A stretch of 46,956 nt of DNA from a virus (lineage: Duplodnaviria; Caudoviricetes), in IMG/VR virus record IMGVR_UViG_3300032216_000338, positions 1 through 46,956 of that record. One strand, written 5' to 3'. The notes beneath the pieces are model-generated. The model did no database searches. It had not been told where the DNA came from and was given only the letters and a program-made list of their open reading frames with translations. The translations under genes were made by a program, and so were the position numbers. Position 1 is the first letter of the stretch; the number at the start of each line of letters is the position of its first letter. Shown piece after piece: positions 1 to 46,956 of the stretch.

Positions 1-313
1 GACACAATCTGCGGAGAAAGTCTCGCTAATCGACGCACAAAAAGCGGAGATGAATGCTATATACGCGCACGATATATCGCTAAATGAAGGCACATCCACA
101 TGGATGAAAGACCTACGCGCTTCGGTTCGTCCTGTTATTACTTACGGTTTCTTTTTCTTGTTGGTAGCTATTGACGGCGTTTTGGCTTACAAAGGGTTGA
201 CTAGCGGTACAGATTTTAATGCGTTGGCTGACCAATTATGGGATGACGAAACCCAAGCGTTGTTTGCTGCGATTATCAGTTTTCACTTTGGTGGTCGTGC
301 GTTCGGAAAATGA
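1..313 (+). CDS. Holin (GTA_holin_3TM-like), 5'-truncated by window edge
   Basis: Frame is open from base 2. SVRPVITY followed by a hydrophobic helix, C-terminal FHFGGRAFGK, and ATGA overlap with the lysozyme. Confidence 0.75.
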   Translation, partial: TQSAEKVSLIDAQKAEMNAIYAHDISLNEGTSTWMKDLRASVRPVITYGFFFLLVAIDGVLAYKGLTSGTDFNALADQLWDDETQALFAAIISFHFGGRAFGK

Positions 314-789
314 TAAGCAAAAAAACACTTGATCTAATCAAACACCACGAGGGGGTAAGGAATAAACCTTACCGTTGTCCGGCACGACTTTGGACGGTTG
401 GCGTAGGCCATGTGATTGACCCCAATCATGCAAAAGTACCGTTTGAAGACAGACTAAGTTTGCCGTGCCCAGATGGCTGGAACCGTGTATTTACAATGGA
501 AGAAGTCGATGCCATACTTGCAAAAGACCTTGAGAGGTTCGAGCGCGGAGTTCTTAAATATTGTCCTAACGCTGGCTCTAAGCAAGGCTGGATGGACGCT
601 TTGGTCAGTTTTAGTTTTAATGTAGGGTTAGGAACTTTGCAACGTAGCACACTACGCCAAAAGCACAATAGAGGCGATTATGTTGGCGCTGCTGATGAGC
701 TATTAAAGTATTGCAAAGCAAGCGGCAAAGTCTTAAAAGGCTTAGAGAACCGCCGCAAAGATGAACGCGCGTTGTACTTAGGAGCTTAA
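310..789 (+). CDS. Endolysin, GH24 phage lysozyme
   Basis: HEG-x-R...Y-x-C...WTVGVGH catalytic region, DALVSFSFNVG, and C-terminal GLENRRKDER. Confidence 0.93.
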   Translation: MISKKTLDLIKHHEGVRNKPYRCPARLWTVGVGHVIDPNHAKVPFEDRLSLPCPDGWNRVFTMEEVDAILAKDLERFERGVLKYCPNAGSKQGWMDALVSFSFNVGLGTLQRSTLRQKHNRGDYVGAADELLKYCKASGKVLKGLENRRKDERALYLGA

Positions 790-1011
790 ATGAAGCAGAT
801 TATAGAAGCATATACCCGTGAAGATGGCGTTGTAGAACCCGCACATGAGGTTGAAGTTGTATGCACACATTGCAAAGACCCCGTAAGCCAAGAAGAAGAA
901 AATACAGGGTTATGCACTAACTGCAGTCAGCCTTGGGCTGTTCAACAAAGCGTAAATGTATTCGCAACGACGTTTCCAGCTATTGATGGTATGACTATTA
1001 GAATAGGTTAA
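790..1011 (+). CDS. Small zinc-ribbon protein
   Basis: CTHC...CTNC pair, GGAG RBS, in-line between lysozyme and nozzle gene. Confidence 0.6.
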   Translation: MKQIIEAYTREDGVVEPAHEVEVVCTHCKDPVSQEEENTGLCTNCSQPWAVQQSVNVFATTFPAIDGMTIRIG

Positions 1012-1013
1012 TC

Positions 1014-3173
1014 ATGCCATTACAGCAGCTACAGTTTCGGCCCGGAGTTAATCGAGAAGGTACAACACTTGCCAACGAAGGTGGTTGGTTTGAGTGTGAC
1101 AAAGTGCGTTTTCGTTCTGGATACCCGCAAAAAATAGGCGGCTGGGCTGCGCTGTCGTATAACACTTTCTTAGGCGTTTGTCGTTCTTTATGGAATTGGG
1201 TGACGCTAAAAAGTTTTAACTTACTTGGTGTTGGTACCAACTTAAAATTTTATATTGAGTACGGCGGTACTTACTATGACATTACACCTATTCGTTTGGT
1301 TACAACGGGCACTGCTACATTTACGGCGACGCCCGGCTCTAATATATTAGTTGTTACTGACCCTGATAACGGTATTAAAACAGGCGACTTTGTAACTTTT
1401 TCTGGTGCGTTAGCGCTTAGTATACAAACTATCACCATAACTATTGGTGTCCCCACTGTAATAACTTTAACCACCGCACTACCTAATGGCACGGCTATAA
1501 CCCTTGCTACAACAGGTAACTTACCTACCGGACTTACTGCGGGCACTACATACTATGTAGTTAATGCTTCTGGCGTTACATGTAACTTAGCGTCGACCGT
1601 TGGCGGTGCGGCTTTACCTACTGTTGGTTCTCAATCGGGTGTTCAAACATTATCCAACGTAGATGGTATGTCTGCTGCCATACTTAACCAAGAGTACCAA
1701 GTTACATACGTTTCTTTAAATAGTTATTATGTTGAAACTCCTGTTAACGCCACTGTTTATGATACTGGGAATGGTGGGGCTAACATCGTAGCTACATATC
1801 AAATTGAAGCTGGTGGAGAAATCTATACTGTTGGTACTGGCTGGGGCGCTGGCCCTTGGAATGCTGGTAATTCTGGTAACGCGTGGGCGCATGGTTGGGG
1901 CACTGCCTATACATCGGGTTTTGGCGCGCAGTTGCGTCTATGGAGTCAAGCTAACTTTGGTGAATATTTGTTATTTAACCCCCGTGGTGGCGCTATATAT
2001 TTGTGGACGCCCGGCGCAGGAGATAACCCAGCAGTAACTACTCGGGGTGAAGTGTTAAGTATTGATAGTTCTGGAATATATGAAACAGACGCAAACTGTC
2101 CTGTAATATGTAATACGCTCGCTGTTTCTGACTCTTCTCGTATTGTTATAGCTTTTGGTTGCAATGATTACGGTGAAACCGAGTTAGACCCATTACTTAT
2201 TCGTTGGTCAGATCAAGAAAGTTATTCTGTTTGGACTCCTCAAATTACTAACCAAGCGGGTAGTTACCGTTTGTCTCGTGGGTCAGTAATTATTACGGCG
2301 GTGCAATCGCGCCAAGAGATTCTAGTATGGACTGACACCGCGCTGTATTCAATGCAATATTCTGGCCCCCCTTTTGTATGGCAATTTACTTTATTAGCAG
2401 ATAACTTATCTATCAACGGCCCTAACGCTGTAACTACAGTTAACGGTGTTACTTACTGGATGGGTACAGATAAGTTTTATGTCTACTCAGGGCGCGTTGA
2501 AACCTTACCTTGCTCCTTACGTCAGTATGTATTTGACGACATTAATCGTGACCAAGGTTATCAATTCTTTGCAGGCACTAACGAAGGCTATAGTGAGATT
2601 TGGTGGTTCTATTGTTCAGCTAATAGTACGGTTGTTGACCGCTACGTTATATACAACTACTTAGATAAAGTTTGGTATTACGGCAATATGGGGCGCAGTG
2701 CGTGGTTAGATAGTCCACTACGCAACTACCCTATGGGGGTAACTTACGACAACTTAGTTGTGTATCACGAAGCGGCGGTTGATGACGGCACTACTAACCC
2801 ACCTACTGCTATTGACTCGTACATTCAGTCGTCTGACTTTGACATCGGTGATGGTCACAACTACGGGTTTGTATGGAGGATGGTGCCTGATATTACGTTT
2901 GATGGCTCTACGGGTGAAACCCCTAATGTAAACTTTACCGTACGCCCACGTCAAAACCCCGGCGCATTCTACGGCTCTGCGGATAGCCCCACTGTTAGCT
3001 CAGCGTTGCCTTATAGTCAAGTTCATAACTATAACGTGCAGCAGTTTACTCAACTTGTATACACAAGGATTAGGGGTAGGCAGTTAGCATTTAGAATAGA
3101 GTCGAACATGTTGGGCACACAATGGCAGTTAGGTGTACCCCGTATTGATGTTAGACCAGACGGGAGACGTTAA
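1014..3173 (+). CDS. Tail nozzle / packaged-DNA stabilisation protein (P22 gp10 / tubular B-like beta-propeller)
   Basis: 719 aa, beta-rich. MPL..L.FRPG start, IRWSDQE motif, C-terminal RGRQ..FRIES...D.RPDGRR. Lies upstream of the ejection proteins. Confidence 0.7.
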   Translation: MPLQQLQFRPGVNREGTTLANEGGWFECDKVRFRSGYPQKIGGWAALSYNTFLGVCRSLWNWVTLKSFNLLGVGTNLKFYIEYGGTYYDITPIRLVTTGTATFTATPGSNILVVTDPDNGIKTGDFVTFSGALALSIQTITITIGVPTVITLTTALPNGTAITLATTGNLPTGLTAGTTYYVVNASGVTCNLASTVGGAALPTVGSQSGVQTLSNVDGMSAAILNQEYQVTYVSLNSYYVETPVNATVYDTGNGGANIVATYQIEAGGEIYTVGTGWGAGPWNAGNSGNAWAHGWGTAYTSGFGAQLRLWSQANFGEYLLFNPRGGAIYLWTPGAGDNPAVTTRGEVLSIDSSGIYETDANCPVICNTLAVSDSSRIVIAFGCNDYGETELDPLLIRWSDQESYSVWTPQITNQAGSYRLSRGSVIITAVQSRQEILVWTDTALYSMQYSGPPFVWQFTLLADNLSINGPNAVTTVNGVTYWMGTDKFYVYSGRVETLPCSLRQYVFDDINRDQGYQFFAGTNEGYSEIWWFYCSANSTVVDRYVIYNYLDKVWYYGNMGRSAWLDSPLRNYPMGVTYDNLVVYHEAAVDDGTTNPPTAIDSYIQSSDFDIGDGHNYGFVWRMVPDITFDGSTGETPNVNFTVRPRQNPGAFYGSADSPTVSSALPYSQVHNYNVQQFTQLVYTRIRGRQLAFRIESNMLGTQWQLGVPRIDVRPDGRR

Positions 3174-3484
3174 TGTCTACAGGCACTACCAAAGCCCCGA
3201 CGCTACCTCTTGCGCCAAACGACTACAACTTTCAGTATCAGAACCAGCTAAATACTATTCTGCGATTGTATTTTCAAACCCTAGACAATCCGGGGCCTAT
3301 TGCGGGGTCTACGTTGCGGGTTAGCGCTACAGAACTTATTGCGGCACTTAATTTTAGTCAAGTAGACCCTACCACAGGACTACGCGTTGTCAGTTTTCCG
3401 ACACAGACTGAGTTGGCGTATTTGCGTGTGGGTGATGTGTATTACGACACTTCGGCTGGGAATGTACTAAAGATTAAAACATGA
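3173..3484 (+). CDS. Small virion/tail-associated protein
   Basis: Coupled to the nozzle gene. P.LP.AP..Y......LRLYF pattern and GDVYYDT..NVLKIK end. Confidence 0.55.
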   Translation: MSTGTTKAPTLPLAPNDYNFQYQNQLNTILRLYFQTLDNPGPIAGSTLRVSATELIAALNFSQVDPTTGLRVVSFPTQTELAYLRVGDVYYDTSAGNVLKIKT

Positions 3485-3858
3485 CGCCCCAAGACCGCGC
3501 CTTAATTATGGTGTATGAGTCTGTAAAGCATCGGTTGACAATTGGGTTGGTTGAATATTTAGAAGCAGTAAAAGATTGGGAAGTTATACCCATAACCGAA
3601 GCAGGGCGCGTTATAGGCGGTGTATTGCTAAAAGATAATGAAATTCATGTAGGATGTGGGATTAGGCCAATCGGGTGTAATCGGGCGTATATTCGGGTCA
3701 TCCTCGGCGGTGTAATAGATAAATATGGTTTTGCGGTAACCCAAGTAAACGCTGATAATCAAGCTGGGCTGCGGTTTTGCGAGCGATTAGGGTTTGTCAA
3801 ATTAGGCACAAATGACGGTAAAATACTGTTACGGTGCGACAGGAGTAATTACGTATGA
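3481..3858 (+). CDS. GNAT-fold acetyltransferase-like protein
   Basis: N.AGLRFCERLGFV matches the GNAT acetyl-CoA-binding C-terminal motif. Confidence 0.65.
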   Translation: MTPQDRALIMVYESVKHRLTIGLVEYLEAVKDWEVIPITEAGRVIGGVLLKDNEIHVGCGIRPIGCNRAYIRVILGGVIDKYGFAVTQVNADNQAGLRFCERLGFVKLGTNDGKILLRCDRSNYV

Positions 3859-5417
3859 GAATACCAAATAAATTCAATGGTTATAGCGCAGACAACCGCC
3901 GCCTATATAACGACCCCGCCACTTTAACTGCTTTAACGGCTGCTGGCGCTGAAGGCTCTATGGTGGCTGCTCCTGCTCTTGCAGAAGCCGCAACGCTTCC
4001 GGGTATTGTTGGTGGCGCTGGTGCTTTTGCTCCTGAATTGATGACAGGGCTTGCTTCTACTACTCCCCAAATTGCTGGTACCGCTAGTACGTTAGCCGAA
4101 GCTTCGCCTGAAATTGCATCTAACTTAGCGTCGGGCAACGCCCAAGGGATTATGCAGGGCGCTCAACAACTACCCGGTGCTGGTGGCCCGCCAAGCCTAG
4201 AAGAGATGCAAGCTATGGGGCAAAACTTTGCCGCTAATTCTCCGGGTGCTGGTAGTCCAGACATGGCACAACAGTTAACTGCTGGCCCCGGCGCACCTAA
4301 TCAAATTGGCGCACCTCCTTCGACCGGCGCAGAACTTCAAGCAAATATACAATCAGGCGGCATTCAGTCTACAGGTACACAAACGGCGTTTCCACAAGAC
4401 ATGCCCGCTGCTCCACCAGAATCTGGCGGTATATTAGACGCGATTAGTAAGTTTACTGATCCTCTGACTTCTGGGTTTCAGAAAGCTATGGACTATGCTA
4501 AAGAAAAACCATTGCCTACTGCGATGGGGTTATACGGACTATCTAAGTTAACAGAAAAAAAATTACCCGGCCCTCAAAAATATAAAGGTTCTAGTTTTAA
4601 CTATAACGCGTTCAACGCACCTGTAATGAACCGCACTTTGTATGGCGCAAATGGCGGCATTATGCATTCCTATGATGTTGGCGGCCCAGTTGAACAAATG
4701 TCTAAACAAAACTCCGTAGGTGCTAATACTGGATACCCTATGGCGGGTCAACAAACTTATGGCTTCACTCCGCAACGCCCTATCTCCCAAAACATGTTAG
4801 ACCCAGAGGGAGAACAAAACTTAGACCCATATACAGGCGAACCTAAGTTTAATGAAGGCGGCATGACTGACTTTAAAAAAATGTTAGCAAAACAAGAAAA
4901 GGAACGCGAAGCGGCGGGCGAAGTAATATATCAACGTGCTAGGGCAAAAGTTGAAGACCCGGGTATTGTTAGCCGTCCATTATCTGAATCATCTACTGAC
5001 CCGTATTCAGCATCAATAAATAGAATGAAAAACGCGTCTAAAGTCGCCGGTATTAAGATGTACGAGATGCCTAAAATTAATATGCCTGAAAGTTTTAGTG
5101 TTACAGAGGCCGCAAACGGCGGTATCATGCACGGTTTAGGCGGTTATAGCGATGGTGGACGTCTATTGAAAGGGCCGGGCGATGGTGTATCTGATTCTAT
5201 TCCTGCTGTTATTGGTAATAAGCAGCCCGCTCGTCTTGCTGATGGTGAGTTCGTGGTGCCTGCACGTATCGTATCAGAGTTGGGAAATGGATCAACAGAA
5301 GCCGGAGCAAGAAAACTCTACGCCATGATGGAGCGCATTCAGAAAGGCCGTAGTAAGTCTGTAGGCAAAGGTAAGGTAGCGGTTAATTCAAGAGCAGATA
5401 AACATTTACCAGCATAA
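3855..5417 (+). CDS. Internal virion / DNA ejection protein
   Basis: Ala/Gly/Gln-rich, repeated AxGG motifs, C-terminal GPGDGVSDSIPA...LADGEFVVPA domain, position in tail-core block. Confidence 0.6.
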   Translation: MRIPNKFNGYSADNRRLYNDPATLTALTAAGAEGSMVAAPALAEAATLPGIVGGAGAFAPELMTGLASTTPQIAGTASTLAEASPEIASNLASGNAQGIMQGAQQLPGAGGPPSLEEMQAMGQNFAANSPGAGSPDMAQQLTAGPGAPNQIGAPPSTGAELQANIQSGGIQSTGTQTAFPQDMPAAPPESGGILDAISKFTDPLTSGFQKAMDYAKEKPLPTAMGLYGLSKLTEKKLPGPQKYKGSSFNYNAFNAPVMNRTLYGANGGIMHSYDVGGPVEQMSKQNSVGANTGYPMAGQQTYGFTPQRPISQNMLDPEGEQNLDPYTGEPKFNEGGMTDFKKMLAKQEKEREAAGEVIYQRARAKVEDPGIVSRPLSESSTDPYSASINRMKNASKVAGIKMYEMPKINMPESFSVTEAANGGIMHGLGGYSDGGRLLKGPGDGVSDSIPAVIGNKQPARLADGEFVVPARIVSELGNGSTEAGARKLYAMMERIQKGRSKSVGKGKVAVNSRADKHLPA

Positions 5418-5419
5418 CT

Positions 5420-5827
5420 ATGCCTTTATACCAAGTACACGCAAACGAATTACCTAAAGTATGGCCTATAGCTGCGCCTATGTTGCAAAAAGCTATCAAC
5501 CTTGACCCAGAATTAAATACGATAGAACAAGTTGAATACGCAGTACGCACAGGCCGTACGTTCTTGCTAGTGTGGGACGAACCAGACGAAGGTATTACTG
5601 GCGCAGTTACTGTAGATATTATCGACTACCCGCGTGAGCGCGTAGCACATGTGAATTTAATGGGTGGCAAAGGAATAGTGCGCACTCATGTGTTTGATGA
5701 AGCTAAAAATTGGATGCGCCTAATGGGCGCTACTACTGCACAATGTTGGGCTAAAGGAACACTAGTCCAGATGTATGAAAAAATGGGCATGACCAACACC
5801 CATCAGGTGATGAGGGAAAAATTATGA
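5420..5827 (+). CDS. Second GNAT-like protein (T7 gp13-like position)
   Basis: 135 aa alpha/beta pattern with ...MYEKMG end, directly before an ejection protein. Fold assignment is inference. Confidence 0.45.
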   Translation: MPLYQVHANELPKVWPIAAPMLQKAINLDPELNTIEQVEYAVRTGRTFLLVWDEPDEGITGAVTVDIIDYPRERVAHVNLMGGKGIVRTHVFDEAKNWMRLMGATTAQCWAKGTLVQMYEKMGMTNTHQVMREKL

Positions 5828-8490
5828 AATTTAACAACCGTTCAATGGCTTTAGTTGGCATCCCCGACTTGCCTGATACCGCTTTCCAACACAACGGCGA
5901 CCGTAAAATTAAACCCCAAGGTGGTGGCGGTGGTGGCCCTACGCAGTCTACGTCTTATAACACCAACATACCTGAATACGCTCAACCTTATGTTGAGCAA
6001 ATGCTTGGCGCTACGCAAAAACAAATATTTTCTGGCACTTCGAGTGGTAATGGGCAATTTACGCCTACAGGATTTAATCCATACACGCCTTACGGTTCAA
6101 CATATAACAGAGATGCTAGTGGCGCGCCGCTTAAAGATTCAAGCGGTAATATTATGTTTACCAATACAGCACAGCAACAAGCTGAAGCTGCTGTAGCCCC
6201 TATGAGTTATGGTCAGCAAGCTGCCATATCTGACCTTAATCAATACATATCGCCACAACAAACTACAGCAGCCTCTCAAATGGCTAGTGATTTAGCAGGT
6301 CGTTCGGCTGCTAGTGGTTATTATTCTCCTATGCAAGCGGAGCGGTTTCAATTAGGTAAGCCCCAACAAGTACGCACAGATTCGTTTACTCAACCGGGCG
6401 TGTCGCAAGGCTATATGTCGCCCTACATGCAGAATGTAGTTAATGCGCAACAGCGTGAAGCTCGTCGTGCGGGCGAGATTCAAAGAAACCAAAACCAAGC
6501 CCAAGCTGTAAATGCTGGCGCTTTTGGTGGTTCACGTCAAGCCATTATGGAAGCAGAGCGTCAGCGCAACATGGCTACGCAGCTTGGTGATATTCAAGCT
6601 CAAGGTTTACAAAACGCATATCAGCAAGGCCAAGGTCAGTTCAACACTGAACAGAATGCGTACCTGCAAGCGCAGCAAGCTAACCAAAACGCTAATATGC
6701 AAACAGGTATTCAAAACCTGCAAGCACAACAAGCAGCGCAAGCAGCGCAAGAACAATCACGTCAGTTTGGTGCCAACTTAGGGTTGCAGGGTTATGGTCA
6801 GGCTTTGCAGGGCGCTAATCTTGTGGGTCAAATGGGTCAGCAACAATACGGTCAGGACATGGGCAGGATTCAAGCTATGTCTGATCTAGGGGCTAAAGAA
6901 CAAGCCCAACAACAAGCTATTATTAATCAGCAGATACAGAATTACGCGACACAACAACAGTATCCGTTTATGCAGCTTGGCATTATGTCCAATATGCTGC
7001 GTGGTTTGCCTATGCAAGCGGGTACTACAAGTATGTATCAAGCGCAGCCTATGGGTGTTCAACAAGCTCTTGGTATGGCTGGCGCGTTGAATAGTCTTGG
7101 TAAAGCTCCGGGAAATAAAAAAGGCGGCATTATTAAGATGGCGTCAGGCGGTATTGCGTCTGGTGTTGACCCTTATGAATTACCGGGGATGGCTAAGAGA
7201 TTATCTGACCAACAATTACAACAAAAACTTTCTGACCAACAATCCGACCCAGAAACTAAAGGCATCATGCAAGCAGAGTCTCAGCGCCGTGCTAATACTC
7301 GTAAAGGGGTCATGGCTGCGGCTGGCGGGGGGATGATTGCGTTTGCTGAAGGAAGTAAAGAAGCAATTGATGATACTAATCCGTTTAAAGACAATCCTTA
7401 CCCAATTAGAGAAGACATAGGCAAAGAGAAGAAGCCAGTTACGCCTACAGAGAAAACTAAAAAGAAAGCCGAAGCCTCTGCGCCTAAAGCCAAAGACATG
7501 TACACAGAGTACGACGAGGCTATAAAAGCTGCGGAAGAAGGCTCGTTTAGTGAAACTAAAAAACAATTAGCTGAACGAGAAAAAGCTTTGCCAACGCTTC
7601 AAGCTGAAGCAGATAAAAGTATTGCGACGCGCGTTGCTGATATGCGTCAAATGAATAAAGACCTTGGCATTGAGGATAAATTTACAGCGCCATTACGCAA
7701 ATCTTTTGAAGAGCAAATAGCTAATAGCGCAAATGAATCTAAAGAGCAAGCTAGGTTGCGTCAAGCGCAAGCGTGGGCTGTTTTTGGTTCTACTCCGGGG
7801 CCTTTACTTAAAGTAGGTTTGCAAGCGCTTAGCGGTTATATTGACGATACTATTGCGGACGGAGAAAAACGCAAGAAGATGCAGAATGAGCTTAAGAAAG
7901 CTTTGTATGATTTAGACCGTTCTTCGTATTTAGAAAGTACAGGTATGGTTAAAGAAGCTAGGGAACATCACTTAAATTCGTTTAATACAGTAAATAAATT
8001 ACGCGATCAAATAGCAGATGACCGCCGTAGTTTGGAGCAGACAGAACTTAACCGTAAGATAGAAGCAGCTAAATCTAGACTTACAGCAAAAGAAAAGATG
8101 GAAGAAAAGCGCATTGCAGCCGGAACAAGAGGTGATACTAAAGATGCAGCACTTACAACAAGACAAATACAAATAGCTGAAAGTTTACGCAGTCAGTTTG
8201 AAAACCGTAATAAAGCCGCAATAGAAAGAATAAACCAAACATTGAGTATGGCTCCTGAAGGTAAAATTGCTGACGCAGCAAGGGATGAGCTTGCAGAAAT
8301 TAATAGGAAACGGGATCAGTTAGACGCGCGTATTGCTAAAGAACTTACTCGAGTACCGGGCCTTGCACCAGAGGAAGCTGCGCCTAGTAAAACTAGTGGC
8401 GCGTCTATTGCTGCGGGGCAAGTTGTGGATGGATATAAGTTTAAAGGTGGTGATCCTAATACTAAGAGTAATTGGGAAAAAGTTAAATAA
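5824..8490 (+). CDS. DNA ejection/pilot protein (Gln-rich, coiled coil)
   Basis: GGGGGG after a short leader, YMSPYMQNVV and AGAFGGSRQA motifs, long Q/A-rich helices. Confidence 0.65.
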   Translation: MKFNNRSMALVGIPDLPDTAFQHNGDRKIKPQGGGGGGPTQSTSYNTNIPEYAQPYVEQMLGATQKQIFSGTSSGNGQFTPTGFNPYTPYGSTYNRDASGAPLKDSSGNIMFTNTAQQQAEAAVAPMSYGQQAAISDLNQYISPQQTTAASQMASDLAGRSAASGYYSPMQAERFQLGKPQQVRTDSFTQPGVSQGYMSPYMQNVVNAQQREARRAGEIQRNQNQAQAVNAGAFGGSRQAIMEAERQRNMATQLGDIQAQGLQNAYQQGQGQFNTEQNAYLQAQQANQNANMQTGIQNLQAQQAAQAAQEQSRQFGANLGLQGYGQALQGANLVGQMGQQQYGQDMGRIQAMSDLGAKEQAQQQAIINQQIQNYATQQQYPFMQLGIMSNMLRGLPMQAGTTSMYQAQPMGVQQALGMAGALNSLGKAPGNKKGGIIKMASGGIASGVDPYELPGMAKRLSDQQLQQKLSDQQSDPETKGIMQAESQRRANTRKGVMAAAGGGMIAFAEGSKEAIDDTNPFKDNPYPIREDIGKEKKPVTPTEKTKKKAEASAPKAKDMYTEYDEAIKAAEEGSFSETKKQLAEREKALPTLQAEADKSIATRVADMRQMNKDLGIEDKFTAPLRKSFEEQIANSANESKEQARLRQAQAWAVFGSTPGPLLKVGLQALSGYIDDTIADGEKRKKMQNELKKALYDLDRSSYLESTGMVKEAREHHLNSFNTVNKLRDQIADDRRSLEQTELNRKIEAAKSRLTAKEKMEEKRIAAGTRGDTKDAALTTRQIQIAESLRSQFENRNKAAIERINQTLSMAPEGKIADAARDELAEINRKRDQLDARIAKELTRVPGLAPEEAAPSKTSGASIAAGQVVDGYKFKGGDPNTKSNWEKVK

Positions 8491-8501
8491 CCGGAGCAAT
8501 T

Positions 8502-11500
8502 ATGGCAGCGCCTTGGGAACGTAACTGGAGTACCGCAAAAGAAGAAGGAACAGCCCCGTGGGAACGTAAATGGGCTGAACCAAAAAAGACAGAAGAACCT
8601 GCCGAACCTGAAGGTAATGGTTTTATACGTGGTCTGTCTTCTTATTTGCCACAAACTAAATCAACATACGGTGCCGCTAAAGTATTAGCGGGTAAAGCGT
8701 TTGGCTCTGAAGACCTGATGAAGTCAGGTCTTGAAACTATGGAGTCCGCTGAACAAGAATTAAAAGGCAAATCAAAAGCCACAGACTCGTTTACTGCCGC
8801 GCTTGATAAAGGTATAGGCACTGTTATAACTGATTGGTTGCCTTACCAAGCGGGTTCTGGTGTAGGTAATCTTCTTGAATCTCTTGCCGTTATGGGTGCT
8901 GGTGCTATAGCTGGTTCCGCAGTACCGGGCCTTGGTACAGTTGCTGGCGGTGCGTTGGGGCTTGTAGAGAAGAAGTTAGCTAAAGAACTTGTTGAAGAAA
9001 CTGCTAAAAAGATAGCTAAAGAACAGGGCGAAAAAGCAGCTAAAGAGTTCGTTGAAGAGCGTACTAAAGCCGCCGCTAAAGAAGTAGCTAAAGATATAGC
9101 AGCCCATGCAGCACTCGCCGCTCAAGCTGGGTTCCACGGTGCTGGTGAAACTACGTCCCGTGCTGTTGAAGAAGCAAAACGCCTAGGCAAAGAAGCTACC
9201 GATATTGACCTTGAGCGCGTAGCACCTGCTGCCATTGTGCATGGCGTGGCTGAATTTATTGGGGATAAGATTGGTCTAGGCGCGTTTAATAAGCTTGACC
9301 TCAATCAGAAGAATCTCCTACTAAACTTTGGTAAGAACCTGTTAGAGACAGGTACTAAAGAAGCGCCTGTTGAGATGTTCCAAACAGCCGCCGAGCGTTT
9401 TGGCGCGCACTTGTCTTTAGCAGACGCTGAAGCAGTTAAAGAGTATGTTGATAGCGCAGCCGCTGCTTATGCTATGTCAATCGTGCCATCCGCTGGTGGC
9501 GCAATTAAAACTCGTGGTATGGCGGGCTTAGAAGAGCGCAATAAAGAACTTGAGAATCAGTTCCGTCAAGACATACAGCAAGAAGAAGCTGACGCCGCTG
9601 CCGCTACGCAGAAAGCAGAAACCGCTACACAAGATATAACTAAGGTTGGTGTGCCTGATGAGCAGGGTAATGTAGCGCCGCTTCAACCAATTAAGTTTGA
9701 TGTGATGTCTCCTGAAGAGACCGCCGCCGCTCAGACTAATGACCCTCTTACTGCTGGAATCGCTGCCGCTACTAATATTGCCGCTGAGAATAAAGATGTA
9801 ACAACAGACGTTGCAGCCGCTGTGCCTGAAGCTGCGGCTATTCCTAAAGAGCCAATTCCTAAAAAAGAAAACGAAACACCTGAAGAACAAATAGCGCGCT
9901 ATAAGTCTGAGTTAGCAACGGGCAGAACCGCAGAAGGTAAAAGATTAACTTATTCTCACGCTAGAAAATTAGAAGAAAAAATTGTAAAGCTAAAGGAGAA
10001 AATTAATGTCGAGCAGCCACCTACAGGAATTAACCCCCCAGCAGATCAGTCTAGCGTTACTAGCGCTCCACCAGCAATGGAAGGAACCGCCCCCGGAGTT
10101 GACACATCTATCGTATCTGGAGTGGGCAGTGTTGGAGGGAATGCTCCAGCAAATAATGTGGCAGAAGGAACACAGCCAGCTGCACTAACTGAAGAACAAA
10201 ACCGTTTAGCAGAAGAAGAGCGTTTAGCAAAAGAAGCTGAATTAGCACACGAAGCTCTTAAGGCGGAATTGGCGCGCGCGCAAACAGAAGCGCCTAAAGA
10301 AAAAGGATTAACTCCTAAACAGATTAAAGACGGTTACGCGCTTTTATTAGAAGAGCATGGCGACGAGTTACCTGCGTGGAAAGATTTAACGCCTGACTTA
10401 AAAAAAGCGTTGATGGGCGAAATAAAAGATGCGTTAAAGACTAAAGGCATGTTGCCGTCTAAAGGGGCTACACCACAAGTATCTCCTGTTATTGCTACAC
10501 TTAAGAAAAATAAAGCAATTATTAATTCATACAATGAAAACCGCCCCGGTAGATTGCGTGAATGGGAAACACTTAATGACGATGAACGCGATGTATATCT
10601 GTCGCAGATTAAAAATAATACAGCAGAAGAACAAGATAAAGCTTATTCAGCTTTACAGTCTTATTTAAAATCTAATGAGCAAGTAACCGAAGAAGGCGGA
10701 GTAGAAGAAGGCGGGGTACCACAAGGCGCGTCTATCTACGAACTTAATCGTCAAGCTTACTCTTCTGAATTACCGCGTTGGGGCGAGTTAGATGATAGCG
10801 CGCGCAACGTATTTTTAAAGTCTATTGAACGTGGCTTTACTCGTAATAAAAAAGGTGATTTAACTAAGCGCGAAGTAACTACAGAACAAATGGATGAGGC
10901 GTTTACTGACGTCTGGATTCATAACGCCGAGAAAGAATCGCGCGTAGTATCACCGTTAAAAGAACGCGAAGCGCAAGCGCAAAAAGATCGTAAACAGCGC
11001 ATGCAGGAAGAAAGAGAAGAAGTATCTGTAGGCAAAGAACTGCCCACGTTAGTTAAGATGATGTTGGGTGAAGGCGGCGTAAATAACGTACTTGCCTATC
11101 TTGCTAAAAAAGCTGAAGGTTTAAACTTTGGCAAAATGACTAGAAAAGCTGTACGCGAGCGTACTTATGGTTCAGCATCTTTACGTGAATTAGAAAAACG
11201 CCACGGTGCATTGACCCGCGCTATATTTAAAAATGTAGCGGCGTCACTTATGAAAATTAATTTTTCTAGTTCTAAAGTTGTCGTTGACCCAAATAACAAA
11301 GTGATACAGCAGCTTATCCGCGAAGGTAAATTAGCTGCGTACGACCCAAAGACAGATACATTCTATTTTACTAAAGACGGCATGGACGAGATGACTGTCC
11401 TGCATGAGATCGTACACGCTGGTACGATTAAGGTTCTTCACACGTTTAAAACTAACCCAAGTAGCTTGACAAAAGAACAGCGCGTAGCCGCTGAACAGAT

Positions 11501-14500
11501 TAATAAAGTATATGAGTTTGCTAAAGCAAGGCTAGAGAAAAAATATCCTGACCAGATGGAAAACGTATATGAGTTTGTTAGCTATGCGTTGACCGACCCA
11601 GCCTTTCAAGCGGAACTTGCTAACACCCAAGCTCCAGTGCTTGCTAAATACACGTTAAAGCCAATAGTTTCACCCGGCGGATTCCAAACCATTTGGGCGC
11701 ATTTGTCCAAAGCAATGATGAAACTGTATGGCTTAACTAAAGCAGCAACACGATTTTTTGAAATTAAGCCAGAATTTTACGATATTCTTTCTAAAGCGTT
11801 TAGTGGTAGGTATGAACAAGAACCCCTGCTTATGGGCGGTCGTGGGGCTGAAGAAACTGTAACTGAAATAAAAAATTATATAGATGGTGTTAGAGAAAAA
11901 GAAATTGTAGATAAAGGCACCATAATTACTTTTGAAGCCGTTAGTAATTTACGTGATAAAGCGGAATCTAAATTAAAAGATAAATATCCTGATGTATTTA
12001 AAGATAGAACCGATGACGGGGTATTAGACTTTGCTATTAAGTGCGTTGAAGATGAAGCTTTTGCGCATGAAGTAACTTTATTAGCAGTTCAAAGTGGGAC
12101 TAGAACATACAACAAACAAAAAATAGGCATTACTAAACGCGCAGGTTATGAAGGCAACGCGCTAATTGAAATTACTGAGGCGTTCCAAGGAATACTCGCT
12201 GCACCTGAAGCTGGCATAGACATTGAAGCTTTACCTGCTAAGAAGCCAAAGGCAGCGCCTACTACTGACCGTTCTTTAGAAGAGCTAGAGTCAGAAATGA
12301 AGACAGGTAAGCAACCAGCTACTCCTTCAAAGATATGGGATGCCGTACTGTCTGGTAAAGCAGCGCCGTGGCTTGAAAGAAAATTTGCTAATGACCGTGC
12401 GCCTATAAAACGCTGGCAGAAACAGTTGGCTGATGCCGGGCGCGTCATTGCCTATGGCGTGGGTATGAATAATATCTACGATCAAATTGTCTTGTCGTCT
12501 GGCAACGCGCATTGGATATACACACAGTATGTACAAGCTGGCACAGAAGGACTGCGTCAAGAGATAGCTGCGTATGCTGAGAAAAATAAACTGTCTATAG
12601 AGAAAGTTTTGGAAAAGCTGGCGCTTGCTTCAATTGCTCGTCACTTGCCTGAACGCCGTGAAGCGTTGTACATGAGGAATGTAGATTTAAGTGTTTCTCC
12701 TATTATTAAATTTACCAACGCGCAAGGTAAAACTGAAAACATATCCCCATCAAAAATGCGGGACATTATATTTAAAGAGCTTGATACTAATAAGAATCTT
12801 ACAGAAGCTGAAATAAAATATTTTGAAAAGACTTTGCGCGGTATTGTGTTTGATAAGAACCAGACGTTCCTTGACCCTAAGATAAAGGGCAAAGACTTAG
12901 CCAATATAAATAGCAGCAAGTACAACGTAGCTGGCGCGTTCTCTGAGGCTGAAGTTAAGACTATGACGGATGGGTACAACGCTAACAAAGCTGAAATGCA
13001 GCCTATCTTTGCCATAGTAGATAAACTAAACAAGACTACGCTCAAGCTGAACAAGATGTCTAACTACATGTCGCCTTACGCTGACAATTGGGTTAAGTTC
13101 TACGGCTGGCAAAACTACGTACCACTCAAAGGCAAACATTTGTCGGACGATACCGACATGCTAAATTTCGACAGCCGCCGCTTGGGAGGCGAGCTTCAAG
13201 AGAAAGTGCATACCTTTGAAGGTAATCAGGAGATACCGGACAACCCTGTTCTTCAGGTGATGGCTGACGCTGCGATAGCGTCTATGCGTGTTGGGCGTAA
13301 AAATGTTACTGAAACTATTTACAACTCCGCTAAGAAAAATAAAAACAATCCTAATGGCACAGGCTTATTATCAACCGCTGAAGTCATTAAGATTGTGGAT
13401 TTTGAAGAACGTCGCGATCAAAAGTTCTTGGATTCATTGGGCGGCGAAACTAAAATCTTCCATTACATGCCAGACGGTAAGGTTGCAATCATAAGCATTA
13501 AAGACAAAACTCTACTAGAGTCCATACGTAGGACTTACAGAGAAGTTAATCCTATGAAAGACTTCTTTAATAAATGGACAGGTAGGATTGGTCAGACCCA
13601 CACCCGATTTAATATAGCGTTTGCCCCTGTTAACTTTGTTCGCGACGTGCTTACTAACGCGTTTACTATTGGCGCGGACATGGGGCCGCTAAAAGCCTTT
13701 AACTATCTAGGCTCTGTTGCTAAAGATGTAGCTACAGGCAAGCTTTGGAAAACAATTAGGTTTAATTATTTGTATTCAGAAGGAAGAATAAGCGCCATAC
13801 GTGCGCTTAGCATGAAAGATTCGTACTATAAAGATTTACTTGACCTAACTAGAGAAGGCGGGCGTGTATCTCATTTGGCAGGGATTGCTAACAAAGGGCA
13901 GTTCAATGAGCTAAATAAAGAAGTAGGCAAGGATGGAATACTGCCACTTAAATCTGTAGGTAAGTTCTTCGACGGCTACATTGAAATGTTTGAGATGGCT
14001 TCGCGTGTTGCCGCTTTCCGCATCGCTAAAGAAACAGAACTCGCTGAGTTAAAACGCCAAAACAAAGTTGGCCCTGACGCTGAGAAAGCCGCTAGAACTA
14101 AAGCCGCTTCTTACACTAAAGAACTTGCTAACTTTGAACAAGCTGGTGAATTTGGTAAGACGATGGGTGCGTGGTTTATGTTCTTCCGTCCGTCCGCTAC
14201 AGGTGCAGTAAGAGCTATAGATGCAGTTGCCCCAGCGCTTATGAACGCTGAACAGGCTAGGATGAGGCAGCCACAGTTTGCCGAAGCTGCTATCTTGCGT
14301 GAGAAGTTAAAAGATAAATCCATCACGGGCGTTACCCGCACTAAGATGGAAGCAAAGTTAAAAGACGCGGAGAAAGCTGTACGATACTTTGACACTAAGT
14401 TTGCTGATAATAAACAAAACGCGCAAGTAATGATTGTATGTCTAATGGGTATGGGGTATTTGACTTATCAGATGGCGCACGCTATGGCTGATGATGATGA

Positions 14501-15458
14501 TGAAAAAGATGAGCTAGGCCGCAATAAGATTGCTACTGACGACATGTCACGTTGGACTAAGTTTGCGCGGTTCTATATCCCCGGCGTTGAGCGTCCTATA
14601 CAGATACCTTGGGGTTTTGGCCTTGGTGCGTTTGCTGCTCTTGGCGCGCAGATGGCGGCTATTTTTAACGGTAATGTTAGAACAGGTGACGCTTTAGCTA
14701 ACATGTTTATGATAACCCTTGATTCTTTCTTGCCGTTACCTTTCTCTCGCATTCCTGTAAGTGAGAAGCCGATAGAATTTGCTATTGATTCTGCGGCACC
14801 TTCTATTGCTAGGCCACTATTTGAATATGCGTTTAACGTAGACGCGCTAGGGCGTCAGATATATAACAATCGTCAATCACGGTTTGGTGATGCTTATACT
14901 GGTGGGGATAGTATTCCTGAGTTGTATAAACGCGCTGCGCGTTATTGGTTTGATACTACTGGCAATGACGTAAGCCCTAATACTTTATACTTTTTTGCTA
15001 ACTCCTATGCAGATGGCGCGTCGCGTTTGATGCACAACGGTGTAAACATAGGGTTTTGGTTATCGGGACAGAAAGATTTTGATCCTAAAACAGATACATT
15101 GTTCCTCGATAGTTTTGTTGGCTCTAAATCTAACTACGACGCCCGTGAATGGCAGCGCATTGATGATGATTTAGCAGAGCGTACCAAGAAACTAAATATG
15201 TTAAAAGATAAACCAGAACAATACTATAAGTATTTAGAAAAAAACCCGCTCGATGCGATGCTTGTTAAGATGTATAACCACGACGTCAATGGTTATTTAA
15301 AAGACTTACGTGCGCAAGCAAACAAATACCGCGCTATGGATAGTAGTATGCTGTCTTTAAGAGAGCGTAAGCAAATTGTTGACTCTATTGTTCAGCGCGA
15401 AAACTTTGAGAAGTACCGGCTTGTACAACTCTATAACGCATACGGAATCAAACCCTAG
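8502..15458 (+). CDS. Giant polyvalent internal virion protein with zincin metallopeptidase motif and LPD38-like C-terminus
   Basis: 2318 aa. HEIVH zincin motif preceded by AAYDPKTDTFYF. YVPLKG, PVNFVRD and IQIPWGFG motifs as in large ejection proteins. Last gene of the virion block. Confidence 0.65.
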   Translation: MAAPWERNWSTAKEEGTAPWERKWAEPKKTEEPAEPEGNGFIRGLSSYLPQTKSTYGAAKVLAGKAFGSEDLMKSGLETMESAEQELKGKSKATDSFTAALDKGIGTVITDWLPYQAGSGVGNLLESLAVMGAGAIAGSAVPGLGTVAGGALGLVEKKLAKELVEETAKKIAKEQGEKAAKEFVEERTKAAAKEVAKDIAAHAALAAQAGFHGAGETTSRAVEEAKRLGKEATDIDLERVAPAAIVHGVAEFIGDKIGLGAFNKLDLNQKNLLLNFGKNLLETGTKEAPVEMFQTAAERFGAHLSLADAEAVKEYVDSAAAAYAMSIVPSAGGAIKTRGMAGLEERNKELENQFRQDIQQEEADAAAATQKAETATQDITKVGVPDEQGNVAPLQPIKFDVMSPEETAAAQTNDPLTAGIAAATNIAAENKDVTTDVAAAVPEAAAIPKEPIPKKENETPEEQIARYKSELATGRTAEGKRLTYSHARKLEEKIVKLKEKINVEQPPTGINPPADQSSVTSAPPAMEGTAPGVDTSIVSGVGSVGGNAPANNVAEGTQPAALTEEQNRLAEEERLAKEAELAHEALKAELARAQTEAPKEKGLTPKQIKDGYALLLEEHGDELPAWKDLTPDLKKALMGEIKDALKTKGMLPSKGATPQVSPVIATLKKNKAIINSYNENRPGRLREWETLNDDERDVYLSQIKNNTAEEQDKAYSALQSYLKSNEQVTEEGGVEEGGVPQGASIYELNRQAYSSELPRWGELDDSARNVFLKSIERGFTRNKKGDLTKREVTTEQMDEAFTDVWIHNAEKESRVVSPLKEREAQAQKDRKQRMQEEREEVSVGKELPTLVKMMLGEGGVNNVLAYLAKKAEGLNFGKMTRKAVRERTYGSASLRELEKRHGALTRAIFKNVAASLMKINFSSSKVVVDPNNKVIQQLIREGKLAAYDPKTDTFYFTKDGMDEMTVLHEIVHAGTIKVLHTFKTNPSSLTKEQRVAAEQINKVYEFAKARLEKKYPDQMENVYEFVSYALTDPAFQAELANTQAPVLAKYTLKPIVSPGGFQTIWAHLSKAMMKLYGLTKAATRFFEIKPEFYDILSKAFSGRYEQEPLLMGGRGAEETVTEIKNYIDGVREKEIVDKGTIITFEAVSNLRDKAESKLKDKYPDVFKDRTDDGVLDFAIKCVEDEAFAHEVTLLAVQSGTRTYNKQKIGITKRAGYEGNALIEITEAFQGILAAPEAGIDIEALPAKKPKAAPTTDRSLEELESEMKTGKQPATPSKIWDAVLSGKAAPWLERKFANDRAPIKRWQKQLADAGRVIAYGVGMNNIYDQIVLSSGNAHWIYTQYVQAGTEGLRQEIAAYAEKNKLSIEKVLEKLALASIARHLPERREALYMRNVDLSVSPIIKFTNAQGKTENISPSKMRDIIFKELDTNKNLTEAEIKYFEKTLRGIVFDKNQTFLDPKIKGKDLANINSSKYNVAGAFSEAEVKTMTDGYNANKAEMQPIFAIVDKLNKTTLKLNKMSNYMSPYADNWVKFYGWQNYVPLKGKHLSDDTDMLNFDSRRLGGELQEKVHTFEGNQEIPDNPVLQVMADAAIASMRVGRKNVTETIYNSAKKNKNNPNGTGLLSTAEVIKIVDFEERRDQKFLDSLGGETKIFHYMPDGKVAIISIKDKTLLESIRRTYREVNPMKDFFNKWTGRIGQTHTRFNIAFAPVNFVRDVLTNAFTIGADMGPLKAFNYLGSVAKDVATGKLWKTIRFNYLYSEGRISAIRALSMKDSYYKDLLDLTREGGRVSHLAGIANKGQFNELNKEVGKDGILPLKSVGKFFDGYIEMFEMASRVAAFRIAKETELAELKRQNKVGPDAEKAARTKAASYTKELANFEQAGEFGKTMGAWFMFFRPSATGAVRAIDAVAPALMNAEQARMRQPQFAEAAILREKLKDKSITGVTRTKMEAKLKDAEKAVRYFDTKFADNKQNAQVMIVCLMGMGYLTYQMAHAMADDDDEKDELGRNKIATDDMSRWTKFARFYIPGVERPIQIPWGFGLGAFAALGAQMAAIFNGNVRTGDALANMFMITLDSFLPLPFSRIPVSEKPIEFAIDSAAPSIARPLFEYAFNVDALGRQIYNNRQSRFGDAYTGGDSIPELYKRAARYWFDTTGNDVSPNTLYFFANSYADGASRLMHNGVNIGFWLSGQKDFDPKTDTLFLDSFVGSKSNYDAREWQRIDDDLAERTKKLNMLKDKPEQYYKYLEKNPLDAMLVKMYNHDVNGYLKDLRAQANKYRAMDSSMLSLRERKQIVDSIVQRENFEKYRLVQLYNAYGIKP

Positions 15459-15658
15459 GCAACCCGCCACACGCGGATGCCTAGGTGTCCTTCTTTCTCA
15501 CAGGTAAATATCTTTACCCTGACGCGTGACTTCTTAGCGGCGATGTCCGCCGCGTACATCATTTGGGCAGGGCGCAGTGTGGGGATAAAGAAGCTCTCCC
15601 CAACCGCCATATAGTCATACGGAAAAATCCACTCTGGCTCTTCAGTCAGCTTCTCCAT
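15455..15658 (-). CDS. Small putative DNA-binding protein
   Basis: FPYDYMAVGESFFIP...GIRVWRV pattern. Start moved to ATG 15658, which overlaps the primase 3' end. Confidence 0.6.
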   Translation of the reverse strand: MEKLTEEPEWIFPYDYMAVGESFFIPTLRPAQMMYAADIAAKKSRVRVKIFTCEKEGHLGIRVWRVA

Positions 15659-18500
15659 CTCTAGCGAAGAAGGTATCGGGAATTTCGGTGGCAAAGACAT
15701 AGGTGTTCACATTCATATTTTTATCAAGGATACTCAACGCTTGCTTCCATCCTGCGTCAAGCCGCGACTTCTTAACTTCAATAAGAATATTCTTCTCTTT
15801 CATGTTCTGTTCAAACTCTCGTGAACTAACATTCTTTTCAGTAAGATACTTTTTAAATTCCGTTGTAGATATAGTCACTAACCCTGTTGCTAAATCAATT
15901 CTTCCTACAAGACTAGTGCGCGGCTCCATCGTAACTTTGCCGTCGTTAATGCCCAAGAAGCCTGTGTAGTATTTATTGATGAAGTCACCAACCAACGCTG
16001 AGTAATCTGTCTCGCCAAGAGTAACCACCTTGTCACGTATGTTAATCATCTCACCGCACACCTTGTCATAGATGCGGTTTAAGTCATAATCAATAATGCC
16101 AAACTCATTACCTATCACGCCGCCTGTCATAGCTGCGCCAATAATGTTCTCGTAAAAACGGTAGATCGCGTCATTGCCAAAGTCTTTCTTAAATCGTGCA
16201 ATCCATTCTTTTACTATATCAATCAGTGCGTCTTCACCCTTTAAGAAGTAAGACTGAATAATCTTGCGACCTGCATGACCATAGTTGTACTTGAACGCGT
16301 CGAACACTTTCGGGCCAAAGTCTGGCTCATCAATCAACAGCCGTGGTTTCATTACAAGAAACTCAATCATACGTGCCATCTCACCGGTCGCCATAGAATT
16401 GTTGGACATAATCATATCCAGTAGCGGCATGTTACAAGTCATCATGGCAATGGATGACGCTAAGAGTTCGTGTTCCCGTTCAGCGTTAATAGACCCCTGC
16501 ATCCTGATCTTAGCTTTACCCTGAGAGATAGCGTGAACCATCTTGCTTAGCTCTTCTATCTTGCGGGTATGTGCTTCATCAACCCCAAACGCTGCGTTTT
16601 TTAATGTGACGTACCGCTGATTTAAACCATTGTTTGTTGCATCAAACACAGAAATGCCCACGGGGTTACACCAAATACTTAAGTTAGCGTACAGCGCTCC
16701 TGTCTTACCATTGCCTGATTTACCTGTATAACTAACGATAGCGCCCGGAGTAGACGTCAACGGCATAAGCGGCGAACCCAAACCAATCAACGTACCAAAC
16801 GCATGCATCTCCATCGTAGGACGGTTCAACTGCTGCGCGGACTCTTGCCAGCGCTCAAAGCTTCCCTTCGGCTCAAAATGTTTTGAAACACTCTTAACCA
16901 TAGGCGAGGCAGGCGTAGACACAATCGAGCCATTTGATTTAATTAAATTATTGCCGATGACATACTCACGGCCCAAGCGCTCGTCTCCTACTACTTCTGT
17001 CCAGCCCATCTGCATCTGCATTAACTCTGCTTCTGCCTGTGTCTGTAAGTAATGCCCCCACTTCATGATATATCCCATGATATGTACCAATTTATCTGCG
17101 TTACCTGTAACGCCCATAAACCCAATAACTTTCTTAAACTCGTCAGACGCATTCAAACTCCTAGTGGTCACCATAAAATCACGCGGCGCGTCCTTGGGCA
17201 ACAGAAGACGCATCATTAATATTTCGCCGTCGGCTTTACTAAACATCCTACGTATAGGAAACAACTCATGTGGATAAATAAGTTGTGGGTCTTGCTCTCT
17301 TTTATCCCCCTTCTTATCTATCTTAGCTGGCGGCTGATAATAAATACCTCCTGTCTCACCCCTGAAGTACGGGAATAATGCTTGTGGATGGTCTGGTATT
17401 ACGCCCGACGTAATACTTTCGGGATTCGTTTGCTCCCGAACTGCGTCCTCTTTAGGGGCTTGCGCGATTTTGATGACTCGCCCGAGGGCGAGGGGGTTGG
17501 TGAACTTTCCTTTGTATGCACAAGTGTCACAGATTCCGGGATTTTCATTGTCGAATGTTATGCATGAATAAGGTTTTCCTTGACGCAGTGTTGATTTGCG
17601 TTCCGTCTCTGCCGGATTGTAGCCGGGATAATCTTCTGATAATTTGTGGATAGCCTCGTCGCGGTCGCTACAATGCTGTGCAATGGATAAGGCCGCTGTC
17701 CACATGGGTTCTGGAAGAGTTGCGGCGTTTTCAATAGCCCATTTAATCTGTCCGCATCCATCACCTTCAAGACTTCTGATAGCGATTTTTTCAAAGCGTG
17801 TCTCCTGATTATCTAACTTCATCAATGCTTTAGTATCGTCATCCAATCCTTTGGGTAGACGCTTTAACAAATCAAACGCAGACTCTTCTATTACCCCTAA
17901 AAACTCTTTAAATTCATCGAACGAATATACCGGCAGCTCGTCAGAAATTACCTCACATTTAGACGGTGGAGTTGTCTTATAGTTGAACGTATCAGGGCAG
18001 CGCATAATGCGCGCCACGTCTGCTGTAACAACTGGGTCAATGTGTAAGTCATTCTCAAGGCAGAGCGCTTTGAACTTTTCGGCGTAGGGCTTCCATTCAG
18101 TGACGGGGATGTCCCGATCAAATAGCCAGTAGGCGTGTATGCCTGTACCGGAATCGATGATAATAGGGGGAGGTAAATCAACTCTTGGGATGAAAGCATG
18201 TAATGCGACGAGAGCATCCCCCTTACTGTCATATCCTCTTCCGATAGCGGCTTTCCCTTCTCCGACATCGAGGTCGATGAAGAATGAACGTAGGAATTGC
18301 GCGTCCTCTGCCTTGCGGCTATAACCATCGAAGGAAGCAAGCGCCACGTAGACATTTGCTTCTTCCAATTCAAACTGTCTTGCAATAGTTTCAACATCAT
18401 CTATAGACTCCGCAAATTTCTGTGTAATCCTTTTATCTAACTTAGCTACACAGTAAACGCCCTGCGAAGGCAATGCTTTCTCGTAAAATTGTTTTATCAT
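15642..18500 (-). CDS. Primase-helicase (RepB/AEP-type primase + Cys cluster + DUF927-like helicase)
   Basis: FFIDLD and DSGTGIHAYW primase motifs, C..C..C cluster, Walker A GKSGNGKT, Walker B GVDE. Confidence 0.85.
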   Translation of the reverse strand: MIKQFYEKALPSQGVYCVAKLDKRITQKFAESIDDVETIARQFELEEANVYVALASFDGYSRKAEDAQFLRSFFIDLDVGEGKAAIGRGYDSKGDALVALHAFIPRVDLPPPIIIDSGTGIHAYWLFDRDIPVTEWKPYAEKFKALCLENDLHIDPVVTADVARIMRCPDTFNYKTTPPSKCEVISDELPVYSFDEFKEFLGVIEESAFDLLKRLPKGLDDDTKALMKLDNQETRFEKIAIRSLEGDGCGQIKWAIENAATLPEPMWTAALSIAQHCSDRDEAIHKLSEDYPGYNPAETERKSTLRQGKPYSCITFDNENPGICDTCAYKGKFTNPLALGRVIKIAQAPKEDAVREQTNPESITSGVIPDHPQALFPYFRGETGGIYYQPPAKIDKKGDKREQDPQLIYPHELFPIRRMFSKADGEILMMRLLLPKDAPRDFMVTTRSLNASDEFKKVIGFMGVTGNADKLVHIMGYIMKWGHYLQTQAEAELMQMQMGWTEVVGDERLGREYVIGNNLIKSNGSIVSTPASPMVKSVSKHFEPKGSFERWQESAQQLNRPTMEMHAFGTLIGLGSPLMPLTSTPGAIVSYTGKSGNGKTGALYANLSIWCNPVGISVFDATNNGLNQRYVTLKNAAFGVDEAHTRKIEELSKMVHAISQGKAKIRMQGSINAEREHELLASSIAMMTCNMPLLDMIMSNNSMATGEMARMIEFLVMKPRLLIDEPDFGPKVFDAFKYNYGHAGRKIIQSYFLKGEDALIDIVKEWIARFKKDFGNDAIYRFYENIIGAAMTGGVIGNEFGIIDYDLNRIYDKVCGEMINIRDKVVTLGETDYSALVGDFINKYYTGFLGINDGKVTMEPRTSLVGRIDLATGLVTISTTEFKKYLTEKNVSSREFEQNMKEKNILIEVKKSRLDAGWKQALSILDKNMNVNTYVFATEIPDTFFARDGEAD

Positions 18501-18510
18501 ATCCGCAGAG

Positions 18511-18538
18511 ACAAGAAAGGCAGGATTTCTCCTGCCTT
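18511..18538 (-). terminator. Hairpin/possible attenuator just upstream of the primase start
   Basis: Minus strand AAGGCAGGA-GAAA-TCCTGCCTT (9-bp stem, GNRA loop) followed by TCTTGT. Confidence 0.5.
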
Positions 18539-18550
18539 GTGTTAATGGGT

Positions 18551-18623
18551 GGGGTACTCGCTACGTCTGTGTAGGCCGCATGGGTTCAAGACTCAATTGT
18601 TAACACAGTATCCGCTTTTCCCC
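18551..18623 (-). ncRNA. Candidate structured RNA element with loop-E/bulged-G motif
   Basis: GGGGAA...AGUACCCC closing helix with GAA/AGUA, inner CUGUGU/ACACAG helix, fully intergenic. Confidence 0.45.
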
Positions 18624-18624
18624 G

Positions 18625-18939
18625 TTAAATCGGCTTACCAATCATGTCTTCGATGTAAGCTTTGGCCTCTCTAACAGACTTGGCAGGTAACACGCCGTCT
18701 GCTAAATCTTTCTCTACTAGCCTTATAAAAGCTGAAGCCATTTGTTCATTCTTGCCACGTAGTATTGCACCACGAAACCAATTATGAACTGTTGCGCGTG
18801 AGACTTCTACCGCTATGGCCACGTACTTAGCAGGAATATTTGCTCTTACACAAAGCTTCGCTAACTTATAACCAATGCGGTAGGTGTCATCAACTTCGTC
18901 AAGACCACTTAGAAATTTCGTACTGTAAGGCCGAGGCAT
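18625..18939 (-). CDS. Cro/CI-like HTH DNA-binding protein
   Basis: AKYVAIAVEVSRATVHNWFRG helix-turn-helix. Confidence 0.75.
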   Translation of the reverse strand: MPRPYSTKFLSGLDEVDDTYRIGYKLAKLCVRANIPAKYVAIAVEVSRATVHNWFRGAILRGKNEQMASAFIRLVEKDLADGVLPAKSVREAKAYIEDMIGKPI

Positions 18940-18947
18940 AGTTACCC

Positions 18948-19781
18948 TTATTTCTTAGTCCACTTCTTTACAACTTCAGAAGCATCAGTAGCTTGCGCGG
19001 GCGTGCGCTTGGTAGTTTCTCTAACGGTTGGTTCTGCCACCGCCACATCTTCACCGGCTGCGTCTTTCTTCTTGTAGACAGAAAGCTTAATAGCAGATTC
19101 AGCGGCGGGGGTTTTACCTTGCGCAGCGATAGTGTCATAGTCTTTAGGGTCAACTGCACCTGCTGGACTAAACAATACTTTAGGGAACTGCACCTTGGTA
19201 TCGAATTGAATCTTAGTTACCACACGCCCTTTACTCACATTGTTATTTGCAAGCATTCCTATGTAGGATTTAAAAGGCCATCTACCGTTTTCTTCCTTAC
19301 CGAAAGTCGAAGCCGCGGGGACAACGAATTCCAATACGTCACCACTAGGGTCTTGTGGTAAAACGACAGCTGTGCGCCATGACAACTTACATTTCGCACC
19401 AACCCCAGAATCATTGGAGCCTTTGGCAGAATTGGGACATACATCACAAGTCGGCGCACATGGGTGTTCAACATCGTCGTCAGGCTTAACGGAGTCGTTT
19501 GACCAACAGATTGGAGAGACGGTTTTTCCTTCTTCATACGTACCCTCATAGCATTGACGTGATGCGCTATGCGCCATACGAACGAAAATAACATTCATGT
19601 GACGGTCTTCAATGCTACCTACTTCTTTACCGCCTACCATCTTGCGGAACACGCCACCTTTAATAGAGAGACGCTTAGTTTGATTTGCATTACCGCCAGC
19701 AACCGCTGCCGTGTCTTCATCGACGCCGGACTGAATCATTAATGGGTTGTTGGCTAGTAGGGTTGCGAGTTCTGTACTCAT
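18948..19781 (-). CDS. Putative single-stranded DNA-binding protein
   Basis: RLSIKGGVF, CWSND, C..C..C motif. Lies in the replication block between helicase and primase. Function is inferred. Confidence 0.5.
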   Translation of the reverse strand: MSTELATLLANNPLMIQSGVDEDTAAVAGGNANQTKRLSIKGGVFRKMVGGKEVGSIEDRHMNVIFVRMAHSASRQCYEGTYEEGKTVSPICWSNDSVKPDDDVEHPCAPTCDVCPNSAKGSNDSGVGAKCKLSWRTAVVLPQDPSGDVLEFVVPAASTFGKEENGRWPFKSYIGMLANNNVSKGRVVTKIQFDTKVQFPKVLFSPAGAVDPKDYDTIAAQGKTPAAESAIKLSVYKKKDAAGEDVAVAEPTVRETTKRTPAQATDASEVVKKWTKK

Positions 19782-19792
19782 GGTTATTTCCT

Positions 19793-20197
19793 TTAACTTG
19801 ATTTAACTGAAGGTTTACGCACTGTGATACCAAATTCACGCATCACGTTCACACCGGGCGGCAAACCATCTGCATGACGCTCGGACATGAATTCTTTAAA
19901 ATTACCTTGATGAAGACGTGCTTCAAACAATTCAACAGCGCCTGTTTCTAATACAAACTTGTTGAAGTTATCGCGGTCTGAACAGGTATATCTTTCTTTC
20001 AAACTCTTTATTACTGTGCCGTGAGAAGTCTTAACACTATCTGCCTTGATCTCATTGCACCCCGCTAACATCTCCTGCTCTAGTAAAGACATTTCTGCTT
20101 TCAGAGCTTCGTCCTGCATTTTGTAAGCGGACTCAATCTTTTCACGCTCTCCGCGAATAGTCAAGTAAGTTTTAACTAATTCCTCCATATCACTCAT
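19793..20197 (-). CDS. Conserved coiled-coil phage replication-module protein
   Basis: AGAGGA RBS before ATG 20197, N-terminal coiled coil, C-terminal LPPGVN motif. Confidence 0.6.
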   Translation of the reverse strand: MSDMEELVKTYLTIRGEREKIESAYKMQDEALKAEMSLLEQEMLAGCNEIKADSVKTSHGTVIKSLKERYTCSDRDNFNKFVLETGAVELFEARLHQGNFKEFMSERHADGLPPGVNVMREFGITVRKPSVKSS

Positions 20198-21767
20198 AAA
20201 TTTCCTCTTTATATAAATCGACAAGTTTCTCGTGTGAATCAACTTTATTTTGCAACATCTTGTACATCTTTCTTTCTACTTCCGACCCCTGCAAATGCAC
20301 TACTGTCATACGATTCTTCTGACCCACGCGATCTATTCGGGCTATACATTGTAGATACGTTTCTACACTCATAACAGGCGACCAAAAAACTATAGTGTCA
20401 GCGGCAGTTAGCGTTACACCGTGCGAAGCTGCCTGTGGTTGGATTACTAACACTCTAGGTTCCTGTGTAGTCTGAAACTTATTAACGATGCGTTGCCGTT
20501 CACCAGCAGATACAGCGCCGTTAATAATATCGCTACTAATTCCTAGTCCTTCAAGAAACTTACTAACCAACTCAATCGTGTGCGTGTAAGGTACAAACAC
20601 TAATACCTTCTGGTCAGTCTGGTCTATTACTTCTTCCAACGCTTTGAGTCGTGGCGACACATCAAACTCAACTACTTCTTTCGTATCGGAATACACCGCG
20701 CCGCCCGATACTTGCAACAACTTACTTAACATAGCCGCAGCATTGACTGCTGATATTTGTTCTCCCGCCGCTTCTACAAGCATGTCGTCCTTTAATTTTT
20801 TATAGTATTTCGCAGCTTGCTGTGTCAACGGTACTTCACGCGTCTGATAAAGAACTTCTGGTAGATCAAGACACTCTGCCTTAGTAAATCTAATAGCGGG
20901 CTGTAACGCATCAAACACTATTTGTTTGGATGTAGGCTTGGGTAGCCACTTGAACCGTGTAACCTGCTGCATTACTTTGTCACGCCACGCTGTGCTGTAC
21001 TTAGGAACTTTGCTTGGGGAGATCAAACGCGCTAAGCCAAACGCATCAAGGGGTGACTGTGATGCAGGTGTGCCTGTCAACATCCATAGCCGTGTCTCAG
21101 GTTTAATTAACTTCGCTAGTATCTTCCAACGCACAGTGCTTGTAGACTTGTAGGCGTTTGCCTCATCAACAACTATTAAATCAAAGCCCCCGCGATTTAT
21201 TTCTTCGGCTAATATACCTACGCCATCGTAGTTGGTGACTATGAAATCATACTCACCTCTAATAATCTTTTTACGTTTCTCAGCGGAGCCATAAGCTACA
21301 CCAACTGATCTGTGCATGGCGGTCTTGAACACATCTGCTTGCCACGCTGAATACATAATCGTTAACGGACATATCACAAGCACGCGTTTGACCAATCCCA
21401 AGCTCATCAGATAGTCCGCTGCCCATACCACGGAGGATGTCTTGCCTGTACCCGCTTCGTTGAAACAGAACGCGCGCCGTCTACTAGCTAGGAATGAGGC
21501 AGTAGTTTTCTGGTGGTCGAACGGTGTATAAAGACCGGGCCACTTATAGTCGCGCAACATGGGTGAGGGTAAACTGTTATAGCTGAAGGACTCAGCTATG
21601 AACGACGTCTCGTCATGACCCCAATAAACAAGAAGCTCAGTCTCGTTATCAGCTCGGTCTAGAATCTCGCACTTCTCAACGTAAGTGAGTATGTGGTCTG
21701 CATCTGTGTTTGACGTTCGGAACTGTAAAGCTGCGTTATCTACAACTGTAAACTTAATGTCTTGCAC
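20190..21767 (-). CDS. SNF2-family (SF2) helicase
   Basis: EAGTGKT, VVDEAN, LTGTP, HGVTLT and ARIDRVGQ motifs. Confidence 0.9.
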   Translation of the reverse strand: MQDIKFTVVDNAALQFRTSNTDADHILTYVEKCEILDRADNETELLVYWGHDETSFIAESFSYNSLPSPMLRDYKWPGLYTPFDHQKTTASFLASRRRAFCFNEAGTGKTSSVVWAADYLMSLGLVKRVLVICPLTIMYSAWQADVFKTAMHRSVGVAYGSAEKRKKIIRGEYDFIVTNYDGVGILAEEINRGGFDLIVVDEANAYKSTSTVRWKILAKLIKPETRLWMLTGTPASQSPLDAFGLARLISPSKVPKYSTAWRDKVMQQVTRFKWLPKPTSKQIVFDALQPAIRFTKAECLDLPEVLYQTREVPLTQQAAKYYKKLKDDMLVEAAGEQISAVNAAAMLSKLLQVSGGAVYSDTKEVVEFDVSPRLKALEEVIDQTDQKVLVFVPYTHTIELVSKFLEGLGISSDIINGAVSAGERQRIVNKFQTTQEPRVLVIQPQAASHGVTLTAADTIVFWSPVMSVETYLQCIARIDRVGQKNRMTVVHLQGSEVERKMYKMLQNKVDSHEKLVDLYKEEIYE

Positions 21768-21809
21768 TTTAACCTCACTGTAAACTTAAAATGAACTCAC
21801 TGTAAACTT
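21722..21809. repeat. Direct repeats ACTGTAAACTT x3 (+1 partial)
   Basis: Exact copies at 21745, 21777 and 21799, partial ACTGTAAAG at 21722. They straddle the helicase start codon. Confidence 0.8.
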
Positions 21810-21965
21810 TAGCCCCTTGCGGGGGCTAGTCGGTTAAATCCGTACCCAATAAAGCAAAAACGTGAAAGGAGGGGATACTAAATAACTGATGTAGTTTATA
21901 GGGGGAAAAATCTAGTAAAACCCCAGCCCACCCACACCTTACGGCGATTTTCTAACCTAGCAAAA

Positions 21966-22220
21966 CTATTTCATTGAACCGTCTGACTTACGTTTAAAGC
22001 TACGATTCTTGTGCGGCGATTCTAAACGAACTCCATCTGCATTACTACCACCTTTGGATAACGCTTTGACATGCGCTACGTCCTTACCCTTTCGGCTAAT
22101 ACCTTTCTTGTCCATCTCTCGCCTAGCGCGCTGGCGCTCCATGCGGTCATCATGCTCACCCCGAGCCAACTCCTGTTGGTACTCTTTCTTATAAGGTCTT
22201 GGTGTCTTTGTGTATGCCAT
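21966..22220 (-). CDS. Small HNH-like endonuclease
   Basis: KDVAHVKALSKGGSN...HKNRS motif. GGAG RBS before ATG 22220. Confidence 0.7.
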   Translation of the reverse strand: MAYTKTPRPYKKEYQQELARGEHDDRMERQRARREMDKKGISRKGKDVAHVKALSKGGSNADGVRLESPHKNRSFKRKSDGSMK

Positions 22221-22353
22221 GTTTTGCTCCATGAATTTCGTTGTTTGTTTCTTTATCGCGCCGCGTATTAAATAAATTTTTAGCCAACGCTTCGGTCAAC
22301 GCTCTTTGTGTTGCTTGCATTGACGCTGCTAGTGCTTTGGTGTACCCGCTCAT
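22189..22353 (-). CDS. 54-aa ORF resembling the MCP spine helix (not in ORF track)
   Basis: MSGYTKALAASMQATQRALTEALAKNLFN...; AAAGGA RBS in the repeated start module. Confidence 0.6.
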   Translation of the reverse strand: MSGYTKALAASMQATQRALTEALAKNLFNTRRDKETNNEIHGAKHGIHKDTKTL

Positions 22354-22441
22354 TTGTTAGTCCTTTTACCCATCTACCAAATTGTCTGTATATCTGCTGT
22401 TGTTTCGACTCTGGATACATTTCCACTATGGATGATTTCAT
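22280..22441 (-). CDS. 53-aa ORF (not in ORF track)
   Basis: MKSSIVEMYPESKQQQIYRQFGRWVKGLTN...; same AAAAGGAnTAACAAATG start module. Confidence 0.5.
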   Translation of the reverse strand: MKSSIVEMYPESKQQQIYRQFGRWVKGLTNERVHQSTSSVNASNTKSVDRSVG

Positions 22442-22648
22442 TTGTTAATCCTTTTTCCTTCCTACGCAACCTCTGTAAGTTGCCCCGAACTTTCCTCAAC
22501 AATCTTTTCGACTCTGAGGGGGAGGGCGCAATGTATCTCTGCGTTAACTTCTTTTGGTCGTCTGTATTCATGTTTAAAAATATCATCTAATACTTTATAT
22601 ACCTCGTCTTTAAAGGCTTGCGCTGTCAGTAGCGGCATTTGTTACTCC
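22351..22648 (-). repeat. Three copies of translation-start module GGAnTAACAAATG
   Basis: Copies at 22351-22363, 22439-22451 and 22636-22648. The first two extend to 17/18 identity (22350-22367 vs 22438-22455). Confidence 0.85.
22462..22638 (-). CDS. 58-aa ORF resembling the MCP N-terminal helix (not in ORF track)
   Basis: MPLLTAQAFKDEVYKVLDDIFKHEYRR...; GGAG RBS; aligns with the MCP start at 46712. Confidence 0.6.
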   Translation of the reverse strand: MPLLTAQAFKDEVYKVLDDIFKHEYRRPKEVNAEIHCALPLRVEKIVEESSGQLTEVA

Positions 22649-22831
22649 GTGTATATGGTCGTTATGTACGGTTACTGTATTGTGTTTGATAGTAGAAGTA
22701 TATGGGTCATGCTCTAATTCAAGTAGTATTGATCTCGTATGGGTGTACGTAGGAGAATGTTTAACCGTTTGTGTGTATGCCCGTGGGTCACTCCATCCAT
22801 AACTATATATTGAATTTCTAGACACCTTCAC
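22610..22831 (-). CDS. 73-aa ORF with MCP C-terminal-like motif YSYGWSDPRA
   Basis: GAGGTG RBS before GTG; motif occupies residues 9-18. Confidence 0.6.
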   Translation of the reverse strand: MKVSRNSIYSYGWSDPRAYTQTVKHSPTYTHTRSILLELEHDPYTSTIKHNTVTVHNDHIHGVTNAATDSASL

Positions 22832-23024
22832 ACTTCACCTCATGCACCTCGTCGTTATTAATGTCATCGGCTCCTTCATCGCCTGTCGTCCGTATGTGCG
22901 CGTAACTCCACTTACTATGTTCTGCTGTGTATCTTTGCGTAGCCACCCTCATAACTGATTCTGGTACTAAACCAAGTGGGCTATCACCAAGACTTTTTAA
23001 TCGTGTAAGTCTTATCATTTTCAT
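22818..23024 (-). CDS. 68-aa hypothetical protein, weakly MCP C-terminus-like
   Basis: ATGA-coupled to the nuclease gene; contains ESVMRVATQRY. Confidence 0.55.
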   Translation of the reverse strand: MKMIRLTRLKSLGDSPLGLVPESVMRVATQRYTAEHSKWSYAHIRTTGDEGADDINNDEVHEVKCEGV

Positions 23025-23677
23025 CGGCTTCTGTAATGCTCACATGTTGTAACAGGACACCATCCACACAGCGGCGTAGGATTCATCTGCCATGTGTCAT
23101 TCTCATACGATATTGTCAAGCGTTCTATATCAGGCGTAAAGTTATTCCATAAGGACTCACACTGCTCCCTCGTATACTCTTCCGGTATAAAGTTATTATG
23201 CAAGACAAACATCAGCCCCGCTTTAACTTTATTAACTTCTGGAAAGTGCGCAAACGTCATCAGTGCCATCAGTCGTAACTGTTTTAAATCAGGGTACTTG
23301 TCACTACCCGTCTTGTAGTCAACGATGAACGCTGTGTCTCCTTCTATCACCATGAAGTCAACGATACCACGCACCCAATAATCTTTACCCCAACCGCAAG
23401 GCTGCTTGTCGGCGTTCAACGCCATTCGATGCTCAATATACCTTGTACCGTCAATCTCCAATAGCGGGTCAACCATACTCGCAAACCGTTTGTAGTTGTG
23501 GGGTAACGCTGTACCATCCTTCGCGTAGTTTTCCAACGCGCTATGAACGTCTGTTCCGTAACGCATTTGTTGCGTCGGTATCGTTTCATATTTTTTAAGG
23601 ACTTTAACTTCATGATACTGTTTTGGGCAATTAATATACTGTTTAAGACTTGAGAAAGACCATTTAATGGGGTTCAT
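23021..23677 (-). CDS. PD-(D/E)xK exonuclease (Cas4/RecB-like)
   Basis: WSFSSL...CP, GIVD, IVDYKTG, QL..MA, and C-terminal CGWC...C cluster. AAAGGTG RBS before ATG 23677. Confidence 0.85.
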   Translation of the reverse strand: MNPIKWSFSSLKQYINCPKQYHEVKVLKKYETIPTQQMRYGTDVHSALENYAKDGTALPHNYKRFASMVDPLLEIDGTRYIEHRMALNADKQPCGWGKDYWVRGIVDFMVIEGDTAFIVDYKTGSDKYPDLKQLRLMALMTFAHFPEVNKVKAGLMFVLHNNFIPEEYTREQCESLWNNFTPDIERLTISYENDTWQMNPTPLCGWCPVTTCEHYRSR

Positions 23678-23693
23678 ATAATACACCTTTAAG

Positions 23694-25565
23694 TTAACAT
23701 TCTCCGTAACTATGCCCCCATTTTGCTTCACATGCAACAGGTAAAGTCTTCGCCCAATCCGGTGGTGTAGACATCTTATCAATGATGAAACTAAGAGCGC
23801 GCTCGCGCTCAACCTCTGGGACGATAATCACCGCCGCATCATGCACAGTCAGGACAACCCTATACTTCTGGTTGATAGCCAACATCTGTTCACCTACAAC
23901 AATTCTAGCCAACGCTTGGACTACATTCTCCACCACTGCCCCGCCCCAGATACTTATCTCGCCGCGCCTAGACTTGTACTTGTACTGAGACTTCTCGCCT
24001 TCTGTGTCATACCGTAGGTTGGGGTAACGAATCATTAAGCCATTGGGCAGCTCTATACCTTCCTTCTTAACCCGCAACACTTTGTGTTCGCCCAAGTAAC
24101 ATTCTTTGGTCTTCGTGTCCCAATTACAGAGCATTTGCAACACGTCGTCTGAGTCTTTCCATAGATCAATAATATCGCTGTTAACATCTCGATAAAGTTT
24201 TACTATGTTCTGACATTCTTCATCATTGATAACTGCCCCGGGCGGTTGTGTCTTTAGCGTGTGCTGTAACTTTCTCCAGCCAGTGCCATACCCTAACCCC
24301 AGCACGCACGTCTTGCCAACAAATCTCTCAATAGGGTCAGCCTTAGTTATTGTTCGGTTGTATACCTTTGAAGCAAAGATTGAATATACATCTTCACCTG
24401 AAGCGAATTGTCGTACGACATCGTCTTGTCCAGAGAGCCATGCCAACACCCTTGCTTCAATTTGGGAGGAATCACAGTTAATAACCACGTTTCCTGATGG
24501 GGCAAGGATGGCATTTTTAAGCGTTTTCTTCTTCTTATCTCGACTAGGAAGGTTTTGGAAGTTAACTTTATCACTACCGCTCCACCTACCTGTGTGTGCT
24601 CCATAATATTTAAGGGGGATGGGCAGTAATCCTCTATTTCGCTTTCCGATCTCGATAAACCGTGAGATGCGAGACTCTTCCAGAGTTGATTTAGTTCCAA
24701 GTCTGACAGCGCAGAGCTGCTGAACGAGTGCATTTTCGTGTTCCGACAGTGCAATAAACCCTTCATCGTTTTTTGCCAGAGCAAATGTCTCTCTTCCTGT
24801 AACTGGGCTAATCTTAAGGGGTGGAACGACGGAATACTCCACAAGAAGTCCCGCAAACTGTTTATTACTTGCCAACTTCTTTCTGACAGCTTCTTCATCA
24901 TCACATTTCAACCTTTCTTTTAGGGTGGCTAGGAGTTCGTTCTTCTCTTTCTTCAAGTCTTCTAAGCGTTGTACTAGCAATGCGTCGTCTACCTCAAATC
25001 CCGGGATTATGAACATCCTTAGCGTCATATCAATAAGTTTTGCCTCATCCTCGGGGAACTCGGACACCATGACACTGAACAACTTATGTGTCAGCTCAAC
25101 ATCATTCTTGCAATACTCACCGTACTGTTTAAGGTCAGCCGCCGTGAAGTCTTCAAGTCGCTTACCCTTGGCATCATCAACCTCTGAACCTTTCTTACCT
25201 ATCTCATAACGCTCAGCCAACGCTTTCAAAGAACCCCCCGCATCAACGCCGTGGAGCGCGCGCGCCATGCACAGTGTGTCCAAATAGAAGGCGGGGTACA
25301 CCCCGAACCGCCAACCAAGTATCGCGCCATCAAAGATAGTGTTGTGGCATAGCAAAGCCGAGTCCGTCCAATCAGTAAGCTCGGTCAGATGTTTCTTTAA
25401 CACTTCATGCGTACCTGAAAGCCAATATGCCGGTGCATCATCGATCTTGATGCCTACACCTATCTCCTGAAATTCTTTTCCACGAATGTATTCTTCAGTC
25501 GTCAGCGTTCTAAACCCAAAGTCGTTTGAGTAGTATGTCTCGAAATCTAGTGTGATTAAACTCAC
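23694..25565 (-). CDS. polA: Family A DNA polymerase with 3'-5' exonuclease
   Basis: ExoI DFET, HTGRWSG, motif A DSSQIEAR, motif B RFVGKTCVLGLGYG, motif C VHDA. Confidence 0.93.
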   Translation of the reverse strand: MSLITLDFETYYSNDFGFRTLTTEEYIRGKEFQEIGVGIKIDDAPAYWLSGTHEVLKKHLTELTDWTDSALLCHNTIFDGAILGWRFGVYPAFYLDTLCMARALHGVDAGGSLKALAERYEIGKKGSEVDDAKGKRLEDFTAADLKQYGEYCKNDVELTHKLFSVMVSEFPEDEAKLIDMTLRMFIIPGFEVDDALLVQRLEDLKKEKNELLATLKERLKCDDEEAVRKKLASNKQFAGLLVEYSVVPPLKISPVTGRETFALAKNDEGFIALSEHENALVQQLCAVRLGTKSTLEESRISRFIEIGKRNRGLLPIPLKYYGAHTGRWSGSDKVNFQNLPSRDKKKKTLKNAILAPSGNVVINCDSSQIEARVLAWLSGQDDVVRQFASGEDVYSIFASKVYNRTITKADPIERFVGKTCVLGLGYGTGWRKLQHTLKTQPPGAVINDEECQNIVKLYRDVNSDIIDLWKDSDDVLQMLCNWDTKTKECYLGEHKVLRVKKEGIELPNGLMIRYPNLRYDTEGEKSQYKYKSRRGEISIWGGAVVENVVQALARIVVGEQMLAINQKYRVVLTVHDAAVIIVPEVERERALSFIIDKMSTPPDWAKTLPVACEAKWGHSYGEC

Positions 25566-25726
25566 TTATCTTTTCCTTGTACTTGATGAATTTCTTCTGC
25601 GCGTTGCCTACTATGTTTCAATATGTGTTCTCTGTGTTCTTTCATGTGCATGTTGAATTTGACGTTACTTGATGATACGGTCTTCATTGTCCGCAAGTGA
25701 GCTTGCTTTCTAGCTGCTTGTCTCAT
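25562..25726 (-). CDS. 54-aa basic hypothetical protein (not in ORF track)
   Basis: MRQAARKQAHLRTMK...; fills the gap with ATGA and GTGA overlaps at both ends. Confidence 0.6.
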   Translation of the reverse strand: MRQAARKQAHLRTMKTVSSSNVKFNMHMKEHREHILKHSRQRAEEIHQVQGKDK

Positions 25727-25941
25727 ATCTTTCCTAAGTCCTGCACTTTGATTGCGGGTATGCCACTCGTCGGATAATTACTGTTTGTGACACTTCCCGA
25801 TGAGTTACGTAGTTTCTTTATCTCCTCCGCCGCTTCCTGACATAACCCTAGTAAGAAAGCATTTGCCCTCATAGCCGTATTGAAGTTGTCGGGGTAATGA
25901 TCTTCTGGGTTATTTAATACATCAATGATGTCGCTTTTCAT
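25723..25941 (-). CDS. Hypothetical protein
   Basis: Coupled overlaps; EAAEEIKKLR motif common in small phage ORFs. Confidence 0.6.
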   Translation of the reverse strand: MKSDIIDVLNNPEDHYPDNFNTAMRANAFLLGLCQEAAEEIKKLRNSSGSVTNSNYPTSGIPAIKVQDLGKI

Positions 25942-26363
25942 GTGTTCTTCTCCTTTAGCTTGGCTTCTATTGCGCTAATACACTCTTCATCCACCACCGC
26001 ATGAAACAACGTAAAGTCCGTCACTTCTTCCTCCGTCAGCCCTACCCATTCGCGCTGTGGTGGGTTGGTATTCTTAGGCTTTAGCGGCTCAAATGTCGAA
26101 TTGATTACTTTTGCAAGTCTTTCAACAAAATCGTCTATATCGCCATCCGCAATGAAATACCCGCCATTTATCTCTTGGTGCTTTGCAACTATATTAAATA
26201 TTGCTCGGGTCATAAATGTGACTGTGTTCCCCATTAACTCCGGTTCAGGCTGTGGTTTATTCAACTCGTTTATTACTCGCTGTATTAATGCGTTTGCTAT
26301 CTCTGGTTTTTCCATAGCAATGGTTAACACTTCAATAATTTTTTGTCTCTTGTTAATCATCAT
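25938..26363 (-). CDS. Hypothetical protein
   Basis: AGGAG RBS; ends in the mobile PQREWVGLTEEE...IEAKLKEKNT module. Confidence 0.65.
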   Translation of the reverse strand: MMINKRQKIIEVLTIAMEKPEIANALIQRVINELNKPQPEPELMGNTVTFMTRAIFNIVAKHQEINGGYFIADGDIDDFVERLAKVINSTFEPLKPKNTNPPQREWVGLTEEEVTDFTLFHAVVDEECISAIEAKLKEKNT

Positions 26364-26423
26364 TTCTCCTATAACCAACTGTTATAAAACAAAACCCAAT
26401 GCAGATGCCCATGAAATAAATTT

Positions 26424-26672
26424 TCACAACTCTTCCTTATTCTTCTCGGCTTCTTTGTTCATGTTTCCTAACACATCTCTCGCTTTCATCATTGCGTCTG
26501 CAAATTTGTATGCTTGTTCCGCATGAATCGCATGGTGGTCTCCCCAAGGCTTTGTGTTTGCGTGCATTAAAGCAGGTAACGCCTTCGCCGCAAAGTAATC
26601 ACGCAAATCCATGCCTTTTTCGTCTGGTTTGCTTGAGTCATATTTACCGTCTGCTCTTGGAAATGCTTTCAT
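26424..26672 (-). CDS. Hypothetical protein (GMxLRDYFAAKA family)
   Basis: AFP...GMDLRDYFAAKAL...AYKFADAMMKAR signature. Confidence 0.75.
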   Translation of the reverse strand: MKAFPRADGKYDSSKPDEKGMDLRDYFAAKALPALMHANTKPWGDHHAIHAEQAYKFADAMMKARDVLGNMNKEAEKNKEEL

Positions 26673-26905
26673 TCTTTCTCCTTCAACTCTTTAATCTCGT
26701 CAAGTAAGTCGCCTATGATCTTTAAGTGTTCTTTATGACGCGCTTCCATCACGCCTACTACCTTATCAAACTCTAACTGCCATTCTTTCATCTTGTTGGT
26801 AAGAAGTTTTGATTGATACCAAACGTAATCTGCTGTTATGCCTTCAACTCTTTCTGTCTCTGCCATGTCTTTAATGAAAGGGTAATGCTTAATAAACTCA
26901 TCCAT
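26669..26905 (-). CDS. Hypothetical coiled-coil protein
   Basis: Coupled overlaps with both neighbours. Confidence 0.55.
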   Translation of the reverse strand: MDEFIKHYPFIKDMAETERVEGITADYVWYQSKLLTNKMKEWQLEFDKVVGVMEARHKEHLKIIGDLLDEIKELKEKE

Positions 26906-27104
26906 CGTTCTTCTCCTCTTCTAATTGTTCAAACGCATAATCGGGTACTTTGTCTCCTGCTTCTTTCCGCTTGCGCAAAAAGTCTATTGTCTCTTGTGTG
27001 GTTTTGAATTGATGCTCCCCACCACCTGACCATACCTCGTAGTAGCCGCCCACATGGTAGTAACAGTAAATATCTGAGTCAGCACCCAATCTACAGAAGC
27101 TCAT
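26898..27104 (-). CDS. Hypothetical protein
   Basis: MSFCR...SDIYCY...G.KVPDYA; TGATG coupling and GAGGA RBS. Confidence 0.6.
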   Translation of the reverse strand: MSFCRLGADSDIYCYYHVGGYYEVWSGGGEHQFKTTQETIDFLRKRKEAGDKVPDYAFEQLEEEKNDG

Positions 27105-27307
27105 CAAATCCTCCTCTGACACATGAATGCTTGTTGTTCTACACGAAAGGCTCCTGCGTATTTGCAGTCACCAATCACTCGGCTTTCTGTTTGTACTTGT
27201 CCCATGTACAGCCCGACAAAGAACATAATGAATGCCGCTAGTGATCTCGCCCAGACATTGTTTATCCAAGCGAATACTTTTTTATAGTCTATAGTTTCAA
27301 CGATCAT
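27104..27307 (-). CDS. Small membrane protein
   Basis: One hydrophobic helix, then DCKYAGAFRV...F.C. Confidence 0.6.
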   Translation of the reverse strand: MIVETIDYKKVFAWINNVWARSLAAFIMFFVGLYMGQVQTESRVIGDCKYAGAFRVEQQAFMCQRRI

Positions 27308-27507
27308 TTTCCCGCCTTGCCTGTAAATGTAGGTACGCCCAACTTCATAAAGTATTCGGCTGCTATTCGCGCTTCATCATCATTCATGTTTGATAGATTG
27401 ATGTGATTACCTTCATTAGTTGTGATGGCTTCTATCTTGCCAATCAATGGCTCTTGTTGTGCTAAAAACTTAGCGATGTATTCACGGTGTGGTAGTATCT
27501 CTGACAT
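27304..27507 (-). CDS. Hypothetical protein
   Basis: AAGGAG RBS before ATG 27507; ATGA overlap downstream. Confidence 0.55.
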   Translation of the reverse strand: MSEILPHREYIAKFLAQQEPLIGKIEAITTNEGNHINLSNMNDDEARIAAEYFMKLGVPTFTGKAGK

Positions 27508-27508
27508 G

Positions 27509-27727
27509 TTAGTTATCTCCTTTTCGTCTAATCCATAAGTATTCTTCGCCACGCGTTGCACCTAAACAAATTAAATCCATCTCGGTGTATTCATTCCAAT
27601 GCGTTTGACCATAAGCGGGCGATACGTAAATGTTTCTCTTGGTGCTTTGGTAATGTGGTAGATGCATGATGCCGTCCAACCAATAAACTTTCTGCATTTC
27701 TCTTTCTGCTATTACATCAGTAGTCAT
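27509..27727 (-). CDS. Hypothetical protein
   Basis: In-line ORF; start uncertain. Confidence 0.5.
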   Translation of the reverse strand: MTTDVIAEREMQKVYWLDGIMHLPHYQSTKRNIYVSPAYGQTHWNEYTEMDLICLGATRGEEYLWIRRKGDN

Positions 27728-27998
27728 CGTAGTCATCCTCAATATAGTAACTAGACACGCGATCTTCATTAGCCCTTCGCGTGTTAACCTTCTTCATCTT
27801 CGCTGTGCTAACCTCCTTTGGCGTAAACAATTCCTTCTTTTCAACAACTGGTTTCAAAATAGGGGCGTTGGTCATAATTGATTCCATTGTCTGGAACTGT
27901 CTCTTACAATCAACGCACTTACGGTAACGCTTGACACCGTCATATAACTTTATACTTGTGGCAACGATAGACTTGCCATTGCAATGCGGGCATAACAT
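27717..27998 (-). CDS. Zinc-ribbon protein (NrdR N-terminal / Ogr-like)
   Basis: MLCPHC...RYRKCVDCKRQFQTME. Confidence 0.7.
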   Translation of the reverse strand: MLCPHCNGKSIVATSIKLYDGVKRYRKCVDCKRQFQTMESIMTNAPILKPVVEKKELFTPKEVSTAKMKKVNTRRANEDRVSSYYIEDDYDDY

Positions 27999-28021
27999 TT
28001 AGATATTCACCTTGGGTAGAG

Positions 28022-28057
28022 AAAAAAATAGCGATTCAGGCGACCCTGAACCGCTAT
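28022..28057 (-). terminator. Rho-independent terminator containing the 16-bp palindrome
   Basis: 13-bp stem ATAGCGGTTCAGG-GTCG-CCTGAATCGCTAT followed by a T-run on the minus strand. Confidence 0.75.
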
Positions 28058-28065
28058 ATAAAGTA

Positions 28066-28269
28066 TTACTTGCCGTCTCTGTTACGCTGAAACAGATAGT
28101 CGTTACGAACCTCTGAAGGAGGAACCCAACCATACTTGCGCCACTTAGCCTGCACGTTTGCGCCTGCTGTCCACTTGAAGTTGTCTAGCGCATCTATATG
28201 TTGCCTATCACCTTGGTAAACGTCTGGTGATATAAGATTCTCTTCACCTACGATTTTGAATTTCATCAT
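28066..28269 (-). CDS. Hypothetical protein
   Basis: F.W...ANVQAKWRKYGWVPPSE motif; GAGGTG RBS. Confidence 0.65.
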   Translation of the reverse strand: MMKFKIVGEENLISPDVYQGDRQHIDALDNFKWTAGANVQAKWRKYGWVPPSEVRNDYLFQRNRDGK

Positions 28270-28543
28270 TTAACACCTCCTCTAGTTGATCTACGTTATC
28301 TTCATTTACAACAAGCGGAATGCCGCCACACTTACCAATCTCGTTTAGATTCTTAACCTGAATTGCGGTAGTACGATTGCCATTAGCCTTACACTCGATG
28401 CCTATAAATCTGCCCTTGTAACACGCGACTATGTCTGGCACACCTGCTGTACCGTAACCGCCCATGAAGGGCATGAAGTAATAAGCTCCTAGCTTATCAA
28501 GTGTTGCTTTGACTTTCTTCTTTACCTTCGCTTCAGGTTTCAC
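28244..28543 (-). CDS. VRR-NUC / Holliday-junction-resolvase-like nuclease
   Basis: PEAKVK...GVPDIVAC...IECKA...T..Q. Confidence 0.85.
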   Translation of the reverse strand: MKPEAKVKKKVKATLDKLGAYYFMPFMGGYGTAGVPDIVACYKGRFIGIECKANGNRTTAIQVKNLNEIGKCGGIPLVVNEDNVDQLEEVLNDEIQNRR

Positions 28544-28935
28544 TCCCTATACCCTTTCAAAGATTCAAGCTCTGCGTCAGTCATGATTACTATATACATC
28601 GTATTTGATGCGCGCCAGCCAATCGTTGGCGTATCGCCCTGTGTCTTAAACAAATCTAATCTGGATAGTTTTGTATCCGTAGATAAGACTTCAGGGTTAG
28701 CTGAAACAATAATCATCGACAGCTTGTGTTTAATAAAAACGGGGAGGGTGTCATAGTCAAATATCCGTAGATGATCGTCCCCAACAAATATCGTATGTTT
28801 TGCGCCTTCAATGCGTACTGGCACACGATATACTCCCTCCCCAAACTCGCCTCCAATCGGTGCAATGTTTATATAGTTACGCTCGAATATAAAATCATTC
28901 CACTCTCTTGGTGTATCTGTTGTATCTACATTCAT
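28540..28935 (-). CDS. Hypothetical protein
   Basis: 131-aa ORF coupled at both ends. Confidence 0.65.
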   Translation of the reverse strand: MNVDTTDTPREWNDFIFERNYINIAPIGGEFGEGVYRVPVRIEGAKHTIFVGDDHLRIFDYDTLPVFIKHKLSMIIVSANPEVLSTDTKLSRLDLFKTQGDTPTIGWRASNTMYIVIMTDAELESLKGYRE

Positions 28936-29942
28936 GATGGCATAAATATAAATGATGGTTTAAGTAACGCTGTGTTACCCCAAGAATCTCTCTTGTTGAA
29001 TGCCATTACGTTTAGTTCTTTAATGATTCCCTTAAATGATTCAGGATAGAACCCGCTCTCACCTGTGAAAGTCATGTTGGGATACAGCTGTTGTAGGTGT
29101 GTTTTCAGCATAGCCATAGTAGTAATAGTGTCATCCACTTCCATCACATCATTGACGCGCCTGAATGGCTCCGTTATGTCGCCCTTATAACTCTGCAACT
29201 CCCCCATGTTATCGCCGTGCCCCCACGTAGGTTGCAAACGTATCTTGCCTACCATGAAAGACCCCAACGCATCATGACCCACAACACGCAATGGCTTGCT
29301 AAAAATCTCCTGTAGTTCTTCAAACCTCTTGGCTCTCATACTATCAATCGCTTCGTATTTGTCAAGAGTAACTTTAACTTTTTCCATTGATTCTTTTGAT
29401 AGGGTATCCTTACTTTGATTGTTTAAAACTATCATTAACAATCTATGAACTTCTTCACCCGACAACATACTGTGCTTGCGCGTTTCGCCGAATGTGTTTG
29501 AAATCATCTGCAACATATTGTAAATATCTGAACCATAAACGCACTTGAACATATCGTCTGTAGTTTTGGGTATCAATTTCTTTTCTTCAATAACCTTCAT
29601 TAAAAAATTTACCTTCTTACCAAAGAAAATTAACTTGTCCTCAAAGTCACGCCCACGATCTTTAACCTCCATCACATTACGAATCGCGAACGCTTCTTTG
29701 CTCTTCATCCAATACACTCTGCATACAGGGATGCCGTCCGCACGCGACATGTAAATGTTCGCTCCCTCAATAGTTTCACCAGAGATAGCTAACACTTGAA
29801 GGTCGTACTTGTGCGCCAACTCCCGCACAAGCGGGAACGCTTTGTTATCTGTTATTCGATGTGCCTCATCGGCTGTGAGCGGGAACTTTTCTTCCCCATA
29901 CTCACTCATCCTATAAGCAGCGTGTGTATGTATGATTTTCAT
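28932..29942 (-). CDS. Hypothetical protein
   Basis: 336-aa ORF, AAAGGT RBS. Confidence 0.7.
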   Translation of the reverse strand: MKIIHTHAAYRMSEYGEEKFPLTADEAHRITDNKAFPLVRELAHKYDLQVLAISGETIEGANIYMSRADGIPVCRVYWMKSKEAFAIRNVMEVKDRGRDFEDKLIFFGKKVNFLMKVIEEKKLIPKTTDDMFKCVYGSDIYNMLQMISNTFGETRKHSMLSGEEVHRLLMIVLNNQSKDTLSKESMEKVKVTLDKYEAIDSMRAKRFEELQEIFSKPLRVVGHDALGSFMVGKIRLQPTWGHGDNMGELQSYKGDITEPFRRVNDVMEVDDTITTMAMLKTHLQQLYPNMTFTGESGFYPESFKGIIKELNVMAFNKRDSWGNTALLKPSFIFMPS

Positions 29943-29970
29943 GTTTAACCTTTCAGGATAGGGTGAATCG

Positions 29971-31239
29971 TTATTTATTAAATTTAACCAACTTACCTTT
30001 CGGCGGTTTGAAGTTTCGATTCTCCGTCACTAGCCATAGAGTATCGATGCTAGTCTCCCACCTTGGTCTCTCTTCCACGTAGCCATCAGTAAAGACCACT
30101 ATGCAATCGGGCGAATACTTCTTATCCTTCAGGTAGTCCGACACACACGACACCATAGTGCCGCCACCACCCAATGGTTTAAGAATGTCTTTGATGTTAG
30201 GTGAGTCACCTGCGAACACCTGCTCACCATGTACCTCTGTATCCCACCAGAGTATTCTCACCGTGTCTGGCTTACATACATCACAGATCACCTGCAACTG
30301 ATAAGCGAACGCGCCCAACTCCTCTGTACCAATAGACCCTGACGTGTCGATAGCCACGCATACCTCAGTCAATGTCTCTGTGTCCTCGCTTGGTGCGTAA
30401 ATGTCATTAGCCAAGAGATTGCGATTGAACCTACGCCATGTCAGCTCGTCCTTACCTCGCACGCTGTTAGATACAAAGTCACGGAACTCGTCCTTCCAAT
30501 TGATCGGTATCTCCAATGACTGACTTATCTCACGCGGGATGTTAGCCCCCAGACGACCCGCCAACATACCACCCTCACGCAAGGCTCGACCTACCTTCTC
30601 CTCGTACTCCTTCAACTCCTTGGCATCCTTACCCTCGGCTCCGCTCATGTCATGCTCATCGCTGTCCTGAACGGTGACTTGTCTGCCGTTGATGTTTATG
30701 ACTTCACCCTGACCTGAACCGTTATTCTCATCACCATCGTCAGACTCACAACTCCCGCCTTTGCTACCACTACCTCGTTGCTTTCGTTGCGGATTTTGTT
30801 TCTTTAGTTCGTTGTATATCTCACGTACCGACCACCCATCGAACTTGTGATCGAGTATCGCGCTCTCAGGCAGCTTGCATAATGGCTGTGCTTGATGCTT
30901 ACCTTTGATGTTATCGATGATGTTGTTAACGACTATATCCATTGACACGTTAGCTAGAACGTGATCCTCTTTCATCAAGTCCTTGTGTCTGTGGATATGA
31001 AGTAACGCTACATGCAGATTCTCATGCAGCACCACCGCTCTTGCTTCCTCGTCAGACAACTTAGCCATAAACTCCTTGCCATAACGCTTGTTCTCACCAT
31101 CGGTGTATGCGGTAGGTATACCTTCCTTGACCTCACTCTCACCCATTAACATTACGCTGCCGTACAACGCTGTCTCTGGATGACGCATCATGATGATGTG
31201 ATTCTTCTTCAGTCTTTCTTCGTCTGATAGATATGACAT
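29971..31239 (-). CDS. Metallopeptidase-vWA protein (DUF2201-like)
   Basis: TAYTDG, HENLH zincin motif, MIDAS DTSGS, GGGGT and FTDG. Confidence 0.88.
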   Translation of the reverse strand: MSYLSDEERLKKNHIIMMRHPETALYGSVMLMGESEVKEGIPTAYTDGENKRYGKEFMAKLSDEEARAVVLHENLHVALLHIHRHKDLMKEDHVLANVSMDIVVNNIIDNIKGKHQAQPLCKLPESAILDHKFDGWSVREIYNELKKQNPQRKQRGSGSKGGSCESDDGDENNGSGQGEVININGRQVTVQDSDEHDMSGAEGKDAKELKEYEEKVGRALREGGMLAGRLGANIPREISQSLEIPINWKDEFRDFVSNSVRGKDELTWRRFNRNLLANDIYAPSEDTETLTEVCVAIDTSGSIGTEELGAFAYQLQVICDVCKPDTVRILWWDTEVHGEQVFAGDSPNIKDILKPLGGGGTMVSCVSDYLKDKKYSPDCIVVFTDGYVEERPRWETSIDTLWLVTENRNFKPPKGKLVKFNK

Positions 31240-31409
31240 AATTCATTCCTCACTTTTTTGTATGCCTCGTCATAACCTGCGTTATAAGCGGCGGCGATTG
31301 GTAATGTAAGTGCATCGCTTTTTATATTGCGTTTGTACTCGCTTTCATACTTCATATAAAAAGTGCATGCATCATTGTCCTGTCTAAACAACTCATCGAA
31401 CTCGTCCAT
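31209..31409 (-). CDS. Hypothetical protein
   Basis: Small ORF inserted between the AAA and vWA genes. Confidence 0.5.
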   Translation of the reverse strand: MDEFDELFRQDNDACTFYMKYESEYKRNIKSDALTLPIAAAYNAGYDEAYKKVRNELCHIYQTKKD

Positions 31410-31411
31410 GA

Positions 31412-32512
31412 TTAGAGATACTTGTAGTTGTCTTTAGTCCATGCCTTAACGTCATCATTGTTAGCGGCAAGTTTAGTAGTGCGTTTATTACCCATCAACA
31501 TAGTGAAGAACACCGACTGCAACTCACTATGATTCATACGCTTGATGAACTTCATGTACTGACTAAGCTCGTCCTGTGTTTGTAAGTCATCCACCGCATT
31601 GAACATCATCATGCAAAGTGCAGCCATATCACTCGGCATAGGTACGCCCTCTGGGTTAGCAATTACGTCCTTAGTTTTAATAACCTGCGACTCCATCTCC
31701 ATGTAAACAGACAACGCTTTCGCCGCCGCTAAGCCGATCGTACCTGCAAGTAACACTTCAGCCACCTGTGTACCCATAACTTCACGGTTAACCACGATAC
31801 GATTAGCTTTGTACAATGAGCGAGGAGACACGAACGACACCGCTTGTCCTGCCTTGGTTGGATTAAATATAAACTCATTGTTCTCCTGACCACCGTCCAT
31901 GTATGACGCTAAGCAACGTGGATTCATCGCAACGAACGAACGCAAGGTAGATGACACGCCATTCTCACCCGCCCAGATATTCCAACGCCGCGCATCGGGT
32001 TTTTCCATACGTACCAAACAAATACGATTGCCTTGGTGCGCCTGTACGAAATCGCCTACGCCATCGCTTCCGTTGTTACTTGTGCCAAACACGATAGACC
32101 CAAGTGGCAGCTCCACGTCACCGACCATACGCTCTAACATCAATCGCGTAAACAACACACCCATCAACTTGGGAACCTTGAACGCCTCGTCAAGCATGAT
32201 GACTTTGGGCTTGTTGCTGTGTAACTTGAACAACCCACCGATGTACTGCTCAAGTGACTTTGTCTCGTGGTTTGGGATTGTGCCCGCTATGTCCATATAA
32301 TCTTTTGACGGACAGTCAACGTAGATGTAGTCGTACTTGTCTCCCAACGCTGCGCGCATGTTCTTGAGAATCGAAGTTTTGCCAACACCCGGTTCGCTCA
32401 CTATGATTGGTGTGATGTGAGAGTCTTCTCCCTCAACTGTCTGGGATAGGATTGGAATAACTGTCGCCGCTTGGTCGATAGTAATCGTTTGTGTAAAGTT
32501 TATTTTTGACAT
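31412..32512 (-). CDS. AAA+ ATPase (MoxR/dynein-related type)
   Basis: Walker A EPGVGKT, Walker B IMLDE, sensor TSN, SPRS motif. Confidence 0.88.
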   Translation of the reverse strand: MSKINFTQTITIDQAATVIPILSQTVEGEDSHITPIIVSEPGVGKTSILKNMRAALGDKYDYIYVDCPSKDYMDIAGTIPNHETKSLEQYIGGLFKLHSNKPKVIMLDEAFKVPKLMGVLFTRLMLERMVGDVELPLGSIVFGTSNNGSDGVGDFVQAHQGNRICLVRMEKPDARRWNIWAGENGVSSTLRSFVAMNPRCLASYMDGGQENNEFIFNPTKAGQAVSFVSPRSLYKANRIVVNREVMGTQVAEVLLAGTIGLAAAKALSVYMEMESQVIKTKDVIANPEGVPMPSDMAALCMMMFNAVDDLQTQDELSQYMKFIKRMNHSELQSVFFTMLMGNKRTTKLAANNDDVKAWTKDNYKYL

Positions 32513-32547
32513 GATGTCTTACCTTTCAGGGTTGGGTGAATCGTTAA

Positions 32548-33468
32548 TTAAATGTTGTCGTTACTACGCGGCATAAACTTGGACAGAATATCGTCCACCT
32601 CATCTTTAACTTGCGAACGCGCTGCGTCTGACTCACGTAACATGTCAGCATCAACACCACGCAACGCCATCTCTAATTGTGAGATAACGCCGGACAGTTT
32701 CTCGTCATTCGTCAAATTAAATTCTTTGTACACACGGCAATACTCTTTCGCTTTAGTTACCGTGCCTTCGTAAATCTTGCGTTTCTTTTGCTTCATCTCA
32801 CCATCTTTGCCTACATACTCATCCACGTCACAGCAATGAGACAAACTCTCCATGACCTCGACCAATCTATCTACCTGATCGTTCAGGATGCCCTGAACTA
32901 TTCTTTCCGCTTGTTGGTTGTAATGATTGTTTAAGTCATCAGCCAAGTCCTGTGCTATCGCGCAACGATAGTCCCCCACCGGAATCTCGCTTGTATACAG
33001 AGTGACACCGAACTTGCTACGTACCTCTGCCACATCGGGATAGTCGTTGCGGTTAAACATCTGACCTTGCGCGAACGCCATGTTAGATACCGTTGTTGCG
33101 TAGTTGTTACAGAACTCATCCAACAGACGCTCGAACTCCGTTTTATGCTCATGAAACTCCTGCATGAACTTGGGTAGCGATACGTGCGGCAAATAGTCCT
33201 GCGCTTTATTCCACGGGTATGTTGTGCGTTGCATCCAGTTATAGATAGTCTGGCGATAGTTCAACAGATTCTTGTGGTCTATGTTGTTAGCTAATAGATT
33301 TTTAACGAACCTGCCCGCGTTCACGTCAGCTTTCTTTGCCGTAGTAACCTCATTACTGATAGCCCGATCTTGCTTAGTCGCTGACCAGACGTTGACCTCT
33401 ACTGAGACAAGCAAACCTGCCGTAGCAAGTGACGTGATGTGTTGCGGTTTATTTAAAGAGACATTCAT
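32548..33468 (-). CDS. DUF3150-like helical protein
   Basis: WSATKQD...K.LL...F...DYP....V..KF pattern; upstream partner of AAA+/vWA; AAAGGA RBS before ATG 33468. Confidence 0.6.
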   Translation of the reverse strand: MNVSLNKPQHITSLATAGLLVSVEVNVWSATKQDRAISNEVTTAKKADVNAGRFVKNLLANNIDHKNLLNYRQTIYNWMQRTTYPWNKAQDYLPHVSLPKFMQEFHEHKTEFERLLDEFCNNYATTVSNMAFAQGQMFNRNDYPDVAEVRSKFGVTLYTSEIPVGDYRCAIAQDLADDLNNHYNQQAERIVQGILNDQVDRLVEVMESLSHCCDVDEYVGKDGEMKQKKRKIYEGTVTKAKEYCRVYKEFNLTNDEKLSGVISQLEMALRGVDADMLRESDAARSQVKDEVDDILSKFMPRSNDNI

Positions 33469-33523
33469 CTCAATTCCTTTCTGTGTGGTTAAATAGAACT
33501 TCATGTAATGCTGAATCGTTAAA

Positions 33524-33712
33524 TCAATGTTGCTGGTAATTGCTTCGTCCACCATTTATAAGTATATCATAACTTGACATATTATACAAGCGAATTACTC
33601 CACTTTTATATATGTACCTGTGGGCTAAGAATGCCCCCAATGACATCAACGCAATCGATACGATTAACGCTGCACATATAAATAGAAGCCAGTTGCTAAG
33701 CCTTAGACTCAT
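33524..33712 (-). CDS. Small membrane protein
   Basis: Hydrophobic N-terminal helix; its 3' end overlaps a promoter. Confidence 0.4.
   Translation of the reverse strand: MSLRLSNWLLFICAALIVSIALMSLGAFLAHRYIYKSGVIRLYNMSSYDILINGGRSNYQQH
33561..33589 (-). promoter_or_regulatory. Sigma70-type promoter for the DUF3150/AAA/vWA operon
   Basis: TTGTAT-17 bp-TATACT with extended TG. Confidence 0.65.
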
Positions 33713-34076
33713 TTTGATGTAGCCTTTCATTTCCTTGTTGCTGCAATTGTTTATCACCGCGCATCGGCAAACGCTTAATCTTGTAGAGCAAGTCCTCCAC
33801 GCCCTCATCGGATAAGTGACCCTCAACGTCCTGCGTTATCTCGGTGTCGTACACCAACTCATACGTGTAATTATCTTGGTCGTAGAAAAACCCAAGCACC
33901 GCCAACTCCCACAAGCCTTCATCACCTCCGTAGGTATGCTCTCCCTTGACGACTGACGCTCCGTAACCATTCTCGAATCGGTATATCTTCTGTACTGCGC
34001 CGCTCTCCAATGGTCGTGCCTCTACTGGCACATGTAAGGAAATTTCATTACCTATATCGTTTGTTCCTGTATTCAT
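33696..34076 (-). CDS. Conserved phage hypothetical protein
   Basis: YRFENGYGASVV...YGG..GLWELAVL...T.IT.DV.G.L signature. Confidence 0.75.
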   Translation of the reverse strand: MNTGTNDIGNEISLHVPVEARPLESGAVQKIYRFENGYGASVVKGEHTYGGDEGLWELAVLGFFYDQDNYTYELVYDTEITQDVEGHLSDEGVEDLLYKIKRLPMRGDKQLQQQGNERLHQNESKA

Positions 34077-34219
34077 TTCCATCCCAACCTTCCTTTAGTT
34101 TTGTTAATGTGTGCGAACAAATACTCACGCTCCCAAACGGTACCTTTTTGCCGCCTCAAGATACGTTTGACATCACGTATTGTTTGTTTAATTGACTGCT
34201 TGTTATTCCTTACGTTCAT
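34073..34219 (-). CDS. 48-aa basic peptide (not in ORF track)
   Basis: MNVRNNKQSIKQTIRDVKRILRRQK...; ATGA overlap downstream. Confidence 0.5.
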   Translation of the reverse strand: MNVRNNKQSIKQTIRDVKRILRRQKGTVWEREYLFAHINKTKGRLGWK

Positions 34220-34391
34220 TGCCCTTCCTTCCATAGTCTTTCAATGTCAGGTTGTACATCTCCTCCAATTCATACAGCGCATCTTGCAATACGTCTGCCT
34301 TGGTTATCCAACTCGCCTCACGAAAGTCCGGCGTTACTGTGACCTTCGCTTCGCCCTTCTGATCGTTCCAATTGACTCTTAGCATTAACAT
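34203..34391 (-). CDS. Hypothetical protein
   Basis: KADVLQDALYELEEMYN helix; RBS lies within a palindrome variant. Confidence 0.6.
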   Translation of the reverse strand: MLMLRVNWNDQKGEAKVTVTPDFREASWITKADVLQDALYELEEMYNLTLKDYGRKGNERKE

Positions 34392-34500
34392 AGCGATTCA
34401 CCCCTTCCTGTAGTATTAAATCCAACATCCGGTTAAAGTTTTTATACCCAACGTCACGCCTCTGACGCTTCTTCATTGTTGCTTCACTTACTCTACTCAT
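34318..34500 (-). CDS. Small basic hypothetical protein
   Basis: GGAG RBS, ATG 34500. Confidence 0.4.
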   Translation of the reverse strand: MSRVSEATMKKRQRRDVGYKNFNRMLDLILQEGVNRYVNAKSQLERSEGRSEGHSNAGLS

Positions 34501-34583
34501 GCTCCACCCCACACCACTAGCCACGCTAAGAATATAGCCATGCCTATCATTACCCATAACAACACTTCATCTATGTCCATCAT
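34497..34583 (-). CDS. 28-aa single-TM peptide (not in ORF track)
   Basis: MMDIDEVLLWVMIGMAIFLAWLVVWGGA; GGAGG RBS; ATGA overlaps at both ends. Confidence 0.55.
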   Translation of the reverse strand: MMDIDEVLLWVMIGMAIFLAWLVVWGGA

Positions 34584-34798
34584 TTAACTAACCCTCCCTT
34601 GTTGTTGATGCCTTGTAAGTCTGTGATGTCTGTCACCATCACGTAGTTACTCTTGTGCATTGGTACAACGCACCGCTTGATACTTAACGCTGCGTTGTCT
34701 CCGCATGGCATACAAGTCTTGTACCCCAACGCCCACCGTGCGTGAGCCACGGGTGAGCCACATATAATGCAAGGTCGTGTATGATTCTCTTCACGCAT
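34580..34798 (-). CDS. C4 zinc-finger protein (DksA/TraR-like finger)
   Basis: CIICG...ARWALGYKTCMPC; AGGAG RBS. Confidence 0.65.
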   Translation of the reverse strand: MREENHTRPCIICGSPVAHARWALGYKTCMPCGDNAALSIKRCVVPMHKSNYVMVTDITDLQGINNKGGLVK

Positions 34799-34808
34799 GC
34801 CTGAACTC

Positions 34809-35225
34809 CTAATCAATGTAAGTGGTTCGGTGTAAATCTAAACGGCAATCGTAGTTGCCATGCCTTTGTGCCTCAACGTCTGTCCAATCCTCGCCTATGC
34901 GTATGTATTCCATCGCGTAAGCATCTTCTTGATTACGTGCCCCCGAGCAAAACGTACTGGCAAACGCTTTGAATAAATCCTCCAACGCTTTGACCTCCAC
35001 GTAGTCTGGATACCATTTCCAATCCTCGACCTTGAACACTACCTTGTTGTCATCGAACTCAAAGTATTCATGCAGCTTCAAGCCTGTCAAACTAAACAAG
35101 TCAGGTATGTGTTGTTTAACCCACGCGTTGACTACCTCCTGTGAGCCTGAAGCTTCACTTCGGTCTACTGCGTAGCTTCGTTTTACTGCGTACATGATGC
35201 ACGTCACACTTGATCTGTATCCCAT
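34809..35225 (-). CDS. Conserved phage hypothetical protein
   Basis: MGYRS.V start, WKWYPDY..V and YIRIGED..DVE motifs. Confidence 0.7.
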   Translation of the reverse strand: MGYRSSVTCIMYAVKRSYAVDRSEASGSQEVVNAWVKQHIPDLFSLTGLKLHEYFEFDDNKVVFKVEDWKWYPDYVEVKALEDLFKAFASTFCSGARNQEDAYAMEYIRIGEDWTDVEAQRHGNYDCRLDLHRTTYID

Positions 35226-35226
35226 G

Positions 35227-35532
35227 TCATCGCTCCCATACCCAAGGCATATTGCCTTCGTCAAACAACTCAAGCTGTTTACTGATGTGCTTGTTCTGCA
35301 TGTCTTCCATGTATTCATTCAGCCATACAACGTGTAGTTCTGGGTGCGTCACGTACAAATGCTCCGGTGGTGGGTACATCCTCAGCAGAGTCATAACGCG
35401 CTGCGCTGCGTCTAGGTCTACGCCGTAACGGAAGAACACATCTTCTTTAATTAGATCATCCATTGATAGGTCGGGTGTGTCTATGTGCCACCGTTCCTGT
35501 GCCTCGATCATTGCTTGTTTTAGTTTGCCCAT
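35227..35532 (-). CDS. Hypothetical protein
   Basis: GGAGGT RBS; MGKLKQAMIE start. Confidence 0.65.
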   Translation of the reverse strand: MGKLKQAMIEAQERWHIDTPDLSMDDLIKEDVFFRYGVDLDAAQRVMTLLRMYPPPEHLYVTHPELHVVWLNEYMEDMQNKHISKQLELFDEGNMPWVWER

Positions 35533-35690
35533 GATTTAACTACCTCCTCCAGTTTGGTCATCGAAAAGCTGCTCTTGTTGTGTGTTGCTGTGTTTCTCAA
35601 TTCACGTAACTCTGAAGCGATAGCCAAGGTGCTAGGTGATCTCCATTCGGGTGTTTTGCTGCCTGTGTCGTACAAGTATGAGTTTTTCAT
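35520..35690 (-). CDS. 56-aa hypothetical protein (not in ORF track)
   Basis: MKNSYLYDTGSKTPEWRS...; AAAGGTAAGG RBS; first ORF after promoter 35789-35817. Confidence 0.55.
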   Translation of the reverse strand: MKNSYLYDTGSKTPEWRSPSTLAIASELRELRNTATHNKSSFSMTKLEEVVKSWAN

Positions 35691-35788
35691 GCCTTACCTT
35701 TCTGTGTAGTTCACGTCTACGTGAAGTGTTAAATAACTTTCTTGCTGATCTGTCGGCTAGGCTTGATACATTGCCCCTCGACATTATT

Positions 35789-35817
35789 ATTATACCATAA
35801 CTTTACATATAAATCAA
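35789..35817 (-). promoter_or_regulatory. Strong sigma70-type early promoter
   Basis: TTGATT-17 bp-TATAAT with extended TG; spacer nearly identical to that at 33561-33589. Confidence 0.75.
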
Positions 35818-35836
35818 GGTAGTTGTGTGAGACTTT

Positions 35837-36232
35837 TGTTCTAGGGTAGGTGATGGTTTTGTTCTGGTGATGTGGGTAAAACCGGAACAAGTTTTTACTA
35901 TATGTAGTAGGTTTGGGGTTGTTTGTTCTGGTTTTTAAATGTTGCCGGAACAGTAAGAAAGGGCTGAGATACCGCATAAAACCTAGCTTTTTTAATTTAT
36001 TTATTTAAGATAGATACTATATATAGTGTTCTGTTCTGAGAGAGAAAAAGGGTATGGCTGGTTGGGAGTGTTTTTTGATGCACTTGCCGCGACAGACGAT
36101 CAACCTGAAAAAAACGTGTTTCCTGACCATACCCCCTAAAATCACCAGAACATCGGAACAAGCACGTAAGTCGTTGATTTAAAAGGCGAATTCCTGTTCC
36201 GTAGCCAGAACAACAACAAAATAACCGGAACA
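35837..36232. other. Probable replication origin (iteron-like TGTTCY/RGAACA array, AT-rich core, IHF-like site)
   Basis: 12 hexamer copies in both orientations, AT-rich 35986-36025, TAAGTCGTTGATT at 36167-36179. Confidence 0.5.
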
Positions 36233-36353
36233 AAAATATCGTGTTTTATGCGGATTTATGTGGGCACAGCGTCATTTAAGCAAACGGTAAATGATGGGGC
36301 AGATTAAATTAGTCCGGGGCTGGGCACAGCGTTGGGCGTCATCTATGGGTTAA

Positions 36354-36448
36354 TTCACGCATACGTGAAGTCTTATTTAACGCGCTTGCGCACGCCCGAG
36401 CGCGCGCGATAACTAACAACTGGTTTCAAAACAGCGGGCGAAAAAAAA
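36354..36448. repeat. Inter-cassette repeat, copy 1
   Basis: Palindrome-TTATTTAA-GC-rich CGCCCRAGCKCGCGCGA-AACTGGTTTCAAA-A tract; matches 37217-37315. Confidence 0.75.
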
Positions 36449-36472
36449 GCCCGACCCTTTCGGGTCAGGCTT
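36441..36472 (-). terminator. Rho-independent terminator
   Basis: GCCTGACCC-GAAA-GGGTCGGGC followed by T8, just after the stop at 36479. Confidence 0.85.
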
Positions 36473-36478
36473 GAGGTA

Positions 36479-37126
36479 TTACTTAGTCACGTCAAGTTTT
36501 ACCTTGAACGCTATGATCGCAGCCTCTAATGCTTTGCTGTTGGCTGTTGGGTCATTACCGCGTGATTCTGCTGACTTGCATCGGGTTTTCATTGTGTCGA
36601 GAGTTTTCTCGATGTATTCACCAAATGACAATGTAGCTGCTCTGGTCTGTGAATCGGGGTCGCGTTCTTTTAATACTTTCTTAGCTGCAGACTTCAAATC
36701 AGCTAATCGGTTAGAACAGTATTTATTGACGCGATCACGTAGATCATAGATCACGCGATACTTAGCAGGGTCTTCGCTCTTCATTGCGCCGATTTGTTGC
36801 TGGCTGTATGAAAATGCCATTGCGACATTCACCTTGAATCTATCTTTGGGTAACTCGCCGGATAGTTGCGCCAATGGAATAATATTACCGTCGACGATAC
36901 CGTACTCAATTTCGGCATATTTAGGTAACTCACTCGCACGTTGACGAAAACCCTCATTCAGTTCGACACGCGATTCTGAAGATATATCTTCAGGAAACCC
37001 GACGATGTTATCCAACGCCCACGCGCCGTCAGCGCGTACCGCATCAGCGCGTTTTGCTACGTTATAACCAAAATCCGACAATGATTTGTAGGATTGCACT
37101 TCTACCGCAGATTTTGCTTTTGACAT
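36479..37126 (-). CDS. Early protein of unknown function (215 aa) in its own transcription unit
   Basis: AAGGA RBS, dedicated promoter and terminator. Confidence 0.75.
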   Translation of the reverse strand: MSKAKSAVEVQSYKSLSDFGYNVAKRADAVRADGAWALDNIVGFPEDISSESRVELNEGFRQRASELPKYAEIEYGIVDGNIIPLAQLSGELPKDRFKVNVAMAFSYSQQQIGAMKSEDPAKYRVIYDLRDRVNKYCSNRLADLKSAAKKVLKERDPDSQTRAATLSFGEYIEKTLDTMKTRCKSAESRGNDPTANSKALEAAIIAFKVKLDVTK

Positions 37127-37183
37127 GATGTCATCCTTAAAAGATACCGCGACAACCCGAAAAGATCGTCAACCGGTAATAAT

Positions 37184-37213
37184 GTTATAGCTGAAACCAC
37201 GTTCAATAATCAA
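37184..37213 (-). promoter_or_regulatory. Sigma70-type early promoter
   Basis: TTGATT-18 bp-TATAAC; palindromic site abuts the -35. Confidence 0.65.
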
Positions 37214-37216
37214 GTT

Positions 37217-37315
37217 TTCACGTATACCTGAATCGTTATTTAATTAGCTTGCTCGCCCACGCGCGCCCAAGCTCGCGCGACGACATAACTGGTTTCAAAC
37301 GATGGGTGCAAAAAA
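37217..37315. repeat. Inter-cassette repeat, copy 2
   Basis: Same ordered sub-motifs as 36354-36448. Confidence 0.75.
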
Positions 37316-37331
37316 GGGGGCCGAAGCCCCC
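37310..37331 (-). terminator. Rho-independent terminator
   Basis: GGGGGC-TTCG-GCCCCC followed by T6. Confidence 0.85.
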
Positions 37332-37336
37332 GAGGA

Positions 37337-37537
37337 TTACGCTAGGTCTGTCTCCCGTGCGTCGTAGCTCATTATCACAGTTGGGTAGTCACGCCCTTTT
37401 GTGTGCCGTGTAACTCTTACACGAGGGAACAACTGACTGAGATTGTGGAACAGCTCGACTGCGTCGTAGTACACCTCAGTTGAATAGCTGCGGAAGATGC
37501 CGTTGTGGTCATAGTGACCAATGATGTATGTATCCAT
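37337..37537 (-). CDS. Early hypothetical protein
   Basis: AAAGGA RBS before ATG 37537. Confidence 0.6.
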   Translation of the reverse strand: MDTYIIGHYDHNGIFRSYSTEVYYDAVELFHNLSQLFPRVRVTRHTKGRDYPTVIMSYDARETDLA

Positions 37538-37557
37538 GATGCTTCCTTTCAAAAGAT

Positions 37558-37576
37558 GGGGGCCGAAGCCCCCGAG
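37558..37576 (-). repeat. Second exact copy of the 19-bp UUCG hairpin (matches 37316-37334)
   Basis: GGGGGCCGAAGCCCCCGAG occurs twice; this copy lacks an adjacent U-tract. Confidence 0.8.
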
Positions 37577-37579
37577 TGA

Positions 37580-37795
37580 TTAACTAAACCGTGCGCCTAT
37601 TAACTTGCCGCGCTTACCGATCAGCACTGTTGCATTGTGTGGGTAGCATGCTGCCCACTCGAGCGCCTCGTCATATGTTCTAGCGAACCGCATCGACTCA
37701 ACGCCTTCCCACTTGAAGCAGCATACATAACCGAACAGGTAGAACCACACGAAGCTGAAGGGCTTAGCCTTCAGGGTATCTTTAGCAATACGCAT
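37580..37795 (-). CDS. First early gene, hypothetical
   Basis: AAGGAGG RBS before ATG 37795; EALEWAACY motif. Confidence 0.65.
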   Translation of the reverse strand: MRIAKDTLKAKPFSFVWFYLFGYVCCFKWEGVESMRFARTYDEALEWAACYPHNATVLIGKRGKLIGARFS

Positions 37796-37840
37796 TACAT
37801 CCTCCTTAAGATTACGACACACAACGCATCGTATGATTAT

Positions 37841-37870
37841 GTTATAGCTGATATCCACAGCAAAAAGCAA
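37841..37870 (-). promoter_or_regulatory. Sigma70-type early promoter
   Basis: TTGCTT-18 bp-TATAAC; homologous to 37184-37213. Confidence 0.65.
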
Positions 37871-38145
37871 GTTTTCAGGGGCAGCCCATGACCCCCCGAC
37901 CCCCCCTTTCCCATCTAGGTACCATCGCCCGCCCTCTACCCCAAGAGATGCACAAATAACTCCACCATTTTCCAAAATCCAGACTACATTTATTTTTACT
38001 CCCCCCAGAAAGTCGCCATTTCTAAACTATACTTATTACTATCATTAAATATATTCATACCCCACCCCCCACTCAATTTGTGTCCGTACAACGTATACAC
38101 ATTTCGGACAAATACCCCCCGTATAGGAGTCCCAACCTCCCCCAC

Positions 38146-38173
38146 TTGCAAAATAAATATTTCATGTTATAGT
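38146..38173 (+). promoter_or_regulatory. Promoter for the packaging/head operon
   Basis: TTGCAA-16 bp-TATAGT with extended TG. Confidence 0.5.
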
Positions 38174-38204
38174 TGGCAAATTCCATAGGCCACAGACCGC
38201 TTAT

Positions 38205-38759
38205 ATGAATGTGATTGTCCCAAACATCGATGAAGATATTCCTCTACCAGCTTCAGCTTTTGAAGCTATGCCACAGCTTTCGCCTCACGAAGAACTAGAA
38301 ATGCGAGCGCGCACTATTAAGTTAGTGGCTGACTTAAACGACACCCCCATAGAACCTACTCCAGAACACATGGAGACTGCCCGAGAAGTGGCAAAACAGA
38401 TGATGACAAACCCAGCGCACCGCCCTGAGTTTGCAAAGTACCCCAATGAAGTGATGGCTTACCTAGCCGGAATGGTTGCGCAATCGAATTGCATGATTGT
38501 AGAAGAGCTATCTGATTTAAAACTATATGTAGTAAACAAACTTGTATCCGAAATAGAAAATGCCAAAGACGCTAAGGCACGGATCGCGGCTATATCTAAA
38601 TTAGGTGAAGTAGATGGCGTAGATGCATTTAAGAAACGCTCAGAGATGACAGTAAAAGTGCAGCCTATTGAAGAAGTTGAGAAAGAATTACTCCAAACCC
38701 TAGAAGTTTTACAAGAACAAGTGCTAGAAGTTGAGTTTAGAGAGTCAAAGAGTGAATAA
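38205..38759 (+). CDS. terS: Putative terminase small subunit
   Basis: Helical 184-aa protein directly upstream of and overlapping TerL; RIAAISKLGE..GVDAF motif. Confidence 0.55.
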   Translation: MNVIVPNIDEDIPLPASAFEAMPQLSPHEELEMRARTIKLVADLNDTPIEPTPEHMETAREVAKQMMTNPAHRPEFAKYPNEVMAYLAGMVAQSNCMIVEELSDLKLYVVNKLVSEIENAKDAKARIAAISKLGEVDGVDAFKKRSEMTVKVQPIEEVEKELLQTLEVLQEQVLEVEFRESKSE

Positions 38760-40266
38760 TTTAACCTCGGAAGACATTTTTAAGCTAAAAGAAGCGCTTC
38801 CCAACATGCCTGAGAAGCAAAAACGGCGCGTTGCAGAGCTTTTAAAGCGGTATCAATCCGAAGTAGCACAGAAAATGGGGCGCGAGTCGTTCCTAGACTT
38901 TGTAAAACACGTCTATCCGGGGTATAAAGTAGGGCCACATCACTATAAATTAGCAAGAATCTTTGAAGAAATAGCCGCTGGCAAGAAAAAACGGGTGATC
39001 GTGAACATCGCCCCGCGTCACGGGAAGTCTGAACTCATATCTTACCTCGCTCCGGCGTGGTTTCTGGGCAAATACCCCCAGAAAAAGGTGATTATGGCCT
39101 CCCATACGGCTGATTTGGCTGTTCAATTTGGTCGTAGAGTGCGAAATTTGGTTGGATCGGAGGCATATCGTGACATTTTTCCGCAGATTGAGCTACAAGC
39201 GGACTCGAAATCCGCATCAAGGTGGGGTACAAACTTTAATGGCGAGTATTTCGCCATCGGTGTGGGTGGTGCTTTGGCTGGTCGTGGCGCTGATCTTTTC
39301 ATTATTGACGATCCACATTCTGAACAAGAAGCCAAGCTTGGACGACCTGAAGTGTTTCTACCAGCATGGGAATGGTTTCAGAGCGGGCCTCTCCAGCGTC
39401 TCATGCCGGGCGGCGCAATTATTGTAGTAATGACACGGTGGAGCAAACTTGATCTCACTGGACAAATTGTTACGCAAATGGAGCGTATTGAGGGTGTGGA
39501 TGAGTGGGAAGTCGTGCAGTTCCCCGCCATTACCGATGAAGACCAACCTCTCTGGCCCGAATTTTGGCCGCTTGAAGAGTTGCTGGCGAAAAAGGCATCA
39601 CTGGATATTCGATACTGGAATGCACAGTACATGCAAGAACCCACGTCAGAAGAGGGAGCGCTAATTAAGAAGGAGTGGTGGAAAGTCTGGGAAGAAGAAG
39701 ACCCACCTAATTGCGAATTTATTATCATGGCGTTAGATGCCGCCCAAGAAGCTAACAACCGTGCCGACTACAACGCTCTAACTACATGGGGCGTGTTCTA
39801 TAACGAAGAAACTAATAATCACGCTATCATCCTATTAAATAGTATTAAGAAACGACTAGAGTATCCTGACCTTAAAGCACTTGTACTAGAAGAATATAAA
39901 GAGTGGCAACCTGACGCGTTCATCGTTGAGAAGAAGTCTAGCGGATCGGTGTTGTTCCAAGAGTTTAGAAGAATGGGCATACCTGTAGCGGAGTTTACGC
40001 CGGGTAAAGGTCAGGACAAAGTGAGCCGAGTTAATGCGGTGTCTGACTTGTTCAGGTCAGGCATTGTGTGGGCACCGTACAAGCGGTGGGCGATGGAGGT
40101 AGTTGAGGAGTGTAATGACTTCCCGTCGGGTATGAACGATGACTTAGTTGACTCGACAACACTAGCGTTACTTCGCTTTAGGCAAGGCGGCTTTATTCGA
40201 CTACCGAATGATGAGCCAGAAGAAATTAAATTATTTAGACGTCGCAGAACTGCGGCTTACTACTAG
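38752..40266 (+). CDS. terL: Terminase large subunit
   Basis: Walker A APRHGKS, Walker B IIDDP, VMTRW, YMQEP, nuclease IVEKKSSG and NDDLVDS. Confidence 0.95.
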   Translation: MNNLTSEDIFKLKEALPNMPEKQKRRVAELLKRYQSEVAQKMGRESFLDFVKHVYPGYKVGPHHYKLARIFEEIAAGKKKRVIVNIAPRHGKSELISYLAPAWFLGKYPQKKVIMASHTADLAVQFGRRVRNLVGSEAYRDIFPQIELQADSKSASRWGTNFNGEYFAIGVGGALAGRGADLFIIDDPHSEQEAKLGRPEVFLPAWEWFQSGPLQRLMPGGAIIVVMTRWSKLDLTGQIVTQMERIEGVDEWEVVQFPAITDEDQPLWPEFWPLEELLAKKASLDIRYWNAQYMQEPTSEEGALIKKEWWKVWEEEDPPNCEFIIMALDAAQEANNRADYNALTTWGVFYNEETNNHAIILLNSIKKRLEYPDLKALVLEEYKEWQPDAFIVEKKSSGSVLFQEFRRMGIPVAEFTPGKGQDKVSRVNAVSDLFRSGIVWAPYKRWAMEVVEECNDFPSGMNDDLVDSTTLALLRFRQGGFIRLPNDEPEEIKLFRRRRTAAYY

Positions 40267-40273
40267 GTAAATT

Positions 40274-40942
40274 ATGGACAAAATACAGAAACAAGCCGCA
40301 AGACAGGCCGCGCTGGTGATGGAAGCCGACATTAAAAAGCGCAAAGAAGAACACATGCGGCAGTACCCCAACGACTATATAGCTGCACATAGACCTACAC
40401 ACAAAACAAAAGAAGGCGTTGAATCAATGCCTACGCACTATCACGCAGGTGATATGGGTAAGTTTCTTGATACATATAAGAAAGCACAACAGTACGGCGC
40501 GCCAGCTATACCAGCAGAAAAACTAGCTAGTATGGCTCTTGTAGAAGGTCGGGAAGATTTTGGATATAACGGGATATATAACTATAACAACCCAAGGGCT
40601 AAAAAGTTATTTGATACTTTAGTAGATCAAGGCGCAGATAGAAATTCAGCGGGGTTTGCCGCTGCTGTGTTGGATAAGAATGAGGTTGCTCACCGATTAA
40701 AGATTCCATTTGAAACCGCGTGGAATGGCACGGGTAAATCCATATGGGATAAAACAGGCGGCGATTACGCTAGTACTGTTAAACAAGCTGAAAAAGTTTT
40801 AGAACACCCGAAGAATAAACCTATCTACGACTTTATTAAGAACAAATTAAGTATGGAAGAAGAGGGCGCTCCCGTACTAGCAAGTGCTAATTCTGTGCAA
40901 ATGCCGCAAGAATATACCGAAGGTAATTGGAAACTAATATGA
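40274..40942 (+). CDS. Hypothetical protein inserted between terL and portal
   Basis: 222-aa ORF; ALVEGREDFGYN and AWNGTG motifs. Confidence 0.65.
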   Translation: MDKIQKQAARQAALVMEADIKKRKEEHMRQYPNDYIAAHRPTHKTKEGVESMPTHYHAGDMGKFLDTYKKAQQYGAPAIPAEKLASMALVEGREDFGYNGIYNYNNPRAKKLFDTLVDQGADRNSAGFAAAVLDKNEVAHRLKIPFETAWNGTGKSIWDKTGGDYASTVKQAEKVLEHPKNKPIYDFIKNKLSMEEEGAPVLASANSVQMPQEYTEGNWKLI

Positions 40943-41484
40943 GCGAAATGACTTGTATGTATTACCAGCAAGCGATGCCGGTAGGCTTTTGCGACTATAT
41001 CTTGGACTCTATTGATTGGTCTGTAGCGCAGGACGCCACAATATACAAGGATACTGGAGCAGAACAACAAAACTCACACCGTAAAGCAGAGATAGTCTCT
41101 GACCATTTACTTTCACCCATAGGGTCGGTTTGTAAGAACTATTTGGTATCCGGCAATGCGAAAGGTCAATGGGCTGGGTCTATATGCAACTTCGATATGG
41201 TGCAGATCATAAAGTACACCGAAAGCGGGCACTACGCTTGGCATAACGACGTTTTGCCTCCTCATGACGGGATTGTGCGGTGTGTATCGTTAGTGCTGTT
41301 ATTAAACGACCCCTCTGAGTTTGAGGGCGGACTGCTACAGATTAAAAACAAAAGCGACAACCTCCTGAAGAATAAGGGAGACATAGTTGTGTTCGATGCG
41401 AAAGCTGAACACCGTGTAACACCGGTAACAAGTGGAGTTAGATATACCGCTGTGTGCTGGGCATATAAATACTACGAGGAATAA
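40939..41484 (+). CDS. 2OG-Fe(II) dioxygenase (prolyl-hydroxylase-like)
   Basis: HYAWHND (HxD), FEGG, HRVTPVTSGVRY. Confidence 0.9.
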   Translation: MSEMTCMYYQQAMPVGFCDYILDSIDWSVAQDATIYKDTGAEQQNSHRKAEIVSDHLLSPIGSVCKNYLVSGNAKGQWAGSICNFDMVQIIKYTESGHYAWHNDVLPPHDGIVRCVSLVLLLNDPSEFEGGLLQIKNKSDNLLKNKGDIVVFDAKAEHRVTPVTSGVRYTAVCWAYKYYEE

Positions 41485-41486
41485 AG

Positions 41487-43985
41487 ATGAGCATCGACAA
41501 AGCATTATACGCAGCCCCGCAAGGCATAGCGCAAGGATTAGAGCCTGATCTGGAGATTGAGATTGAAGACCCAGAAGCAGTGACTCTTAGAACAGACGGC
41601 TTAGAAATAAATATTGAGCCACGCGAAATGGACGACGAGGACTTTGAAGCAAACCTCGCGGAATACATACCAGATAATGAACTGACCCTTTTGGCTGGTG
41701 AGTTAGTTGATGCGTATGAAGAAGATTTATCTAGTCGTAAAGATTGGATACAAACGTATGTAGATGGCCTTGATCTATTGGGCATGAAGCTTGAAGAGCG
41801 AACAGAACCTTGGGCTGGCGCTTGTGGTGTGACCCATCCACTTCTTAGTGAAGCATTAGTTAAGTTCCAAAGCGAAACAATCATGGAGACGTTCCCTGCT
41901 GCGGGGCCTGTCAAAACTAAGATTATTGGCAAAGAAACTACCGAAAAGAAAGAAGCAGCTGAACGTGTACAAGCGGACATGAATTACCGTTTGACAGAAG
42001 AAATGCCTGAGTATCGTCCTGAACATGAGCGTATGTTGTGGGGCTTGGGTCTAGCTGGTAATGCGTTTAAGAAGGTGTATTTTGACCCATCATTAGGGCG
42101 TCAAGTATCGTTATTTGTTCCTGCGGAAGATGTAGTTGTGCCGTATGGCGCGACATCACTAAAGACATCAGAACGCGTAACACACGTAATGAGGAAGACA
42201 GAAAATGAGTTACGAAAGCTTCAAGTGGCGGGCTTTTACTGTGAAGTCGATCTCGGCGATCCGGTTAATACTATCGAAGAAGTTGAGAAAAAGATTGCGG
42301 AAAAGCTCGGGTTTAGAGCTACGACGGACGACCGATATCGTATACTTGAGATGCAAGTTGATCTTGACTTGCCCGGTTATGAAGACACTGATGAGGATGG
42401 AGAAGAGACGGGGATCGCGTTACCGTACATCGTTACGATTGAAAAGAATACACAAACGGTACTCTCGATCCGCCGCAATTGGAAACCTGATGACAAACTA
42501 AAACAAAAGCGTTCACACTTCGTTCACTATGGCTACATCCCCGGATTCGGATTTTATAATTTCGGACTTATTCACCTCATTGGGGCCTTTGCCAAGTCCG
42601 GCACATCCATTCTGCGTCAATTGGTTGATGCAGGAACCCTCTCGAATCTTCCGGGCGGGCTTAAATCTAGAGGACTGCGAGTCAAGGGCGACGACACCCC
42701 CATCACCCCGGGAGAATTTAGAGATGTCGATGTCCCGAGTGGAAGTATTAGGGACAACATCCTGCCCCTGCCATATAAGGAGCCATCACAAGTCTTAGCG
42801 GGGTTGATGAACCAGATCATTGAAGAAGGCCGTAACTTCGCTAATGCTGGCAACATCGCTGTATCTGACATGTCTTCTGAGTCCCCAGTTGGGACTACAT
42901 TGGCTATTTTAGAGAAAACATTGAAGACGATGTCTGCAATTCAGGCACGTATTCACTACTCAATGCACGAAGAGTTCCGTCTATTAAAAGACATTATTCG
43001 TGATTTCACTCCTGAAGAATACGCATACGACCCAGAAGATGGTGATCGTAAGATTAAACAATCTGATTATGACCAAGTAGACGTCATACCGGTGAGCGAC
43101 CCTAACAGCGCAACTATGGCGCAAAAGGTTGTTCAATACCAAGCTGTACTACAACTAGCACAACAAGCTCCTCAGTTGTATGACTTACCCCTGTTACACC
43201 GTCAAATGCTTGATGTATTAGGCATTAAAAACGCTGCGAAACTTGTACCAATGCAAGACGACCAGCGCCCACGCGATCCTGTCACAGAAAACATGGACAT
43301 CCTAAAGGGTAAACCGGTTAAAGCGTTCTTCTATCAAGACCATCAAGCACACATGGCTGTACATCAAATGGCTATGCAAGACCCTAAAATTCAATCTGTA
43401 CTGCAACAAAACCCTAACGCACAAGCGCTACAAGCAGCGATGATGGCTCATATTAACGAGCATTTGGGTTATGAGTATAAGAAACAGATTGAAGCACAGA
43501 TCGGGATACAGATTCCTGATTATGAAGATGACCAAACCATACCGGAAGATATGGAATCTCAGATCGCTAAGATGGCTGCACAAGCTTCACAACAATTGCT
43601 GCAACAACATCAGCAAGAAGCTCAACAACAGCAGAATCAGCAACAGATGCAAGACCCAATTATTCAAATGCAGATGCAAGAGTTGCAGATCAAACAGGCT
43701 GAAGTACAGCGCAAGATTGCTAAAGACAAGCTTGATGCAGAGGCTAAAGATAAGCAAATGCAAATTGAGTTAGCGCGTATTGACGCGCAGAAGGAAATCG
43801 CCGGTGCAAACATGGCGATGAAACACGCAAGTGATACACAGCGTAATGAGAAAGAGCAGAAAGTAGAAGGGTTCCGTATGGGCATGGAGATGAACAAAAT
43901 GCGTATGCAACAAGCTCATCAAAGTGAACAAAATATTTTTCAACAGCAATCCAAACCACCACAAAAAGGCAAGGATAAAAAATGA
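41487..43985 (+). CDS. Portal protein (P22-like, long C-terminal barrel)
   Basis: 832 aa; PW.GAC..HPLL, AFKKVYFD, LVDAGTLSNLPGG motifs; Q-rich helical tail; position after terL. Confidence 0.85.
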   Translation: MSIDKALYAAPQGIAQGLEPDLEIEIEDPEAVTLRTDGLEINIEPREMDDEDFEANLAEYIPDNELTLLAGELVDAYEEDLSSRKDWIQTYVDGLDLLGMKLEERTEPWAGACGVTHPLLSEALVKFQSETIMETFPAAGPVKTKIIGKETTEKKEAAERVQADMNYRLTEEMPEYRPEHERMLWGLGLAGNAFKKVYFDPSLGRQVSLFVPAEDVVVPYGATSLKTSERVTHVMRKTENELRKLQVAGFYCEVDLGDPVNTIEEVEKKIAEKLGFRATTDDRYRILEMQVDLDLPGYEDTDEDGEETGIALPYIVTIEKNTQTVLSIRRNWKPDDKLKQKRSHFVHYGYIPGFGFYNFGLIHLIGAFAKSGTSILRQLVDAGTLSNLPGGLKSRGLRVKGDDTPITPGEFRDVDVPSGSIRDNILPLPYKEPSQVLAGLMNQIIEEGRNFANAGNIAVSDMSSESPVGTTLAILEKTLKTMSAIQARIHYSMHEEFRLLKDIIRDFTPEEYAYDPEDGDRKIKQSDYDQVDVIPVSDPNSATMAQKVVQYQAVLQLAQQAPQLYDLPLLHRQMLDVLGIKNAAKLVPMQDDQRPRDPVTENMDILKGKPVKAFFYQDHQAHMAVHQMAMQDPKIQSVLQQNPNAQALQAAMMAHINEHLGYEYKKQIEAQIGIQIPDYEDDQTIPEDMESQIAKMAAQASQQLLQQHQQEAQQQQNQQQMQDPIIQMQMQELQIKQAEVQRKIAKDKLDAEAKDKQMQIELARIDAQKEIAGANMAMKHASDTQRNEKEQKVEGFRMGMEMNKMRMQQAHQSEQNIFQQQSKPPQKGKDKK

Positions 43986-44176
43986 ATACAAAGATCATTG
44001 ATGTAACTATTGCGTTCATAAACGAAAGACGTGGGCCAATACAAGCGGCACTTTGCGACGGTACAGCTAAAGATTTTTCCGAGTATCAAAAACTATGCGG
44101 CGAGCTTCGGGGTCTTGCTGTTGTAGAGATGTACCTTAAACACCTCGCTAAACAATTGGAGCAAGACGATGACTGA
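43982..44176 (+). CDS. Small conserved head-module protein
   Basis: G.AKDF.EY...CG..RGL motif; coupled to the portal. Confidence 0.65.
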   Translation: MNTKIIDVTIAFINERRGPIQAALCDGTAKDFSEYQKLCGELRGLAVVEMYLKHLAKQLEQDDD

Positions 44177-44558
44177 CATAGTAATCGCTACAGAAAGCGG
44201 TGAAGTACCACAGGATGCAGAAGATAAAGCGAAACAACTGCCTAAACCTTCTGGCTACCACATACTAGTAGCAATACCCGAAGTTGAAGACAAATACGAC
44301 AACGGTTTAGCCAAAGCTGGCTCAACAATGCATTACGAAGAAGTACTTAGTACGGTTTTCTTTGTCGTGGATATTGGCCCCGATGCTTATACAGGCGAAA
44401 GATTTAAGTCTGGGCCTTGGTGTAAGAAGGGCGATTTTATCCTTGCGCGTCCGAATAGCGGTACACGTTTGAAGATTCATGGACGGGAGTTCCGTCTTAT
44501 TAATGATGATTCAGTCGAAGCCGTTGTGCAAGACCCGCGCGGTATCACACGAGTATAG
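44169..44558 (+). CDS. groES: GroES-like co-chaperonin
   Basis: P.GYHILV...V.IGPDAY...KGDFIL...G......FRLINDDSVEAVV. Confidence 0.8.
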   Translation: MTDIVIATESGEVPQDAEDKAKQLPKPSGYHILVAIPEVEDKYDNGLAKAGSTMHYEEVLSTVFFVVDIGPDAYTGERFKSGPWCKKGDFILARPNSGTRLKIHGREFRLINDDSVEAVVQDPRGITRV

Positions 44559-44566
44559 GAGACCAC

Positions 44567-45529
44567 ATGTCTACATTTGAGAAGAATGAATTTAAGTTCC
44601 CCGATGAAATAGAGACGACTATGTCCCGCCCAGAAGATGAGGAAGAGGAGTTTAGCGTTGAAATCGAGGATGATACCCCGCCAGAAGACCGAGGCAAAAA
44701 GCCCCTTCCGGTAGATATTGTTAACTCTTTGGAAACACCAGACGAAGGGGGCGAGTACCCCGATGAGGTAGTGACCAAGTTTAAACAGTATAAGAAAGCA
44801 TGGCACGATGAGCGTCGTGAGAAGGAAGCGGCGCGGCGTGAGCAAGAAGAAGCTTTACGGATAGCTCAGTCTATTCTTGAAGAGAATCAACGCCTTAAGT
44901 CTACTTTGATGACGGGCGAGCAGGCGTATATATCAACTGTACAAGAAGCAGCCGAGACCGAAGTTACTATGGCTGAACGGGAGTACCGTGAGGCGTACGA
45001 TACTGGAGACTCTGAGAAACTAGTCGAAGCTCAGAAGAAGCTGACAAATGCCACTTTAAAGTTGGATCGTGCAAATAACTTCCGACCCACTTTACAAAAC
45101 CAAGAAAATGATGTAAAACTGCCGCAAAGATCACAACCTGATAACACAACTCAGGAACCTGATCCAAAGTTTACAGATTGGCAGCGTCGAAACTCGAATT
45201 GGTTCAACAAAGACGAGGAGATGACCGAAGCTGCAAAAGGTTTACACCAGAAACTATTTCGACAGTACGGCCCTGAATATATTGGTACTGATGAATATTA
45301 TGCGACGATTGACAAAACAATCCGCAAACGGTTTCCGGAAGTATTTTCCTCAGATGAGGAACCTGAGACAAAACCTCAGAAAAAGCCGAGTACAGTTGTA
45401 GCAGCCGCTAAACGAAGCACGGCTCCGAAGAGCGTTAAATTGACCGCGACACAAGCAGCGCTGGCAAAAAAATTCAGACTCACACCGGAGCAGTATGCTC
45501 GTGAAGTACTCAAATTGGAGAACAGATAA
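44567..45529 (+). CDS. Capsid scaffolding protein (putative)
   Basis: Acidic coiled coil with C-terminal VKLT..Q..LAKK..LTPEQYA helix; upstream of MCP. Confidence 0.7.
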   Translation: MSTFEKNEFKFPDEIETTMSRPEDEEEEFSVEIEDDTPPEDRGKKPLPVDIVNSLETPDEGGEYPDEVVTKFKQYKKAWHDERREKEAARREQEEALRIAQSILEENQRLKSTLMTGEQAYISTVQEAAETEVTMAEREYREAYDTGDSEKLVEAQKKLTNATLKLDRANNFRPTLQNQENDVKLPQRSQPDNTTQEPDPKFTDWQRRNSNWFNKDEEMTEAAKGLHQKLFRQYGPEYIGTDEYYATIDKTIRKRFPEVFSSDEEPETKPQKKPSTVVAAAKRSTAPKSVKLTATQAALAKKFRLTPEQYAREVLKLENR

Positions 45530-45975
45530 TGGCTGACAATAGACTTACTCGTGAATTAGAAACTCGTGCGCAACAGGAACGCCCCAAGCAGTGGGCACCT
45601 GCGGAGACTCTCCCAGAGCCAGACAAACAAGCTGGTTTTGCGTATAGGTGGATTCGTGTTTCAACTTTGAACCAAGCTGACCCCCGCAACTTGTCAGGCA
45701 AGTTTCGCGAAGGGTGGGAACCAGTAAAAGTATCGGAACAACCAAAATTTCAACTGCTAATCGACCCGAATAGTCGCTTTAAGGACAATATCGAGATCGG
45801 TGGATTGTTGCTTTGTAAGACGCCTGAAGAGTTTGTGGTTCAACGTAGTGATTACTACAACAACCAAACTCAAGCTCAGACCCTTGCAATCGACAATAGT
45901 TTTATGCGAGAGAACGACCCTCGTATGCCTCTGTTCTCTGAACGGAAGTCGTCGACGTCGTTTGGTAAAGGCTAA
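45529..45975 (+). CDS. Conserved head-module protein
   Basis: YRWIR...REGWEPV...GGLLLCK motifs. Confidence 0.65.
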   Translation: MADNRLTRELETRAQQERPKQWAPAETLPEPDKQAGFAYRWIRVSTLNQADPRNLSGKFREGWEPVKVSEQPKFQLLIDPNSRFKDNIEIGGLLLCKTPEEFVVQRSDYYNNQTQAQTLAIDNSFMRENDPRMPLFSERKSSTSFGKG

Positions 45976-46001
45976 CCCTTTAATTTTTTTGGAGTTTAAT
46001 A

Positions 46002-46700
46002 ATGGCACAGACTAGTCCCTACCCATCGGTAGCGGCCCCTTACGGGCTACAGCCAATCAATTTGATTGGTGGTCAAGTGTTTGCTGGTTCGACTCGTCTT
46101 ATTAAGATTGCTAGTGCTTATGCTACTAACATCTTTTACGGCGACGTAGTTAAACTTGCGTCTACTGGTACTTTACAGAAAGACACTGGCACAACTACAG
46201 CGACCCCAGTAGGCATTTTCCTTGGTTGCGTTTACACAAACCCAACTACATCACAAAAGACTTATGCTGAATATTGGCCTGCTAGTACATCAGCGTCCGA
46301 TGCTTATGCGTACGTTGCTGATGATCCTGATGTTTTGTTTAAAGCTGTTCTAGCAGCTGGTACAACTGCTGACGACGTCACTTCTGGTTTGCTCCCTGCT
46401 TATCTGGGTCAAACTATGGTTGGCTCAAATGCTCAGTTGGTTCAGAACGCTGGCTCAACTTTAACTGGCGATTCAAAAGTTGCTATCTACAGTGCTGCTG
46501 GTGGTACTACTACTGACTCACTGCCGATCCGTGTGATTGACGTTGTTCCTGATACTGCTAATAGCTCTGGCAATTTTGTTGAGTTTATTTGCAAATTCAA
46601 CGCCCCTTACATGGTATCTACATATAGCGCTGGCCCTCCTGTTACAGTTACGACTGTAGTTACTGGCGGACATCAGTATCTCAACCCAACCGGCGTATAA
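46002..46700 (+). CDS. Minor capsid / decoration protein (putative)
   Basis: APYGL.P, IFYGD.V, GIFLGC.Y and V.DDPD motifs; immediately before MCP. Confidence 0.6.
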   Translation: MAQTSPYPSVAAPYGLQPINLIGGQVFAGSTRLIKIASAYATNIFYGDVVKLASTGTLQKDTGTTTATPVGIFLGCVYTNPTTSQKTYAEYWPASTSASDAYAYVADDPDVLFKAVLAAGTTADDVTSGLLPAYLGQTMVGSNAQLVQNAGSTLTGDSKVAIYSAAGGTTTDSLPIRVIDVVPDTANSSGNFVEFICKFNAPYMVSTYSAGPPVTVTTVVTGGHQYLNPTGV

Positions 46701-46711
46701 GGAGCATATAA

Positions 46712-46956
46712 ATGGCTATTTCACGCGCACAACTACTGAAAGAGCTGCTCCCCGGCCTGAACGCATTGTTTGGTCTGGAGTATGCTCGCTACGGCGAAGA
46801 ACACAAAGAGATTTACGAAACTGAAACCTCTGAGCGTTCTTTTGAAGAAGAAACTAAACTTTCAGGTTTCAGCGCTGCGCCTGTTAAGAACGAAGGTAGT
46901 GCAATTCGTTACGACAACGCACAAGAAGCTTGGACAGCACGATACAACCACGAAAC
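46712..46956 (+). CDS. Major capsid protein, 3'-truncated by window edge (not in ORF track)
   Basis: AAGGAG RBS; MAISRAQLLKELLPGLNALFGLEYARYGEEHKEIYETETSERSFEEETKLSGFSAAPVKNEG... Confidence 0.9.
   Translation, partial: MAISRAQLLKELLPGLNALFGLEYARYGEEHKEIYETETSERSFEEETKLSGFSAAPVKNEGSAIRYDNAQEAWTARYNHE

Follow-up and report, generated by a model that had tools for sequence, protein, structure and literature searches.

The window, that is, the whole stretch of DNA that was analyzed, is an entire virus record of 46,956 bp with an estimated completeness of 73%. Its plus strand carries a late operon with the terminase, the portal and, from position 46712, the major capsid protein (MCP), and its minus strand carries a replication operon with the DNA polymerase, an exonuclease, an array of very small genes, an 88-aa phrog_4590 protein and a helicase. 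The array consists of six overlapping open reading frames (ORFs), here called cassettes A, B, C, X, D and E, on the minus strand between the exonuclease and the 88-aa HNH-like gene, and each of them contains a short peptide tag:

23021..23677, minus strand: PD-(D/E)XK exonuclease, the upstream anchor (PF12705, 1.5e-16; phrog_69)
22818..23024, minus strand: cassette A, 68 aa, with an H-x-R module and the tag NDEVHE at 22842-22856; belongs to a family of 11
22610..22831, minus strand: cassette B, 73 aa, GTG start, resembling the MCP C-terminal motif YSYGWSDP, tag NDHIHG at 22649-22663
22462..22638, minus strand: cassette C, 58 aa, putative mimic of the capsid N-terminal helix, tag NAEIHC at 22531-22545; its family matches MCP residues 1-30
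22374..22586, minus strand: cassette X, whose body is basic and helix-like and lies in the +1 frame relative to C, tag NEIIHS at 22428-22442
22280..22441, minus strand: cassette D, 53 aa, tag NERVHQ at 22340-22354; singleton family, no score against the MCP
22189..22353, minus strand: cassette E, 54 aa, YTKALA..M..T, resembling MCP residues ~105-125, tag NNEIHG at 22231-22245
21966..22220, minus strand: conserved HNH-like protein, 88 aa, the downstream anchor (phrog_4590, 3.8e-10), starting in the +1 frame after the tag of E
46712..46956, plus strand: first 81 aa of the phage's own MCP, ending with the contig; source of the copied pieces

A first-pass annotation of this DNA had marked A, B, C, D and E on the minus strand, and all five are borne out at the coordinates above; its count has to be raised to six, since the conserved ORF X had been overlooked. 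It had placed the ORFs between an exonuclease and an HNH gene: the exonuclease is confirmed by PF12705, whereas "HNH" holds by eye only, as the 88-aa protein matched no Pfam family and only phrog_4590, which has no assigned function. The observation that the capsid-like pieces lie out of MCP order was correct, and they sit in the replication operon. In contrast, what had been described as "low-complexity tails" is an out-of-frame reading of the next, overlapping genes, and the shared tag, the cassette architecture with its +1 chain and the epitopes of foreign coats had been missed.

The TGA stop of the exonuclease overlaps the ATG of cassette A. Cassette X has no start beside the tag of C, and its ATGs at 22586 and 22571 have a weak Shine-Dalgarno (SD) sequence. 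Cassette B is predicted to form a β-hairpin (model pLDDT 70, pTM 0.34). The DNA similarity of D to X, which was equaled by 0 of 1000 shuffles, comes partly from a shared 3' end, and D is possibly a diverged duplicate of X. No significant family was found for any of the cassettes tested against Pfam and PHROGs, the ESM Atlas returned no usable match for cassette B, and a tblastn search with a 40-aa C variant against annotated phages gave no match. Elsewhere in the window, positions 29971-32512 hold an AAA ATPase and a DUF2201 metallopeptidase-VWA pair, for which the PHROGs label "HNH endonuclease" conflicts with Pfam. A 222-aa and a 185-aa gene, the latter 2OG-Fe(II) oxygenase-like by eye, lie between terminase and portal (40274-41484) and are missing in G001 and G002.

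The N-terminus of the window's MCP is 64-80% identical in tblastn to the MCPs of HTVC023P/027P-type pelagiphages and of 65-kb freshwater phages, and a complete relative of it matches PF25209 and PF10124. An MCP profile was built from 70 distinct complete MCPs, drawn from 80 loci that are 94-99% identical to the 81 aa of the window; it matched none of the PDB sequences. A model of the MCP had a pLDDT of 32, so that the terms N-arm, E-loop and spine helix are assigned here by position in an HK97-type fold. Against this profile, cassette E scores 8.5 bits, B 3.9 bits and C 1.8 bits, values reached by 0, 3 and 2 of 1000 shuffles, respectively. Cassette A scores -1.7 bits, which 200 of 1000 shuffles equal, and D and X give no score. 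The capsid likeness claimed by the first-pass annotation therefore stands for three of its five ORFs (B, C and E) and falls for A and D, which have no MCP match.

Profiles of whole cassette families, searched against 478 ORFs and their reversed decoys (best decoy 7.8 bits), bear out the same three assignments: the C family matches MCP residues 1-30 with 40-43 bits, the B family residues 281-299 with 14-16 bits (the motif itself lying at ~284-295) and the E family residues 103-119 with 13 bits. Matches near 10 bits in this search are borderline, because one family gave 11.6 bits to a probable shadow ORF. With the MCP profile, 22 of 103 distinct cassettes score higher than any of 206 decoys, N-terminal copies reaching 43 bits, and a further family, which does not occur in the window, matches MCP residues 51-69. 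For the bodies of A, X, D and the LPTVQE family, no source was found among the 478 ORFs, 32 late-gene families (none above decoys for A) and the helicase and coat profiles. A separate family with the motif SREFSFGW.PV (L085:5802-6026, L181, L205, L210) resembles the C-terminal MCP motif by eye and scores best, marginally, on two other late genes.

The tag has the consensus N-[ED]-x-[IV]-H-G-[VA], and its core N-x-x-[IV]-H is present in all six cassettes. At the DNA level, the pattern encoding N-x-x-[IVM]-H occurs 23 times in the window against 16 expected, and six of these matches fall within 22231-22856 on one strand. In 49 distinct gaps from relatives, fetched via the exonuclease and via the motif itself, a search with free third positions found 99 N..H contexts compared with 7 K..H, 4 N..Q and 4 K..Q; the opposite strand of the same 49 gaps gave 1 and 1. 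The motif is read in frame, and its codons vary synonymously at their third positions. Together with the dominance of N..H, this variation indicates that the motif is conserved as a peptide. The tag is also nearly universal among related cassettes: the best 120 of 654 C-type matches all carry it (108 in strict form and 12 with Ala before His), although the search profile for this type contained the tag, as do all 62 protein clusters among the database matches of E type, 47 of which score above the best of 620 shuffles. All 29 representatives of A and B type are tagged, one with His in place of Asn; they are all 57-73 aa long, and none lies inside a long protein.

We considered whether the tag could be the SspB-binding half of the ssrA tag, which has an aromatic residue four positions after Asn. 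This candidate was rejected, as His dominates at that position and is fixed in alignments A1, A2, A5 and A6; no Tyr or Phe variant was seen there among rows largely chosen through the motif. The top match to the tag profile in the proteome is a helicase segment, (G)VTNEIINGA (gene 20190-21767, residue ~408), as it is in relatives, and its 13.8 bits are marginal against 12.4 bits for the best decoy. No cassette matches the helicase profile, and a helicase origin of the tag is at most a weak lead. The corresponding segments in the helicases of two relatives read exactly NELIHG. No partner gene was found to track the tag; the AAA/VWA-peptidase module occurs in tagged and untagged relatives alike.

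The tag also marks the junctions between genes. Its codons or adjoining bases supply the start and the ribosome-binding site of the next gene, nearly always in the +1 frame. The distance from one tag to the next is 1 mod 3 in 89 of 98 cases, as is that from the last tag to the ATG of the HNH-like gene in 40/40 arrays, many of which were fetched by a pattern that fixes this last spacing. The next genes start at tag codons 0, 4/5, 8 or 12 with SD pairing like that of ordinary genes, for example, about -6 kcal/mol for codon-8 starts compared with -2.75 for random ATGs. An adjacent start is missing in seven of 65 junction types; all seven follow a C cassette, the C-X type of the window included, and in six of them an ATG in the same frame lies 3-14 codons upstream. 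The +1 frame has a stop at codon 6 after the tag in 31 of 101 junctions, and in 23/23 arrays the C frame stops at -56 to +1 nt relative to the start of the next gene but one, in four of them as TAATG. Short tails occur in 11 of 65 cases against 24 expected; after grouping, the figures are only 8 vs 4 families, and we therefore do not claim selection for long tails. No RNA structure (mean folding z -0.4 to 0.05), no Rfam match and no shared slippery codon were found at the junctions, and neither a promoter-like site nor a minus-strand terminator was found in 22189-23024. We reason that the +1 register arises because the starts are embedded in an open frame and are inherited with the junction. 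Degenerate junctions were also seen (L086-L089, L093, L209; L090, L168), in some, the tag persists even though a stop intervenes and the following gene begins in frame 0; in others, a deletion has brought two tags together in a single ORF.

Among loci chosen by the exonuclease alone, tagged arrays recur in 17 of 23 close relatives and in 0 of 48 distant ones. They hold 1-7 cassettes drawn from 20 sequence clusters, and in a quick tree 27/27 tagged rows fall into one clade of 33 rows with a support of 99, with seven label changes overall. In all eight pairs in which the same body is followed by a different next cassette, the switch occurs at the tag, where DNA identity drops from 82-100% to 19-42%. 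Cassettes are thus exchanged at the tag, and the array is dispensable and variable. In distant relatives, the gap between the exonuclease and the HNH-like gene holds other inserts (L113, L115, L121, L123, L126, L139; L159, L160), either a 60-70 aa "IDYAHP.MMAE" protein overlapping the start of the HNH-like gene or a Cys-rich, nuclease-like gene of ~148 aa.

The cassettes are under purifying selection. Comparison of the window with its relatives, with pairs below 55% identity dropped and D having no relative, gives dN/dS values of 0.17-0.46 in 15 of 16 pairs: 0.22-0.35 for A, 0.23 for B, 0.17-0.41 for C, 0.17-0.28 for E and, for X with its six relatives, 0.26-0.46 in five of six pairs, the remaining pair having a value of 1.22. 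Shifted frames mostly give 0.7-3. When the values are pooled, 10 of 13 families have in-frame ratios of 0.27-0.44, and shifting the frame usually raises them. The C copies of the phages' own MCP type retain 15-20 of 24 MCP residues, and where a copy keeps the MCP residue the codon is that of the window's MCP in 55 of 143 cases (38%), compared with 64% in true MCP genes. Among the best 120 of 654 C-type matches, 91 are own-type copies, and R5, L9, E11, P14, L16, F20 and E23 are unchanged in 91/91 of these, whereas Q7 is kept in 8 and replaced by E/D in 82 copies; only 11 copies retain A18, and none retains L22. Positions 7 and 18 show acidic gains. The pattern looks as if one binding face had been kept. 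In the MCP itself, residues 1-21 are invariant in 70/70 relatives. The copies are therefore old, selected and shaped, and they are not debris. A decayed second capsid gene, which the first-pass annotation had already argued against, is excluded, as is a capsid pseudogene: the array recurs in relatives, its proteins are kept while synonymous sites drift, the frame-specific dN/dS values do not fit neutral decay, and the MCP-like pieces follow each other in the order 284-295, 1-30, 105-125 with unrelated bodies between them, which is not collinear. Frameshifted remains of one contiguous capsid pseudogene, which that annotation had named as one possible refutation, were not found.

Some of the pieces point to capsids of another type. 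A pattern derived from the diverged C variant of L105 occurs at 106 places in IMG/VR, among them 63 distinct ORFs over 250 aa, where it lies mostly at the N-terminus; of those tested, 4/4 are P22-like coats (PF11651) and 2/2 match phrog_283. A profile of 30 other diverged C peptides, the window's included, matches the N-terminus of 56/56 such coats with a median of 4.9 and a top score of 6.5 bits, compared with a best background score of 4.9 among 1081 and at most -0.8 for the own MCP. This subfamily aligns to coat residues 5-21, and hhalign gives it an E-value of 7.5e-4 to the coat (probability 25%) against 0.022 to the own MCP. The first half of the window's C is closer to the P22-type coat, and its F..EY end is like the own MCP. 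The window's C thus probably resembles the N-terminus of a foreign P22-like coat, a match that is weak and partly circular. The C variants of L098 and L105 match this coat clearly (15-16 bits), and G003 carries a P22-coat-type C cassette alongside an ordinary own-type MCP.

Untagged sister phages place comparable pieces on another carrier, a helical "R-M...PEEF" domain with 31 members in 25 loci, which matches no PHROG and for which all ESM Atlas leads are below 0.9. Examples, by locus and position, are:

L113:737-1255
L117:961-1440
L293:15702-16106
L144:2291-2629
L298:11699-12142
L140:1544-1903

The C-terminal tails of these proteins carry either own-MCP segments (48-72, 191-220, 276-299) or segments of the N-terminus of the P22-like coat. 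Of the 31 tails, 11 reach at least 2 bits against the MCP profile, a score that 1.3% of shuffles attain; three tails score 6-10 bits against the N-terminus of the coat, for which the best shuffle reaches 5.8. These results rest on the family-level test; an unbiased scan of 5541 early-strand ORFs found only three ORFs from untagged phages that beat the best decoy (8.6 bits). A third carrier, with an "EELKTKML" domain (L111:181-447, L120:174-566), carries a copy of the N-terminal helix of the MCP at its end. In other phages, the proteins at L321:1127-1405, L331:880-1545 and L423:175-642 have an internal piece of P22-like coat N-terminus behind an unrelated leader that contains an (LLW)xPGAKT-like stretch, two of them with an RRxFL motif.

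The explanation that we favor, with a confidence slightly short of even, is that the products of the tagged mini-genes are baits that would occupy host capsid sensors, the tag serving as a handle for a partner. Each product would be an independent small protein composed of a bait, the tag and an arbitrary tail, and its expression from within the replication operon would precede that of the MCP. The capsid piece would bind a host capsid sensor, and the tag would engage one common partner, for example, a protease, or act as a processing site at which the arbitrary tail is removed. Because CapRel and Thoeris respond to capsid proteins and Lit is switched on by the Gol peptide (available text of PMC9712102 and PMC12578639), a bare capsid piece might itself trigger defence, and the tag partner may turn such a possible trigger into an inhibitor. 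The bodies of A, X and D would be baits copied from other sources. The bait reading is consistent with a tag kept as a peptide, with old and selected copies in which one face is apparently retained, with dispensable, variable arrays swapped at the tag, and with sister phages that place the same MCP segments on another carrier. Against it, free capsid peptide can activate a sensor, as Gol does Lit, half of the window's six cassettes lack a match among the capsid and late proteins tested, no partner gene was found that follows the tag, and foreign P22-like pieces are more simply explained by competition between phages. It is also possible, though on balance doubtful, that the arrays are a recombining library of capsid-epitope baits, own and foreign, in which the tag would combine a handle to a common effector with the start and ribosome-binding site of the next gene and a crossover point; the bait's partner, either host capsid sensors or a rival's scaffold, would then be delivered to that effector. 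The main rival, which we consider unlikely and yet worth serious attention, is that the peptides sabotage the head assembly of competing phages by binding scaffold or coat, with the tag recruiting a disposal step. Decoys and interference with head assembly had both been put forward by the first-pass annotation. The rival reading would account for the C variants that match the P22-like coat, also in G003, whose MCP is of a different type, and for the acidic gains at positions 7 and 18, given that in P22 the scaffold attaches to acidic residues of the N-arm through its basic helix-turn-helix and touches the spine helix with a second site (available text of 10.1101/2022.12.13.520362). However, the foreign-coat match of the window's own subfamily is weak and partly circular, and the invariance of MCP residues 1-21 means that own-type copies cannot separate rival from self except by timing.

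The remaining explanations appear much less probable than these. The 1 mod 3 spacing of the tags, together with the seven junction types that lack a start beside the tag and have an open and selected +1 frame, might suggest that the tag is a translational recoding signal, either a +1 frameshift or a ribosome hand-over, that fuses ORFs or couples their translation. We regard this as improbable: most junctions have a normal SD sequence and start, a shared slippery codon, RNA structure and an Rfam match were all looked for and not found, the +1 frame is often closed at codon 6, the placement of C-frame stops suggests that the tails are read, and an ATG within an open frame should land in +1 far more readily than in +2. 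Regulation of the phage's own capsid assembly, for example, by keeping early coat or scaffold inactive, would suit the 91 of the best 120 (of 654) C-type copies that are close to the own MCP N-terminus; it too has little to commend it, as arrays are missing in 6/23 close and 48/48 distant relatives, their content shuffles freely and foreign-coat versions exist. Foreign epitopes and the ability of the short capsid peptide Gol to activate a defence protease (available text of PMC9712102) would also fit peptides that deliberately trigger or prime host immunity against superinfecting phages, but abortive infection set off from the replication operon would harm the carrier and no cognate immunity gene was identified, which makes this very improbable. 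Finally, exchanges map to the motif and the tag resembles the helicase segment, as might be expected of recombination-captured neutral debris or of a DNA repeat or nuclease target acting as a decoy at the DNA level; this is largely refuted by a motif that is read in frame and varies synonymously, by frame-specific selection, and by a helicase match that barely exceeds decoys and is not shared by any cassette body.

If the bait reading is correct, the arrays would be of some consequence, as bacterial immunity is commonly triggered by capsid proteins, which are hard to mutate, and the arrays would provide another escape route; alternatively, they would be a new weapon between phages. The pieces that have been chosen repeatedly (MCP 1-30, 51-69, 103-125 and 281-299, and the P22-like coat N-terminus) would map the epitopes of sensors or scaffolds, and capsid pieces might be usable as baits to fish out new sensors. 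Combining peptide tag, ribosome-binding site and crossover point in a single junction would be a compact build for a variable gene array.

Judged from sequence, this is a real, selected and modular system without a described family, whose function we infer. The MCPs of the own type (PF25209/PF10124) and the P22-like coats (PF11651) are the source of copied segments of 15-30 residues; a cassette, in contrast, spans at most roughly a tenth of the fold and cannot serve as a capsid subunit. The capsid-redirection proteins of satellites, namely CpmA/CpmB of SaPIs and Rcm, are likewise small and interfere with the head assembly of another phage. They differ from the cassettes in being satellite-encoded and are not known to be arrayed or tagged. 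A search of the open-access literature found no phage mini-proteins or inhibitors made of capsid fragments, and the available text of 10.1101/2023.04.06.535777 concerns host-side decoys only. Defences triggered by capsid protein are well documented in the available parts of the reports on CapRel-SJ46, Gol-Lit and PifA (PMC9712102) and on a staphylococcal Thoeris system (PMC12578639), with predicted CapRel contacts to the capsid spine helix and the P-domain sheet (PMC9712102). These systems, in which even a short capsid peptide is recognized, supply the selective pressure assumed here; in the same available text, phages escape from them by mutation of the capsid itself. As in the PeSL cassettes of T4-type phages, where promoter/terminator stem-loops shuffle small non-essential genes (available text of PMC2839356), recombination takes place at a repeated element between small genes; unlike the PeSLs, which are non-coding and consist of a sigma-70 promoter plus a terminator stem-loop, the repeat here encodes a peptide tag, and neither a stem-loop nor a promoter-like site accompanies it. 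The closest published parallel in logic is Bodo saltans virus, whose ankyrin-repeat ORFs carry fragments of essential viral genes and have been proposed to be decoys for host factors (available text of Deeg et al. 2018, PMC5871332). Both systems have pieces of essential proteins on a shared module in an expanding array, with a proposed decoy role that may include degradation of the bound factor. The cassettes gave no ankyrin or other significant Pfam match. Bodo saltans virus is a eukaryotic giant virus that places pieces of enzyme domains on a large ankyrin carrier, and the decoy role is hypothetical there as well (same available text), whereas the array described here belongs to a phage and consists of 50-75 aa proteins that join capsid pieces to a six-residue tag in overlapping frames.
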